In this document: piece by piece, positions 1 to 64,000 of the stretch
Layout: each line of letters begins with the position of its first letter
Numbering within the stretch: the stretch's first letter is position 1
Notes under the pieces: model-generated
What the model saw: only the letters and a program-made list of their open reading frames with translations
The model's database searches: none
What the model was told of the DNA's origin: nothing
From: Nitrospirota bacterium
GTDB lineage: Bacteria > Nitrospirota > Thermodesulfovibrionia > Thermodesulfovibrionales > JdFR-85
NCBI GenBank assembly: GCA_013152485.1
Contig: JAADGG010000050.1
Coordinates: 10,090 to 74,089, forward strand
Length of the DNA: 64,000 nucleotides
Reading direction: 5' to 3'
Position numbers and translations under genes: made by a program

Positions 1-1
1 G

Positions 2-127
2 GATATCATCGCATACGTTGGGTCGACAGGCAATACCACGGGGCCTCATGTCCACTACGAGGTCTGGATAGACAAGAAACCCGTCAACGCCAAAACTTAT
101 CTGGGGGTAAAGAAAAATGTTCAATAA
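2..127 (+). CDS. C-terminal fragment of an M23/LytM-family metallopeptidase (5' end lies outside the window)
   Basis: Frame-2 translation is DIIAYVGSTGNTTGPHVHYEVWIDKKPVNAKTYLGVKKNVQ*. It contains the STG..GPH.H.E zinc-ligand motif typical of M23 peptidases. The stop at 125-127 overlaps the next gene's start. Confidence 0.7.
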   Translation, partial: DIIAYVGSTGNTTGPHVHYEVWIDKKPVNAKTYLGVKKNVQ

Positions 128-539
128 GAAGAACGACCGTATCGAAACCCTTATCGGCAGCAACACCACCATCAAAGGAGAGATCGACATCAAGGGGACC
201 ATCCGCATCGACGGAAGGTTCGAGGGAACGATCAAGGCGGACTGGATCGTGATCGGTGAGAGCGGGTATTTGAAGGGTGACGCACTCGCCGACGGGGTGA
301 TCGTCGGCGGAACCGTCGAGGGCAACATATCCACCAGGGAGTCCGTGGAGATAAACTCGAGCGGCAAGGTGGTCGGGGACGTCCAGACACAGAAACTCGT
401 TATAATAGAAGGCGGCCTCTTCGAGGGACGCTCAAAGATGCAGAAGGAAGAGACAAAGGTGGTCGAACTGCCGAAGGGACAGAAGGCAGAACAACTGAAA
501 AGTCCGGGTGAAGCAGTCGCGAAGAATATATCAAAGTAA
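117..539 (+). CDS. Bactofilin (polymer-forming cytoskeletal protein, DUF583 type)
   Basis: 140 aa with the repetitive beta-helix pattern IKGEIDIKGTIRIDGRFEGTIKA...VIVGGTVEGNI...VEINSSGKVVGDVQTQKLVIIEGGLFEG and a charged tail, as expected for bactofilins. Confidence 0.85.
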   Translation: MFNKKNDRIETLIGSNTTIKGEIDIKGTIRIDGRFEGTIKADWIVIGESGYLKGDALADGVIVGGTVEGNISTRESVEINSSGKVVGDVQTQKLVIIEGGLFEGRSKMQKEETKVVELPKGQKAEQLKSPGEAVAKNISK

Positions 540-2448
540 CACCACACTCCAGGAAGCCGTCGGCAGGTGGCTCGAGGCGATCGAACCCCTTGCCCCAAAA
601 GGGGGCGAAAGCGTTCCGGTGCCCCAGTCCGCCGGCAGGATCACAGCCCGAGCCATTCACGCCAGGATATCCTCACCCTTCTTCCACTCCTCTGCAATGG
701 ACGGCTACGCAGTACGCTTTCACGAGACATTCGGCGCCACAGAGACACGCCCGCTGCGTCTGAAGCTGAATGAACAGGCGATCCCTGTCAATACGGGCGA
801 ACCCCTGCCCCGGGGGTTCAATGCGGTCATCATGGTGGAGGATGTCAGCGTCGAGGGCGATTCCATCGAGATAACCGAGTCCGTCACCCCGTATCAGCAC
901 GTGAGGACCGTGGGAGAGGACATCGTCCAGACCGAGCTGATCCTGCCCGAAAACCAGAGGATCAGGCCGGTGGACATAGGAGCCATACTCGCCGGCGGGC
1001 ACACCGAGGTCTCAGTCAGGAAGAAACCGCTCGTGACCCTGATACCGACCGGGAACGAGGTGGTGGAGCCCGGGACCACGCCCCTCAGGCCGGGCAACAT
1101 CATCGACTTCAACAGTTACATGACAGGCGCCCTCGTAGAGCAGTGGGGAGGGGAGTACAGGCGGGAAGGCGTTGTCCCGGACGACAAGGAGCAGCTCAAG
1201 GAGACGGTCCTGGCATCATTGGAGGTGAGCGACCTCGTTGTGGTCATAGCGGGCTCTTCTGCAGGCACGAGGGATTTCACCCCGGACGCCGTGGGAGAGC
1301 TCGGCAGGGTGATCGTCCATGGCGTCAGCATAAAGCCGGGAAAGCCCGTGCTCCTCGGCATCGTCGATGACAGGCCGGTCATCGGGCTTCCGGGTTATCC
1401 GGTCAGCGCATACATAACGTTCGAGCTGTTTGCAAAACCGCTGATTCACCGCCTGCTCGGCATCACGCCCGAGAGGCCCGACACCTTGAAGGCGCGGCTG
1501 TCGAGGCCGGCTGCCTCTTCCCTCGGACAGGAGGAGTTTATGCGGGTGAAGGTCGGAAAGGTAGGTGACAAATACGTCGCCACACCGGCAGGCAGGGGGG
1601 CGGGAGCCCTGATGACGCTCCAGAGGGCCGACGGGATCGTGCGCATACCAGCGATGAACGAGGGAATCGCACAAAACACCGAGGTCGACGTGACCCTCCT
1701 GAGGTCACGTGACGAGATAGAGAATACGGTCGTATGCATCGGAAGCCACGACAACACCCTCGACATACTTGCAAACCTCCTGAAGAAGCGCTCCCATTCC
1801 TACAGCCTCTCCTCCGCACACGTCGGATCGATGGGCGGCATCATGGCAATCAAGAAGATGGAGGCGCATGTAGCCGGAACACACCTCCTTGACGAGCCCA
1901 CGGGCGAGTACAACGTTCCGTTCATAAAACGGCTCCTCGGCGACGTACCGCTGCTGCTCGTCAACCTCGTCTACCGCCAGCAGGGACTCATCGTCAGAAG
2001 CGGCAACCCGAAAGGCATCAGGGGCATAGAAGACCTTACCCGGAAGGGGGTCGTCTTCATCAACCGGCAGCGCGGCTCGGGAACGAGGCTCCTGACGGAC
2101 AAGTGTCTCAGGGACGCCGGCATGGACCCGGGAAAGATAGAGGGCTACGACCGGGAGGAGTATACCCACATGGGCGTGGCCTCTGCTGTCGCCACGGGGG
2201 TGGCGGATGCAGGCATGGGCATTCTCTCGGCCGCCGCGGCACTCGGACAGGAGTTCATCCCAGTGGCAAAGGAGAGGTATGACCTGATCATTCGGGGAGA
2301 GTACGTCGAAACACCGAAGATACAGTCACTCCTCGGTATCCTGAAGTCCGACGAGGAGTTCAGGGACCTTGTGGCCGGCCTCGGAGGGTATGACCTGAGC
2401 GACATGGGCAGGGTCATCTACTCCACCCTCGATTCCCGACACGGGTGA
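508..2448 (+). CDS. moeA: Molybdopterin molybdenumtransferase MoeA fused to a C-terminal periplasmic-binding-protein-like domain
   Basis: 646 aa. The N-terminal two thirds carry MoeA hallmarks (SSPFFHSSAMDGYAV, GEDI, IAGSSAGTRDF, SIKPGKP, GLPGYPVSA). The last ~230 aa (CIGSHDNTLDIL...GSGTR...GVADAG) resemble a PBP-like domain. The GTG start at 508 is uncertain. Confidence 0.8.
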   Translation: MKQSRRIYQSNTTLQEAVGRWLEAIEPLAPKGGESVPVPQSAGRITARAIHARISSPFFHSSAMDGYAVRFHETFGATETRPLRLKLNEQAIPVNTGEPLPRGFNAVIMVEDVSVEGDSIEITESVTPYQHVRTVGEDIVQTELILPENQRIRPVDIGAILAGGHTEVSVRKKPLVTLIPTGNEVVEPGTTPLRPGNIIDFNSYMTGALVEQWGGEYRREGVVPDDKEQLKETVLASLEVSDLVVVIAGSSAGTRDFTPDAVGELGRVIVHGVSIKPGKPVLLGIVDDRPVIGLPGYPVSAYITFELFAKPLIHRLLGITPERPDTLKARLSRPAASSLGQEEFMRVKVGKVGDKYVATPAGRGAGALMTLQRADGIVRIPAMNEGIAQNTEVDVTLLRSRDEIENTVVCIGSHDNTLDILANLLKKRSHSYSLSSAHVGSMGGIMAIKKMEAHVAGTHLLDEPTGEYNVPFIKRLLGDVPLLLVNLVYRQQGLIVRSGNPKGIRGIEDLTRKGVVFINRQRGSGTRLLTDKCLRDAGMDPGKIEGYDREEYTHMGVASAVATGVADAGMGILSAAAALGQEFIPVAKERYDLIIRGEYVETPKIQSLLGILKSDEEFRDLVAGLGGYDLSDMGRVIYSTLDSRHG

Positions 2449-2631
2449 CCCGTTAGATCAAGATAGAGTGTCCGTGAAATGAGCTGTTGTTTGTACAATA
2501 GTGTCCGGTAAAAACACGGGAACCTAATTATTGCCCCGGCAATCAGATGTAACCCTTTCATAACGCAGGATCAAGTCCGGCATGACAGACTAATGCCCGG
2601 ATACAGGGATAAAGAGGCTCGATTATGGAAA

Positions 2632-2784
2632 GGGAGCGGTATGACAGACTCTGAACGGTTTCAAGTATCACAAGGGCTTCATCTGGATGGTGAAGCGTGA
2701 TACTTGCCTCGGAGTCCAGGCCGGATGTCTGGACGAGCCGGACGCCGGCACGGGAATGAGTGAAGAGTCTGTCATACTGCTCCC
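2632..2784 (+). repeat. 153-nt inverted-repeat element: a 21-bp closing stem enclosing three internal hairpins (candidate structured ncRNA or MITE-like element)
   Basis: 2632-2652 (GGGAGCGGTATGACAGACTCT) pairs with 2764-2784 (AGAGTCTGTCATACTGCTCCC). There is one non-Watson-Crick position, which is G-U only on the + strand. Internal hairpins are 2662-2706, 2714-2734 and 2737-2749. Confidence 0.5.
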
Positions 2785-2983
2785 AACAACCATAAGCCTA
2801 TACTGTCCTGCTATTACTTGCTCTCTTTATCGAACAGTGTTGTTCGCGGACATCTTTTATGATCTGATGCGAGAGCTTGTATTTTATCCCTCCATTGTTC
2901 TATAGTCAGTAATCAACAGTTCTTCCCTTAATTTCTCACCTCTTCACGACAGAAGCTGCACAACGACAAGAACGAGGAGAAAG

Positions 2984-4246
2984 ATGCTGACCGTATTGCA
3001 GGTGGCGACACTCAATCAGCCCATAAGGTCGGACCTGGGCTATGGTCCGATAGAGACGGTGATCCACAATATCGACAAGGGCCTCCATACCATGGGGCAC
3101 CGCTCGATCGTGGCCTGCTCCGGGGATTCGTCCGTCAACGGTGAACACTCGGTCACGACAGAGCAGAGCATCGGCGACTACTGGAACGAGGACAGTTCCG
3201 AAAAGCGCAAGACCCTGGGCATACACCTCTCGAAGGCTGCAGACAGGATAAGGGCAGGCGATATCGACGTCATACACACTCACGACCTCAGAACCGCAGA
3301 ATACATTTACGACACTGTATCCGACATGCAACTGCCCATAGTGATGACGCTTCATGTAGCGGCAAAGAACTATCTCATGGAGGGGACCTACCGGCGCTGG
3401 TGTCATCCCATGTCGTCTCCCGGAGTGTACTGCCTCCCCATCAGCGCCTATCAGAAGCAGGACTACGAGGGACTGAACACCGGAGACGTCGTCCATCACG
3501 GGATCGACTTCGAGAAGTACCCCCACAAAGACAGCCCCGACAGGGAGGGCTATCTGTTCACCATAGGCAGGGTCACCCCGGACAAGGGTCAGGACAAGGC
3601 CATCGAGGTTGCAAGGAGGACAGGATCGAAACTCATCATAGCCGGCTGCGTCCAGGACAAGACCGCAGACAGGGATTTCTTTGCCGGGTTGAGGCGCTCG
3701 GTCGACCTCTTCGTCGACGTCGGCAGGGAGTCCGACGATGGGGACTATCATGAGAACGTCATAAGGCCGTTACTCGAGAGCGACAAGCAGATCATCTACA
3801 TAGGAGAGGTAGGCAGCGAACACAAGAAACTGTGGTACCGGCACGCGCGTGCCACCCTCTTCCCAATACAGTGGGGAGAGCCGTTCGGCCTCGTCCTGAT
3901 CGAGTCCATGGCATGCGGCACACCGGTCATAGCGTTAAACAGGGGGGCTGTCCCGGAAATAGTTGCAGACGGCAAGACGGGGTTTGTCGTGGACTCTCTC
4001 GATGCAATGATCGTGGCGGTCTCCTGCATAGACGGGATCGACCCTTGCGAGTGCCGCAGGCATGTTGAGGAAAACTTTTCAATAGAGAGCATGGCCTGCA
4101 AATATTCGGGGCTGTACCGGAAGGCCGTTGCCGGACGCACGGCAATGTCGGACGGACGCAATCCGTTGTTGATAGACTACATTCCGGAAGCCCGGGGCTG
4201 CGGCACCACAGTCCGCGGAGACCAATGCCAAAAGACATCCCTGTAA
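2984..4246 (+). CDS. Family 4 (GT-B, group 1) glycosyltransferase
   Basis: 420 aa. The C-terminal half has the GT4 pattern (FTIGRVTPDKGQD.AIE...LIIAG...IYIGEV....K..WY..A.ATLFPIQWGEPFGLVLIESMACGTPVIA...GAVPEIV.DG.TGF). Confidence 0.8.
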   Translation: MLTVLQVATLNQPIRSDLGYGPIETVIHNIDKGLHTMGHRSIVACSGDSSVNGEHSVTTEQSIGDYWNEDSSEKRKTLGIHLSKAADRIRAGDIDVIHTHDLRTAEYIYDTVSDMQLPIVMTLHVAAKNYLMEGTYRRWCHPMSSPGVYCLPISAYQKQDYEGLNTGDVVHHGIDFEKYPHKDSPDREGYLFTIGRVTPDKGQDKAIEVARRTGSKLIIAGCVQDKTADRDFFAGLRRSVDLFVDVGRESDDGDYHENVIRPLLESDKQIIYIGEVGSEHKKLWYRHARATLFPIQWGEPFGLVLIESMACGTPVIALNRGAVPEIVADGKTGFVVDSLDAMIVAVSCIDGIDPCECRRHVEENFSIESMACKYSGLYRKAVAGRTAMSDGRNPLLIDYIPEARGCGTTVRGDQCQKTSL

Positions 4247-6186
4247 GCAACGGCAACCTCCTGTGCAACTTCGACCAGGACTACAGGATCAGGGACCTCT
4301 ATTTCCCGCTGATCGGCCAAGAGAACCACTCCAAAGGACGCCCCTTCCGGTTCGGTGTATGGGTCGACGGACGATGCTCATGGATCGGGCCCGAGTGGGA
4401 GAAAGACCTCAGGTATCACGACAACAGCCTCGTTACCCTCGTCTCCCTGAAAAACGAGTCACTGGGGCTCGAGCTCCGGTGTCACGACACTGTCGATGCC
4501 GACTCCGACGTCTACATAAAGAAGATCGAGGTCACGGACACGATGAAAAAGGAGCGCCGCATAAGGCTGTTCTTCTGTCACGACTTCCATCTCTACGGTA
4601 ACGACATAGGTGATACCGCCTATTTCGACCCGCGGACTCGTGCCATCATACACTACAAGGCCAACAGGTATTTCCTGATCTGCTGTTCCGGAGCCGGACG
4701 GCACGGGGTTGAACACTACTCGTGCGGTGACAAGGAGATGCCCGGGAGGGAAGGAACCTGGAGAGATGCCGAAGACGGCGAACTGAGCGGAAACCCGATC
4801 TCCTGGGGCTCTGCCGACTCGACAGTGGGAATATGGTTGGACCTGGCCCCGGGAGGGAAAGCCACTGCTTATTACTGGATAGCGGCAGGGACAAATTACA
4901 GGGACGTGGCCGGACTGAACCGCGATGTGATGAACAGATCCCCGGAGGAGTGTATCAGAAGGACGTCAGGATACTGGAAAACATGGGTCGGTAAGGAAGA
5001 GAGGACCTTCGGAGATCTCCCAAGGGCGGTCATCGAGATCTTCAACCGCAGCCTCCTCGTTCTCAGAACACAGATCGACAACCGCGGAGCCATAATAGCC
5101 GCCAACGACTCGGACATCGTACGATTCGGAAGGGACACCTATTCATACATGTGGGGCCGCGACGGCGCATTCGTAGCAGCCGCACTGGCAAAGACGGGTT
5201 ACTCGCATGTCTGCATGAAGTTCTTCGACTTCTGCTCCCGCGTCATCTCGGAGGAAGGCTATCTCTACCAGCATTACAATCCGGACGGGTCTCTCGCCAG
5301 CAACTGGCACTCCTGGCTGATCGACGGCAAGGAGGTGCTCCCCGTGCAGGAGGACTCGACGGCCCTGATCCTCTGGGCGCTATGGATCCACTACGACTGT
5401 TCCAAGGACGTAGAGTTCATCAGGTCCCTCTACAAAAGACTCATAAAGAAAGCAGCCGGCTTCCTGCTGGCTCACCGTGACCCGGAAACCCTGCTGCCCA
5501 TGCCCTCATATGACCTCTGGGAGGAGCGCTACGGAGTACACTCGTTCACCACTGCGGCAGTGATAGCAGGGCTCGGGGCGGCGGCGAGGTTTGCAAGGCT
5601 GTTCGGGGATTCCGCCCCTGCAGTCGAGTATGAAACCGCGGCCCTCCAGATGAGGAAAGCCCTGAAGCGGCACCTATACCATACCGGTCTCAGAAGATAT
5701 GCACGTTCAGGATACAGAAACGACGATGGGTATGAGCTCGACGAGGTGATAGATGTCAGCCTGATGGGACTTGCAACCCTGGGAGTCTTCTCCCCGGAGG
5801 AACCCGAGATCGTCGAGACGGCGGAGGCCGTACGCGAACAGCTTTGGATAGAAACCCCGGTGGGAGGATACGCCAGATACCAGGATGACGTCTACCAGAG
5901 GCCTGTAGATGCGCCCGACGGCACTCCCGGCAACCCATGGTTCATCTCGACACTCTGGCTGGCGGAATACCTCGTCTCACGCGCGAAAGACCTGAGGGGA
6001 CTTCACGAGGCCCTGCCCGGCATCCACTGGTGTGTAAACAACGCCCTGCCATCCGGCGTGCTGGCCGAACAGCTGCATCCGCTCACCGGGGCTCCGCTCT
6101 CCGTCTCACCGCTTACATGGAGCCACTCCGCTTTCGTATGGGTGGCACACCAATACGCCGAAAAGTTCACTTCGATGAAGAGTTGA
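4225..6186 (+). CDS. Glycoside hydrolase family 15 (glucoamylase/glucodextranase/trehalase-like)
   Basis: 653 aa with an N-terminal beta-sandwich followed by an (alpha/alpha)6 domain. Motifs seen: YSYMWGRDGAF, LPVQEDSTALILWAL, PSYDLWEERYGVHSFT, GNPWFISTLWLAEY. Overlaps the GT4 gene by 22 nt. Confidence 0.85.
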   Translation: MPKDIPVSNGNLLCNFDQDYRIRDLYFPLIGQENHSKGRPFRFGVWVDGRCSWIGPEWEKDLRYHDNSLVTLVSLKNESLGLELRCHDTVDADSDVYIKKIEVTDTMKKERRIRLFFCHDFHLYGNDIGDTAYFDPRTRAIIHYKANRYFLICCSGAGRHGVEHYSCGDKEMPGREGTWRDAEDGELSGNPISWGSADSTVGIWLDLAPGGKATAYYWIAAGTNYRDVAGLNRDVMNRSPEECIRRTSGYWKTWVGKEERTFGDLPRAVIEIFNRSLLVLRTQIDNRGAIIAANDSDIVRFGRDTYSYMWGRDGAFVAAALAKTGYSHVCMKFFDFCSRVISEEGYLYQHYNPDGSLASNWHSWLIDGKEVLPVQEDSTALILWALWIHYDCSKDVEFIRSLYKRLIKKAAGFLLAHRDPETLLPMPSYDLWEERYGVHSFTTAAVIAGLGAAARFARLFGDSAPAVEYETAALQMRKALKRHLYHTGLRRYARSGYRNDDGYELDEVIDVSLMGLATLGVFSPEEPEIVETAEAVREQLWIETPVGGYARYQDDVYQRPVDAPDGTPGNPWFISTLWLAEYLVSRAKDLRGLHEALPGIHWCVNNALPSGVLAEQLHPLTGAPLSVSPLTWSHSAFVWVAHQYAEKFTSMKS

Positions 6187-6225
6187 TGCCGGACACCGGC
6201 CCGTAGTCCCAAACCGCGCACCATG

Positions 6226-6456
6226 CTACTCGACGGCAATAAATGTCTCCGTCCTCGTTATGCCCCTGATCTTTCTCACCTTCTTAAGGATTCGCGTGAA
6301 GATTTCGTTGATATCGTTTGCCTCCAGTACAGCAATGATGTCAAACTGTCCCGTAACGACATCGGCGTTCACTACTCCGTTGATACCCCTGAGGGTATCC
6401 CGTATGTCCCTGTCCTTGCCCGGAAGTACGTTTGCAAGCATGTACACACGTGCCAT
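6226..6456 (-). CDS. Stand-alone Lrp/AsnC-type ligand-binding (RAM) domain protein with no HTH
   Basis: 76 aa from the internal Met (MARVYMLANV...VNADVVTGQFDIIAVLEAND...TRTETFIAVE). A strong SD (AGGAGG, 5-nt spacer) precedes ATG 6456. The longer ORF start at 6510 has no SD. Confidence 0.7.
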   Translation of the reverse strand: MARVYMLANVLPGKDRDIRDTLRGINGVVNADVVTGQFDIIAVLEANDINEIFTRILKKVRKIRGITRTETFIAVE

Positions 6457-6627
6457 GGTCTCCTCCTTTGAGGCTTGCGCCGTATTTGGTTTGTATCCCA
6501 GAACGAACATCGCACTCCTCCCGCCTCGAGTGCATGGAACGCACGGCAGGCGGCCTTCGGACTATAGATAAAGCATACCAGATAATCACCGTCATGACAA
6601 CAGGTCGGGAGTCTCAGAGTCAAACCG

Positions 6628-6657
6628 TTGACACCTCGTGTCTGTATGCTGTAAATT
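6628..6657 (+). promoter_or_regulatory. Candidate sigma-70 promoter for the response-regulator gene
   Basis: TTGACA (6628-6633), a 17-18 nt spacer, then GTAAAT/TAAATT (6651-6657). The ATG at 6667 is only ~10 nt downstream, so the leader would be very short. Confidence 0.4.
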
Positions 6658-6666
6658 AATTGTACC

Positions 6667-8073
6667 ATGCAGAGGATTCTCGTAATAGACGACGATGTAA
6701 CGGTTAGGGACGTACTCAAGGACTTCCTGATCTCGGAGAAGTACAGTGTCAGCCTTGAAGAAAACGGCCTGGACGGTCTCGAAAGGCTGAGAAAAGAGTA
6801 TTTCGACGTGGTCTTCCTCGACCTCGCCATGCCAGTAATGGGAGGGATGGATGTACTCAAGGCGATGAAGGATACCCCGAATGCCGACACCCCATGCATA
6901 ATCATCACCGCCTACGGTACGGTCAAGAACGCTGTCGAAGCCATGAGGGCCGGTGCGTTCGACTACGTCACAAAGCCTTTCAGACTCGACGAACTGGGCA
7001 TCATCATCAGGAAAGCCCTCGAGGTGGCAAAGCTGAAGAAGGAGAACATCCGGCTGAAGAGGGAGCTCAAAAAGCGCTATGAATTCCACGGTCTGATAGG
7101 TTCGTCACTCGAGATGCAGCGGGTTTACGACCTGATAGAAAAGATCGCAGACACCGACAGTACGGTACTGATCACGGGTGAAAGCGGCACGGGGAAAGAG
7201 CTCATTGCAAAGGTCATACACTACAACAGCTACCGCTCCGGCAAGAACTTCGTTCCCCTGAACTGTGCGGCGATACCGAAGGACCTGTTGGAGTCTGAGC
7301 TGTTCGGTCACGAGAAGGGGGCCTTCACCGGAGCGATAAACACGAGGGTCGGCAGGTTCGAGCTCGCAAGCGGCGGCACACTCTTTCTCGACGAGATAGG
7401 GGAGCTCGATCCGTCGCTACAGGTCAAACTGCTGCGGGTGCTCCAGGAGAGGGAGTTCGAGAGGATCGGCAGCACAAAGACTATAAAGGTGGACGTCAGG
7501 ATACTCGCAGCCACCAACAGGAACCTCGAAGAGCTCACCAAGGAGGGCAGGTTCAGGGAGGACCTGTACTACCGTCTTAACGTGATTCCCGTCCATATAC
7601 CTCCCCTGAGGGAGAGGAAGGAAGACATCCCGGTACTGATAGAACACTTCCTCAAGAAACACGCAAAGGCCAAGAAGAGACGCCCGCCCGAGATATCAAA
7701 GGACGTGATGGACGTCCTGCTCAGATACAGATGGCCCGGAAATGTCCGTGAACTCGAAAACCTGGTAGAAAGGCTCACCATACTCAACCCCGGACAGGCC
7801 ATCACGCTGAAGGACCTGCCGGAGAGGTTTCAGGCCCTCGCCCCGGCTGCGGGGAAGCCACGGGCTGCAGGCTGCCCGGAGGACATGTCCATCCCCCCGG
7901 AGGGGATAAACCTCAACACCGTCATCGACAACCTGGAGAGGAAGCTGATCACAGAGGCACTCGAGAAGTCCAACGGAATAAAGAGCAAGGCAGCAACCCT
8001 GCTCGGACTGAACAGAACGACACTCGTCGAGAAGATGAAGAAAAAGGGCATCTCGACAGCGTCAAAAGATTAA
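6667..8073 (+). CDS. Sigma-54-dependent response regulator (NtrC family: REC + AAA+ + Fis-type HTH)
   Basis: 468 aa. REC domain with acidic pocket and acceptor Asp (VIDDD...FLDLAMP...TAYG...KPF), Walker A GESGTGKE, the GAFTGA sigma-54 contact loop, and a C-terminal HTH (KSKAATLLGLNRTTL). Confidence 0.92.
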   Translation: MQRILVIDDDVTVRDVLKDFLISEKYSVSLEENGLDGLERLRKEYFDVVFLDLAMPVMGGMDVLKAMKDTPNADTPCIIITAYGTVKNAVEAMRAGAFDYVTKPFRLDELGIIIRKALEVAKLKKENIRLKRELKKRYEFHGLIGSSLEMQRVYDLIEKIADTDSTVLITGESGTGKELIAKVIHYNSYRSGKNFVPLNCAAIPKDLLESELFGHEKGAFTGAINTRVGRFELASGGTLFLDEIGELDPSLQVKLLRVLQEREFERIGSTKTIKVDVRILAATNRNLEELTKEGRFREDLYYRLNVIPVHIPPLRERKEDIPVLIEHFLKKHAKAKKRRPPEISKDVMDVLLRYRWPGNVRELENLVERLTILNPGQAITLKDLPERFQALAPAAGKPRAAGCPEDMSIPPEGINLNTVIDNLERKLITEALEKSNGIKSKAATLLGLNRTTLVEKMKKKGISTASKD

Positions 8074-8127
8074 CGCCCACCGTCCCCACCCTCCCATATT
8101 CCCCTGAATATTCGGTCGCTTATCCAC

Positions 8128-8143
8128 TGGCATGTTAGTTGCT
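8128..8143 (+). promoter_or_regulatory. Candidate sigma-54 (-24/-12) promoter
   Basis: TGGCATGTTAGTTGCT matches TGGCAY-N5-TTGCW with exact spacing. It lies directly downstream of a sigma-54 activator gene and upstream of the TPR/kinase/regulator genes. Confidence 0.5.
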
Positions 8144-8158
8144 TCTCTATTCTCCACG

Positions 8159-9961
8159 ATGAGAACGACCGTCATATTCCCGGCAAGAGTTCTTCGGCTG
8201 ACCGTCCTGTTTGCAGGCATTGCATTGGCGGTCTCCGTCGCCTGCAGGCCGGCTTACGGTTCAGAGACCCTCCAGGAGGTCTTGAAGGCGATCGACGAGG
8301 GAATGAACTACAAGGCGCTGAGTCTCCTGTCGCAGTACAGGCCGTCACCGGAGGAGCTGCCGCGATTCTACTACTTGAAGGGAAAGGCCCTCATAGGGGC
8401 AAGACGGTACACCAAGGCCATAGGATACCTGAACAGGGCCTACCTGACGGCAAAGGACGACAATCTCAGGGAACTCGCACTGTTTGAACGCGGAGTGGCA
8501 TACCTGATGGGCGGGTTCAACTACGAGGCCGCATCCAACTTCAGGCTCTTCATAAAGCGCTATCCCGACTCCAAGCTCATACAGAGGGCATATCTCAACT
8601 ACGCCCAGTCATCACTGAAGACCGGAAACTACGTAGAAGCCCTTGCATTCTTCAGAAAGGTCAAGGATACACCCGAAGCGGTGTTCGGGAGGGCCGAGGT
8701 GTTCCACAGGCTCGGCCTCTACAGCGCCGCCAACGACCTGTACAACGCAGGATTGCTCAGTTACAAGGACTACATAGAAAAACATCCGGACGTCCTCTAC
8801 TATTACGCCGAGAACCTGAGGGTCAACGGAAAGGCCGAACGCGCGAAATCCTTCTACTATTTCCTTATGGACACCTATCTGCGGGAGAGGGCCTATCTGG
8901 GACTCGGACTGATAGCATACGAGATGAAGGACATGGAATCCGCGGAGATGTATCTCAAGAAGGCGGCCGAGTCGCCCGACAGGGTCATAAGGAGGCGCGC
9001 ACTCCTTACACTCGGGAAGACATCGATTGCAGAGGGCCGTAAAGACCGTGCCGTAGAGTACCTGAAGGCACTCCGAAGGGATTACCCCTACACTCCGGAG
9101 ACCGACGAGGCGCTTCTGCTCCTGGCACGCCTGATGAGGGAGAGGAAGGAGTACCTTCAGGCGGAGAAGTATCTGAGGGAGATACTCTTCGGCAGGAAGC
9201 CGAGCAAAGAGGCATTGGACGAGCTCGCACTCCTGGTGGACGAGAGCATAAGCAACGATAAGGAGGCGTTCAGGATCATCTGGGAAAACAACGGACAGTG
9301 GCTGTACGAACCCTCGAGGGAAGAGACGCTCTTCAAAGTGGCCGAGGCGCTGAGGAGTTCGGGGGGGGATTTCATACGGGTTTATACATATCTGGTGAAA
9401 AACGGTTCGAAAGGAATAAAGGCGAAGTCCCTGAGCCGGCTTGCGATCTTCTTCGGACACCTTTCAGACACCGGAAAGGTGGAGGAGCTCGTCAGGAGCC
9501 TCGAGAAGTTGAACCCCGAGGGCGACGAATACCTCAGGGCCGATGCTTGGCTGTTCTACCTGAAGGGAGCGAGGAAGCGGGCCTATTCTCTTATTTCGAG
9601 GGTCTCGCATCCAGTAGTCGACGACATAGACCTCCTGTGGAGGGTAAAGGATGGCGCAACATCCGTAAGGAGCTTCATCGGGCTCTACAAGACCATGGCG
9701 AGGGCGGCAGGGGCACGGCTCAGATACACGGACATGGGCGAACTGTTTGTGGAGAGCGGCATGAAGAAGACCGCCGTAAAATACTTCAATCTCGCGCTAA
9801 AGGTTGACCCTGACGATGTACGGGCAATGTTCCTGCTTTCGAGGATTACGGGCGATACCGCCATCCTGCAGAGGCTTTCCGGCAGGAAGGGCCTTTACGG
9901 CTCGATGGCACAGGTGATGCTGAAAGAGCAGGAGATAAGAAAACGAATCCTGGAGATGTGA
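8159..9961 (+). CDS. Secreted TPR-repeat protein
   Basis: Signal-peptide-like N-terminus (MRTTVIFPARVLRLTVLFAGIALAVSVACRPAYG) followed by repeated TPR-like helices. The start is set at ATG 8159 because ATG 8132 lies inside the sigma-54 motif. Confidence 0.75.
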   Translation: MRTTVIFPARVLRLTVLFAGIALAVSVACRPAYGSETLQEVLKAIDEGMNYKALSLLSQYRPSPEELPRFYYLKGKALIGARRYTKAIGYLNRAYLTAKDDNLRELALFERGVAYLMGGFNYEAASNFRLFIKRYPDSKLIQRAYLNYAQSSLKTGNYVEALAFFRKVKDTPEAVFGRAEVFHRLGLYSAANDLYNAGLLSYKDYIEKHPDVLYYYAENLRVNGKAERAKSFYYFLMDTYLRERAYLGLGLIAYEMKDMESAEMYLKKAAESPDRVIRRRALLTLGKTSIAEGRKDRAVEYLKALRRDYPYTPETDEALLLLARLMRERKEYLQAEKYLREILFGRKPSKEALDELALLVDESISNDKEAFRIIWENNGQWLYEPSREETLFKVAEALRSSGGDFIRVYTYLVKNGSKGIKAKSLSRLAIFFGHLSDTGKVEELVRSLEKLNPEGDEYLRADAWLFYLKGARKRAYSLISRVSHPVVDDIDLLWRVKDGATSVRSFIGLYKTMARAAGARLRYTDMGELFVESGMKKTAVKYFNLALKVDPDDVRAMFLLSRITGDTAILQRLSGRKGLYGSMAQVMLKEQEIRKRILEM

Positions 9962-9965
9962 GACC

Positions 9966-11261
9966 ATGGAAGAACTGAAAAAGCTCAATGAGGCATTCGC
10001 GACCTTCAACCTCGCATCGGAAACGCTGCGGGAGTACTACCAGAATCTACAGCGGCAGGTCACCCGCCTCTCTGAGGAACTGCAAAGGAAAAACACGGAA
10101 CTGCAGCGGACGCTCAGCTTTCTCAATTCCGTGCTTCAGGGGATAAAGGAAGCAATAATCGTACTGGACGGTGAAGGGAAGATACTGATGATGAACAGGG
10201 CCGCCGAAGAACTACTCGAGGTGGACATCAACGGGGCGAGAGGCAACAGGCCCGAGGACTACGGCTACGACTTCAGCATGATCGGTCGCGACAATCAGGA
10301 GATCGACATCATAACCGCAGAGGGGAGAAAGAACCTGCTCGCAAGTCTCTCCGACGTGCTCAACGGCGGCGACGGCCTGATCGGTCACGTCATCCTGCTG
10401 AGGGACATAACCGCGCAGAAGGCGGCAGAGGCGGAGAAGGAGAGGAACAAGCGGCTGATCGCAATGGGTGAAATGATGGCCAGCATCGTTCACGAATTGC
10501 GGAACCCGCTGTGCAGCATAGAGCTGTATGCGTCCATGCTGTACAAGGAACTGGAGGGAACCCCGCATGAATCCCTTGCAATGGGGGTATCCACAGGCGT
10601 GAGGAACCTGAACAACTCCCTCTCCAACATGCTCTACTTTGCCAAGCCCAGGATACCTAAGAACACCCCCTGTGAAATCAAGAGGCTGGCCGACGAAGCA
10701 CTCGCCCTGATAAAGCCCGTGATCGAATCCCGCGGCATCACCGTTGAGAAAAGAGTTCCCTCCGTCATCATAAACGGGGATCCGGGACTTCTGAAACAGG
10801 TGATCCTGAACCTGTTGCTCAATGCAGTCCAGGCGATGGAGAGAGGCGGGGTGCTCGGTATCTACTCCGAAACGGACAGCCGGGAGTTTCAACTTCACGT
10901 CTCGGACACGGGATACGGCATAGCGGCCGAACATGCAGAGCGGATTTTCGATCCGTTCTTCACAACCAGGGACGAAGGCACCGGGCTCGGTCTCTCGATA
11001 TCCCTGAAGATAATGCAAGCCCATGGCGGTACCATAAGGGCAAAGAGCCTGCCGGGTTCAGGCAGTGTATTCACTCTCTGTTTTCCTGAAGAGTTCCTCC
11101 TCTCGAATGGTTCCGGAGACAGGTCGGACCGATCGGCCGGCCTGCCTCTGGAGCGCTTTTTGCCGGAAGATCACCGTGTTCAGCCGGGGGAGACGCCGTG
11201 TAACGGAAAGACGGCGCCCTGTCTGGAGAGGTCGAGAACTCGAACACAAGAGTCCTTTTAA
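9966..11261 (+). CDS. Sensor histidine kinase (coiled-coil/PAS + HisKA + HATPase_c), FlrB/FleS-like by context
   Basis: 431 aa with an H-box (MASIVHELRNPL), N-box (LLLNAVQA) and G-boxes (DTGYGI, GTGLGLS). No obvious transmembrane segment. Confidence 0.9.
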   Translation: MEELKKLNEAFATFNLASETLREYYQNLQRQVTRLSEELQRKNTELQRTLSFLNSVLQGIKEAIIVLDGEGKILMMNRAAEELLEVDINGARGNRPEDYGYDFSMIGRDNQEIDIITAEGRKNLLASLSDVLNGGDGLIGHVILLRDITAQKAAEAEKERNKRLIAMGEMMASIVHELRNPLCSIELYASMLYKELEGTPHESLAMGVSTGVRNLNNSLSNMLYFAKPRIPKNTPCEIKRLADEALALIKPVIESRGITVEKRVPSVIINGDPGLLKQVILNLLLNAVQAMERGGVLGIYSETDSREFQLHVSDTGYGIAAEHAERIFDPFFTTRDEGTGLGLSISLKIMQAHGGTIRAKSLPGSGSVFTLCFPEEFLLSNGSGDRSDRSAGLPLERFLPEDHRVQPGETPCNGKTAPCLERSRTRTQESF

Positions 11262-11273
11262 CGGAGGCGTACT

Positions 11274-12554
<1,281 letters not shown>

Positions 12555-12642
12555 ACCAGGAAGTGGGAAAAAATTTCCCCGTCGGGCAAAAACCGCTCCA
12601 TTCACGGCGGGGACTGATCAGGCACCCCTTGCAGGATTGCCC

Positions 12643-12658
12643 TGGCATGAAACTTGTT
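12643..12658 (+). promoter_or_regulatory. Candidate sigma-54 promoter of the flgB operon
   Basis: TGGCATGAAACTTGTT has GG and the -12 element at correct spacing, but -12 reads TTGT rather than TTGC. It lies 39 nt before flgB, whose SD is GGAGGTG. Confidence 0.45.
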
Positions 12659-12696
12659 ACGTCTTCTCATGAAGTAAAAACAACCGGAGGTGCGTA

Positions 12697-13065
12697 ATGG
12701 ATTCAACGCTGAAGAGACTCGAAGAGATCATAAAGTTCACCATGCAGAGACACGGTGTCCTTCTGAGCAACCTTGCAAACAGCGACACCCCTCGGTACAG
12801 GGCAAGGGACTTGAAGTTCGAGTCCGTATTTGATGAAGAGCGGCTGAGGCTCGAGAAGACCGCTCCGACCCACCTGAGGGCGATCGAGGTCAGCGGAGAT
12901 ACGGAGCTGACCGTGGACACGGGGGCGCCGTGGCTCGATGGAAACAACGTGGAGGAGGACGTCGAGATGGCCAAGATCACCGAAAACGCCCTCCTCTACA
13001 AAACGGCCTTGCGGCTGATAAACGACAGGTTCAAGATGTACAAGAGCCTGATAAGCGGGAGGTAG
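12697..13065 (+). CDS. flgB: Flagellar basal-body rod protein FlgB
   Basis: 122 aa with the N-terminal rod motif (SNLANSDTPRYRARD) and position ahead of flgC. Confidence 0.9.
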   Translation: MDSTLKRLEEIIKFTMQRHGVLLSNLANSDTPRYRARDLKFESVFDEERLRLEKTAPTHLRAIEVSGDTELTVDTGAPWLDGNNVEEDVEMAKITENALLYKTALRLINDRFKMYKSLISGR

Positions 13066-13068
13066 GAG

Positions 13069-13476
13069 ATGAACATATTCCGTGCCTTTGATGTCAGCGC
13101 ATCAGCACTCGTTGCACAGAAGAAGAGAATGAACACGATCGCATCAAACATGGCCAACGTGAACACCACGAGGACCCCCGAGGGCGGCCCGTACAGGAGA
13201 AGGGACGTGGTATTCAGCTCATACATGCTCGATGAACGCGGAAGGCTCGAAGGGGTCGGTATATCCGAGATCGTGAAATCGGACAGGCCGCCGAAGGCGG
13301 TCTACGACCCGAGTCATCCCGACGCGGACGAGAACGGTTACGTGCTCATGCCGGACATAAACATGATCGAGGAGATGGTCAACATGATGATGGCTACGCG
13401 GGTGTACGAGGCAAACGTGAACGCCTTCAACATAACGAAGTCGATGTACCTGAAGGCCCTCGAACTGGGCAGGTAG
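13069..13476 (+). CDS. flgC: Flagellar basal-body rod protein FlgC
   Basis: 135 aa. Motifs SNMANVNTTRTPEGGPYRR and YVLMPDINMIEEMVNMMMATRVYEANV are characteristic of FlgC. Confidence 0.95.
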   Translation: MNIFRAFDVSASALVAQKKRMNTIASNMANVNTTRTPEGGPYRRRDVVFSSYMLDERGRLEGVGISEIVKSDRPPKAVYDPSHPDADENGYVLMPDINMIEEMVNMMMATRVYEANVNAFNITKSMYLKALELGR

Positions 13477-13508
13477 CCGGCAGATGAATAGATATGGAGG
13501 TATAGACG

Positions 13509-13820
13509 ATGGCGATTGATCCTGTCAACGGAAGACCAGCAGGTGCAGAAGGAATAGGCGGCTTATCGGGCAATATCAAGCCGGAAGGCCGGGACAAGGC
13601 TGACGGAAGCTTCGAGACCCTTCTCGACGAAACCATCGGCAAGGTGGCCTCCCTGCAGAAGGAGACGGAGAAGGCGATTGCGGAGATCACCAGCGGAGGA
13701 GGAGACATCGTGGAGGCCATGGTCGCAATGCAGAAGGCCGACCTCTCCTTTCAGGTGATGATAGAGGTCAGGAACAAGCTCGTCTCGGCCTACGAGGAGA
13801 TAATGAGGATGCAGGTCTGA
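13509..13820 (+). CDS. fliE: Flagellar hook-basal body complex protein FliE
   Basis: 103 aa with a C-terminal motif (AMQKADLSFQVMIEVRNKLVSAYEEIMRMQV) typical of FliE. Confidence 0.9.
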   Translation: MAIDPVNGRPAGAEGIGGLSGNIKPEGRDKADGSFETLLDETIGKVASLQKETEKAIAEITSGGGDIVEAMVAMQKADLSFQVMIEVRNKLVSAYEEIMRMQV

Positions 13821-13824
13821 GGCC

Positions 13825-15342
13825 ATGGCCAATATCCTGGAGACCATAAACAAGTGGGATACAAAAAGGAAGGTCATACTGTCGGCCCTCCTCGTGCTGT
13901 CCATAGCCTCGATAGTGCTCCTCGTCGCCTGGGCGCAGATGCCCGACTACCAGGTGCTCTATTCAAACCTCCAGACCGAGGATGCCGGACTCATCATGCA
14001 GAAACTGAAGGATATGAAGGTCCCCTACAAGACGACCTCAACCGGTATCCTTGTTCCTTCAGACAGGGTCTACGAGCTCAGGCTCGAACTTGCCGCCATC
14101 GGCCTGCCCCGCGGCGGTGGAATGGGCTATGAGATATTCGACAAGACAGGACTCGGCACGACCGAATTCGTTCAGAAGGTGAACCTCAAGAGGGCACTGC
14201 AGGGAGAACTCTCGAGAACGATAAGGTCTCTGCAGGAGGTCGCCGACTGCAGGGTCCACCTCTCCATACCGGAGAGATCGATATTTTCCAGCACCGACGA
14301 AAAGCCGAAGGCGTCCGTGCTACTGAAACTCAGGCCCGGCGTAACCCTGAGCAGATCGCAGATTCAGGGGATAGTGCACCTCGTTGCAGGAAGCGTCGAA
14401 TCTCTTGCACCGGAAAACGTAACCGTCGTAGACAGCAAGGGCAACGTCCTCACCACCAGGGAGGACGAATCCGTAATGCTCAGCAATACCCAGCGTGATT
14501 ACCAGCGGGGGATCGAGAGGGACATAGAGAAGAGGGTCGTCAGCATCATAGAACCAGTCGTCGGCAAGAACAAGGTCAAGGCGAAGGCGAACGTGAGCAT
14601 CGACTTCACCAGGATAGAGGAAACCCTGGAGACCTATGATCCGGACGGACAGGTTGTCAGGAGCCAGCAAAAGTCGGTCGAGCAGAAGAGCACGGGACTG
14701 GCTGCAGGAGTACCGGGCGTGCAGTCCAACCTGCCGAACAGGGGGCCTGCCAGTGCGCCTGCAAGCCAGGCCGGTTCAAGGAAACAGACGGAAACCGTGA
14801 ACTACGAGATCAGCAGGACCGTAAGCCGTATAGTAAAACCCACCGGGACGATTAAGCGCCTGACCATAGCGGTCCTGGTCGACGGGACGTACATCGAGGA
14901 TGAGAAGACGGGCGAGAGGCGATACGTGCCCAGGACCGAGGAAGACCTCAGGAGCTATGAAGAGATAATCAAGAAGGCCGTTGGATATTCAGAGGAGAGG
15001 GGCGACGAGGTGAAAGTGATCAACATGGCATTTCAGCCCCCTGCAGAGGCCGTGGAGATGCCCGAGAGCATGGACTATACACAGTATGTCATCCCCGCGG
15101 CAAAATACGGGACCATCCTCATCATCTCCGTCCTCGTATTCCTCTTCCTCGTCAGGCCCCTCATCGCATACCTCAAACAACAACCCTCTCCTGCCGCATC
15201 ACCGGTGCGTCAGGCTCCGGCACCGGAGCTGGAGGGTAGAGAAGCCCCCCAGAAGATAGCATATGATGAAGTAATCGAGTGGGCGAGGAACAATCCCAAG
15301 CAGGCTGCCACGCTTATCAAGAAATGGACGGAGGGCAAGTAG
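13825..15342 (+). CDS. fliF: Flagellar MS-ring protein FliF
   Basis: 505 aa with an N-terminal TM, the motif LKDMKVPYK...IGLP...GYEIFD...FVQKVN..RALQGELSRTI, and a second TM near the C-terminus. Confidence 0.95.
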   Translation: MANILETINKWDTKRKVILSALLVLSIASIVLLVAWAQMPDYQVLYSNLQTEDAGLIMQKLKDMKVPYKTTSTGILVPSDRVYELRLELAAIGLPRGGGMGYEIFDKTGLGTTEFVQKVNLKRALQGELSRTIRSLQEVADCRVHLSIPERSIFSSTDEKPKASVLLKLRPGVTLSRSQIQGIVHLVAGSVESLAPENVTVVDSKGNVLTTREDESVMLSNTQRDYQRGIERDIEKRVVSIIEPVVGKNKVKAKANVSIDFTRIEETLETYDPDGQVVRSQQKSVEQKSTGLAAGVPGVQSNLPNRGPASAPASQAGSRKQTETVNYEISRTVSRIVKPTGTIKRLTIAVLVDGTYIEDEKTGERRYVPRTEEDLRSYEEIIKKAVGYSEERGDEVKVINMAFQPPAEAVEMPESMDYTQYVIPAAKYGTILIISVLVFLFLVRPLIAYLKQQPSPAASPVRQAPAPELEGREAPQKIAYDEVIEWARNNPKQAATLIKKWTEGK

Positions 15343-16329
15343 ATGCCGTCCCTGAAAGGCCATGAAAAGGCGGCGATCATGCTCAGCTATGTAGGCGAGG
15401 AGACAGCCGCCGAGATACTCAAGGCACTCGACAAGGAGACCATAGGAAAGGTAACGGCGGCACTTGCAGAGCTGAAGACACTGAAGAAAGAGGAACTGCA
15501 GGCCGTGCTCAACGAGATAAAGAAGAGCATGAACGAAGGCGTGGTTTCGGTCGGCGGTGAAGACTATGCGAAAAAGATCCTCTCCATGGGCCTTGGGGAA
15601 GAAGACGCGGAAGAGCTCCTCGAGTCCACCAAGCACTACAACCCTCTCGAGAAGCTAAACTCGCTCGACACGCGCCTCATCGTCAACTTCCTCTCCGGTG
15701 AACATCCCCAGACCGCGGCATTCGTGCTCTCCCTTCTTGAGCCCAAGAAGTCGGCTGAGGTGCTTTCCGAGTTGCCGGACGACCTGAAGGCCGATGTTGC
15801 TCTGAGAATAGCGAACATGGAGAAGATCCCGGAGGAGGCGCTGAAGGAGATAGAGGAGGTCCTGAAGACACAGTTCACCATCAGTGAGTCCAAGGGCAGG
15901 CGGGTCGACGGTCTGAAGACCGTGGCCGACATCCTCAACAACGCCGCAAAGGAGACGGAACAGACAATCCTCGAGTTGATAGAGGAACAGGAACCTGGAA
16001 GGGCTGAAGCCATCCGGTCGCTCATGTTCGTATTCGACGATCTCGCCGCGATCGACGACAAGGGAATCCAGGCGATCCTGAAAGAGATCAGCACCAACGA
16101 CCTTGCACTGGCACTCAAGACGGCCTCCGAAGAGCTCAAGGAGAAGATATTCAGGAACATGTCGAAGCGCGCCGTACAGATACTGAAAGAAGAGATCGAG
16201 TCAATGGGCCCGGTGAGGGTCTCGGATGTGGAGAAAGCCCAGCAGAACATAGTCAATGTAGCACGAAAACTGGAAGAGGAAGGCAAGATCATCATTGCAG
16301 GCAAGGGAGAGGAGGACCTCATTGTCTAA
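15343..16329 (+). CDS. fliG: Flagellar motor switch protein FliG
   Basis: 328 aa. Motifs: GHEKAAIML, EHPQTAAFVLS, MFVFDDL, AQQNIVNVARKLEEEGKI. Confidence 0.95.
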   Translation: MPSLKGHEKAAIMLSYVGEETAAEILKALDKETIGKVTAALAELKTLKKEELQAVLNEIKKSMNEGVVSVGGEDYAKKILSMGLGEEDAEELLESTKHYNPLEKLNSLDTRLIVNFLSGEHPQTAAFVLSLLEPKKSAEVLSELPDDLKADVALRIANMEKIPEEALKEIEEVLKTQFTISESKGRRVDGLKTVADILNNAAKETEQTILELIEEQEPGRAEAIRSLMFVFDDLAAIDDKGIQAILKEISTNDLALALKTASEELKEKIFRNMSKRAVQILKEEIESMGPVRVSDVEKAQQNIVNVARKLEEEGKIIIAGKGEEDLIV

Positions 16330-16933
16330 GGCCAAGATACTCCGGGATGAGAGCATAGCCGGATTCGGCATGCCGTCTCTCGAACATGCCGATGACGCTC
16401 CGGAGAAGAACTTCAAGCAGGATACGGCCGCCATCGAAAGGGCTGCATACGAAAAGGGATTCAGCGCAGGAGAGCAGGCCGGTTACGCGGTCGGGGAAAA
16501 GAAGGCGTTGATGCTCGTCGAAAAGCTCGAGGCGATACTCACGGAGCTTACAGGGCTGAGGAGAAAGATCCTGGAAGAGCTCCAGCCCCAGGTATTCGAC
16601 CTGTCCGTGGGAATCGCGAAGAAGATACTCAGGGACGAGATCAGCCAGAACCCTGACGTCATCATAGGCCTGATAAAGACCGCCATGGAGAAGATAGAAC
16701 GTAGAGGGACGATAACGATAAGGATAAATCCGGCGCTGAAGGAGCTCATCTCGAAACACAAACCGGAACTGCTTGCCATACATCCCGATATAAGGTTCGA
16801 CACGGACCCGACCATACCACAGGCCGGCCCTCTGGTCATAGGCCCCGAAGAAGAGGTAATCACTGACATCGAGTCGCAGATGACAAACCTGATTGAAGAC
16901 CTGGGAGAAGCCATTGGCAACGGTAACGATTGA
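16295..16933 (+). CDS. fliH: Flagellar assembly protein FliH
   Basis: 212 aa with the FliH/YscL-like pattern (AYEKGFSAGEQAGY..., coiled coil, IRINP) and position between fliG and fliI. The true start is uncertain; an alternative TTG lies near 16322. Confidence 0.75.
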   Translation: MQARERRTSLSKAKILRDESIAGFGMPSLEHADDAPEKNFKQDTAAIERAAYEKGFSAGEQAGYAVGEKKALMLVEKLEAILTELTGLRRKILEELQPQVFDLSVGIAKKILRDEISQNPDVIIGLIKTAMEKIERRGTITIRINPALKELISKHKPELLAIHPDIRFDTDPTIPQAGPLVIGPEEEVITDIESQMTNLIEDLGEAIGNGND

Positions 16934-18236
16934 CAGATACCTGAAGAGTCTCGACGATATCGACCCGATGCGGGTCTACGGCAGGGTGGTCGAGATAACG
17001 GGCGTCATATTGAAGGCAACCGGGATGAAAGCGAGTATAGGAGAGGCCTGCAAGGTCTACACCGACGACGGCATGGGGATTGATGCGGAAGTGGTAGGGT
17101 TCAAAGACGACAAGGCACTGCTCATGGCCGTCGGTGATATTCAGGGAATAAAGTCGGGCAGCAGGGTGCTGCCGGTGGGCAGGCGTTTGTCGGTAAGCGT
17201 ATCGCCCGGTCTCGTCGGCAGGGTGATCGACGCACTCGGCAACCCCATAGACGGAAAAGGGACCATAGACGGACACCCGTATCCGCTGTCCGGGGAACAG
17301 ATGAATCCCCTGAAAAGACAGCGCATATCACAACCCATTGACCTCGGCATAAGGGCCATAAACGGATTGCTCACCTGCGGAAAGGGACAGAGGGTCGGGA
17401 TCATGGCCGGAACAGGTGTCGGCAAGAGTGTTCTGCTTGGAATGATCGCCAGATATACGGAAGCCACGGTCAATGTGATAGGGCTCATCGGTGAGAGGAG
17501 CAGGGAGGTCAGGGAGTTCATAGAACGGGACCTGGGAGAGGACGGCCTGCGCAAGTCGGTCGTCGTAGTATGCACTGCACAGGAGCCTCCCCTGGCGAAG
17601 GTGAGGGCCGCCTTCACCACCACGGCCATTGCAGAATACTTCAGAGACAGGGGCATGGACGTGCTCCTGATGATGGACTCTCTCACGAGGGTCTCGATGG
17701 CTCAGAGGGAAGTGGGACTCGCCATCGGCGAACCGCCGACCACGAAAGGCTATACACCTTCGGTCTTTACCCTTATGCCCAGGCTGCTTGAAAGGGCGGG
17801 CACCTCTTCAGACAACGGCAGCATAACCGGACTCTACACAGTGCTCGTCGAAGGTGACGACCTTGCCGACCCGGTTGCAGACGCTGCAATGTCCGTGCTC
17901 GACGGACATATAGTCCTCTCCAGGGATCTCGCCATGGAAGGCATATATCCTGCAATCGACGTCCTCAGAAGCGTCAGCAGGGTCATGCTCGACATCGTTG
18001 ACGAAAGACACAGGGAACTCGCAATGATGTTCATCGAAAACCTCTCCACGTACAAGAAGTATGAAGACCTGATAAGCATAGGAGCGTACAAGGAAGGGAC
18101 AAACCCGAAGGTTGACAGGGCCATGAAGATGATAGACAGGCTCCGAAACTACCTGAAACAGGGCATCCATGACAGACGCGACATGGGGGACAGCCTTCAG
18201 GGCCTATACATGCTTTTCGAGGCGGAAGACCTATGA
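16893..18236 (+). CDS. fliI: Flagellum-specific ATPase FliI
   Basis: 447 aa with Walker A (GTGVGKS), Walker B (LLMMDSLTR) and an F1-beta-like fold pattern. Confidence 0.95.
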   Translation: MKTWEKPLATVTIDRYLKSLDDIDPMRVYGRVVEITGVILKATGMKASIGEACKVYTDDGMGIDAEVVGFKDDKALLMAVGDIQGIKSGSRVLPVGRRLSVSVSPGLVGRVIDALGNPIDGKGTIDGHPYPLSGEQMNPLKRQRISQPIDLGIRAINGLLTCGKGQRVGIMAGTGVGKSVLLGMIARYTEATVNVIGLIGERSREVREFIERDLGEDGLRKSVVVVCTAQEPPLAKVRAAFTTTAIAEYFRDRGMDVLLMMDSLTRVSMAQREVGLAIGEPPTTKGYTPSVFTLMPRLLERAGTSSDNGSITGLYTVLVEGDDLADPVADAAMSVLDGHIVLSRDLAMEGIYPAIDVLRSVSRVMLDIVDERHRELAMMFIENLSTYKKYEDLISIGAYKEGTNPKVDRAMKMIDRLRNYLKQGIHDRRDMGDSLQGLYMLFEAEDL

Positions 18237-18667
18237 GATCGGACTCTCTTGACAACCTGCTGAAACTGAAGCAGTGGCAGAAGGAGGAGCTCGAGATGGA
18301 GATCAGTCGGCTCCAGTGCATCATAGACGAGGAAGAGAGTCGCCTCAAAGCCATGGAGACGGAACTCTCGAGCTGTTTTGAGGCATTCAGGGAGCAGCAG
18401 GCAAAAGAGGTCCTCGATTCCGGAGATCTCAAGACCTTCCACTCTTATTTCTCCCGGATGAACACAAGAATGGGACAGCAGAGAGAGGCGATCATGCAAA
18501 AGATCGCAGAGCTCGAAAAGACGCAGAAGCTGCTGATAGAGGCGTACAAGGAGAAGATGCTCGTCGAAAACCTGAAGGGAAAGCTCTGTGTCCGGGAGGC
18601 AAAGGAGAACAACCGCAGGGAACAGAAAGAACTCGATTTCATATTCACTACGAGGACAAAAAGATGA
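18233..18667 (+). CDS. fliJ: Flagellar export chaperone FliJ
   Basis: 144 aa, entirely coiled-coil, with a 4-nt start/stop overlap with fliI. Position and composition are typical of FliJ. Confidence 0.8.
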   Translation: MRSDSLDNLLKLKQWQKEELEMEISRLQCIIDEEESRLKAMETELSSCFEAFREQQAKEVLDSGDLKTFHSYFSRMNTRMGQQREAIMQKIAELEKTQKLLIEAYKEKMLVENLKGKLCVREAKENNRREQKELDFIFTTRTKR

Positions 18668-19338
18668 ACAGACCCCTTGACGGCACCCGCTCGGAACGCG
18701 TCTTGTCCGCAGTCATGCCCTTTTCATCCCGTGGCCGAAAAGTCCGGGCACGTGAAGACATTGTCGCCCGGGAAAGTGCCCCTGCTTCATCAGCGGAAGA
18801 GGCCGGAAAGAGACACGAGAGACCGTTCCGCCGGCAGCCGACCGTCTCCGCGTGGATTCTCGCGTTACCGCTGCTGGTGATCCTGGCCGTCGCGGCACCT
18901 TCATACGTCTTCTCACAGGACGACATGCTCCAGTATCTTCAGAGCAAGGGGGCGGAACTCGACAAGAAAGAGCAGATGCTCGAGGAGAGGGAGAAAGAGC
19001 TCCAGGACCTGGAAGAAGACATAACGGCAAGGATAAAGGAGTACGAGGCCATCCTCGGGAGGGTTGAAGACATACTCGCAAAGATCGAGAAGAACAAGGA
19101 AGAAAAGATCCAGCACGTGGTCAAGACATACGAAAAGATGCAACCAGAGGAAGCGGCCGTCAGGATTGAAAAGCTGGACCAGAGGACGGCCGTGAAAGTC
19201 CTCGCCTTCATGAAGCCGAGAAAGGCTGCAAACATACTGTCAATGATGTCTCCCAGAAAGGCGGCAAGACTGACCGAGAAGATCACGGAGATACCGGGAC
19301 TCGAAAAGCTGATCGCCAGGATGAAAAAGAAGCGGTAG
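18664..19338 (+). CDS. Flagellar-operon protein with an MgtE_N-type domain (YlxF/FlbB/MotE-like)
   Basis: 224 aa: one TM (WILALPLLVILAVAAP), a coiled coil, then KTYEKMQPEEAAVRIEKLDQRTAVKVLAFMKPRKAANILSMMSPRKAARL. It occupies the same slot (fliJ-X-fliK) as ylxF in the Bacillus fla/che operon. Confidence 0.6.
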   Translation: MNRPLDGTRSERVLSAVMPFSSRGRKVRAREDIVARESAPASSAEEAGKRHERPFRRQPTVSAWILALPLLVILAVAAPSYVFSQDDMLQYLQSKGAELDKKEQMLEEREKELQDLEEDITARIKEYEAILGRVEDILAKIEKNKEEKIQHVVKTYEKMQPEEAAVRIEKLDQRTAVKVLAFMKPRKAANILSMMSPRKAARLTEKITEIPGLEKLIARMKKKR

Positions 19339-19451
19339 GGTTCCCGCCGACTGGAAAAAATTCCCCCTGCAGCGGAAAAATATTCTCACCCCTCACATGC
19401 CGCAAAACAAGTAACGGCCGAAAACACGCGGTCTGAAGGCATTCACGGCCC

Positions 19452-19467
19452 TGGCATACCACTTGCA
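19452..19467 (+). promoter_or_regulatory. Candidate sigma-54 promoter ahead of fliK-flgD-flgE
   Basis: TGGCATACCACTTGCA is a full match to TGGCAY-N5-TTGCW. It lies in the 124-nt gap before fliK. Confidence 0.5.
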
Positions 19468-19471
19468 GCAC

Positions 19472-20689
19472 ATGAAAACGATGCTGCTTCCATCGATAGA
19501 CATAACGGCCGGCACTCCAGGCGGCGAGAAACCTTTTCCCGCGCATGAAGGGAAAGGTGAAAACCCTGCATCCACGATATTCTCTGCGCTTCTGCCGTTG
19601 ATCATGTTGACCACGGACCAGAAGGAGACTCCGGAAGGTGACGGAACCGGAGCAGAGGTGCCGGGCCTTGCCGCCTTCGGCGCCGTACCGGAAGGAGAGC
19701 AGAAGCCGACCCCAGCCGGTCCAACCATCCCTGCAGGCAAACTGCCGGGATTCCACGACAAGATGTTGGGCTCCGGTACCGGGGACGCACCCGACACTGC
19801 AGTAAGGCCGGATACCCGCACCGCCGATACACTGATCGGCGCCAAGTCCAACACACGGGGAAAACCCGGAAGCGCCGAAAAAGAAGCCGCCTCTACGGTC
19901 TTCCGGACAGTCGAGGAGGCCGCAGACACGGGCACACCTTCCAATGCATCCAAACTCGGCCCCGTTACACCTGACGAGGCATCCCGTACCGGAAACACCT
20001 CGGGACATCAAAAGACGTCCGGGAAAGCCGATCTTCCCGGAAACAAAGGCCTCCCGGCTCAGGACAAAGGCCCCGTACCGGATCAAACCGCTGTCGGGGA
20101 GAAGACGGAAGATCACGCGGGAACAGAGACCGGAAACCATGGGAGCAGAAAGGATGCCGGTCCCTACCTGCGCACTGGAACGGGACATGGCAGTGATGTC
20201 TCTTTTTCCGTCAAGGAGGTCGACGTGCCCGAGGCAGACCCCGGACCATCTGGACGCAGTCCGAACGCTCACAGAACAGAAGAGACCGGTTTCACGGAAA
20301 GGTTGTCTCAGGCGGCCGCAACTCGGCCGGACAAACCGTTACCCGCCCACAAGGCCTCTTCCATAGAACTGACGATTGAACCGGAAGGCCTGGGAAAGAT
20401 CGACATAGAGGTATCCGTCCACAACGGAGAAGTGAGGGCTGAACTCGGGATAGAAAGACTCAAGAGCCTGCTCGACATACAGAACAACATGCCCCAGCTC
20501 TTCGACAGCCTTGCAAAGGCCGGATTGACACCCGGAGGTTTTTCGCTCTTCCTGAAAAACAGGGGCGGCAGGGCTTGGACAAAGACCCAGTACGGCATGA
20601 AGGAGACGGAGCACATCGATGCTGCGGAACAATTTCAGAAAACAAATCATGACAGGTCCGGGCTGTACAACGTGAGTATCCGCGTATAG
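19472..20689 (+). CDS. fliK: Flagellar hook-length control protein FliK
   Basis: Pro/Gly/Thr/Ala-rich disordered N-terminal two thirds plus a C-terminal Flg_hook-type domain (IELTIEPEGLGKIDIEVSVHNGEVRAELGIE...QLFDSLAKAGL). The start could be ATG 19472 or 19481. Confidence 0.8.
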   Translation: MKTMLLPSIDITAGTPGGEKPFPAHEGKGENPASTIFSALLPLIMLTTDQKETPEGDGTGAEVPGLAAFGAVPEGEQKPTPAGPTIPAGKLPGFHDKMLGSGTGDAPDTAVRPDTRTADTLIGAKSNTRGKPGSAEKEAASTVFRTVEEAADTGTPSNASKLGPVTPDEASRTGNTSGHQKTSGKADLPGNKGLPAQDKGPVPDQTAVGEKTEDHAGTETGNHGSRKDAGPYLRTGTGHGSDVSFSVKEVDVPEADPGPSGRSPNAHRTEETGFTERLSQAAATRPDKPLPAHKASSIELTIEPEGLGKIDIEVSVHNGEVRAELGIERLKSLLDIQNNMPQLFDSLAKAGLTPGGFSLFLKNRGGRAWTKTQYGMKETEHIDAAEQFQKTNHDRSGLYNVSIRV

Positions 20690-20712
20690 CCGCAGGCAGA
20701 AGGAGGCAACAG

Positions 20713-21330
20713 ATGAATTCATTGTCAGGCACCGTCGGTAAAGACGACTTTCTGAGGCTGTTCACCACACAGCTCAGATATCAGAACCCTCTTAACCCCA
20801 TGGACGGTACAGAGTTCACGGCACAGCTTGCACAGTTCAGTTCTCTCGAACAGCTGGTAAACATGGGGAACACCCTCGACAGCATACTCTCATACCAGGA
20901 CTCTCTCAACAACGCATTTGCGACCAACCTGATGGGCAAGATGATAAAGGCAGACGGAGACCGCGTACACCTCAAGGGCTCAGCCGAGTTCTTCTACGAG
21001 GTGCCGCGGGACGTGGAGGCCCTGACCCTCAACATCTACAGCCCGGCCGGTGACGTGGTGAAGACCATAGAGTTCGGCAGACAGCCGGCCGGTACCGGAA
21101 GGTATGTCTGGGATGGAACGGACGGAAACGGCGAGCTTCTGCCGGACGGCTTCTATACGGTGAGGTTCTTTGCCACTGACGACAGCGGTGACCCTGTTGC
21201 CGTCTCCACCGAGACACTGTCGAGGGTCACCGGTATAAGCTTCGAGGACGGGGTCACTTACCTCGAGCTGGACAGTGATACGAGGGTTTCCCTCGGTGAG
21301 ATAAAAGAGATCTGGGAAGGAGGTGTTTGA
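20713..21330 (+). CDS. flgD: Flagellar hook capping/assembly protein FlgD
   Basis: 205 aa. Motifs: KDDFLRLFTTQLRYQNPLNPMDGTEFTAQLAQFSSLEQ and a FlgD Ig-like C-terminus (YVWDGTDGNGELLPDGFY). Confidence 0.92.
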   Translation: MNSLSGTVGKDDFLRLFTTQLRYQNPLNPMDGTEFTAQLAQFSSLEQLVNMGNTLDSILSYQDSLNNAFATNLMGKMIKADGDRVHLKGSAEFFYEVPRDVEALTLNIYSPAGDVVKTIEFGRQPAGTGRYVWDGTDGNGELLPDGFYTVRFFATDDSGDPVAVSTETLSRVTGISFEDGVTYLELDSDTRVSLGEIKEIWEGGV

Positions 21331-22580
21331 AGATGCTGACAGCACTCTTTTCGGCAATAAGCGGACTCAATGCAAACGGGACTTCTCTTTCGGTGATAGG
21401 TGACAATGTGGCAAACATGAACACGGTAGGTTTCAAGGCGAGCAGGGTGGCCTTCGGCGACGTCCTGAGCCAGACCATCACGGGAACCTCGGGCAATTCA
21501 CAGATTGGACGAGGCGTCCTCGTCAGTGACATCTCCCCCCTGTTCACGCAGGGATCGTTCGAGACAACGGCGAGCGCCCTCGACATGGCCATCGACGGAG
21601 ACGGCTTCTTCATGGTCAAGGAGAACAACTCAAACTTCTACACGAGGGCAGGACAGTTCACGCTGGACAAGGACGGCTATCTCGTAACCCCCGACAACCT
21701 AAGGGTTCAGGGATATCTCTATGACGCAGGAGGAAACGCGACCGGCGTAGTGGGTGACATATCGGTTGCATCCCTCAACAGTGCGCCGCAACAGACCGCC
21801 AACGCCTCGCTGTCCGTCAACCTCGACTCAAGAGATGCAGTGACGGGTCCTTTCGATCTCACGAACACGTCCGGAACATCCAACTTCTCGACGTCGCTCA
21901 CCATCTACGACAGCCTCGGCAACGACCATCTCCTCACCACCTACTTCACCAAGACAGGTGCAGGCACGTGGGAGGCAAACGTCGTCACCGTAACCGACCC
22001 GACCACGGATCCTCCGACATACTCGATAGTGGCGACAGAGACACTCCAGTTCGATGACAACGGGAACCTGACAGCTCCTGATCCGCCGGAGTTCACGGCC
22101 ACGCTCGACTTCTCCCCATGGGGCGCAGCAGCCGGACAGACGATAAGGTTCGACATCGCCGACATGACCCAGTACGGGGCGGACTCGGCCACCGTGTTTC
22201 TTACACAGGACGGGTTCACGGCGGGATCGCTCAAGACTCTCAGCGTATCAGAGGACGGCACCATCACGGGAATCTTCACCAACGGACAGACAAAACCGGT
22301 GGCCCGGCTCGCGCTGGCGAAGTTTGCAGCCCCGACGGAACTGACCAAGATAGGAAGGAATCTCTATGCCGAATCCTTCTCCTCGGGCCAGCCGATAATA
22401 GGGGAGCCAGGCACGGCAGGCATAGGCAGGGTCCTGAGTGCGTCGCTCGAACTCAGCAATGTCGATCTTGCGGAAGAGTTCATAAAGATGATCGCCGCGC
22501 AGAGGGGTTTTCAGGCGAACTCGAGGATAATAACCACCACCGACGACCTGCTGCAGGAGGTGGTAAACCTGAAGAGATAG
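21327..22580 (+). CDS. flgE: Flagellar hook protein FlgE
   Basis: 417 aa. N-terminal SGLNANGTSLSVIGDNVANMNTVGFK and C-terminal LELSNVDLAEEFIKMIAAQRGFQANSRIITTTDDLLQEVVNLKR. Confidence 0.95.
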   Translation: MKMLTALFSAISGLNANGTSLSVIGDNVANMNTVGFKASRVAFGDVLSQTITGTSGNSQIGRGVLVSDISPLFTQGSFETTASALDMAIDGDGFFMVKENNSNFYTRAGQFTLDKDGYLVTPDNLRVQGYLYDAGGNATGVVGDISVASLNSAPQQTANASLSVNLDSRDAVTGPFDLTNTSGTSNFSTSLTIYDSLGNDHLLTTYFTKTGAGTWEANVVTVTDPTTDPPTYSIVATETLQFDDNGNLTAPDPPEFTATLDFSPWGAAAGQTIRFDIADMTQYGADSATVFLTQDGFTAGSLKTLSVSEDGTITGIFTNGQTKPVARLALAKFAAPTELTKIGRNLYAESFSSGQPIIGEPGTAGIGRVLSASLELSNVDLAEEFIKMIAAQRGFQANSRIITTTDDLLQEVVNLKR

Positions 22581-22603
22581 CAACCGCGGAAGATCGGAGG
22601 TGG

Positions 22604-22624
22604 CAGGTGCAGCCCTTGCACCTG
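22604..22624. terminator. Hairpin between the convergent flgE and mtaD genes
   Basis: CAGGTGCA-GCCCT-TGCACCTG (8-bp stem) nested within a larger imperfect inverted repeat (GAAGATCG...CGATCTTC). There is no clear U-tract on either strand. Confidence 0.35.
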
Positions 22625-22628
22625 TCGC

Positions 22629-23963
22629 CTATCCCGCGCCACCTGCCGAGACGATCTTCTCCCTCCACTGTCTCGCCTTGAGTATTATCTCCTCCTCCTG
22701 AACCGTGACGAGCCTGTATCCGTCTATCAGAAGCCGGCCGTTTACCATCACGCTCTCCACGTCAGAGGATTTTGCCGAGTATACGATGAGGGAGTAGATA
22801 TTGTAGACCGGTACGAGGTGGGGCTTGTCGAGGTCAAGGACCACCATGTCTGCAAGTTTTCCTCGTTCGAGACTTCCCAGGCTCTCTCCAAGGCCGAGGG
22901 CCTCTGCCCCCATGCGCGTGGCCATCAACAGTGCAGTCCGTGCAGAGAGTGCAGTGGGATCATCGGAAACCGCCTTGTGCAGTTTTGCAGCTGTAGACAT
23001 CTCGCTCATCACATCGAGGTCGTTGTTGCTCGCCGCGCCATCGGTGCCGAAGACAACCCTCACCCCTGCGTCGAGCATCCTGACGACCGGGGCTATTCCC
23101 GAGGCAAGCTTCAGATTGCTCTCGAGACAGTGAGAGACGCTCACCCCGCGCTCGGCCAGTATCTCTATCTCGCGCTGGGAGGGCCAGACACAATGGGCTG
23201 CGACCACGCGGGAGTTCAGAAGCCCGTGGGAGTCGAGATGCTCGATCGGGGTCTTGCCGTAAAGCCTCATCACCTCTTCCACCTCCCAGCGGGTCTCGCA
23301 CAGGTGTGTGTGCACGGGGACATCGTATTGTTCTCCCATCATCAGTGCCTTACGGTATGTCCCGGGACTGCACGTGTAGGGAGCGTGAGGTGCAATAGAG
23401 GGGGTTATCAGTTCATCCTCCCTCCATCTGCTTATGAAGTCCTCGGCCCTCTCGAAGTACTCAGCCGTGTCTTGCACGGCGGTGGTCGGAAAGTCGAGGA
23501 TTCCGGCTCCGAGGACGGCCCTCATCCCGAGCTTCTTTATCCCCTCCGTGGAAGCATCCTCGAAGAAGTACATGTCGTTGTAGAGCGTAACGCCGGCCCT
23601 CACCATCTCGAGGCAGGCCAGTGCGGTTGCGTCCCTGACGAAGTCAGGGCTCAACCACCTCTCCTCTGCAGGCCAGATGTTCTCTTCGAGCCAGTTCTTC
23701 AGTGGAAGGTCGTCGGCCAGGCCCCGGAAGTACACCATGGCGGCATGGGTATGGGTGTTGACAAGGCCCGGCATAACCGCCTTTCCGCTGCCGCCCACGA
23801 CTCTGTCCGGCAGGTACCTGGCCTCCAGGTCATCAGACGGCCCTACATCGACAATACGCCCCGCCCTGACTGCCACGGCCCCGCCGCGCAGGGGCTCTTC
23901 GCTGTCTGTCATGGTGAGGACATAATCACCTTTTACGATGAAGTCGACCGGTTCTTTGTGCAT
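22629..23963 (-). CDS. mtaD: Amidohydrolase, 5-methylthioadenosine/S-adenosylhomocysteine deaminase-like
   Basis: 444 aa with metal-ligand motifs ([33 protein letters not shown]) typical of the MtaD/TrzA/guanine-deaminase group. Confidence 0.75.
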
Positions 23964-26900
23964 GCCTCAGCCCTGCCATGGTACTCCTGGATGGAGCGTA
24001 TGGTCAGACGTCTCTCTTTCAGCCCCTCGAGCGCCCTTGCCACTGCCCTGGCACCGGATATGGTCGTGGTATACGGGACCTTGTACTCGAGGGCACTCTG
24101 CCTTATGTAGAAGGAATCCTTCCGAGCCGTTGCACTCTCGATGGTATTTATTATGAAGCTTATCTCTTTGTTCTTTATGAGATCGACGACATTCGGTCTT
24201 CCTTCCTTGAGCTTGTTCACCGTATCGACGTCAAGGCCATGCCCTTTCAGGAAAGCGGCGGTCCCTCTCGTGGTCACGATCCTCAGCCCCTGAGCGACGA
24301 ATATCCTGGCGATCTCGAGGACCTGCGGCTTGTCCTCGTCCCTAACACTTATGAAGACCTTGCCTTCAAGCGGTATCTGGTTGTTGGCGGAGGCCTCGGC
24401 CTTTGCATAGGCAAGGCCGAAATCCCTGTCTATCCCCATAACCTCACCCGTCGACTTCATTTCAGGCCCCAGGATGGTATCGACTCCCGAAAACCTGTCG
24501 AAAGGAAAGACCGCTTCCTTTACCGCCACATGCCCGGGTTCTGGATCCGCCGTGAGTCCGAGGTCCCTGAGCTTCAAGCCGGCCATGACCTTTGCAGCCG
24601 TCTTTGCAAGCGGAACACCTGTCGCCTTGCTCACGAAGGGAATGGTCCTCGACGCCCTCGGATTCACCTCCAGCACGTATATGTCCGTGTTCTTCACCGC
24701 GAACTGCACATTCATCAAACCAACAACCCCCAGTTCCACGGCAAGCGCCCTCGCCTGCCTCTTTATCTCGTCGACCGTCTCTCTGGAGAGTGAAAAGGGT
24801 GGAAGGGAGCAGGCCGAGTCACCCGAGTGAATCCCTGCCTCTTCGATGTGCTCCATCACGCCTCCTATTATGACCGTCTCTCCATCCGAGACCGCGTCCA
24901 CATCCACCTCGACGGCATCCATTATGTATTTGTCTATGAGCACGGGATGCTCAGGAGACGCCTTCACCGCCCTGCGCATGTAGTCCCTCAGGGAAGCCTC
25001 GTCATAGACTATCTCCATGGCCCTGCCCCCAAGCACGTAGGACGGCCTGACCATTACCGGATATCCGATCTCTCCCCCTATCTTGACGGCCTCGTCAGTA
25101 CTCATGGCCGTTCCGCTGTCGGGCTGCCTGAGGCCGAGTTTATGCAGGAGCTCCTTGAAGCGCTTTCTGTCCTCGGCACGGTCAATGGCATCAGGTGGAG
25201 TACCGAGAATCCTCACGCCTTCCCTCTCCAGAGGCACGGCCAGTTTCAGGGGGGTCTGTCCCCCGAACTGTACGATGACGCCCTCGGGCCTTTCCAGTTC
25301 TATTATATTCAAGACATCCTCAAGAGTCAGCGGCTCGAAATACAGCCTGTCCGACGTGTCATAGTCGGTGCTTACGGTCTCTGGATTGCAGTTCACCATT
25401 ATGGTCTCGTAACCCATATCCTTGAGGGCAAAGACCGCATGAACACAGCAGTAGTCGAACTCTATCCCCTGCCCTATACGGTTGGGGCCGCTTCCGAGGA
25501 TCATTATCTTCCTGCGGCCTGACGGCCTCGCCTCGCATTCAACCGCAGGAACAGACAGCGTATTCCCCGATCCATCCCCCGGCGGCTCGTTTCCGCTGCC
25601 TTTCACCTTCGTCGCATCCTTGCCCAGCCTGTAGAACGGTCTCTCATACGTGGAGTACAGATAAGGTGTGTACGCCTCGAACTCCGCGGCACACGTATCG
25701 ACCATCTTGTAGGCGGCACGCACGTTGAAGCGGCCTCTGCACGCCCTTATCTCCGCCTCTGTAAGCCCGGTAAGGGCTGCAAGACGTATGTCTGAAAATC
25801 CCCAGGACTTCGCCTTGTAAAGGAGCGCGGGGCTCAGGGACGTAGATTGCGAATCCCTGATCCCGTTCTCCAGCTCGATTATCTCCCTGATGTTATTCAG
25901 GAACCAGGGGTCTATTTTCGTTATCTCATGAACGTCACCGACGCTCAGTCCCTCCCTGAAGGCCTGGGCCACGTACCAGAGTCTCTCACTGTTCGGCACC
26001 TTCAGCTTATCCCTTATCAAGTCGAGCCCCGCAGGCCTCTCTTCGAGGCCGTAACTGTCCGCCTCGAGGCTCCTCAGGGCCTTCTGCAGCGACTCCTTGA
26101 ATGTCCTGCCTATGGACATCACCTCTCCGACAGACTTCATCTGGGTTGTGAGTGTAGGGTCTGCCTCGGGAAACTTCTCAAAGGCGAACCTCGGGATCTT
26201 TGTTACAACATAGTCGATCGTGGGTTCGAAGCTGGCAGGGGTCTCCCGCGTTATGTCATTCGATATCTCGTGCAGGTTCAGGCCGACCGCCAGTTTTGCG
26301 GCAATCTTTGCGATCGGGAATCCCGTTGCCTTGGATGCAAGGGCTGAAGAACGCGACACCCTCGGGTTCATCTCTATCACGACCATCCTTCCATCCTCGG
26401 GGTTGAGGGCGAACTGAATGTTGCTGCCGCCGGTATCGACACCTATCTCCCTGATTACCGCAATCGATGCATCCCTCATTCTCTGGTACTCCTTGTCGGA
26501 CAGGGTCTGAGCAGGGGCGACAGTGATCGAGTCTCCGGTATGTACACCCATGGGATCGAGATTTTCAATGGAGCAGATTATGACAACGTTGTCATGTCCG
26601 TCCCTCATCACCTCGAGTTCGTATTCCTTCCAGCCGAGTACCGACTCTTCCACCAGCACCTGGCTTACGGGGCTCAGCTTTAGTGCATTCTCGAGCAGCA
26701 CACGGTACTCCTCGAGATTATAGGCCACAGCCCCGCCGGTACCGCCGAGAGTGAAGGCGGGCCTCAGTATGGCGGGAAAACCGATATGCCCCACCACATC
26801 GAGCCCCTCCTCGATACTGTTGACGGCGCTGGAACGCGGGACCTCGAGGCCGATCCTCGCCATGGCGTCCTTGAAGAGGTCCCTGTCCTCGGCCTTCCTT

Positions 26901-27274
26901 ATTGCGTGCAGTTTCGCCCCTATCAGCTCGACGCCGTGGCGTTCCAGGACACCGGATTCGGCAAGCTCGACAGTGAGGTTCAGGGCCGTCTGCCCGCCCA
27001 TCGTCGGCAGGAGGGCGTCAGGACGTTCTCTCTCTATGATCAGCTCGATTATCTCTGCGGTCAGCGGCTCTATGTAGGTAATGTCCGCCATCTCGGGATC
27101 GGTCATGATGGTAGCCGGATTCGAGTTGACGAGAACCACCTCATAGCCCTCTTCCCGGAGTGCCTTGCATGCCTGCGCACCCGAGTAATCGAACTCGCAA
27201 GCCTGCCCGATCACTATAGGTCCTGAACCTATCAGGAGTATCTTCTTGATATCATCTCTCTTTGGCACGGTCAC
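23933..27274 (-). CDS. carB: Carbamoyl-phosphate synthase large subunit
   Basis: 1113 aa with two ATP-grasp halves ([21 protein letters not shown]... and [23 protein letters not shown]...) and a C-terminal MGS-like domain. Confidence 0.97.
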
Positions 27275-27327
27275 CTCACCTGATTTTTATGTATGAAAAG
27301 AAAGTCCTGTGGACTCCCTGATATGCG

Positions 27328-27930
27328 TTATACCTCAACATATTTCCTGAGCTTCTCAACGACTGCATTCGCCTCTGACTCCGTCCTCGTGGTCAATACA
27401 GTGAATGCCTCGCCGTCAAACCTCAGTTCCACGCTGTAGAAATCCTCTGTCTGCCCGAATCCCGGGATGACGGTGCCATGCTGCAAGGCTATCCTCTTCA
27501 CGAAGGCCACACCATCGGGATTCTCCGGCTCAATCCGCGTGTGAACAATCCTGATGTCAGCAAGAGAGTCAAGCCGCCGCCTCAGTGTCCTGCTTCCAAA
27601 AGGTTTCCTGAGCGTTATGCTGACCGTCTTTTCCCCGAGATCAAAGACCGTCTCGAGACACGGCTCTTTGAACAGGAACACCCTTGCAAGCGGAAAGGCT
27701 GCCACAAATACCGCTGCGGCAACGATATAGTGCACCGGCTGTAATTCGCCCCTGAGGGCAAAGAAGACCAGCACGGCAGCAGCCGCTGCAGCGCCGACAA
27801 GACTCGCGGAGAACTCCCGGTTGTATATCCCGCTGTGGAGCACACTGCCGCGTTCCACAGCGAATGATGTCGTCTTGAGTGTAATCCTGCTGTCTTCGAT
27901 CTCGACCCTGTACGTACCGGATTCGTTCAT
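27328..27930 (-). CDS. Hypothetical two-TM membrane protein with a C-terminal beta-rich domain capped by a helix (possibly bacterial PH-like)
   Basis: 200 aa from ATG 27930 (MNESGTYRVEIEDSRI...). That ATG overlaps the carA stop as ATGA. Two hydrophobic helices (SLVGAAAAAAVLVFFAL, YIVAAAVFVAAFPLARVFLF). The longer ORF to 28260 overlaps carA and is rejected. Confidence 0.6.
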   Translation of the reverse strand: MNESGTYRVEIEDSRITLKTTSFAVERGSVLHSGIYNREFSASLVGAAAAAAVLVFFALRGELQPVHYIVAAAVFVAAFPLARVFLFKEPCLETVFDLGEKTVSITLRKPFGSRTLRRRLDSLADIRIVHTRIEPENPDGVAFVKRIALQHGTVIPGFGQTEDFYSVELRFDGEAFTVLTTRTESEANAVVEKLRKYVEV

Positions 27931-29090
27931 CGACTGTCTTCCATCATCTCCCTGAATCTCGCAAAGAGGTGCATCGAGTCGTTCGGCCCCGGACCCGCCT
28001 CGGGGTGATGCTGGACCGAGAAGGCCGGCAGGTCGACATGCTCCATCCCCTCTTCCGTGCCGTCGTAGAGATTCTTGTGCGTAAGCCTCACCTTGGAACC
28101 GAGACTGCCGATCTCCACACAGTAGTTGTGATTCTGCGACGTGATCTCCACCTTTCCGGTCAGCAGGTCCATTACAGGGTGATTGCCCCCGTGATGTCCG
28201 AACTTGAGCTTGTAGGTGCTCCCTCCCATGGCAAGTCCGAGTATCTGATGGCCCAGGCATATTCCGAAGATCGGGACCCTGCCGAGGAGCTTCCTTGCGT
28301 TCTCCATACCGTAGACGACCGCTTCGGGATCACCGGGGCCGTTGCTCAGGACCACTCCTTGAGGATTCATGTCGAGCACCGCCTCGGCAGGCGTCTCAGC
28401 CGGCACCACTGTTATGTCAAAGCCGGCATCCGCAAGGTTTCGGAGTATGTTGAGCTTGACGCCGAAGTCATATACGACCACCCTCTTCAGCTGCACGTCT
28501 TTCCCGAGTTTTGAATCTTGAGTTTTGAATCTTGAATCTTGAATCTTGAGCTTTGAGTCCCCCCACCTCCAGACCTTCTCGTCCCAGCTGTATTGCCTGT
28601 CAGTGGTCACGAGCTTGACGAGGTCCACCCCGCCTATGCCCGGATGCGCCCTCACCTTTTCATACAGGCTCTCCGGCACATCGTCCTCGGTCGAGATGAT
28701 CCCCATCCTGGCCCCGAAGTTCCTTATGTGTCTCGTAAGCGCCCTTGTATCTATCCCCTTGACCGCCACTATGCCGTGTCTTCTCAGATAGTCTTCAAGG
28801 GTGCCTTTGGACCGCCAGTTACTGGGATAATCGACGCATTCCTTTACGACGAATCCCTCGACCTTCGGGCCGCCGGCTGATTCTTCGTCCTCCCCGTTTA
28901 CGCCATAGTTGCCCATCTGCGTGTATGTCATGGTGACTATCTGTCCCTTGTACGAAGGGTCTGTCAGTATCTCCTGGTAGCCGGTCATGGACGTGTTGAA
29001 GACGACCTCCCCCATGGCCTCACCGTCAGCACCAAAGGACTCACCTTCGAACACCGTTCCGTCTGAAAGGACGAGCAAAGCCTTTTTCAT
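27927..29090 (-). CDS. carA: Carbamoyl-phosphate synthase small (glutaminase) subunit
   Basis: 387 aa. N-terminal LVLSDGTVFEGESFG..GEVVFNTSMTGYQEILTDPSY. GATase triad region: GICLGHQ, HHGGNHPV, QHHPEA. Confidence 0.95.
   Translation of the reverse strand: MKKALLVLSDGTVFEGESFGADGEAMGEVVFNTSMTGYQEILTDPSYKGQIVTMTYTQMGNYGVNGEDEESAGGPKVEGFVVKECVDYPSNWRSKGTLEDYLRRHGIVAVKGIDTRALTRHIRNFGARMGIISTEDDVPESLYEKVRAHPGIGGVDLVKLVTTDRQYSWDEKVWRWGDSKLKIQDSRFKTQDSKLGKDVQLKRVVVYDFGVKLNILRNLADAGFDITVVPAETPAEAVLDMNPQGVVLSNGPGDPEAVVYGMENARKLLGRVPIFGICLGHQILGLAMGGSTYKLKFGHHGGNHPVMDLLTGKVEITSQNHNYCVEIGSLGSKVRLTHKNLYDGTEEGMEHVDLPAFSVQHHPEAGPGPNDSMHLFARFREMMEDSR
28504..28559 (-). repeat. Heptanucleotide tandem repeat (TTGARTC on the + strand), about 8 units, inside carA
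   Basis: Units: CCGAGTT TTGAATC TTGAGTT TTGAATC TTGAATC TTGAATC TTGAGCT TTGAGTC. Translated in the carA frame as GDSKLKIQDSRFKTQDSKLG. Confidence 0.9.
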
Positions 29091-29352
29091 TCAACCTCCG
29101 GTATATCTTCTCTTTTTAAGTCCCTACCGCCGGAACCCGATGCGCCTGCTCCGGCATCCATCAAGTTCAGGCGGCAACGCCGCCGTTAATTATATCATAT
29201 AACCGCGCATAGAAGTCTCACAGCCCGGCCGTCCGCCCGGAGAAGGCATTTGTCCCTGAGAGGAAGACGAGCGGACAAGCGGATAAAGGGCTTGATTCAT
29301 GCAGGAGCAGCGGTTGAGTGAGCAGGTATCCGGGTAAGGATGGAAGAAAGGA

Positions 29353-29378
29353 GGAGCGGGGAGAGTACTCCCCGCTCC
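29353..29378 (-). terminator. Intrinsic-terminator-like hairpin after the cytochrome-porin gene
   Basis: GGAGCGGGGAG-AGTA-CTCCCCGCTCC (11-bp perfect stem) lies 30 nt past the stop. The minus-strand RNA continues UCCUUUCUUCC. Confidence 0.6.
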
Positions 29379-29408
29379 GGTGAAACATTGTTGTCAACTT
29401 GTCCGAAA

Positions 29409-30578
29409 TCAGAATGCGGCTGAGATCTGGATGGTGAGACGGTTGTCCTTTGTTTCCGTGTCGGGAACGTCCACCTGTGTCCAGTATTCGGCCATCGCCT
29501 TTATGTTCTGTGTGAAGTAGTACGAGGAGTTGAGAGTGAGTTCGCTGTACTGGTCATTGCCGTCGTTCTTCTCGTAGCTGTCGACCCTGATCAGTGGCAC
29601 TATCCAGGGCCTGGAGTTCTTCGACATCACATAGAGGGCCTGGAAGTACCAGGCGTTGTTCTTCTCCTTGGCTCCGGCGGCATTGTCATCCTCGGCGCTG
29701 AGGAAGACGCCCATGAACCTGAAGTCGTTGTAGTCAGCCTGGAAATCGAGACCGAGACGCCTGAAGTCACGGGTGATGCCTGCAGTGGCATCCTCCCACT
29801 GACCGTCCATTCCGAAGAATCCGATCATCGTATTGGGGATCACGTCCCAAGCCGCCCTCAGGTGAAGGTTCTTGGCCTCTTCACCCTCTGCATCCGCTGC
29901 TACGCCGCTGAGCCCGACTGAATAGAACACGTTGCTGATCGGCCTGCCGGAGAGAGAGACCACCTGACGAGAGCTGCGCAGCTTGCCGCCGGCGTCGGCA
30001 CCGCCGAAAACCTGGTCGACCACCGAATACTTGCCCCTTGTAAGCACACGTGAAGAGTATGTATCGTAGGGGTCGGCCCAGAGCAGATCAGAGTATGAGA
30101 ACTGCAGGTTCAGCAGTTCCGAATGGTGGTACTCGAGGGCAACGGTCGGGATCTCGACGTTGAACCCGGTCTCGTCCTCCGCCTCGAACTCCAGGAAGCC
30201 GGAGACATTCTTATAGAGGATTCCCGCGGCGATGAGCTCAGCCTCATGCAGCGACCTCAGCTGCCTTTCACCGCTCTTCTTCTTGTCATAAGGCCTGGCA
30301 GTCAGCACAGCGGAGACAGGAAAGGTCTTACCGAGGTACAAATCGTCAGAGATTGCAACATCCTTGTCCTGAACCCCGGGGAACTTGTAACCGTTCTCCT
30401 TGAACGACCTGCCCGTGGCGTTCAACATAGGCCATGCAGTATGACATGCACTGCAGTCGGTCTTGTACTTCCTGGCAAACGACGGAACAGCCTCGGCATC
30501 CTGGACTGATACTGAAATGATGCCCGCTACAAACAACAACACAATGAAGATACCCATCACACTAAAACGTCTTCCCAT
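29409..30578 (-). CDS. Outer-membrane monohaem cytochrome c-porin fusion (Cyc2-like)
   Basis: 389 aa with a signal peptide (…VSVQDAEA/VP). A single CxxCH (CSACH, nt 30441-30455) sits within SFARKYKTDCSACHTAWPMLNATGRSFKENGY. The rest has alternating beta-strand character and ends ...RLTIQISAAF with a terminal Phe. Confidence 0.6.
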   Translation of the reverse strand: MGRRFSVMGIFIVLLFVAGIISVSVQDAEAVPSFARKYKTDCSACHTAWPMLNATGRSFKENGYKFPGVQDKDVAISDDLYLGKTFPVSAVLTARPYDKKKSGERQLRSLHEAELIAAGILYKNVSGFLEFEAEDETGFNVEIPTVALEYHHSELLNLQFSYSDLLWADPYDTYSSRVLTRGKYSVVDQVFGGADAGGKLRSSRQVVSLSGRPISNVFYSVGLSGVAADAEGEEAKNLHLRAAWDVIPNTMIGFFGMDGQWEDATAGITRDFRRLGLDFQADYNDFRFMGVFLSAEDDNAAGAKEKNNAWYFQALYVMSKNSRPWIVPLIRVDSYEKNDGNDQYSELTLNSSYYFTQNIKAMAEYWTQVDVPDTETKDNRLTIQISAAF

Positions 30579-30783
30579 GTAAACCTCCTCAGTTCTTGAA
30601 ACCCTATCAAGCTTTTCTCGTAATTGAAGCAGAGCAACCCCGCCTGTCTATGATATCAACACTGCAAAATATCGTATGCCTGTAGACCACCTCCCCTCAT
30701 GCCTGACGTTACATGAAAAATCAATTGAAACAACAACATTGAAACAATGAATTATATTACCTAACCCTCCTGCATGTCAAGCA

Positions 30784-30820
30784 CAAAACAGACCGCAGGG
30801 CCGGCCGGAAAACGGCCTGC
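30784..30820 (-). terminator. Intrinsic terminator after pyrC
   Basis: On minus-strand RNA: GCAGGCCG-UUUUCCGGC-CGGCCCUGC followed by GGUCUGUUUUGUGCUU. It begins 18 nt past the pyrC stop. Confidence 0.65.
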
Positions 30821-30837
30821 ACGCAAGCCGATGTATA

Positions 30838-32178
30838 CTATAACTGTTTGACCGCTCCGGAATCAATCTCATGCATCCGGCCCTTACAGATGACGGCCAC
30901 AGGCCTGCCCCTCAGACGCCAGCCGCCAAAGGGAGTGTTTCTGCCCATTGAAGCGAAACCTTCCGGATCAACCGTGAACTCCCTGTCCGGGTCCAAGAGG
31001 ACGACGTCTGCAGCCGCCCCCTTTCTGAGGCTTCCCCTTTCTATGCCTGTAATCATTGCAGGGTTCAGCGCCGTCTTCTCGACGAGGTCCCGCATGGACA
31101 GGACTCCCTCCTCCACCAGCCTGAGGCACAGCGGCAGCGCTGTTTCAAGGCCCGAGATTCCTGAAGCGGCCTTGTCAAACTCGCACAGCTTCTCATCCAT
31201 GTGGTGGGGGGCGTGGTCTGTGGCGATGACGTCGATCGTACCGTCCGCAAGGCCCTCCTTCAATGCCTCCACGTCCCTTTCCGTCCTCAGTGGCGGATTC
31301 ACCTTGGCATTCGTATTGTAGCCGTAGACCACCTCCTCCGTGAGGGTGAAGTAGTGCGGACACGTCTCTGCAGTGACGGCTATGCCGGCCTTCTTCGCCT
31401 CTCTCACGGCCCTGACACCTCCGGCAGTGGATACATGTGCAATGTGGAGCCTCCCCCCTGTAAGCGCTGCAAGCTCTATGTCGCGCTTGATCATTACGAC
31501 CTCCGCCGCTGCAGGTATCCCCCTGAGCCCGAGCCTGACCGACAGGGCCCCTTCATTCATGACACCACCGGCAGAGAGTCCCGCGTCTTCCGCATGCGAG
31601 ATAACAGGAACACCGAAAACCCTGGAGTATTCAAGGGCTCTCCTCATCAGCAGGCTGTTCATTACCGGGAAGCCGTCGTCAGAGAACGCCACGCACCCGG
31701 CATCTCTCATCATGCCCATCTCCGCAAGCTCTTCGCCCTTCTGCCCCTTGGTGATCGCCCCGATGGTATAGACATAGCAGGCTCCTTCGGCATACGCCTT
31801 CCTGAGAATGAACTCCGTGACCGTCTCATTGTCGTTTACCGGCTTTGTATTGGGCATACAGCATACCGTTGTGAAGCCGCCCCTTACAGCGGCCATCGTA
31901 CCAGTCTTTATGGTCTCCTTGTACTCGTACCCTGGCTCTCTGAGGTGAACATGCATATCGACAAGTCCTGGAAGGACATACAGACCCGAGGCATCGATGA
32001 TTTCAAGTCTTGAATTTTGAATTTTGAATCTTGAGTCTTGAGTCTTGAATTCTGAATCTCGAATCTCGAGCTCCCTTATCCTCCCATCCTCTATCAGCAG
32101 GTCGCCCTTTCCGTCCATCCCCTGAGAGGGATCGATTATGTGTCCGTTTCTTATCAAGAGGTTCAAGCCTTTTTTCAT
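30838..32178 (-). CDS. pyrC: Dihydroorotase
   Basis: 446 aa. Motifs: PGLVDMHVHLREPG, TTVCCMPNT, ISHAED, HIAHVST, ATDHAPH. Confidence 0.93.
   Translation of the reverse strand: MKKGLNLLIRNGHIIDPSQGMDGKGDLLIEDGRIRELEIRDSEFKTQDSRFKIQNSRLEIIDASGLYVLPGLVDMHVHLREPGYEYKETIKTGTMAAVRGGFTTVCCMPNTKPVNDNETVTEFILRKAYAEGACYVYTIGAITKGQKGEELAEMGMMRDAGCVAFSDDGFPVMNSLLMRRALEYSRVFGVPVISHAEDAGLSAGGVMNEGALSVRLGLRGIPAAAEVVMIKRDIELAALTGGRLHIAHVSTAGGVRAVREAKKAGIAVTAETCPHYFTLTEEVVYGYNTNAKVNPPLRTERDVEALKEGLADGTIDVIATDHAPHHMDEKLCEFDKAASGISGLETALPLCLRLVEEGVLSMRDLVEKTALNPAMITGIERGSLRKGAAADVVLLDPDREFTVDPEGFASMGRNTPFGGWRLRGRPVAVICKGRMHEIDSGAVKQL
32003..32072 (-). repeat. Heptanucleotide tandem repeat (TTGARTC family), about 10 units, inside pyrC
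   Basis: Units: TCAAGTC TTGAATT TTGAATT TTGAATC TTGAGTC TTGAGTC TTGAATT CTGAATC TCGAATC TCGAGCT. Translated in the pyrC frame as ELEIRDSEFKTQDSRFKIQNSRLE. Confidence 0.9.
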
Positions 32179-32210
32179 CTCTCACGTCCTCTCCCGTTCT
32201 CCGTCATCAT

Positions 32211-33155
32211 TCAGTCCCCGCTCCTCCATCCGGAAAGCAGATACAGAACAGCCATCCTGACTGCAATCCCGTTTGTCACCTGCTCGAGTATTACAGACTG
32301 GGCGCTGTCGGCAACGTCCGACGCTATCTCGATTCCCCTGTTCATCGGGCCTGGGTGCATGACCGTCGCCCCCGGCTTTGCAAGAGCAAGCCGTTCCCTG
32401 GTCAGCCCCCAGAGCCTGAAGTATTCGTCCGTGGTGGGAAAGAACCCCGTATCCTGCCTTTCCATCTGTATACGGAGCATCATGACAACGTCGGCATCCC
32501 TCAGTCCATCCTCCATACTGTGGAAGACTTCTATGTCAGGGTCGACGAGCCCCTCGGGGATCAGCGTGGGAGGACCGATAAGCCTGACCTCTGCACCAAG
32601 TGTCCTCAGACAGTATATATTGGACTTTGCAACACGACTGTGCAGGATGTCGCCCACAATTGCAATCCTGAGCCCCCTTACGGCGCCGTTCTTCTCCATG
32701 ATCGTGAAAGCATCAAGAAGCGCCTGGGTAGGATGCTCGTTTATACCGTCACCTGCATTGATTACCGAGGCCTTGAGGTGCCTGGCAAGGAGATGAGGGA
32801 CCCCTGACGAGGAGTGCCTGATTATGACAACGTCGGCACCGAGGGCCTGTATGGTCATCGCCGTATCGATCAGGCTCTCTCCCTTCACCACAGAGCTGGC
32901 AGATACGGAAAAGTTTATCACATCGGTGCTCAGTCTCTTTGCGGCAAGCTCGAAAGACGTCCTCGTCCTGGTGGATGGCTCGAAAAAGAGGTTGACGACG
33001 GTCTTCCCCCTCAGGGTCGGGACCTTCTTGATGTCCCTGCGCAGCACGTCCCTGAATCCCACGGCAGTATCAAGAATCAGCTCTATCTCTTCAAGGGACA
33101 GGTCCTTTATGCCTACGATATCCTTGTTTTTGAGCTGCTGACCCGCCTCTCCCAC
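32211..33155 (-). CDS. pyrB: Aspartate carbamoyltransferase catalytic subunit
   Basis: 314 aa. Motifs: [38 protein letters not shown]. Confidence 0.95.
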
Positions 33156-33202
33156 TTAGACCTTCTCTCCTTGCACGTGTAATTTTACAACCGGACGCCC
33201 CG

Positions 33203-33733
33203 TCACTGCCTCACGAGCACTACCCTGTCCCTGCCGGCCTCCTCTGAAAACTCCACCTCCACGGTCTCTCCAACGGACGTCGGGATGTTCTTTCCCACGA
33301 AGTCGGCCCGTACGGGCAGCTCCCTGTGACCCCGGTCGATGAGGACGGCAAGTTCGATCCTTGCAGGCCTTCCTATGTCCATCAGTGCATCCATCGCCGC
33401 CCTTATGGACCGGCCGGTGAAAAGCACATCGTCCACCAGCACGACCACCTGTCCGGTTATCTCGAACGGAATATCGGTCTTTCTCACCGCTGGATACTCC
33501 TTGCGGATGTTAAGGTCATCCCTGTAAAGGGCGATATCGAGCGCACCAACCGGCACATCGCGCCCCTCTATGGACTTTATCTTCTCGGCAAGCCGCTTTG
33601 CGAGATGGACGCCTCCCCTCTGGATACCCACCAGGCAGAGCCCCTCGACCCCCCTGTTCTTCTCGAGAACCTCGTGAGCCATCCTCGTGATGGTCCGATC
33701 CATGTCCTTGCTGTCGAGGAGATCCTTAGGCAT
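33203..33733 (-). CDS. pyrR: Bifunctional pyrimidine operon regulator / uracil phosphoribosyltransferase PyrR
   Basis: 176 aa. Motifs: LVGIQRGG, ALYRDD, VVLVDDVLFTGRSIRAA (PRPP motif), and RELPVRADFVG. Confidence 0.93.
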   Translation of the reverse strand: MPKDLLDSKDMDRTITRMAHEVLEKNRGVEGLCLVGIQRGGVHLAKRLAEKIKSIEGRDVPVGALDIALYRDDLNIRKEYPAVRKTDIPFEITGQVVVLVDDVLFTGRSIRAAMDALMDIGRPARIELAVLIDRGHRELPVRADFVGKNIPTSVGETVEVEFSEEAGRDRVVLVRQ

Positions 33734-33740
33734 AACACAA

Positions 33741-33777
33741 AAAGACCTTTCCCCCTGTGTTCAGGGAAAAGGTCTTT
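33741..33777 (-). terminator. Terminator/attenuator hairpin between atpC and pyrR that overlaps the pyrR ribosome-binding region
   Basis: Minus-strand RNA: AAAGACCUUUUCCC-UGAACACAGG-GGGAAAGGUCUUU followed by UUGUGUUAUG, where AUG is the pyrR start. The 3' arm contains the only purine-rich SD-like stretch (GGAAAGG). Confidence 0.55.
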
Positions 33778-33900
33778 GGCAGATTGATCGAAGTCCACAG
33801 GATAATCTTGAAACCTCTTGTCTTACCGGCCTCGCCGGGTCGGTTTAAAGACGGTTATATTAAAACACGAATGTCCATCGTTTTGCAACGAGGAACTTCT

Positions 33901-34308
33901 CTACTGGCCTCTCTTTTCAGCAAGCTGCACCCTGATCATCGCCCTGTCGAGGGCAGCCTGCGCACGGGCGAAGTCGATCTGCTCCTGCTTCCTCAGCCTC
34001 TCCTCGGCTCGCCTCATGGCATTTCGCGCCCTTTCGACGTCTATGTCCTCGGCACGTTCTGCGCTGTCGGCCAGTATCAGGACCCTGTCGTCGCTCACTT
34101 CCGCGTAACCGGAATTCACAAAGACATAGCTTACCGTCCCGCCCTTCTTGCACACGAGCATCCCGATCTTCAAGGTGGTCACGAAAGGGACATGGCCCGG
34201 CAGCACTCCGAACTCGCCCTCCGAGCCGGTCGCTACCACTTCATCGACCTCTTCCTTCAGGACCGGACCGTAAGGAGAGACTATCTCTAGGGTTAGTTTG
34301 TCCGCCAT
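33901..34308 (-). CDS. atpC: ATP synthase F1 epsilon subunit
   Basis: 135 aa. Starts [12 protein letters not shown]...[14 protein letters not shown], with a C-terminal helical hairpin. Confidence 0.93.
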
Positions 34309-34343
34309 TTAAAAACTCCGTTCATCCGTCATTTTAGATTGCA

Positions 34344-35807
<1,464 letters not shown>

Positions 35808-35885
35808 TCAAAGCTCAAGGCGGCATTCAGCCCGTCAACCTCATGTCCTGAAAGAAATCGAGTACAAAGCAGGCCAGCAACCCCG

Positions 35886-36752
35886 TCAATCCTTGATCGC
35901 CTCGGCACCACCGACTATATCCATCAGCTCCTTGGTGATGGTAGCCTGACGCGCCTTGTTGTACTCGAGCGTCAGCTTGTCTATCATGTCCTCGGCACTC
36001 TTGGTTGCGTTCTCCATTGCGGTCATCCTCGCCGCCTCTTCCGACACGCGTGACTCCAGCATCGTCCTGTAGAGCTGAATCTCGACGCTCTTGGGCAGCA
36101 GCCTGCTGAAGATCTCCTCCTCTGCAGGCTCGAAAAGGAAGTCCTTCATCTCCGACTCCTCTTCATGTTCCATCCCCCCTATGGGCAACAGCCGGAGCCT
36201 GGTGACGTTCTGGACGGCAACCGACCTGAACTCATTGTATATCAGGTACAGCTCGTCGAAAGTCTCATCGATGTACTTGTTCATCAAATCAGAGGCGATC
36301 TCCTGGACCGCTGAATAGGATATGTTTCCGGAGAGTCCGGTCCACGCCTCCCTCAGTGGAACATTCCTGCGCTTGAAATAATCCCTTGCCTTTCTGCCGA
36401 TGGTACTTATACTTATCTCAAACCCTTCGTTCTTGAGATCCGTGATCATGAGCTCTGCGGCCTTCAGGACGTTCGTGTTGAAGGCACCACAAAGCCCCTT
36501 GTCACTTGTAAGGACCAGTATCTCTACGGTCTTTCTCGGTCTCACCTTCAGCAGCGGATGCATGTCCTGCTCTCCCGGCTGCGCAAGTGACAACAGCACC
36601 TCTCTCATCTTGTCGGAGTAGGGCCTCAGGGCGAACATCCTGTCCTGTGCCCTCCTGAGCTTGGCCGCCGAGACCATCTTCATGGCCCTTGTGATCTTCG
36701 ACGTACTCTTGATCGAGTTTATTCTTCTCTTTATATCGCGTAGGGTTGCCAT
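35886..36752 (-). CDS. atpG: ATP synthase F1 gamma subunit
   Basis: Starts MATLRDIKRRINSIKSTSKITRAMKMVSAAKLRRAQ and ends ITKELMDIVGGAEAIKD. The start is set at the second Met of the ORF. Confidence 0.93.
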   Translation of the reverse strand: MATLRDIKRRINSIKSTSKITRAMKMVSAAKLRRAQDRMFALRPYSDKMREVLLSLAQPGEQDMHPLLKVRPRKTVEILVLTSDKGLCGAFNTNVLKAAELMITDLKNEGFEISISTIGRKARDYFKRRNVPLREAWTGLSGNISYSAVQEIASDLMNKYIDETFDELYLIYNEFRSVAVQNVTRLRLLPIGGMEHEEESEMKDFLFEPAEEEIFSRLLPKSVEIQLYRTMLESRVSEEAARMTAMENATKSAEDMIDKLTLEYNKARQATITKELMDIVGGAEAIKD

Positions 36753-36830
36753 ATCTCTCCCTTTACTGTCTGGTTTCGAACCCTGCCACACTGCATATCC
36801 GCAGCCCGGGCAGGAGACTAATTATCATGA

Positions 36831-38342
36831 TTATGGCTGAAACGTCGACTTGAATGCGGTTATCGCCTCGTTGATCTTGTTCTTGAGGTCCTCGTCAAGG
36901 GCCTTTTTGTTCATTATCTCTTCCTTGATCTCAGGCTTCTGACTCCTGAAATAGCTGAGGAGTCCCTGCTCAAAGTTTCCTATGGACTCCACGGGAAGGT
37001 CGTCAAGGAAGCCCTGCGTACCCGCATACAGCACGATTATCTGTTCGTCAAGCGGCAGCGGCTGGTACTGGTCCTGCTTCAGCAGCTCCACCATCCTCTT
37101 TCCACGCTCGATCTGCATGAGTGTCGCCTTGTCGAGGTCTGAACCGAACTGGGCGAATGCTGCCAGTTCCCTGAACTGTGCAAGATCCAGCCTCAGGGTT
37201 CCCGCAACCTGCTTCATCGCCTTGGTCTGTGCGGCACCGCCGACACGGCTGACCGATAGGCCGACGTTGACGGCAGGCCTTATGCCTGCGTAAAAGAGAT
37301 CGGGCTCGAGGTATATCTGACCGTCCGTAATGGATATGACATTGGTAGGTATGTACGCAGAGACGTCACCGGCCTGCGTCTCGATTATCGGCAGGGCGGT
37401 AAGAGAGCCGCCGCCGAGTTTGTCGGAGAGCTTAGCCGCCCTCTCGAGCAGTCTCGAATGGAGGTAGAAGACGTCACCCGGATACGCTTCACGTCCGGGA
37501 GGACGCCTCAGCAGGAGAGAAAGCTGCCTGTAAGCAGCGGCCTGCTTGCTCAAGTCGTCGTATATGATAAGGGCATGCTTGCCGTTGTCCCTGAAGTACT
37601 CTCCCATTGCACAGCCTGCATAAGGGGCGATATACTGAAGCGGGGCAGGCTCTGAAGCTGTAGAGGTGACGATGATCGTATAGTCGAGGGCCCCGTTCTC
37701 CTCGAGGGTCTTGACCACCCTGGCAACCGACGCCCTCTTCTGGCCGACCGCAACATATATGCAGTAGACATCACTGCCCTTCTGGTTTATTATGGCATCG
37801 ATCGCAATGGCCGTCTTTCCGGTCTGGCGGTCGCCTATTATGAGCTCCCTCTGTCCCCTGCCTATCGGAATCATTGCATCTATCGCCTTCAGTCCCGTCT
37901 GGAGGGGCTCACCCACGGGCTGCCTGTCCACTATGCCGGGAGCCACTATATCCACATGCCTTGTCTCCTTCGTATCGATGGGACCCTTACCGTCGATCGG
38001 CTGGCCTATGGCGTTGACGACCCTGCCGAGCATCGCCTCACCTACGGGAACCTCCATGATCCTGCCGGTGCGCTTTACTATGTCTCCTTCCTTTATGAGG
38101 GTGTCCTCACCGAAAAGCACCGCACCGACCATGTCTTCCTCGAGGTTCAGCGCCATACCGAAGACGTTGTTCGGAAACTCCAAGAGCTCACTCGCCATGG
38201 CGTTTTCCAGCCCATACACCCTGGCTATACCGTCGCCAACGCTCAGGACGGTACCGATCTCACTGACGTCAACCTTCTTTTCAAAGTCGCTTATCTGCTT
38301 CTTGATCAGCTCGCTGATCTCCTCAACCTTGATTTCCATCAT
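36831..38342 (-). CDS. atpA: ATP synthase F1 alpha subunit
   Basis: 503 aa with Walker A (GDRQTGKT), [42 protein letters not shown]. Confidence 0.97.
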
Positions 38343-38343
38343 A

Positions 38344-38889
38344 TCACCCCTTTATTAACTCTTCTTTTAAAAGCCTGAGCTGCCCTTTCAGGCTGCTGTC
38401 GTACATCGTGCTGCCGACCTTCACCACGATACCGCCAAGGAGTTCCGGGTCATAGACGTACTCGATGTCAACATCCCTACCGGTAAGCTTCTTGAGGGAC
38501 GACACGAGCCTCTCTTCATACTCACCGCTGAACTTGAACGGTGTGACAACCGTCGCCTTGGCCTTCTTCTTCTTCTCAAAGTAGATATTCATGAAGTGCC
38601 TTATGATGTCCGGCAGTACCGATACCGCCTTGCGCTGAGCGATGAAGACGAGAAACTTCTTCACCTCATCGCAGAAGTCCAGCTTGTCTGAAAGTCCCTC
38701 TATAGTCTTCCGCCTCTCGTCCTCCTCAAAGAGTGGACTGAGGAAGAAGTTCTTTATCTCATTGCTTGCATTCATCAGCTCGTTGACGATATTCAGCTCG
38801 GTGATGGCCCTTTCGGCCAAATCCACGCCGGTGACGTTGAAAAGCATCCTTGCATACTTCTTGGCAAACTTCTTTTCCTTACCCGCCAT
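38344..38889 (-). CDS. atpH: ATP synthase F1 delta (OSCP) subunit
   Basis: 181 aa with an OSCP-like C-terminus ([25 protein letters not shown]) and position between atpF and atpA. Confidence 0.88.
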
Positions 38890-38890
38890 A

Positions 38891-39526
38891 CTAACCCTCT
38901 AACCTCTTGATCGACTCTTCGAGCAGCTTCAGCTGCTCCTCTTCCGTAAGCCTCTCCCTGAGCCTCTTCTCCGCCAGCCTCAATGCCAGCCCCGAAGCCT
39001 CAGCCCTGAGGGCCGCCTTTGCGTTCTTCAGTTCCATCTCTATATTCGTCCGTGCCTGCTGCCTGATCTTCTCGCTCATCTCCCTGCCCTGCTCCACCAG
39101 ACTGTCATGCTCCGCCTGGCCGGACTGCTTCGCAGAGGATATTATCCTCTCTATCTCCTGATCCTTGAGTTTCAGTTTCTCCTCGACTTCATGAAGCGCC
39201 TTCTGCGCCAGCTCCTTTGCCTCTCTCGCCTCGGCGAGCGACTTCTCTATAAGCTCTGTCCTCTGCCTGAAGTACTCCTTCATCGGTTTATTTAGAAACT
39301 TGACGAGGATGAAGAGCAGTATGGCAAAGTTCAAGACCTTCCAGAGCCAGTCCTTCCAGTCACCGCCGCCTTCACCCGCTCCCTCCATGGCAAGGGCCAC
39401 AGCGGCATGAGAGAACAGAAACACGAGGACCACGGCAGCGGATATCAACGGAGAAACAACCCTTCTGAGCCTGAAGACCGTCTTTCGAATTCCGAATATG
39501 CGATACTGACTTTTCCTTACGCTCAT
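38891..39526 (-). CDS. atpF: ATP synthase Fo subunit b
   Basis: One N-terminal TM, then a long charged helix (KPMKEYFRQRTELIEKSLAEAREAKELAQKAL...). The start codon is uncertain. Confidence 0.8.
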   Translation of the reverse strand: MSVRKSQYRIFGIRKTVFRLRRVVSPLISAAVVLVFLFSHAAVALAMEGAGEGGGDWKDWLWKVLNFAILLFILVKFLNKPMKEYFRQRTELIEKSLAEAREAKELAQKALHEVEEKLKLKDQEIERIISSAKQSGQAEHDSLVEQGREMSEKIRQQARTNIEMELKNAKAALRAEASGLALRLAEKRLRERLTEEEQLKLLEESIKRLEG

Positions 39527-39564
39527 GACCTTCTCTTTTTCCTTTTCATTGAACCTAAATATTT

Positions 39565-39984
39565 TTATACTCCCACGAGTTTCTCGACTATCTCTTCGGA
39601 GAACCTTCTGACGTCCTCGCCGAGCATCTTGCGCACCTTCTCGCTCTCCCTCTTTATCTCGGCACGAGCCGCCTCGATCTCCCTGAGGGCCTCCTCGTGC
39701 GCCTTTGCGATCATCTCCTTCTGTTTTTCCACACCCTCCTGCCTCAGTGAGTTGTAGATCTCCTTGGCCTTCTCCCTTGCATCGGCGAGCTCCTCGTTGA
39801 ACCTGGAAAGCTCCTCGTCCTTCCTCTCGTTGAGCCTCTTTGCCTCTTCAATGGCACCGTCGATGTTTTCCTTCCGCTCCTTGAAAAGGTTCAGGAGAGG
39901 CCTGAAAAGCAGGACGTTCAGCAGGAACAGCAAAACGAGAAAGTTGACTGACTGGACCAAAAACCATTTGTTAAGTTCGATCAT
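39565..39984 (-). CDS. ATP synthase Fo subunit b' (second b-type stalk subunit)
   Basis: 139 aa: TM (FLVQSVNFLVLLFLLNVLLF), then RPLLNLFKERKENIDGAIEEAKRL... This is the b-subunit pattern. It is the first gene of the operon in this window. Confidence 0.8.
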   Translation of the reverse strand: MIELNKWFLVQSVNFLVLLFLLNVLLFRPLLNLFKERKENIDGAIEEAKRLNERKDEELSRFNEELADAREKAKEIYNSLRQEGVEKQKEMIAKAHEEALREIEAARAEIKRESEKVRKMLGEDVRRFSEEIVEKLVGV

Positions 39985-40110
39985 TTTCTCACCAGTGGGT
40001 TTAAGTTTTACTCAGTTATGTTAAATTTGTGGTGAACTTTATCACAGATATTTATCCTTTGTCAAGAAGACGGAGAAAAAAAATTCTTATGGAATCAAAA
40101 GTTTTTTAAA

Positions 40111-40138
40111 TTGATCTGCTCGTGCAATATGCTATAAT
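40111..40138 (+). promoter_or_regulatory. Candidate sigma-70 promoter for the Lys-rich protein gene
   Basis: TTGATC (40111-40116), a 16-nt spacer, then TATAAT (40133-40138). The SD AGGAGG precedes ATG 40193. Confidence 0.55.
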
Positions 40139-40192
40139 GCTATAGTGAGGGCGTGTCGTAAAAATTTTCCATTATTATTCTAAGGAGGAGAC

Positions 40193-40639
40193 ATGGCTTT
40201 TTGGGACAAGCTGAAAAAAGACATCAAGAAAGGAATCGACGAAGGCTTGCACGTCTTCAAGGAAGGAACGACCGTCATCAAGAAGAGGGCCGAAACCCTG
40301 TCCGACGACGTAAAAAGCAAGGTAAAGATCTTCGAGCTCAAGCAGAAGATACAGGTCCACCTTACCGACCTTGGCGGCAGGGTCTACGAGATCGCTTCGG
40401 ACAAGAGGAGAAACCCCCTGACAAACGAGAAAGTGAAGTCCATAGTCGAGAAGATAAAAAAGATAGAGGCCCAGATCGAAAAACTGGAAGCCAAGGCGGC
40501 AAAGAAGGCGGCTGCGTCCACTACGGCCAGAAAGGGCGCCAGGAAGGCTGCGAGGAAGACGACCGCAAAGAAGACGCCCCGAAAGAGCGCCGAGCCGAGC
40601 AAGTCAGCGTCCGGAGGAAGGCGCACCAAGAAGGCATGA
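40193..40639 (+). CDS. Hypothetical coiled-coil protein with a Lys/Ala/Arg-rich histone-H1-like tail (phasin/PhaF-like?)
   Basis: 148 aa with a strong SD. The N-terminal ~100 aa are amphipathic and helical. The tail is AKAAKKAAASTTARKGARKAARKTTAKKTPRKSAEPSKSASGGRRTKKA. Confidence 0.6.
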   Translation: MAFWDKLKKDIKKGIDEGLHVFKEGTTVIKKRAETLSDDVKSKVKIFELKQKIQVHLTDLGGRVYEIASDKRRNPLTNEKVKSIVEKIKKIEAQIEKLEAKAAKKAAASTTARKGARKAARKTTAKKTPRKSAEPSKSASGGRRTKKA

Positions 40640-40644
40640 AGCCA

Positions 40645-40670
40645 GCGGGGAGGGCTTCAACCCTCCCCGC
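40645..40670. terminator. Bidirectional terminator hairpin between convergent genes
   Basis: GCGGGGAGGG-CTTCAA-CCCTCCCCGC, a 10-bp perfect GC-rich stem, lies between stops at 40639 (+) and 40675 (-). Confidence 0.6.
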
Positions 40671-40674
40671 GCTG

Positions 40675-43496
<2,822 letters not shown>

Positions 43497-43501
43497 AGGC
43501 G

Positions 43502-44536
43502 GTGCCCGCAGATAAAAAGGGATCGGAAGAACGGATCCTCCTCGCCCATGGCAGCGGCGGCAGGGCAATGCATTCCCTCGTAAGGGAGGTACTGGGTCCG
43601 CTGATCAGGATCGAGGACTTCAGAGACGCCGCCACGGTACCGCTGCAGGAAAAGGACAGGCTTTCAAGCGAACTCGTCTTCACCACGGACAGCTATGTCG
43701 TATCTCCGCTCTTCTTCCCGGGTGGGGACATCGGTTCCCTCTCCGTAAACGGCACAATCAATGACCTCGCCGTCTCAGGGGCATCGCCACTCTGTCTGTC
43801 GCTGAGTCTGATAATAGAAGAGGGGCTTCCCATGGACTCACTCATCAGGATACTCCGCTCCGTGAAAGGGGCGGCAGAGGCGGCAGGGATCAGGATCGTC
43901 ACGGGAGACACGAAGGTTGTGAACAGGGGTAAAGGCGACGGGCTGTTCATAAACACCTCCGGAGTCGGGGCAGTGCGTCAGGGGGTGAGCCTTTCTCCCA
44001 AAAACGTCACTCCCGGCGATGTCGTGATCGTGAGCGGCTCCATCGGAAATCACGGCATGGCGGTCATGGCCGAACGAAACGGCATCGTGTTCGACCCGCC
44101 GCTGCTGAGTGATACGGCCGCACTGAACGGATTGGTTGAGGACATGCTATCGCATACGACGGAGATCCGCGTCATGAGAGATCCCACCCGCGGCGGACTG
44201 GCAACGACACTGAAAGAGATCGCCCTTGAATCGGGCACGTGTATCGAGATAGAGGAGGAGAGGATTCCGGTGACGGGCAGTGTAAGGGGGGCATGTGAAC
44301 TGCTGGGCATAGACCCTCTGTATGTGGCAAACGAGGGTGTGCTTGTTGCTTTTGCGGAGAGAAGTGTGGCAAAATCTCTATTGGACAGGATGAAGGAGAA
44401 CCCCTCCGGCAGAGGCTCCGCAGTAATCGGATGCGTAAAGAAGGAGCCGGAGGGAACCGTGGTTCTCAAGACTTCGATCGGTGGAAGCCGTGTTGTGGAT
44501 ATGCTCCCCGGAGAGCAGCTTCCCCGCATCTGTTAG
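43502..44536 (+). CDS. hypE: [NiFe]-hydrogenase maturation protein HypE
   Basis: 344 aa with the AIR-synthase-like fold pattern (LAHGSGG, VFTTDSYVV.PLFFPGGDIG, DPTRGG) and the diagnostic C-terminal PRIC. Confidence 0.88.
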   Translation: MPADKKGSEERILLAHGSGGRAMHSLVREVLGPLIRIEDFRDAATVPLQEKDRLSSELVFTTDSYVVSPLFFPGGDIGSLSVNGTINDLAVSGASPLCLSLSLIIEEGLPMDSLIRILRSVKGAAEAAGIRIVTGDTKVVNRGKGDGLFINTSGVGAVRQGVSLSPKNVTPGDVVIVSGSIGNHGMAVMAERNGIVFDPPLLSDTAALNGLVEDMLSHTTEIRVMRDPTRGGLATTLKEIALESGTCIEIEEERIPVTGSVRGACELLGIDPLYVANEGVLVAFAERSVAKSLLDRMKENPSGRGSAVIGCVKKEPEGTVVLKTSIGGSRVVDMLPGEQLPRIC

Positions 44537-44589
44537 GTGTCAGGCCGCAAACGGCATGAACGTCCGGTTTCAGCGGATTCAACGGGGAT

Positions 44590-45075
44590 TTGATGCCGGA
44601 GAAGCCGGGGGCTGTACAACCCGATATCCGCCTCAGAAGAGACAAACCCATGACAGAAAAAGTTGTACTCCGTTACAAGGACGGTTCGGTTGTCAAAGGC
44701 AGTCTCAGGGACTTCTCCGAGACGGCCAAGGAGCTCAGCATCGAAGAGTACCCCTCCGGAAACGTGCTGACCGTCAGGGTCGACCTGTTGAAAGCCATAT
44801 TCTTTGTCAGGTCTTTCGAGGGGGATCCATCCTACAGGGAAGTCAAGCGTTACGGCATCTCCAGGGAAAAGGGCAGAAAGGTCTACGTTCGGTTCAAAGA
44901 CAAGGAGAGCCTGCTCGGTTATCTCGATGGAGAGCTTCCCTGGCAAAAGGGCTTTTTCCTGTCAAGAACAAACAAGGACAGCACCGGCTTCTTCCTCGTT
45001 CCTGTCGATGAAGGCTGCAACAATATAAAGATCTTCGTAGTCGGCTCGGCGATCGATGATATAGCGGTGATGTAG
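44590..45075 (+). CDS. Hypothetical protein with an apparent internal duplication
   Basis: Coding-like composition. Two similar segments (VVLRYKDGSVVKGSL... and VYVRFKDKESLLGYL...). The start is ambiguous (TTG 44590, ATG 44593 or ATG 44650). Confidence 0.5.
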   Translation: MMPEKPGAVQPDIRLRRDKPMTEKVVLRYKDGSVVKGSLRDFSETAKELSIEEYPSGNVLTVRVDLLKAIFFVRSFEGDPSYREVKRYGISREKGRKVYVRFKDKESLLGYLDGELPWQKGFFLSRTNKDSTGFFLVPVDEGCNNIKIFVVGSAIDDIAVM

Positions 45076-45083
45076 GAGATACA

Positions 45084-46109
45084 ATGGCAAGTCTTGAAGG
45101 ACGTGCATCAGGTGACAAGGGGGTCCGGGGACCGGGAACCGGCATCAGCGTGACGATCAGGCTGTTTGCCTTCGTTGCGGGACTGACGATCCTGCTCATC
45201 TCTTCAGTGCCTGCATCTTCGAGCATACTCCTGGACAGGGTGGTGGCGGTGGTCGGCAGGGACGTGATCACCTGGAGCGAGCTGTACAAGGCCATGGAGT
45301 TCGAACTGGGCGGCAAACTCGCCGGGCTCTCGCCGGAAGAAAAGAAGGAGCAGCTGAAGAAATACGAAAAGGACTTTCTCCGAATGCTGATCGACATGAA
45401 GATTCAGCTCAATGAGGCGAGAAGGTTGAACATAGGGGTGTCGAAGGAAGACGTCGAATCAGCCATAGGCCGGATACGGCAAAAATACGGCCTGAGCGAA
45501 ACGGCGTTCCTCAAGGCATTGAAAAAGGAGGGGTTCTCTCTCGAGGAGTACAAGAAGAAGGTCTCCGAGCAGATAACGCTCAGCAAACTCGTCAACCTCG
45601 AGATAAGGAGCAAGATACTCGTTACCGAGAAGGAGATAGACGACTACATCGAGGCCAACAGCGACAGTATCGATCTGTCCGAGGGATACAGGGTCCGGCA
45701 CATATTCTTTCCGGTCGGCACGCCCGAGGAGAAGGCGGCAGCCGAGAGAAAGGCTGACGAGGTCATGAAGCTCCTGGAAAGCGGCGACCCCTTCGAAGAC
45801 CTCGCAAGGAGGTTTTCCGAGGGATCGGATGCATCAAGCGGAGGAGACCTCGGCGTAATAAAGAAAAACGATCTCGCTCCCGAGTTCCTCAAGGTCATAG
45901 AAGGCCTGAAAGTCGGAGAGCACAGCACCCCCTTCTGGTCGGGAAGGGGCCTCCACATAATAAAACTCGAAGGCGTCTACCGGCCGGATGACGAGGCAGC
46001 ACTCAGAAAGAAGGTGCGGGAGATACTCATAGAGAAGAAACTGAGGGACGCCTTGAACGACTACATCCGCTCCCTCAGAAGCAAGGTTTTCATCGAGGTA
46101 AAGCTCTGA
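45084..46109 (+). CDS. SurA/PpiD-like periplasmic chaperone with a parvulin PPIase domain
   Basis: 341 aa: hydrophobic N-terminal segment, SurA_N-like helical region, and a parvulin motif (RVRHIFF...GGDLGVI...F...G..S.PF.S..GLHIIKLEG). Confidence 0.8.
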   Translation: MASLEGRASGDKGVRGPGTGISVTIRLFAFVAGLTILLISSVPASSSILLDRVVAVVGRDVITWSELYKAMEFELGGKLAGLSPEEKKEQLKKYEKDFLRMLIDMKIQLNEARRLNIGVSKEDVESAIGRIRQKYGLSETAFLKALKKEGFSLEEYKKKVSEQITLSKLVNLEIRSKILVTEKEIDDYIEANSDSIDLSEGYRVRHIFFPVGTPEEKAAAERKADEVMKLLESGDPFEDLARRFSEGSDASSGGDLGVIKKNDLAPEFLKVIEGLKVGEHSTPFWSGRGLHIIKLEGVYRPDDEAALRKKVREILIEKKLRDALNDYIRSLRSKVFIEVKL

Positions 46110-46113
46110 ATCC

Positions 46114-46893
46114 ATGAAGACCGCCCTCACTATAGCCGGCTCCGACCCTACATGCGGGGCAGGAGTGCAGCTCGACATCAAGGTCTTTCAGCGCATCGGC
46201 GTGCACGGCCTCTCGGTCATCACCTCGATAACATCACAGAACACCGTAGCGGTTAAATCCGTCCATCCAGTCGATACCGGCACGGTCGTGGAACAGATAG
46301 AGGTCCTGCTTGAAGATATCGGTGTGGATGCCCTAAAGACAGGCATGCTTTACAGCAGGTCAACGGTTGAGGCGGTCTCGGCGGTACTGAAGAGTCGCGG
46401 ACTCTCCAACGTCGTGGTGGATCCCGTAATGGTGTCATCCTCCGGCATGCCCCTGGTCGAAGAGGGGGCTGCGGACAGGATGACGGAAGTCCTCTTTCCA
46501 CTGACAACGGTCGTGACTCCCAACATCTATGAGGCGTCACTCTTGAGCGGCATTAACATAGAGGATGCAGACACCCTGTACGAAGCAGCGCGAAGGATCA
46601 AATCCCTCGGTCCGCAGGCGGTCGTCATAACCGGGGGGCACTTTCCCGCCCCTGACGGAGGCAATACGGTAGTGGACCTCTACTACGACGGCACCGAGTT
46701 CCACCGCTTCGATTCGGAACGGATTGCCGGGGAATATCACGGTACAGGCTGTGCCTTCACCTCTGCGCTCACCGCATACCTGTCTCTCGGCGTATCGGCC
46801 GTTGAGGCGTCGAGGAAGGCGAAGGAGTTTGTTGACTCCGCCGTCAGGAGGGCCTCTCACATAGGCGGGGGGATGGGAATCCTCGGGGTGTAA
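46114..46893 (+). CDS. thiD: Hydroxymethylpyrimidine/phosphomethylpyrimidine kinase
   Basis: 259 aa. Motifs: ALTIAGSDPTCGAGVQLDIKVF, KTGML, VVDPVM, TPN..E, GTGCAFTSAL. Confidence 0.92.
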   Translation: MKTALTIAGSDPTCGAGVQLDIKVFQRIGVHGLSVITSITSQNTVAVKSVHPVDTGTVVEQIEVLLEDIGVDALKTGMLYSRSTVEAVSAVLKSRGLSNVVVDPVMVSSSGMPLVEEGAADRMTEVLFPLTTVVTPNIYEASLLSGINIEDADTLYEAARRIKSLGPQAVVITGGHFPAPDGGNTVVDLYYDGTEFHRFDSERIAGEYHGTGCAFTSALTAYLSLGVSAVEASRKAKEFVDSAVRRASHIGGGMGILGV

Positions 46894-46906
46894 TCATAAA
46901 GGCGCC

Positions 46907-48265
46907 ATGAGCAGAACCAAAACCGTCTATACATGCCAGTCGTGTGGCTACACGTCCCTGAAATGGCTCGGAAAGTGTCCGGATTGCGGCTCCTGGAACA
47001 CGCTCGTGGAAGAGACAACCGGCAAGGGGTCGGACCGCGGCCCCATTTCTGCGACAGGCCCGGTCCCCCTCTCAGAGATCATCCTCGGAACCGACAACAG
47101 GACATCAACGCACATAGGGGAGCTCGACAGGGTCCTCGGCGGCGGCGTGGTGGCGGGAGCCGTTGTGCTTATCGGTGGAGATCCCGGGGTTGGAAAGTCC
47201 ACACTGATACTTCAGGCAATGTCACGCCTCCTCGGCAGCGGCGGAGGAAAGTGCCTCTACGTATCAGGGGAGGAATCGGCCTCACAGTTGAAGCTGAGGG
47301 CGTCAAGGCTTGGAATAGACTCTGAGGACATACTCGTACTGTCGGAAACCTCCCTCGAGGTGATCCTCGCTGAAACGGAACGAACAAGACCCGCGTTTGT
47401 GGTGATAGACTCCATACAGACAACCTACAGCGAAGAACTCCAGTCGGCACCCGGGACCGTGGGACAGGTCAGGGAGTGCTCGGCACGACTGATGCTGCAT
47501 GCCAAGAGATACGGCATTCCCACCTTCATCATAGGTCATGTTACGAAAGACGGCTCCATAGCGGGACCGCGCGTGCTCGAACACATCGTGGATACGGTCC
47601 TCTATTTCGAAGGTGACAGGGCCCATTCCTTCAGGGTGCTGAGGACCGTCAAGAACCGCTTCGGCTCAACCAACGAGATAGGCGTGTTCGAGATGACCGA
47701 CTCGGGCCTGATGGAGATAACAAACCCCTCCGAGCTCTTCCTGAGGGAGAGGTCCTCGGACGCTTCGGGCTCTGCAGCCACATCAACAATTGAGGGAACC
47801 AGGCCGCTGATAGTCGAGATCCAGGCTCTCGTATCACCCACGACCTTCGGGGTCCCGAGAAGGACGTCCATAGGGGTCGACGGCCAGAGGGTGAACCTCC
47901 TGATAGCCGTGCTGGAGAAGATCGGGGGGTTGCACCTCGGCCTGACGGACATATATGTGAACGTGGTCGGGGGGCTCAGAATAGCGGAACCCGCGACAGA
48001 CCTTCCGATCATACTCTCCATAGCATCCTCCCTCAAGGAAATCCCCATCCCCTCTGACGTCTTCGTCTTCGGAGAGGTCGGGCTCTCGGGAGAGATCCGG
48101 GCCGTGACACAGGCTGAGGCAAGGCTCAACGAGGGAGAAAAGATAGGCTTCAAGAGGGCGGTCATACCGGCGAGCAACCTGAGCAGGCTCAATCAGAGGT
48201 CAGACCTGCAGCTGACGGGTGTAAGGGATATACATGAAGCGATGGAGTCTGTACTGAGCCGATAG
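46907..48265 (+). CDS. radA: DNA repair protein RadA/Sms
   Basis: 452 aa: zinc finger (CQSCGYTSLKWLGKCPDCGSWNT), Walker A (GDPGVGKST), KNRFG, and a Lon-like C-terminal domain. Confidence 0.95.
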   Translation: MSRTKTVYTCQSCGYTSLKWLGKCPDCGSWNTLVEETTGKGSDRGPISATGPVPLSEIILGTDNRTSTHIGELDRVLGGGVVAGAVVLIGGDPGVGKSTLILQAMSRLLGSGGGKCLYVSGEESASQLKLRASRLGIDSEDILVLSETSLEVILAETERTRPAFVVIDSIQTTYSEELQSAPGTVGQVRECSARLMLHAKRYGIPTFIIGHVTKDGSIAGPRVLEHIVDTVLYFEGDRAHSFRVLRTVKNRFGSTNEIGVFEMTDSGLMEITNPSELFLRERSSDASGSAATSTIEGTRPLIVEIQALVSPTTFGVPRRTSIGVDGQRVNLLIAVLEKIGGLHLGLTDIYVNVVGGLRIAEPATDLPIILSIASSLKEIPIPSDVFVFGEVGLSGEIRAVTQAEARLNEGEKIGFKRAVIPASNLSRLNQRSDLQLTGVRDIHEAMESVLSR

Positions 48266-48271
48266 ACGGGG

Positions 48272-49090
48272 CTATGATTCGGGCTTCAATCCCAGATCGA
48301 CGGCCACGGTGTCGATGATGTCCTCGTCGATCTTCTCTCGCTTCATCAGGTAGCCCTCAAGGAGTGCATTGTCGCAGATCGTATTGATAAGCCGGGGAAT
48401 CCCTCTCGAGAAGTAGTAGATCCTGGAGAGCGCGTTGTCAGTGAATATGTCACCCGATCCTGCAACATTGAGCCTGTATCTTATGTAGTCGATGGTACTG
48501 TTTTCAGATAGGGAGTGGAGCCTGATCCTCATCGCCACCCTCTGTTTCAGCGGTTCATCCAGGGCGAGCACGTCTTCGAGTTCGGGCAGGCCGAAGAATA
48601 CGAAGTTCGCCATCTTGCCGTCAGCCATCTCCATGTTCAGCAACCCCCGGAACTCCTCCATTATCTCTCCCGAGTTCAGCATCTGCACCTCGTCGATCAA
48701 TACAACCGCTTTTCTTCCCGATTCGTTGATCTCCAGGAGACGGTTGTATATCTGTCCCAGAACCTCCACCTTGTCCTCTTTCACATTCTCGACACCGAAC
48801 TGTATCGCAAACTTCTTGAGCAGCCAGTCCGAGCTCACGGCCGAGTGGATCACCACTAGGAGCGTTGCCTCAAAGTGTTCCTCATCGAGTTCCTCAAGCA
48901 ATCTCCTCGCAAGCGTGGTCTTTCCGGTACCGATGTCTCCGATCACGACAGCAAGACCCTTCTTGCTGTCCATGGCATATTTCAGCTTGGTGAGGGCCTC
49001 TGCATGCTGAACGCTGTTGTAGTAGAACTTGTTGTCCACAACGTTCGAGAACGGATGCTCTTTAAGCTTATAGTATCTCAGGTAATCCAT
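48272..49090 (-). CDS. ExeA/MshM-like AAA ATPase
   Basis: 272 aa. Starts Y..Y.LKEHPF. Walker A (GDIGTGKTTLAR), Walker B (VVLIDEVQ). Typical of the GspA/ExeA/MshM and PEP-CTERM-locus ATPase family. Confidence 0.8.
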   Translation of the reverse strand: MDYLRYYKLKEHPFSNVVDNKFYYNSVQHAEALTKLKYAMDSKKGLAVVIGDIGTGKTTLARRLLEELDEEHFEATLLVVIHSAVSSDWLLKKFAIQFGVENVKEDKVEVLGQIYNRLLEINESGRKAVVLIDEVQMLNSGEIMEEFRGLLNMEMADGKMANFVFFGLPELEDVLALDEPLKQRVAMRIRLHSLSENSTIDYIRYRLNVAGSGDIFTDNALSRIYYFSRGIPRLINTICDNALLEGYLMKREKIDEDIIDTVAVDLGLKPES

Positions 49091-49215
49091 GTATCTTCAG
49101 CATGTATGACGAGACTTTCATTTTGTAAACACCGGTCTGCGCCGGTTCGAAAAAACAAGCTGTAATAGTTATCCACAATCGCCGCGTTTTTGTAAAGTCC
49201 CGGGATCGGGACGAT

Positions 49216-51726
49216 CTACAAGTAAGAGATCCTGTCCTTCCTGGGCTTGAACGCGTCGCCGACCACCGCGGCATCGGTCTGCTTGCCGACACCGAGTTTC
49301 TCTTTCAAGGCGTTCACCTTCTCACCGACATCCCTGAACTTCGAATCCCATCCGAAAACCTCGACGTACAGGTCGAGAGCCCGCTCGGCGTCACCGTTCT
49401 TTTCATATGCCTCCGCAAGTTCATACTTGGTGCTCCAGTATGCCTCGTCCTTCTCTTCTATGTTGTCTATCGCCTCCTGAAGGGCATCGATTGCGAGTGG
49501 ATAGAGTTTTTTCTCCATGAAGCAGAGGCCGAGCATGCTGGCGGCCTGTACTCTCCTGTTCGGATCCTTCCTTGCGGTCTGAAACTCCTTTATGGCGTCA
49601 TCAACGAGTCCCATCTCCTTGTAGGCTATGCCCAGGTTGTAATGGGTCTCGGAGTCTTCCTCTTCGAGCTCCTCCGAAACCCCCCGTTTGAACTCTTCGA
49701 ATATCTCGAGCACCTCGCTGTCGAGTGTCGGCTCAGGCACTCCCTCCTCCACGGGCTCTTCGGTCATGACATCCCCTACCGGTCCGGTCTCGGATACCAT
49801 GTCAGGCGGGACCATGCCTTCCGAGACACCGCTGTCGACATCCTGTGCCGGCATCGAGTCGATCGAGGCAGGGGGTGGCTCCGGCGAAGCAGGTGCCGGT
49901 GTCTCCTTCGTGGAAATCCTGCTCCTTATCTCCTCCACCTTGGCCCGGATATCCTCGTTGTCGGGAAAGACCTCGAGCACCCGGTTGTATATTGAAACGG
50001 CTTCCTCATAAAGTCCCTGCCGCTGGTAGAACTCCGCCTCCGACAGTTCATCCTTGAAATCGTCCAGAGAGGAAGCACCGGCAGGAGTGACGGAAGTCTC
50101 CTGGATATCCTCCTGTTCCACCACTGAGGGAGGCGGTGACTCGGGCCCCTCTTCTTCAAATCCTATATTCCCGCTGCCTGTGAACTCTGTGTCGGGTGAC
50201 GGTGAGGCGCTGACCTCCTCGGTGGCACTGGTGAGTTCCAGGAGTCTCGGATCCTCGGGGTCTATCTCGAATGCCTCCTTGAGCGCCTGCTCACGCTGCT
50301 CAACACGCCCCTCCTTCTCATGGATTCTCGCAAGAATAAGGCACTCTGTCACTGCACCCTCTTTATCGTTCATCTCGAGGTAGATATCCTTGAGCCTCTT
50401 GTGAACCTCCAGGTTCCCGGGTTCTTCGACCTTGAGTTTCTCCAAGATGTCCACTGCTTCATCCAGCAGCCCGTATCTAAGGAATATGTCCACATCGACG
50501 AGTTTTTCATCGGTCGCCTTCTCTTCGGTCTCGGTAGGGAAGGCGATGCCGAGCTTCTCCTCGAGTTCCGCGATCCTTGATATCACGGTTTCAGAGTCAG
50601 GCCTGATCTTCTTGGCCTCAATGTATGTGGTGAAGGCATCTTCGAGAGACCCTTGACTCAACTGTATTTCAGCCAGGGTCAAGAGTTCTTCGAAGAGTTC
50701 CTCCTCCCGGCCGAGCCTCTGGTAGAGCTGCACGAGCTTCTCGGAGCACTCCAGAGGGGAGGTCTCCCTGAACTTCTTGAGAAACTCCACAGCCTCTTCA
50801 TACAATCCACGCCCAAGATAGTAATCGACTACAGTCTTGTAGCTGTCCCACGCAAGTTCACCCTGTCCCTCCTCGAGATAGATCTCTCCAAGAAGCCTGC
50901 TCGCCTCAACAGCCACCTCGTCCCCGGAGCCGGCCGGATAGGCAGAGAGGATCCTCTGCAGTATATCCTTTGCAGCGGAAAGGTCTCCCTCTTTCAGGAG
51001 CAGCTCTGCATAGAGCAGCTGCAGGTCTATGTTGTCGGGGTGAAGCTCCGTTCCCTTGGCGAGCAGATCCTTCGCCTCCTCGGTCAGTCCCCTCGCAATA
51101 TAGAAACCGGCAAGGAGCTTGTATACGGCCTCCTGACGCGGGTACAGCTCGAACGACCTCTCGTAGCACTCCCTCGCCTTGTCGAAATCCCCCTTCTTCT
51201 CCGATATCTTTCCGATCTCCAGGTATTCCCTGGCCGCCTCTTCCACATAGCCTTCCTTCTGAAGATACTCCGCCAGCTTGACCCTCAGAGAGAGATTGGT
51301 CGGAGCGAGGTTGATTATCCTCTCGCATATGGGGATCAGTTCATCCCTGTCGCCGTGCTTTATGTATGCATCGATGGATGCAAGGTAATACTTGATGGCG
51401 TCGGTTATCAGTCCCTTCTCCTCGTTGAGCCGGCCGATGAAAAGGAGTGCCTTTGGGTCAGAGGAATCGATGTTCAGGATCTTCTTGTAGAGGGCGAGGG
51501 CCTTGGTTATGAATCCTTCATCCCTGAAGTACTCGGCGGCCTTGTGGAAGTAGTCGACCGCAAGGGCACGGTTGCCGTTCTTGAGGCACAGATCTCCTAT
51601 TGTATTATATATGTTACCGTCGGGATGGCGGGTGACATACTCCTGCCATGCATAGATAGCCTTGTCTATCTGACCTTTGGAGAGGAATCTCTGTGCTTCT
51701 CTGAATACTGCAGCCTTATCTGTCAT
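49216..51726 (-). CDS. Large TPR-repeat protein with a central acidic/Pro-rich linker
   Basis: 836 aa with no signal peptide seen. TPR-like repeats occupy both halves. The middle is low-complexity (…EEVSASPSPDTEFTGSGNIGFEEEGPESPPPSVVEQEDIQE… and …PAPASPEPPPASIDSMPAQDVDSG…). Confidence 0.8.
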   Translation of the reverse strand: MTDKAAVFREAQRFLSKGQIDKAIYAWQEYVTRHPDGNIYNTIGDLCLKNGNRALAVDYFHKAAEYFRDEGFITKALALYKKILNIDSSDPKALLFIGRLNEEKGLITDAIKYYLASIDAYIKHGDRDELIPICERIINLAPTNLSLRVKLAEYLQKEGYVEEAAREYLEIGKISEKKGDFDKARECYERSFELYPRQEAVYKLLAGFYIARGLTEEAKDLLAKGTELHPDNIDLQLLYAELLLKEGDLSAAKDILQRILSAYPAGSGDEVAVEASRLLGEIYLEEGQGELAWDSYKTVVDYYLGRGLYEEAVEFLKKFRETSPLECSEKLVQLYQRLGREEELFEELLTLAEIQLSQGSLEDAFTTYIEAKKIRPDSETVISRIAELEEKLGIAFPTETEEKATDEKLVDVDIFLRYGLLDEAVDILEKLKVEEPGNLEVHKRLKDIYLEMNDKEGAVTECLILARIHEKEGRVEQREQALKEAFEIDPEDPRLLELTSATEEVSASPSPDTEFTGSGNIGFEEEGPESPPPSVVEQEDIQETSVTPAGASSLDDFKDELSEAEFYQRQGLYEEAVSIYNRVLEVFPDNEDIRAKVEEIRSRISTKETPAPASPEPPPASIDSMPAQDVDSGVSEGMVPPDMVSETGPVGDVMTEEPVEEGVPEPTLDSEVLEIFEEFKRGVSEELEEEDSETHYNLGIAYKEMGLVDDAIKEFQTARKDPNRRVQAASMLGLCFMEKKLYPLAIDALQEAIDNIEEKDEAYWSTKYELAEAYEKNGDAERALDLYVEVFGWDSKFRDVGEKVNALKEKLGVGKQTDAAVVGDAFKPRKDRISYL

Positions 51727-52017
51727 TATATCTTACCGTAACCATGAGTATCATCAAGTCAGGTACCTAAACATAGGGTATCAATAATTATCCTTATATG
51801 TCAATAACTTTGAACGGGAACCACATAAGACCTTAAAAAAACAGCCAAAAATCCACTCATCCGTCGCTGTTTCGGGCCCGTTGCCGGGCCGTGTGCATTA
51901 TTTCAGGGCCATGAGGTAAAATACACTTCAACACAGCGGCGAAAGAAGCGGGCTCACTGGGAGACGACGCGACAACGGTTCGTCGGTTCAGGATGCACCC
52001 GAAGATCAGGAGGTATC

Positions 52018-53184
52018 GTGAGAATCGCCTACTTCGACTGTTTCTCCGGAATAAGCGGAGACATGTGCCTCGGGGCCCTCGTGGATGCGGGGGTCTCCCT
52101 CGAGGAGATCCGCAGGAGGCTCGGTGCACTGGGGCTCGCCTCCTACAAGCTGAGAAGGCGCAGGGTGAAACGCGGGGGGATTTCGGCCACGAAGATCGAC
52201 GTCATCGTTCCCCGGAACGAACCGCCCCGAAAGGCCTCCGAGATCACAAACCTCATCGGCCGCTCGAAACTTCCCGAGCATATCAAGAGGAAGGGGCTCA
52301 GGATATTCAGGAAGTTGTTTCAGGCCGAGAAAAAGGTTCACGGCGTAAGGCTCAAAGACCTCCATCTCCATGAACTCTCAGCCACAGACTGCATAGTAGA
52401 CATAATAGGTACACTGCTGTGCCTCGATATGCTCGGCATAGAAGAGGTCAGGGCTTCTCCGCTGAACCTCGGTGGGGGGACGGTCCAGACAGAACACGGA
52501 CTCATGCCTGTTCCGGCTCCTGCAACTGCGCAGATCATCATGGGGATTCCGGTCTTCTCCTCGGGCATACAGAGAGAGCTGACCACCCCTACGGGTGCCG
52601 CCATAATCGCCGAAACAGCGGCGTCCTTTGGTCATTGCCCTCGAATGACCGTTACGGCGATCGGAGTCGGTGCTGGAGGGTACGACCTCGAAGAACAGCC
52701 CAATATCCTGAGGATATTCATCGGCGACGAGACCGGGCCCGCTCGCGAGGACGGCAAGACGGCGGAAAGGATAACGGTCATAGAGACGAACATCGACGAC
52801 ATGAATCCCCAGGTCTATGAGTATCTCATGGAGAGGCTGTTCGGGGCAGGGGCACTGGACGTCTTCCTGACCACGGTCATAATGAAGAAAAGCAGGCCGG
52901 GAGTCCTGCTGCGCGTACTCGTTCACCCTGCATCGAGCAGAAGGATTATGGACATACTCTTCGAGGAGACGACGACCCTCGGGATACGGTTCCATGAAAC
53001 GGAACGGATCTGCCTTGAACGCAGGACAGAAGAGGTGAGCACAGAGTTCGGTCCCGTCAGGTACAAGGTTGTCACCGCTGAAGGTTACGGCAGGGCCGTC
53101 CCGGAGTACGAGGACTGCCGCAGAATTGCCGAGACGACCGGGCTGCCGCTGGTCGATGTCATGAAGAAGCTGTCCCGGGGCTGA
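52018..53184 (+). CDS. larC: Nickel-pincer cofactor biosynthesis / nickel insertion protein LarC (DUF111)
   Basis: 388 aa with a GTG start after AGGAGG. N-terminal MRIAYFDCFSGISGDMCLGALVDAG and later TPTGAAI, ETNIDDM... Confidence 0.88.
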   Translation: MRIAYFDCFSGISGDMCLGALVDAGVSLEEIRRRLGALGLASYKLRRRRVKRGGISATKIDVIVPRNEPPRKASEITNLIGRSKLPEHIKRKGLRIFRKLFQAEKKVHGVRLKDLHLHELSATDCIVDIIGTLLCLDMLGIEEVRASPLNLGGGTVQTEHGLMPVPAPATAQIIMGIPVFSSGIQRELTTPTGAAIIAETAASFGHCPRMTVTAIGVGAGGYDLEEQPNILRIFIGDETGPAREDGKTAERITVIETNIDDMNPQVYEYLMERLFGAGALDVFLTTVIMKKSRPGVLLRVLVHPASSRRIMDILFEETTTLGIRFHETERICLERRTEEVSTEFGPVRYKVVTAEGYGRAVPEYEDCRRIAETTGLPLVDVMKKLSRG

Positions 53185-53295
53185 CACAGACACAACTTCG
53201 TCCCTCTGCGGCAATTTCATGCAACATGGACGGCCCATGCATTGTTGAAACGGAATATGGCATAATACAGAAAAACATCTCAAGGAGGTTCTCTC

Positions 53296-53622
53296 ATGAT
53301 TTCCACAGAACATTACAAGATAAAAAAGGCACCGACCTGTCCATACTGCAAACAGAAGATGACGAAGACCATCCCGCCTCCCTACAGTATCGGAGAGGGC
53401 TTCGGATGGGGGGTGAGCTACCTCTGGATATGCTTCAACGATGAATGCTCGCTGTTCGTCAAAGGCTGGGAGCACATGATGGAAAATTACGGCAAGGTCG
53501 CATCATACCGGTTCATGTGTCTGCCGGACAACGGCATGACGGAGACCATAGCCGTCTTCTCGCGCGACGGACTCAAGGGCGGAATCGTCGAAGAGGAAGA
53601 CGACGGGGAGGAGCAGGAATAA
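53296..53622 (+). CDS. Hypothetical zinc-ribbon protein with an acidic tail
   Basis: 108 aa with a strong SD (AAGGAGG). Cys pairs CPYC and C....C (ICFNDEC). Tail EEEDDGEEQE. Its stop is immediately followed by the hisH TTG start. Confidence 0.6.
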   Translation: MISTEHYKIKKAPTCPYCKQKMTKTIPPPYSIGEGFGWGVSYLWICFNDECSLFVKGWEHMMENYGKVASYRFMCLPDNGMTETIAVFSRDGLKGGIVEEEDDGEEQE

Positions 53623-54240
53623 TTGATCGTAATAGTCGACTACGGTATGGGAAACCTCCGGAGCGTCGAGAAGGGGTTTCTGAAGGTAGGCGTGGACGTC
53701 AAGGTAACATCGAACCCTCTCGACGTAGAAGACGCCTCGGCAGTGGTACTGCCCGGTGTCGGAGCCTTCCGCGACTGCATGAGGAACCTTGACGATCTGG
53801 ACCTGCTCAACGCAGTGCTCAAGTCCATAGAGAGAGGAAAGCCGTACCTCGGCATCTGCCTGGGCCTGCAGATACTCTTCAGCGAGTCCACGGAATTCGG
53901 CCACTGCAGGGGGCTCGACGTAATCAAGGGGAAGGTCGTAAGGTTTCCCGGCATGGGTCTCAAGATACCCCACATGGGATGGAACACCGTCAGTTTGAGA
54001 AAGAGGCCCCCCGTATTCAACGACGAGATCGGAGACGAGAGCTACTTCTATTTCGTTCACTCCTACTATGTGGTCCCGGACAGCAGTGAGTACGTCTCCG
54101 GCACTACCACCTATGGAATAGAGTTCACCTCCATGGTCTGGAAGGACAACATCATCGCCACCCAGTTCCACCCTGAAAAGAGCCAGAAACTCGGGCTCAG
54201 GGTTTTAAGGGGATTTGCTGAATTCGCAAGTAGGGCGTGA
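53623..54240 (+). CDS. hisH: Imidazole glycerol phosphate synthase, glutamine amidotransferase subunit
   Basis: 205 aa. Motifs: IVDYGMGNLRSV, LPGVGAF, GICLGLQ, HMGWN, FYFVHSY, QFHPEKS. Confidence 0.93.
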   Translation: MIVIVDYGMGNLRSVEKGFLKVGVDVKVTSNPLDVEDASAVVLPGVGAFRDCMRNLDDLDLLNAVLKSIERGKPYLGICLGLQILFSESTEFGHCRGLDVIKGKVVRFPGMGLKIPHMGWNTVSLRKRPPVFNDEIGDESYFYFVHSYYVVPDSSEYVSGTTTYGIEFTSMVWKDNIIATQFHPEKSQKLGLRVLRGFAEFASRA

Positions 54241-54311
54241 GGACGATGCCAGAGGGCTCCCAACCGGTCATGCCGTCTCCCCCGGACAGGGCGGCAAGAA
54301 GCCTAAACCGT

Positions 54312-54770
54312 TCATCCCCTCACCTCTGACAGCAGCTCACTGACGGTCTTCTTCAGCAGCGGATGCACTGCATCCGGAGCTATCTCTGAAAGCGGTCTGA
54401 GGACAAAGTCCCTCTCGTGCATGTGAGGATGAGGAATCGTGAGTCCCGTCTCATCGACCACCCTGTCGTCATAAAGCAGTATATCGATATCGATGATCCT
54501 CGGCCCCCATCTTCGGGTCTCCCTCCTTCCGAGGGATTTCTCTATCTCCTTTATCACCCTCAGGACCTCAACGGGTGTCAGCCCCGTGTGCGCCTCCACC
54601 GCCATGTTTATGAATCCTGGCTGATCCTTGACTCCCCACGGCTCGGTCTCATACTGGGAAGACACCCTGGAGACTCTCAGCCCCCTGATGTTCAGCTCTT
54701 CCAGGGCGCGGAGACAGTTGACCTTACGGTCGCCGAGGTTTGATCCGATACCTATGTAAACCGTGGACAT
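54312..54770 (-). CDS. folK: 2-amino-4-hydroxy-6-hydroxymethyldihydropteridine diphosphokinase
   Basis: Motifs: VYIGIGSNLGDR, YETEPWG, RWGPRIIDIDILLYDD, TIPHPHMHERDFVLRPL. The start is set at the internal Met; the ORF opens at 54806. Confidence 0.9.
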   Translation of the reverse strand: MSTVYIGIGSNLGDRKVNCLRALEELNIRGLRVSRVSSQYETEPWGVKDQPGFINMAVEAHTGLTPVEVLRVIKEIEKSLGRRETRRWGPRIIDIDILLYDDRVVDETGLTIPHPHMHERDFVLRPLSEIAPDAVHPLLKKTVSELLSEVRG

Positions 54771-54817
54771 ATCCTGCCGGTATGAAGAAGAGGGTGAATG
54801 CGACAAGAGAGAACCGG

Positions 54818-55987
54818 CTACAGCGCCTTTTTCATCCGTTCGACGGCCTCCTTGATCCGCTCCACGGACACGGTGAGGGCGAACCTTATATACCCTGCCC
54901 CTGGCTCGCCGAAACCGTTGCCGGGGGTACCGAGCACACCGGCCTTATCGAGCAGATGAACAACGAAGTCCTCCGAGGTGAACCCTTCGGGGACCCTGGC
55001 CCAAAGGTAAAAAGTTGCGTCGGGCCTGGTCACCCTCAACCCCATGTCAACAAGTCCTTCAAACAGCGCATCCCTCCTTGCCTGATAGGTGGCCCTTATG
55101 GATGACAGCAGGTTGTCGTCCGTTTCGAGAGCCACTATCGACGCCTCCTGAATGGCCTGAAAGACACCGGAGTCGAGGTTGGTCTTTATCTTGCCGAGCC
55201 CTGCGATCACCTCTCTGTTACCGACGGCAAACCCTATTCTCCAGCCCGTCATATTGTATGTCTTGGAGAGGGAGTGGAATTCGATGCCCACATCCTTTGC
55301 TCCATCCGTCTCCAGGAAGCTCAGGGGCTGCTTGTCGTCATAGTATATCTCAGAGTAAGCAGCATCATGACAGACGATGATATCGTACCTGTCCGCAATC
55401 TCGACGGCCTCATGGAAGAATTCGCTCCCTGCTGTGGCGCTCGTCGGATTGTTTGGGTAGTTCAGGAACATGATCCTTGCCCTTCTCAGGACCTCTTCGG
55501 GGATGGATGAAAAGTCGGGAAGAAAGCCCTTATCCTCGGTCAGGGGCATGAAGTAAGGCTCCCCGCCTGCAAAGAGCGCAGCTATGGAGTAGACCGGATA
55601 ACCGGGGGAGGGACACAGCACAACGTCCCCGGGATTCACAAAGGCAAGCGGTATGTGTCCGATGCCTTCTTTCGAGCCTATAAGCGAGAGCACCTCCGTG
55701 CCGGGATCGAGACTGACGTTGAACCTCCTGTCATACCATCTCGATACCGCCTCTCTATATGAAGGCATCCCGTCGTAAGACGGATACTTGTGATGCTCAG
55801 GCCTTTCCACGGCTGTTTTCATGGCTTCAACGATGTGTTGCGGGGTCGGCATGTCAGGGTCACCTATGCTCATGTCTATGAGGTCCACCCCTTTGTTTTT
55901 GGCCTCTGCCTTCATGCTGTCGATCCTGGCAAAAAGGTAGGGCGGAAGATTTTTTATCCTGTCGGCAAGTTCAATACTGATAGACAT
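54818..55987 (-). CDS. Class I/II PLP-dependent aminotransferase (LL-diaminopimelate aminotransferase-like)
   Basis: 389 aa. N-terminal LPPYLFARID..K......G.DLIDMSIGDPD.PTP, PLP-lysine region (SLSKTYNMTGWRIG), and a C-terminal IRFAL. Confidence 0.8.
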   Translation of the reverse strand: MSISIELADRIKNLPPYLFARIDSMKAEAKNKGVDLIDMSIGDPDMPTPQHIVEAMKTAVERPEHHKYPSYDGMPSYREAVSRWYDRRFNVSLDPGTEVLSLIGSKEGIGHIPLAFVNPGDVVLCPSPGYPVYSIAALFAGGEPYFMPLTEDKGFLPDFSSIPEEVLRRARIMFLNYPNNPTSATAGSEFFHEAVEIADRYDIIVCHDAAYSEIYYDDKQPLSFLETDGAKDVGIEFHSLSKTYNMTGWRIGFAVGNREVIAGLGKIKTNLDSGVFQAIQEASIVALETDDNLLSSIRATYQARRDALFEGLVDMGLRVTRPDATFYLWARVPEGFTSEDFVVHLLDKAGVLGTPGNGFGEPGAGYIRFALTVSVERIKEAVERMKKAL

Positions 55988-56237
55988 TGTACCTCCTTAA
56001 TTTGAGTTGCTGTTGCGGCAAGAATCGGAAACAAGCCGAAAGTCACATCCGAAAAAAGATTATTATAGCAGAACTGTACGGCAACAGTGCAAACTCGGTT
56101 CGCGGTACGGCGGCAACCCCTGAAGGGAAAAAGCAGGTAAAAGCAGTCGGAGCTGATCAGGAGTGACTTCGAGCAAGCCGCACCCGGGGTGTTGCGGACT
56201 CCCTGCAGCAAGAGTGAAGCAGCTCGTACGGGTGGAT

Positions 56238-56570
56238 CTAACAGACGGCTTCAGCGGGTGAGATCTCGGTAAGGTATCTTCCTACGGTGTTGCACAAGTC
56301 CAGGACGCCTTCTTCCTCCCTGACCAGGAGGTGAAACTCGCATCTCATGCAAGAGGCGTCCCCCTGCTTGCCCATCTCCTCCAGCACGTGCTGACAGCAG
56401 CTGTTCTCGATAACCCAGCAGACCCTGCCGCCGTTGACTCCGCCGTTCAGTCCGTCCGCAGAGACCTTCGTGGTAACCGGGCAGACACCGAGCTCTTCTG
56501 CGCGCATGCCGCCGGGCTCCCTGCCGCATCCCATGAATTCCCAGCAATTCAACTTCGGGTATCCTTTCAT
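56238..56570 (-). CDS. Stand-alone two-CW-domain (Cys-rich, putative metal-binding) protein
   Basis: 110 aa. LNCWEFMGCGREPGG...GVCPV......DGLNGGVNGGRVCWVIENSCC...C.RCEF matches, from memory, the two-CW domain pattern (NCWE..CGRE...CP...GG.N.GR.CW). The SD is weak. Confidence 0.65.
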   Translation of the reverse strand: MKGYPKLNCWEFMGCGREPGGMRAEELGVCPVTTKVSADGLNGGVNGGRVCWVIENSCCQHVLEEMGKQGDASCMRCEFHLLVREEEGVLDLCNTVGRYLTEISPAEAVC

Positions 56571-56687
56571 GAAATAAACTTAACATTAACCGCGGAGCCA
56601 GTAAAGGTAAAATTCACATGGGGAGGATAGCGGCCATACCCGGCAGGCTTACGGGACAGGGGAGAAAGGCGGCGGTACGGCCGGGGA

Positions 56688-56712
56688 AGGGCCGGCACGT
56701 GTGCCCGGCCCT
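56688..56712 (-). promoter_or_regulatory. GC-rich hairpin between the peptide gene and the two-CW gene (possible attenuator/processing site)
   Basis: + strand: AGGGCCGGCA-CGTG-TGCCCGGCCCT, a ~10-bp stem with one bulged C. It lies 46 nt past the peptide stop and has no U-tract. Confidence 0.35.
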
Positions 56713-56757
56713 CTCCACTCGGTCGACAGAAGTGATGTCAGCAGTGCTGCCGGACCA

Positions 56758-56973
56758 CTACCAGCAGATGTAGTACCATGTGCCGAGGGCATTCACCCAC
56801 GTGCATGGATTGCTCTGGAGGAACGTGATACTTGCGGCGTTCTTCATGTTTTTACCGTGAAGGGTCTTCTTGAACTCTCTCTTGGTCAATTTTTTCGGGG
56901 GGCCCATGTCACCCTTTTCCACCTTGACCGACCCGTCATCCATTACGGCTAACCTCATGACTACCCTCGGCAT
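56758..56973 (-). CDS. 71-aa hypothetical peptide with a Trp/Cys/Tyr-rich C-terminus
   Basis: Strong SD (GAAGGAGGT, 6-nt spacer) and host-like codon usage (AGG, AAG). Basic middle (KKLTKREFKKTLHGKNMKN). C-terminus ITFLQSNPCTWVNALGTWYYICW*. No signal peptide. Confidence 0.55.
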   Translation of the reverse strand: MPRVVMRLAVMDDGSVKVEKGDMGPPKKLTKREFKKTLHGKNMKNAASITFLQSNPCTWVNALGTWYYICW

Positions 56974-57055
56974 TACATACCTCCTTCGTATATTTGGATT
57001 TACGTCCGGACTCTCATGAACCCGGCAGCCCGAAACCCACGGTCGCGGATATCGT

Positions 57056-60000
57056 TCAGAAGGCCAACGTAACCCTGGCCACGATCAGTTGCTCCGGATA
57101 AATGGATGGATTTGTAGCGTCGGTATCCTGAAACTTGAACTTCTGATCAAACAAGTTCCGTGCCTCCACCGAAACGATACCATAGCGCCTGGAGAGCCGA
57201 TATCTTATGGAGGCATCAACCACCCAGAAATGGTCACTGTCCTCAAACGTAGCAAGGCTGAAGGGGTCGACAAACTTTCCCCTCTGAGCCACATAGGTCG
57301 CTCTCAGCATCGTCGTCAGCCCATTGCGGCTGAAGAGGGAGAGGCTCAGGGGCAGCCGCCGGGTCTTCAGGCGCTCGATGTCTTCAGGTCCGAAGTATTC
57401 AGGGCTCCTCTTGAAGTCTTCATACTGGTATTCGGCACTGATTGCGAGCCAGTACAGCGGGGTCAGGTACATGTAGAGACGGAGTTCGTCCTCTTCCCAG
57501 TCTGTCTCCTTGTTTTCAGTGACGGGTTCCGGAGAGGAAGGAGAGACCGTCACCATCCTGAACGGCACATCCAGCTTGCGCCGCGAGAGCTCCACCCCGG
57601 TGAACAGATCAGGAGAAAACTTCTGATCCACGGCAACGCCGTACCTCCAGGCATCCGTTCCGTTGGCATCATCGAAGAACTGGTTGAATCCGGCGACCTG
57701 GGTCGGTTCGATGGTCTGATTCGAGACGAGCTGTCTCTTCAGGGTCCTGAAGGCTGCGGCGCGGATGGTGGTATCAGAGGGAAGTGTCCAGGTAAGACCG
57801 ATCTTGGGATTGATCTGGCCCCTGTCTATGGTCCCGTTGTCGAAGAAGTCAGCGCTTCCCCCGATGGTCCATACAAGAGATCCGGGATAGCTGATGTGCG
57901 AATAGGCGTAAAGGTTGGTGTGGCTTACGTCGGTCTCCTCCACCGGTGAGACAGAGGTGAAATCGGGCAGGCCCGGAGTCTTGACGCTGGTCTTCGCCCT
58001 GTTCTCGACATCAGAGCTGAAATGGCCGAACCCGCTTATTATGCGGAAGTACTCGGCACTGTAAAGGTGCTGAACCTCTCCGAGGAAACCGCTCTCCTCG
58101 ATGTTAAGCCTCACCTCCGTCGTCCTGGGCACTCCATACACGAGCTCCGAAGTGGAGACACGGAAGCCGTATTCGGCACTCTTATGGATGGCTGAGGCTA
58201 TCACTTCCGAGTTCGGGGCGATCGAGTAACGGAGTCCGAGGCGTACTGACCGGGACTCTTCGTTCTCCCTCCTGGTCGGGAAGTAGGCATCGGGATCGAA
58301 ATTGAGCGAGAGGTCGCCGTTTTCCTTGTTCTTGTATCGGAGCTCGGCCTGTATGCTCATCTTGTGGGAGACGTTGTACTGGGTGAATATGTTGTAAATA
58401 TCCTCTTTCAGGTCGTTGTTTTCCCTGAAACCGTCGGTCTCGTAGTGGAACTGTCCCGCACTGAGGGAAAACCTGTCATGCACACCTGACGAGACGACTT
58501 CATCTCCGACTATGGCGTTTCCTCCGTAAACCCCGCTCAGCTGAAGTGCGATGCGGTTCCTGTTGAACAGGGGGTTGAACTCATTGAACGACAAATCCGC
58601 AGGCCCGGCGCCGTCGAAGATGAAAAGGTTGCTCTCCGCGAGTCGCGGCTGTACAGGAGTGATGTTCAGGGGCTGTAGCAGCTGGGACTGAAGCAGCTCG
58701 CTGACACGTGCTATCTCATGGCGCGGCTGGGAGGCATAGGTATCGGCAAGAAGCCTGTGGGCAGAGTAGTTCGTGGGATCGGTATTGACCGACTTCCATC
58801 CTTCCACCAGAGCAAGTCTCTGGAATCCAAGATCGCTGTAAATCCTGGCTATACTCGAGCTGCGGGCCGCAAGGTCCTCATCGAGCAGGAGCCTGGAGCG
58901 GTATACCGCACGGTTGTTATTCAGTTCTATCGCCTTCTGCATGTCGTGCAGCGCCTCTACAGGACGGTTAGTGCTCTGTTTCAGTATCGCGTCATAGAAG
59001 AACGGGGTCGGGTCATTCGGGTCGAGCTCCTCGGCTATGCCGTACTGCTCGCTCGAGAGATCGTCGCGTTTCTCTTCATAGTAAGCCTTGCCGAGATAGC
59101 TCCTCAGGATCGACTGGTTCGGATCCAGGCTTACCGCTATCTCGATCTCCCGCCGGCCTTCCTCCAGGTATCCCTGGCGGATCCTGGCAAGACCGAGGCC
59201 GAGGCGTGCGAGAGGGTCGGCCTGGTCGAGCTCGACGGCCTTCTCAAAGGCGGCCAACGCTTCCGGTATATCGGCCTGTGCAAGGCAGGCAAACCCGAGA
59301 ACCGTCTGGGTACGCGACAGGGCCGGGTTGAGCTCAACGGCCGTGTGTGCCGCATCAAGGGCCTTGTCGAGATCTCCGAAGGACAGCCTCATCTCTGACA
59401 GGCGTGCCCAGGCAAGGCTGTTTTCAGGAGCGACCTCGGTCGCCCTCAGCAGACTCCTCAGAGCCCCGTCGAGATCAAAGTTGGCCTGCTGTGCATAGGA
59501 GAGCGCGATCAGGGCCGTTGCCGACCGCGGATCGGCGTCAACGGCCCTCTGGGCAAGCATCAGCGCGCGCTCCTTGTCGTTCTGCACAACGGCGATCACC
59601 GACTGGAGTGCAACGGCCTGAACATTGTCGGGCGCCAGCGACAACGCCTGCTCTATATACCTGCGCGCCTCCTCGACACGGCCCACTGCAAGCAGCGCTG
59701 ATGCCCTGTAAGAAAGATAGAGCGGATCACTCTCATCCTCGGTTACCTCTTCGGTGTACTCCATGACGGGTGGATAGTAGAGTGCCCACTGGACCGCATC
59801 CCGCGGGCTGACCACAACCTTGAGCACAGGGGCCCTGCCCTCTTCAGCCACAGCCGACTGACCATCCGTCAATGTCAGGCTGCCGGCACTGTTGGAGGCC
59901 ACGACCTTCCCCTCGAAGACAGAGAGGCTGGTCCGCCCCTTATCAACACTGACGAGGAACTCGGTCCCTTCCACAGAGGCATTCACGTAAGGGGTTATGA

Positions 60001-60385
60001 CCTTCAAGGTCCGCGGGACACGGCTCAGGAAATGCACGACCCCCCTGATGATGTCGAGCAGGGACGTTTCTCTTCTCTCTATCCCGCTGAATGTTATGGT
60101 CGTGTTCTGGTCCAGGCGAATGATGGTTTCATTGCTGAGGACTATGGAGGCACGACTGTTTTCTCTGAGCCGGAACATGTCTCCGGAACAAAACGTATTG
60201 TTCAAGCTGACCGGCTGCCACCCTGAATCCCCGCTCCTTCTCACCTCGGCCGTTCCCTGGACGGAGACCACTCTTGCCACCACAGCCCTGCATTCCTCTG
60301 CCGCCAGGGAATGCGAGGGAAAGAGCACCGCGAGCAAAGAGACGAGCAGCAACGGCACAAACAGCCGATCAATAACAGACCTCAA
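57056..60385 (-). CDS. Secreted FecR-domain + TPR + C-terminal TonB-dependent-receptor-like beta-barrel fusion protein
   Basis: 1109 aa with a TTG start after AAGGAGG. Signal peptide (LLLVSLLAVLFPSHSLAA), then a FecR-like region (VARVVSVQGTAEVRR...GDMFRLRENSRASIVLSNETIIRLDQNTTITF). About 8 TPR-like repeats span ~230-560. The last ~500 aa are beta-strand-rich, with EARNLFDQKFKFQD and the terminal ...VARVTLAF. Confidence 0.8.
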   Translation of the reverse strand: MRSVIDRLFVPLLLVSLLAVLFPSHSLAAEECRAVVARVVSVQGTAEVRRSGDSGWQPVSLNNTFCSGDMFRLRENSRASIVLSNETIIRLDQNTTITFSGIERRETSLLDIIRGVVHFLSRVPRTLKVITPYVNASVEGTEFLVSVDKGRTSLSVFEGKVVASNSAGSLTLTDGQSAVAEEGRAPVLKVVVSPRDAVQWALYYPPVMEYTEEVTEDESDPLYLSYRASALLAVGRVEEARRYIEQALSLAPDNVQAVALQSVIAVVQNDKERALMLAQRAVDADPRSATALIALSYAQQANFDLDGALRSLLRATEVAPENSLAWARLSEMRLSFGDLDKALDAAHTAVELNPALSRTQTVLGFACLAQADIPEALAAFEKAVELDQADPLARLGLGLARIRQGYLEEGRREIEIAVSLDPNQSILRSYLGKAYYEEKRDDLSSEQYGIAEELDPNDPTPFFYDAILKQSTNRPVEALHDMQKAIELNNNRAVYRSRLLLDEDLAARSSSIARIYSDLGFQRLALVEGWKSVNTDPTNYSAHRLLADTYASQPRHEIARVSELLQSQLLQPLNITPVQPRLAESNLFIFDGAGPADLSFNEFNPLFNRNRIALQLSGVYGGNAIVGDEVVSSGVHDRFSLSAGQFHYETDGFRENNDLKEDIYNIFTQYNVSHKMSIQAELRYKNKENGDLSLNFDPDAYFPTRRENEESRSVRLGLRYSIAPNSEVIASAIHKSAEYGFRVSTSELVYGVPRTTEVRLNIEESGFLGEVQHLYSAEYFRIISGFGHFSSDVENRAKTSVKTPGLPDFTSVSPVEETDVSHTNLYAYSHISYPGSLVWTIGGSADFFDNGTIDRGQINPKIGLTWTLPSDTTIRAAAFRTLKRQLVSNQTIEPTQVAGFNQFFDDANGTDAWRYGVAVDQKFSPDLFTGVELSRRKLDVPFRMVTVSPSSPEPVTENKETDWEEDELRLYMYLTPLYWLAISAEYQYEDFKRSPEYFGPEDIERLKTRRLPLSLSLFSRNGLTTMLRATYVAQRGKFVDPFSLATFEDSDHFWVVDASIRYRLSRRYGIVSVEARNLFDQKFKFQDTDATNPSIYPEQLIVARVTLAF

Positions 60386-60509
60386 GTATACTTCCTCCTT
60401 TACCGGGGGAAACGCTCACCCCTGTCGACAAACATTTCCTTTAAAATATTATTCCCTTAAGCATGTATACACAAAGGGGTTGCCGGTACTCATATATTAC
60501 ACACTGCAT

Positions 60510-62759
60510 CTATTTTTTTTCCAGACAAATAACGCCCTCCCATGGCTCTGGAGGCGGATTTCTCCTGTAACGGGATATCAACTCGATATAGAAACCGGAC
60601 GGGCCGTCTTCTCCGTGTTTTCTTATTATATCATCAAACCTCTCCATTGCATATTCCCACTGCCTGCGTCTGAAGGCGTCAAGGGCCTCGGCAAAACTCG
60701 AACATATGGCTCGCTGTCTTTCCGTCACCCTGTCGACGCGGTTCACCAGTTCAAACACCTTGACCGGTTTTGCCTTGCCGTAGAGGAGAAACGTACCGAG
60801 TTCCCTCGTCTGGATTCCCCCGACGTCCTTTACCGTCTCTTCAGAGGCGAGCAGGTATGTGCCGAGGTGCTTGTTCAGGCCCTCTATGCGCGCCGTGGTA
60901 TTGACGATATCCCCGATGGGGCGGTACTCGTAGTGATCAATCGCACCGATGTTTCCAAGCAGAAAACTGCCGAAGTGCAGACCTACCCTTGTCGATATCC
61001 TGATACCTTCCGAGGAGCGGTTGAACCCCCTCACCGCATCGGCCAGGTCGATCGCAGCGAGGCATGCATTCTCCCTCTGCAGCTTATCGGGGCCGGCCGA
61101 GACCCACAAGGCGAGCATCGAGTCGGCGAAGACGTTTGATACAACACCGCCGTAACGTTTCACGGGACCGAATATGGTTTCATAATACCGCTGAATGAAC
61201 CTGCCGAGCTCGTCCGGCTCCATCGACTCCGACAGTGACGTGTAGTGTTCGAGGTCGGTATACAGACACGTGCCGCTGACCACCCGGCCCTCTGCACTGA
61301 CGTCACTCATATCCCTTATCAACGCATCCACGATCTCCTCGGGCAGGTAGTAGCTGATCGCCCTCCTGATCTTACGCTTCTCCCTGCCCGCATCGACGTG
61401 TTTCCATATAACAGCCCCGAAGAGAGACGCAGGTGACTGTATCAGGCAGGGCACCACGAGAGGATACCAGGAACCGTCGACGCTGAACCTGTCCAGTGCA
61501 AGATATACATACAGCACATTGATGGCTGCAATGAAGACCGCCGCAGGGATAAAGGGCAGGACAAAGGCCGCCAGGCCGAGGAGCAACCCGAAAGTGACGG
61601 CCACAGCGGCAAGCAGTGACACGTCCGCCGGCCTGACGTGCATATCCTCGAGTATGTTTGCAAATGCAGTCGCCGCAATCTCCACACCGTTCAGGTCCAA
61701 ACCGTCGGAAGTGGTGAAGACGGTATAGAAGCCGTCTTTCTGCAGGTACGGCAGAGTCTCTGCCTGCCCGACGAAAACCACCTTACCTCTGAAGTCCATC
61801 ACTTCGTCATCACCGTCCCCCCCTCCTCCGGACATGTACAACACCTTGTGATAGGGCACTGTTGTGACGGTCCTGGAAGGACCGTAGAAGTTGAGATACC
61901 GACTGTCGGGCCCCTGATACATCCTTATCAGTGCCGTCAGTATCCGTCTCTTACGCGGATCCGGGAAACCGTTCAACTCTGCAAGCATCGAATCCGCCAC
62001 GCCGGGATTCTTCCGGAAGACTTCCCTGACGGCGGTGACGAGTTCAACGACCCGTCCGGAGTCCAGGATCTCATCCTTGTCGAGAGACAGCACGCCCGGG
62101 TCACCACGATAGTGCCTCCTGAGCAGGGACACGAACTCGTCATGCACCTGAAACGCATACACCTGAAATGCCACAACAGGGAGGGTGGGCGTATCACCGG
62201 CCGACGTCTTGAACGTCCAGTACTGGTTTACACGGAAAGGCAGCTTGGGCAGAGGGAAAGGTGCCAAGGCCGCTGCGTGCCTTGCAAGGGGAGGGATCGG
62301 CGGGACCAGTTCCTCTATATCCAGCCTTGCCGAAAAACCGCCGTTCGGTTTTCCGAAGGGGACGATCTCCTTCTTAAGGAATTCACAGAAGACTACATTG
62401 CGGGCCTTGCGCACTGCTTCCGCAAAGACACGGTCGTTCCACGGATCACTCTCCTCGTCAAAGGTTACATCAAAGACGATGACTTCCGCCCCGGCACTCA
62501 CAAGGTTCTCTATGACCCTGGCATGAAGCGCACGGGGCCAGTCAACGGGACGGTTCGGCAGGTTCAGCACATCGGAAGATGCCTTGTCGATGTTCACGAC
62601 AACGACATCAGGAGGAGCCTCCCTCTTCCCCCGCAGCTTGAACAGCATGGAGAGCCCGAGACTCTCCTCCATGGAATGCCCGAATGCCGTCAGGCTCAGG
62701 ACGATTCCCAGAACCCCGGCAACCAGCCCCAGAACGACCGATTTCAATAGCTTGGACAT
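60510..62759 (-). CDS. CHASE2-sensor class III adenylate/guanylate cyclase
   Basis: 749 aa: N-terminal TM, a ~330-aa periplasmic CHASE2-like region (VVVVNIDKAS...VIVFDVTF), then three TMs. The cyclase domain shows the metal Asp residues (YTDLEHYT, ADSMLALW) and GDIVNTTARIEG. Confidence 0.88.
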   Translation of the reverse strand: MSKLLKSVVLGLVAGVLGIVLSLTAFGHSMEESLGLSMLFKLRGKREAPPDVVVVNIDKASSDVLNLPNRPVDWPRALHARVIENLVSAGAEVIVFDVTFDEESDPWNDRVFAEAVRKARNVVFCEFLKKEIVPFGKPNGGFSARLDIEELVPPIPPLARHAAALAPFPLPKLPFRVNQYWTFKTSAGDTPTLPVVAFQVYAFQVHDEFVSLLRRHYRGDPGVLSLDKDEILDSGRVVELVTAVREVFRKNPGVADSMLAELNGFPDPRKRRILTALIRMYQGPDSRYLNFYGPSRTVTTVPYHKVLYMSGGGGDGDDEVMDFRGKVVFVGQAETLPYLQKDGFYTVFTTSDGLDLNGVEIAATAFANILEDMHVRPADVSLLAAVAVTFGLLLGLAAFVLPFIPAAVFIAAINVLYVYLALDRFSVDGSWYPLVVPCLIQSPASLFGAVIWKHVDAGREKRKIRRAISYYLPEEIVDALIRDMSDVSAEGRVVSGTCLYTDLEHYTSLSESMEPDELGRFIQRYYETIFGPVKRYGGVVSNVFADSMLALWVSAGPDKLQRENACLAAIDLADAVRGFNRSSEGIRISTRVGLHFGSFLLGNIGAIDHYEYRPIGDIVNTTARIEGLNKHLGTYLLASEETVKDVGGIQTRELGTFLLYGKAKPVKVFELVNRVDRVTERQRAICSSFAEALDAFRRRQWEYAMERFDDIIRKHGEDGPSGFYIELISRYRRNPPPEPWEGVICLEKK

Positions 62760-63010
62760 CTGTCAGTTGTCATGCCGCAGTGACCCGTATGGAGAAAAAA
62801 AACCGATATGATATACTATTCAAATTACAGAGCCTGTGCTCATCGACCATATTTCTTGATGCTCATACCGGGGAGATCGATATCGTCTGTAAGACGCTCA
62901 AGATGTTAAGGTATCATATGGGGATTTTGATGTCAAGGAAGCATTGCGCTCCACGGGCAGGCTGAAGCGGCCGAGAAAGAACAGGAAACGTACCGGTTCA
63001 CAGCAAAGGA

Positions 63011-63766
63011 TTGTCACTGTCACCGGACCATGACCCGAGACAGGGGACCCAGGAATGCTACAATGATCTTGAAGGAAACAAACGCCTTGTCGGTAAGTTT
63101 CTGAAGAGGGTTCCGGCGTTCAGAAGCCTCTCCGACAAACGCATAAACCAGCTGATCAACGACTTCACCATCCATACCTTTCATGCAGGTGAAACAGTAT
63201 TCTACCAGACCGACAACAGTACGGACCTGTACATAATCCTCGAGGGCGGTGTCAAGGTGACGCTGCTGAGTGAAGAGGGAGAGGAGTTCGTCCTGGCAGA
63301 CCTGCATCAGGGAGACTTCTTCGGGGAAATGAGTCTCATTGACGGCAAACCGCGTTCTGCATCCGTTATTGCGGACGAGGACTCGACCTTCGCGGTCCTG
63401 GAGAGAAAAAGGTTTCTCGAGGCAATAAAACATGACCCCGAGATCGCCATCGATCTCCTGAAATCCCTGGTGGAGAGACTGAGAAACGCAACAGAGAGAG
63501 AGGAAAGCCTCGCATTCCTGGCAGTACAGCAAAGGCTCGTCAGGCTGTTCATGAAACTGGCGAAAGACGAGGGAATGAAGACGGCGGAGGGCTCCTATGT
63601 CGTCAAGAAACGGACTCACAAGGAGATCGCTGAAAGGGTCGGGGCATCAAGGGAGTCCATATCGAAGGTCATGAAAAGGCTGATCTCGAACAAGAGGATA
63701 ATCGAGGACGGAGACAGATTTCTGATCTCTCGCGACCTGTTCGAAGACCTTGATGTTCAAGGCTGA
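63011..63766 (+). CDS. Crp/Fnr-family cyclic-nucleotide-binding transcriptional regulator
   Basis: cNMP-binding motif (FFGEMSLIDGKPRSASVIA) and C-terminal HTH (THKEIAERVGASRESISKVMKRL). No in-frame ATG lies near the 5' end, so the TTG 63011 start is uncertain. Confidence 0.85.
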   Translation: MSLSPDHDPRQGTQECYNDLEGNKRLVGKFLKRVPAFRSLSDKRINQLINDFTIHTFHAGETVFYQTDNSTDLYIILEGGVKVTLLSEEGEEFVLADLHQGDFFGEMSLIDGKPRSASVIADEDSTFAVLERKRFLEAIKHDPEIAIDLLKSLVERLRNATEREESLAFLAVQQRLVRLFMKLAKDEGMKTAEGSYVVKKRTHKEIAERVGASRESISKVMKRLISNKRIIEDGDRFLISRDLFEDLDVQG

Positions 63767-63805
63767 GCACATCAAGTCTTCAGCGGCTCCCGCAGGCGGC
63801 CTCCG

Positions 63806-64000
63806 TCAGCGCCCCGGTCCTGTTTCCGTTATCATACCTCCACCGAGCACAACGTCCCCGTTGTAGAAGACCGCACTCTGTCCGGGAGCGGGGGCCCACT
63901 GGGGCTCGTCAAAGATCAACCTTACCGAACCGTTCTCCTCTGTCACGAGCACCGCAGGCTCATCCTTCATCATGGACCGTATCTTCGCCGTAACCCTCTC
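63806..64000 (-). CDS. mnmA: C-terminal fragment of tRNA 2-thiouridylase MnmA (5' end lies outside the window)
   Basis: Reverse translation is ...[68 protein letters not shown]....PGQ.AVFY.G..VLGGG.I is the conserved MnmA C-terminus. Confidence 0.7.

Follow-up and report, generated by a model that had tools for sequence, protein, structure and literature searches.

A probable NsrA/CyaK-type trans-envelope signalling operon with a conserved small protein in a Nitrospirota bacterium

The locus at positions 56,238–63,766 of a 64,000-nt stretch of Nitrospirota DNA (the window) places a CHASE2 cyclase gene beside the gene of a FecR-TPR-barrel fusion, which raises the questions of whether its genes form one signalling device and whether that device is of a new kind. 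An earlier note had proposed a route from the barrel through FecR/TPR, CHASE2, and cyclic nucleotide (cNMP) to Crp, and had known of no described system with this composition. Its five ORFs, four on the minus strand and one on the plus strand, were found again; the gaps of 124, 82, and 187 nt between the four co-directional genes and the 251-bp region between the divergent cyclase and Crp genes were reproduced exactly, and the Pfam and NCBIfam matches agreed with all its domain calls. The neighbours of the cluster are housekeeping genes (aminotransferase, HPPK, and hisH) and a fragment that reads as mnmA-like. It was considered rather probable (about 0.72) that three of the genes, those of cyclase, barrel, and small protein, form a core operon encoding a trans-envelope signalling device of the NsrA/CyaK type. 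The cluster is a distant relative of the surface-to-cyclic-nucleotide signalling described in Sinorhizobium meliloti and no new kind of system. Three points seem to be undescribed, namely, the small-protein family, the Asn/Arg specificity pair of the cyclase, and the plug-less 22-strand barrel.

The cyclase gene (60,510–62,759, minus strand) encodes an inner-membrane protein of 749 aa, in which, by Pfam and hydropathy, TM1 is followed by a periplasmic CHASE2 domain (residues ~30–375), a TM cluster (377–452), a class III nucleotidyl cyclase domain (~490–650), and a C-terminal extension of ~100 aa. Pfam matched CHASE2 at E 1.9e-27 and Guanylate_cyc at 5e-6; the latter match is weak (26.6 bits) and was counted against the main reading. 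All four catalytic residues (D502, D546, N620, and R624) are kept and are conserved in 146–150 of 150 family representatives, so that the sequence suggests a competent enzyme. Specificity falls to the pair N542/R613, with a consensus of Asp/Arg among the same representatives. As this pair matches neither the signature of adenylate cyclases (Lys/Asp-Thr-Ser) nor that of guanylate cyclases (Glu/Cys-Gly-Ser), it does not identify the product. Among the closest relatives of known structure, the cyclase domain has a Cya2-derived cyclase (6FHT) and Cya2 itself (2W01), the CHASE2-regulated guanylate cyclase of Synechocystis, which has the same CHASE2 domain, TM segments, cyclase domain, and C-terminal extension. 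The pair in Cya2 is Glu/Gly, and its specificity is set by E488, the equivalent of N542, with E488K giving an adenylate cyclase (PMC5995499). Because this deciding position is Asp or Asn here and not Lys, the analogy leans towards cGMP. Elsewhere, NsrA-like genes do have Glu/Gly cyclases as neighbours (9 of 12 type D/E loci).

The barrel gene (57,056–60,385, minus strand) encodes an NsrA-like outer-membrane protein of 1109 aa, for which Pfam returned FecR (3e-15), many TPR matches, and a weak OMP barrel match. The protein consists of a signal peptide, a FecR-like beta-sandwich (35–181), a TPR solenoid (221–570), a linker (571–610), and a barrel (611–1108) with a C-terminal Phe. According to structure prediction (AF2; pLDDT 81, pTM 0.75) and Foldseek, the barrel has 22 strands and resembles TonB-dependent transporters, the best matches being FpvA, FhuE, FoxA, FhuA, and FecA (E ~1e-17). 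Pfam, the model, and Foldseek revealed no plug domain, TonB box, or recognisable ligand site. Some databases label homologues of this protein "TonB-dependent receptor".

The relationship to S. meliloti extends over the full length of the barrel protein, which hhalign aligned with the rhizobial NsrA family over 994 columns (probability 99.95%, E 1.9e-37). On pSymB, cyaK is directly preceded by the gene of a 1190-aa protein in which FecR, TPR, and barrel regions follow one another; from its position and its size, we take this gene to be nsrA, the gene of the outer-membrane receptor in the NsrA–CyaK/CyaD1/CyaD2–Clr cascade of S. meliloti, which the 2018 NsrA paper by Garnerone reportedly describes. 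BLASTP matched this protein to the cluster barrel protein at the N-terminus (E 4e-23) and in the C-terminal barrel (E 3e-6), and CyaK matched the cluster cyclase (E 2e-26). Common to both systems is thus an outer-membrane protein of ~1100–1200 aa, with signal peptide, FecR, TPRs, and C-terminal barrel, encoded beside a CHASE2 class III cyclase. In S. meliloti, CyaK and CyaD1/D2 need NsrA to perceive the signal, a step upstream of Clr (Tian 2012; Sorroche 2020), and clr, cyaD1, and the FecR-domain gene smc02177 lie side by side on the chromosome. However, the identity of the cluster barrel protein to NsrA is only ~22–26%, and the gene order is reversed, with cyclase then barrel in the cluster and nsrA then cyaK in rhizobia; both differences count against the main reading. 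Moreover, CyaK has an adenylate-type Lys/Ser pair, whereas the cluster cyclase has Asn/Arg, and S. meliloti is a legume symbiont, whereas the cluster belongs to a Nitrospirota-like free-living bacterium.

The recurrence of this gene pair was determined in 80 NsrA-like loci, which belong to Nitrospirota, Desulfobacterota, Brocadia, Rokubacteria, Gamma- and Betaproteobacteria, and Spirochaetia. In 50 of them, spread over many phyla, a CHASE2 cyclase is encoded no more than 10 kb from the barrel gene. The cyclase gene is immediately 5' of the barrel gene on the same strand in 35 (three more are cut by a contig end) and elsewhere in the flank in 12, while CHASE2-SpoIIE replaces it in four. The gene-neighbourhood check proposed earlier showed a recurrence of the CHASE2 cyclase beside the FecR-TPR-barrel gene.

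After the cyclase, the most consistent partner of the barrel gene is the small protein of 71 aa (56,758–56,973, minus strand), which matches no Pfam or NCBIfam model. Its family combines an N-terminal motif, h-x-h-x-h-D-x-x-G-x-h-x-x-V, with a C-terminal motif, NP-x-C-x-W...G-x-W-Y-x-x-C (C-x12-C); C57, W59, W66, C70, and W71 are present in the cluster member, and the C-x12-C spacing is kept in 15 of 29 members. The family HMM found 29 matches among 11,873 ORFs, 28 of them directly 3' of an NsrA-like gene. Two independently found database homologues also lie directly 3' of FecR-TPR-barrel genes, and the family, which is divergent, occupies the position after the barrel gene in at least 27 of 73 loci. 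Its genes also follow barrel genes that have no cyclase close by (loci L041, L056, and L085). The suggestion that the peptide belongs to the module was accordingly borne out: it is a third, widely conserved component, tied to the barrel gene rather than to the cyclase gene. In the rhizobial loci, the HMM search found no homologue, and a PycTM gene stands in its place. The small protein is most likely a partner of the outer-membrane protein. A periplasmic partner role, however, fits badly with the missing signal peptide in most members: signal-peptide-like N-termini were found in 5–6 of the 29, whereas ~23, including that of the cluster, have none.

The fifth gene (63,011–63,766, plus strand) encodes a Crp/Fnr-family regulator of 251 aa, with Pfam matches to cNMP_binding (2e-24) and a C-terminal HTH_Crp_2 (1.6e-8), PDB matches to E. 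coli CAP (1e-26) and S. meliloti Clr (7PZA, 3.6e-21), and an intact phosphate-binding cassette (FGE...RSA). Alignment of the divergent control region (62,760–63,010) with those of the two closest relatives, loci L004 and L005, showed two conserved blocks (~62,785–62,825 and 62,907–62,941), both holding ATATGATA(C/T), and a promoter-like match lies at 62,790–62,817. Searches for CRP and Clr boxes found no site in 62,760–63,010 and no excess in the window. Regarding the place of Crp in the module, the divergent, intact cNMP-binding gene stood, while its adjacency to the cyclase proved sporadic (7 of 35 type-A loci). The missing boxes and the absence of Crp from most loci, L089 among them, count against the main reading. 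The Crp-family protein is likely the local reader of the nucleotide, as Clr is in S. meliloti.

In the proposed mechanism, the periplasmic half of the outer-membrane protein, a TPR solenoid ending in the FecR-like beta-sandwich, would make contact with CHASE2 on the cyclase in the inner membrane. In this way, events at the cell surface or in the envelope would alter cNMP synthesis in the cytoplasm, and the nucleotide would be read by the divergently encoded Crp-family protein. The homology to the S. meliloti cascade and the cross-phylum synteny support the route put forward earlier.

That route had been drawn with a fourth minus-strand gene, the two-CW gene (56,238–56,570; 110 aa, 10 Cys; NF045718, two_CW_domain, 1e-25), its product and the peptide both taken as accessory or ligand parts. 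A five-gene module of this kind, in which both are co-transcribed with cyclase and barrel, is very unlikely. L089/L090 retain the order of the four genes between different flanking genes, but this was the only other linked case found: two-CW is absent in 78 of the 80 loci, the two with it (L004 and L005) share the housekeeping flanks of the window, and linkage is restricted to Nitrospirota relatives with barrel proteins at least 66% identical. Homologues at 53–55% identity sit in unrelated contexts. Moreover, the protein is probably cytoplasmic because it has 10 Cys and no signal peptide; a TM segment was not found either. In the 187-nt gap, a GC-rich stem-loop (56,689–56,711, minus strand) follows the small-protein stop codon, and a hairpin lies at the same site in the window, L004, L005, and L089 despite differing sequences. 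A T-tract follows it in L005 and L089; that of the window lacks a U-tract and is weak by itself (z = -1.6). The stem-loop probably terminates the cyclase-barrel-small-protein transcript or marks its 3' end. The promoter-like block 5' of the two-CW gene (56,571–56,620, minus strand) holds TGTGAATTTTACCTTTAC (~56,601–56,618), invariant in the four genomes, while the remainder of the gap diverged. The two-CW gene is probably a clade-specific neighbour, transcribed separately from its own promoter, and not a general component.

Three further readings concern the barrel protein and the small protein. An uptake channel or transporter with the cyclase as a mere co-regulated neighbour would suit the top structural matches and the database label, but it is hardly tenable given the missing plug and TonB box, the FecR and TPR N-terminus, a CHASE2 linkage that holds regardless of the output domain, and NsrA genetics, which indicate signalling. 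An unlikely reading is that the outer-membrane-anchored TPR/FecR arm touches CHASE2 constitutively and reports envelope integrity, periplasmic width, or outer-membrane stress, with no external molecule. The absence of plug, TonB box, and recognisable ligand site agrees with it, as do the spread of the module in free-living anaerobes without a host, the long rigid TPR solenoid, which could serve as a spacer, and the pairing of the same barrel gene with CHASE2-SpoIIE phosphatases. However, NsrA-dependent signalling in S. meliloti answers to added protein signals, and the sequence holds nothing that separates this reading from a ligand receptor. Quite unlikely is a small protein that is itself the signal or plug; once released or exported, it would be sensed by the plug-less barrel or become inserted there, giving an autocrine or quorum-type circuit. 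Its persistence beside barrel genes without a nearby cyclase, the C-x12-C hairpin typical of disulfide-stapled extracytoplasmic peptides, the few signal-peptide-like N-termini, the lipobox-like sequences seen by eye in some, mostly gammaproteobacterial, members, and the protein nature of the known NsrA signal favour this, whereas most members have no signal peptide, no export gene is linked, and AF2 gave a low-confidence model without a fold match.

Similar to the NsrA/CyaK-type operon proposed here, a Campylobacterota cluster combines a CHASE2 adenylate cyclase with a FecR-domain outer-membrane protein and TPRs, for which one pathway and horizontal transfer were proposed (Mo et al., mBio 2022, PMC9239204). 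Since this cluster and the S. meliloti cascade exist, the view that no described system had this composition does not hold. In the Campylobacterota cluster, however, the TPR gene is separate, a phosphodiesterase is encoded, and a small protein was not reported, whereas here FecR, TPR, and barrel form one polypeptide, the phosphodiesterase is absent, and the 71-aa protein is present. In the case of Fec-type signalling (FecA TonB-dependent transducer, FecR anti-sigma, FecI ECF sigma), the likeness lies in a 22-strand barrel and a FecR-type periplasmic domain carrying a signal from the outer to the inner membrane, with FecA, FpvA, and FoxA among the best structural matches. Unlike in Fec, a single outer-membrane protein without plug, N-terminal signalling domain, or TonB box carries both the barrel and the FecR-like domain, and the output is a nucleotidyl cyclase; neither a transmembrane anti-sigma domain nor an ECF sigma factor was found among the proteins of the module. 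Finally, a Burkholderia/Pseudomonas operon encodes a secreted LysM-FecR protein beside a CHASE2 histidine kinase (PMC5192318). Because a FecR-domain protein gene adjoins a CHASE2 receptor gene there as well, this operon supports the idea that the two form a general sensory pair. Its anchor is the peptidoglycan-binding LysM rather than a TPR-barrel, and its output is a histidine kinase with a response regulator rather than a cyclase.

The five open reading frames of the module, namely, those of the cyclase (60510-62759, minus strand), the barrel protein (57056-60385, minus strand), a 71-aa Trp/Cys protein (56758-56973, minus strand), the two-CW protein (56238-56570, minus strand), and the Crp regulator (63011-63766, plus strand), were reproduced, as were the gaps (124, 82, and 187 nt) and the 251-bp divergent region. 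Every domain call of the earlier note was recovered using Pfam and NCBIfam. The claim that no system of such composition had been described did not stand, because the NsrA/CHASE2-cyclase/Crp kind is already described in S. meliloti. The module is a variant of this known kind, and no description could be found for two of its features, namely, the conserved small partner protein and the Asp/Asn-Arg pair at the specificity positions of the cyclase.

In S. meliloti, three CHASE2 cyclases (CyaD1, CyaD2, and CyaK) produce cAMP that is read by the Crp-like protein Clr, and the genes clr (SMc02175), cyaD1 (SMc02176), and smc02177, the last of which encodes a FecR domain, lie next to one another on the chromosome. 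Adjacent to smc02177 is the gene for SMc02178, a periplasmic protein without assigned function. When the 1109-aa window barrel protein was compared with plasmid records by tblastn, matches were obtained on Sinorhizobium, Ensifer, Rhizobium, and Methylocystis replicons. The match in S. meliloti pSymB, Rhizobium BG4, and Methylocystis was a 1190-1221-aa 'FecR domain-containing protein' with a CHASE2 cyclase directly after it; on pSymB, this cyclase is annotated cyaK, and CyaK matched the window cyclase with an E-value of 2e-26. The gene immediately upstream of cyaK is reportedly nsrA. The pSymB gene was taken as nsrA by this position and by its size, which agrees with published statements placing the NsrA barrel at residues 600-1200. 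The pSymB protein had the same layout as the window protein (FecR, TPR, and weak barrel), and BLASTP aligned both the N-terminus (E 4e-23) and the barrel (E 3e-6). Moreover, profile-profile alignment (hhalign) of the window protein with the rhizobial NsrA family spanned 994 columns (48-1106 against 27-1184) with a probability of 99.95% and an E-value of 1.9e-37, which argues for homology over the whole length. By likeness to NsrA, the barrel protein would be required for signal perception by the cyclase.

In Pfam, the barrel protein matched FecR, TPRs, and, weakly, an outer-membrane barrel, and its signal peptide and C-terminal Phe are those of a large secreted outer-membrane protein. An AlphaFold2 model based on a 117-sequence alignment (pLDDT 81, pTM 0.75) placed a signal helix at the N-terminus, a beta-sandwich at residues 35-181, a TPR solenoid at 221-570, an unstructured linker at 571-610, and a 22-strand barrel at 611-1108. 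The best PDB matches of the model in Foldseek were TonB-dependent transporters and transducers, namely, FpvA, FhuE, FptA, FoxA, FhuA, and FecA (E 1e-17 to 1e-14). No Plug or STN domain was matched by Pfam in the protein, and a TonB box would have no space at the predicted N-terminus, which consists of the signal peptide followed by the FecR domain.

These features distinguish the module from Fec-type signalling, in which the transducer carries a plug, a TonB box, and an N-terminal signalling domain, all missing from the window barrel protein. Whereas Fec-type systems use an inner-membrane FecR anti-sigma factor, the sole FecR domain of the module resides in the secreted outer-membrane protein, and no ECF sigma family scored above cut-off among the five module proteins and three scanned flanking proteins. 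The window protein thus combines in one polypeptide a transducer-type barrel and the sort of domain to which such a transducer normally passes its signal. The rewired surface-signalling route proposed in the earlier note is structurally apt in this respect; as a whole, the interpretation was supported in part. CHASE2 and FecR domains are also associated elsewhere: in a survey of Campylobacterota, CHASE2 cyclases were reported in clusters that include an outer-membrane protein with a FecR domain as well as a TPR protein and a phosphodiesterase (PMC9239204), and in Burkholderia and Pseudomonas, a LysM-FecR protein is paired with a CHASE2 histidine kinase (PMC5192318). In both rhizobial loci, S. 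meliloti pSymB (L003:2249-2794) and Rhizobium sp. BG4 (L001:6205-6744), a gene divergent from nsrA-cyaK encodes a small protein with a Pycsar-effector transmembrane domain (Pfam PycTM, 9e-12). This protein, which may add another component linked to cyclic nucleotides in those loci, is absent from the window.

Relatives of the barrel protein are numerous, with more than 6500 proteins in the database at E <= 1e-10, and full-length relatives of 55-81% identity came from Nitrospirota, Desulfobacterota, and anammox bacteria. When one genome was scanned for each species, at least 580 relatives were confirmed, from which 80 loci were kept with 10-kb flanks (handles beginning with L denote these and the other loci compared). 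The pairing of the barrel gene with a CHASE2 cyclase gene, 124 nt apart in the window, recurred in 50 of the 80 loci. A closely related CHASE2 cyclase lay immediately upstream on the same strand in 35 loci, in the same arrangement interrupted by a contig end in 3, and elsewhere in the flank in 12. A more distant cyclase was present in 12 loci, a CHASE2-SpoIIE phosphatase took the place of the cyclase in 4, and no CHASE2 partner was found in the flanks of 14, of which 10 were on short contigs. Therefore, the conserved core consists of the barrel protein and a CHASE2 protein, with variable output. The SpoIIE (PP2C-type phosphatase) partners are located at L017:14295-16490, L020:4974-7190, L022:7821-9965, and L034:20415-22556, the architecture being confirmed by Pfam for L017, and they indicate that the barrel/CHASE2 pairing is independent of the output domain. 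This shows that the pairing of NsrA with CHASE2 is a general, phylum-spanning device; its outputs are interchangeable, comprising adenylate-type, guanylate-type, and Asp/Arg-type cyclases as well as SpoIIE phosphatases, and a previously unannotated small partner protein accompanies it.

The small protein matched no family in Pfam or NCBIfam, and a chance ORF was considered. In many loci, the barrel gene is followed directly by an ORF of 60-135 aa. These ORFs share an N-terminal motif, h-x-h-x-h-D-x-x-G-x-h-x-x-V, and a C-terminal motif, NP-x-C-x-W...G-x-W-Y-x-x-C, within a strongly divergent family (mean column identity 25%). An HMM built from 22 seed sequences and iterated over the full set of 11,873 ORFs from loci and window (E <= 1e-3) gave 29 matches, of which 28 lay within approximately 520 nt downstream of an NsrA-like gene, and a chance ORF was rejected on this basis. 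The remaining match was a second copy, 2 kb downstream of the first, in a deltaproteobacterial locus (L011:15391-15744), and several weaker matches resembled the others in kind and position. With the strict HMM, the family was present in 27 of the 73 loci with enough downstream sequence (approximately 45 by eye), and the small gene followed the barrel gene even without a nearby cyclase in three loci (L041, L056, and L085). A database search, of which the sensitivity was limited by the word index and the short length, returned 13 unnamed proteins without a Pfam domain; two of these, from outside the compared loci, were also encoded right after FecR-TPR-barrel genes. A signal-peptide-like N-terminus was present in 5-6 of the 29 members, the window copy being without one, and lipobox-like sequences were seen by eye in some, mostly gammaproteobacterial, members. 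The C-x12-13-C spacing at the extreme C-terminus was found in 15 of the 29. The predicted structure was of low confidence (pLDDT 62) and matched no known fold significantly, and no description of the family was found in the searched literature. In two related metagenomic loci (L085:8339-12249 and L088:3276-7061), a RiPP-like set of a radical-SAM enzyme, a 45-aa ORF, and an ABC exporter is convergent to the small-protein gene.

The 749-aa cyclase showed the architecture TM, CHASE2, TM, and class III cyclase (Pfam CHASE2 1.9e-27, Guanylate_cyc 5e-6). An exhaustive search yielded 4354 cluster representatives at E <= 1e-30, the best 150 of which were all full length. The weak Pfam score prompted the consideration of a pseudo-enzyme, which was rejected on the invariance of the catalytic residues. 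Among the best 150 of the 4354 relatives, the two metal-binding Asp residues, D502 and D546, were kept in 150 and 149, and the transition-state Asn and Arg, N620 and R624, in 146 and 147, respectively. An inactive cyclase domain, which the earlier note had raised against its own proposal, is thus judged unlikely from these residues. The specificity positions were unusual. Among the same best 150 of 4354, position 542 (specificity Lys) was D in 105, N in 23, and K in 2, and position 613 (the Asp/Thr position) was R in 112; the window cyclase has N542 and R613, and the family consensus is D/R. Both the adenylate signature (Lys with Asp/Thr/Ser) and the guanylate signature (Glu with Cys/Gly/Ser) are absent from the window cyclase. 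An acidic or amide residue in place of Lys is closer to the guanylate pattern, though outside the defined signature, and for the product of the window cyclase we lean toward cGMP. Mycobacterial Rv1900c (Asn/Asp) and Rv0386 (Gln/Asn) also carry non-canonical pairs, and these enzymes are still active and less specific.

The specificity pair varied with the type of locus. In loci of type A, the type of the window, the pair was D/R in 17 of 38 and N/R in 9 of 38; it was E/G in 9 of the 12 distant type D/E loci and K/S in all 3 rhizobial CyaK proteins. The E/G cyclases near NsrA-like genes were those of L025, L033, L037, L038, L040, L046, L078, L080, and L081. E/G is the specificity pair of Synechocystis Cya2, and the shared pair suggests that some NsrA-type modules are probably cGMP systems. 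Cya2, which was among the nearest solved relatives of the window cyclase domain, is a guanylate cyclase under CHASE2 regulation, and the single substitution E488K makes it an adenylate cyclase (PMC5995499). The window cyclase has a C-terminal extension of approximately 100 aa (residues ~650-749, window 60510-60800) that is conserved across the family; Cya2 has a parallel C-terminal extension, which is structurally uncharacterised. One cyclase homologue, P0134 (1116 aa), has an N-terminal extension of approximately 370 aa before the CHASE2 domain. The Rhodospirillum centenum GcyA/cGMP system was considered as a lead and dropped, as nothing relevant was found and the Azospirillum cyclase match that had prompted it was in an unrelated context.

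To our knowledge, few extracytoplasmic sensor domains of bacteria are as common as CHASE2, for which no ligand is known. The sole functional lead on it that we know of is the S. meliloti NsrA work, which was framed as a peculiarity of symbiosis. The broadest reading of the present results is a large, uncharacterised NsrA-type branch, with thousands of cyclases and barrel proteins in anaerobic phyla, in which a plug-less, transporter-like barrel would work with a dedicated small disulfide-hairpin protein as an in-trans plug, co-receptor, or self-made ligand, and the product of the Asp/Asn-Arg cyclase would be cGMP or some non-canonical cyclic nucleotide instead of cAMP. We give this reading a probability of roughly 15%. 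The barrel protein occurs in at least 580 species genomes, and the cyclases related to that of the window number more than 4000 (cluster representatives, E <= 1e-30). If the reading were true, CHASE2 domains in general would sense a protein partner, the FecR-domain protein, and not a small molecule.

The Crp protein is probably the reader of the nucleotide. It matched Pfam cNMP_binding and HTH_Crp_2, retained an intact phosphate-binding cassette (FGEMSLIDGKPRSAS), and matched CAP (1e-26) and Clr (3.6e-21) in the PDB; it is a bona fide CRP-branch member. The Clr contact residues were matched except for the helix pair, A-T against T-T in Clr, a pairing taken from a hand alignment of the helix. 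A Crp-family gene was immediately beside the cyclase in 7 of 35 type A loci, five of them distant and mostly gammaproteobacterial (L028, L039, L067, L068, and L077), and the Crp gene was absent in L089, a locus with a barrel protein 66% identical to that of the window. Neither a CRP box (TGTGA-N6-TCACA) nor a Clr box (TGTT-N8-AACA) was found in 62760-63010, where nothing exceeded chance. Alignment with the closest relatives gave two conserved blocks, at window 62785-62825 and 62907-62941, each with ATATGATA(C/T) in opposite orientation, and both are candidates for promoters or operators serving the Crp gene and the cyclase operon.

The two-CW protein matched NF045718, a family without assigned function (89.8 bits against a cut-off of 35, E 1e-25). 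Among the 80 loci, its gene was found by tblastn only in the closest relatives, L004 and L005, which are uninformative on linkage because even the housekeeping flanks are shared with the window. In L089 and L090, both with 66% identical barrel proteins, the four-gene order is kept while the flanks differ; therefore, the linkage is real within the Nitrospirota clade, to which it is confined. Two-CW homologues at 53-55% identity occur in unrelated contexts, and most members of the family are stand-alone proteins of approximately 100 aa. A GC-rich hairpin lies between the stop codon of the small-protein gene and the start of the two-CW gene in all four genomes, with a T-tract also in L005 and L089, and this gap has diverged apart from an invariant promoter-like block. 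The hairpin and the block together suggest that the two-CW gene is probably a separate transcript; its Cys-rich product is probably cytoplasmic.

Consensus scans of the three gaps gave no terminator on the minus strand and promoter matches slightly above expectation; an Rfam scan of 55900-64000 gave no match. The cluster is bounded on one side by the housekeeping genes for an aminotransferase, HPPK, and hisH, and on the other by an mnmA-like fragment, named by reading the sequence only. Public gene calls in the window are shorter than the maximal ORFs, being 1100 against 1109 aa for the barrel protein and 98 against 110 aa for the two-CW protein. For the latter, the longer start is better because the 98-aa call drops the first CW motif, which is matched by the NCBIfam model.
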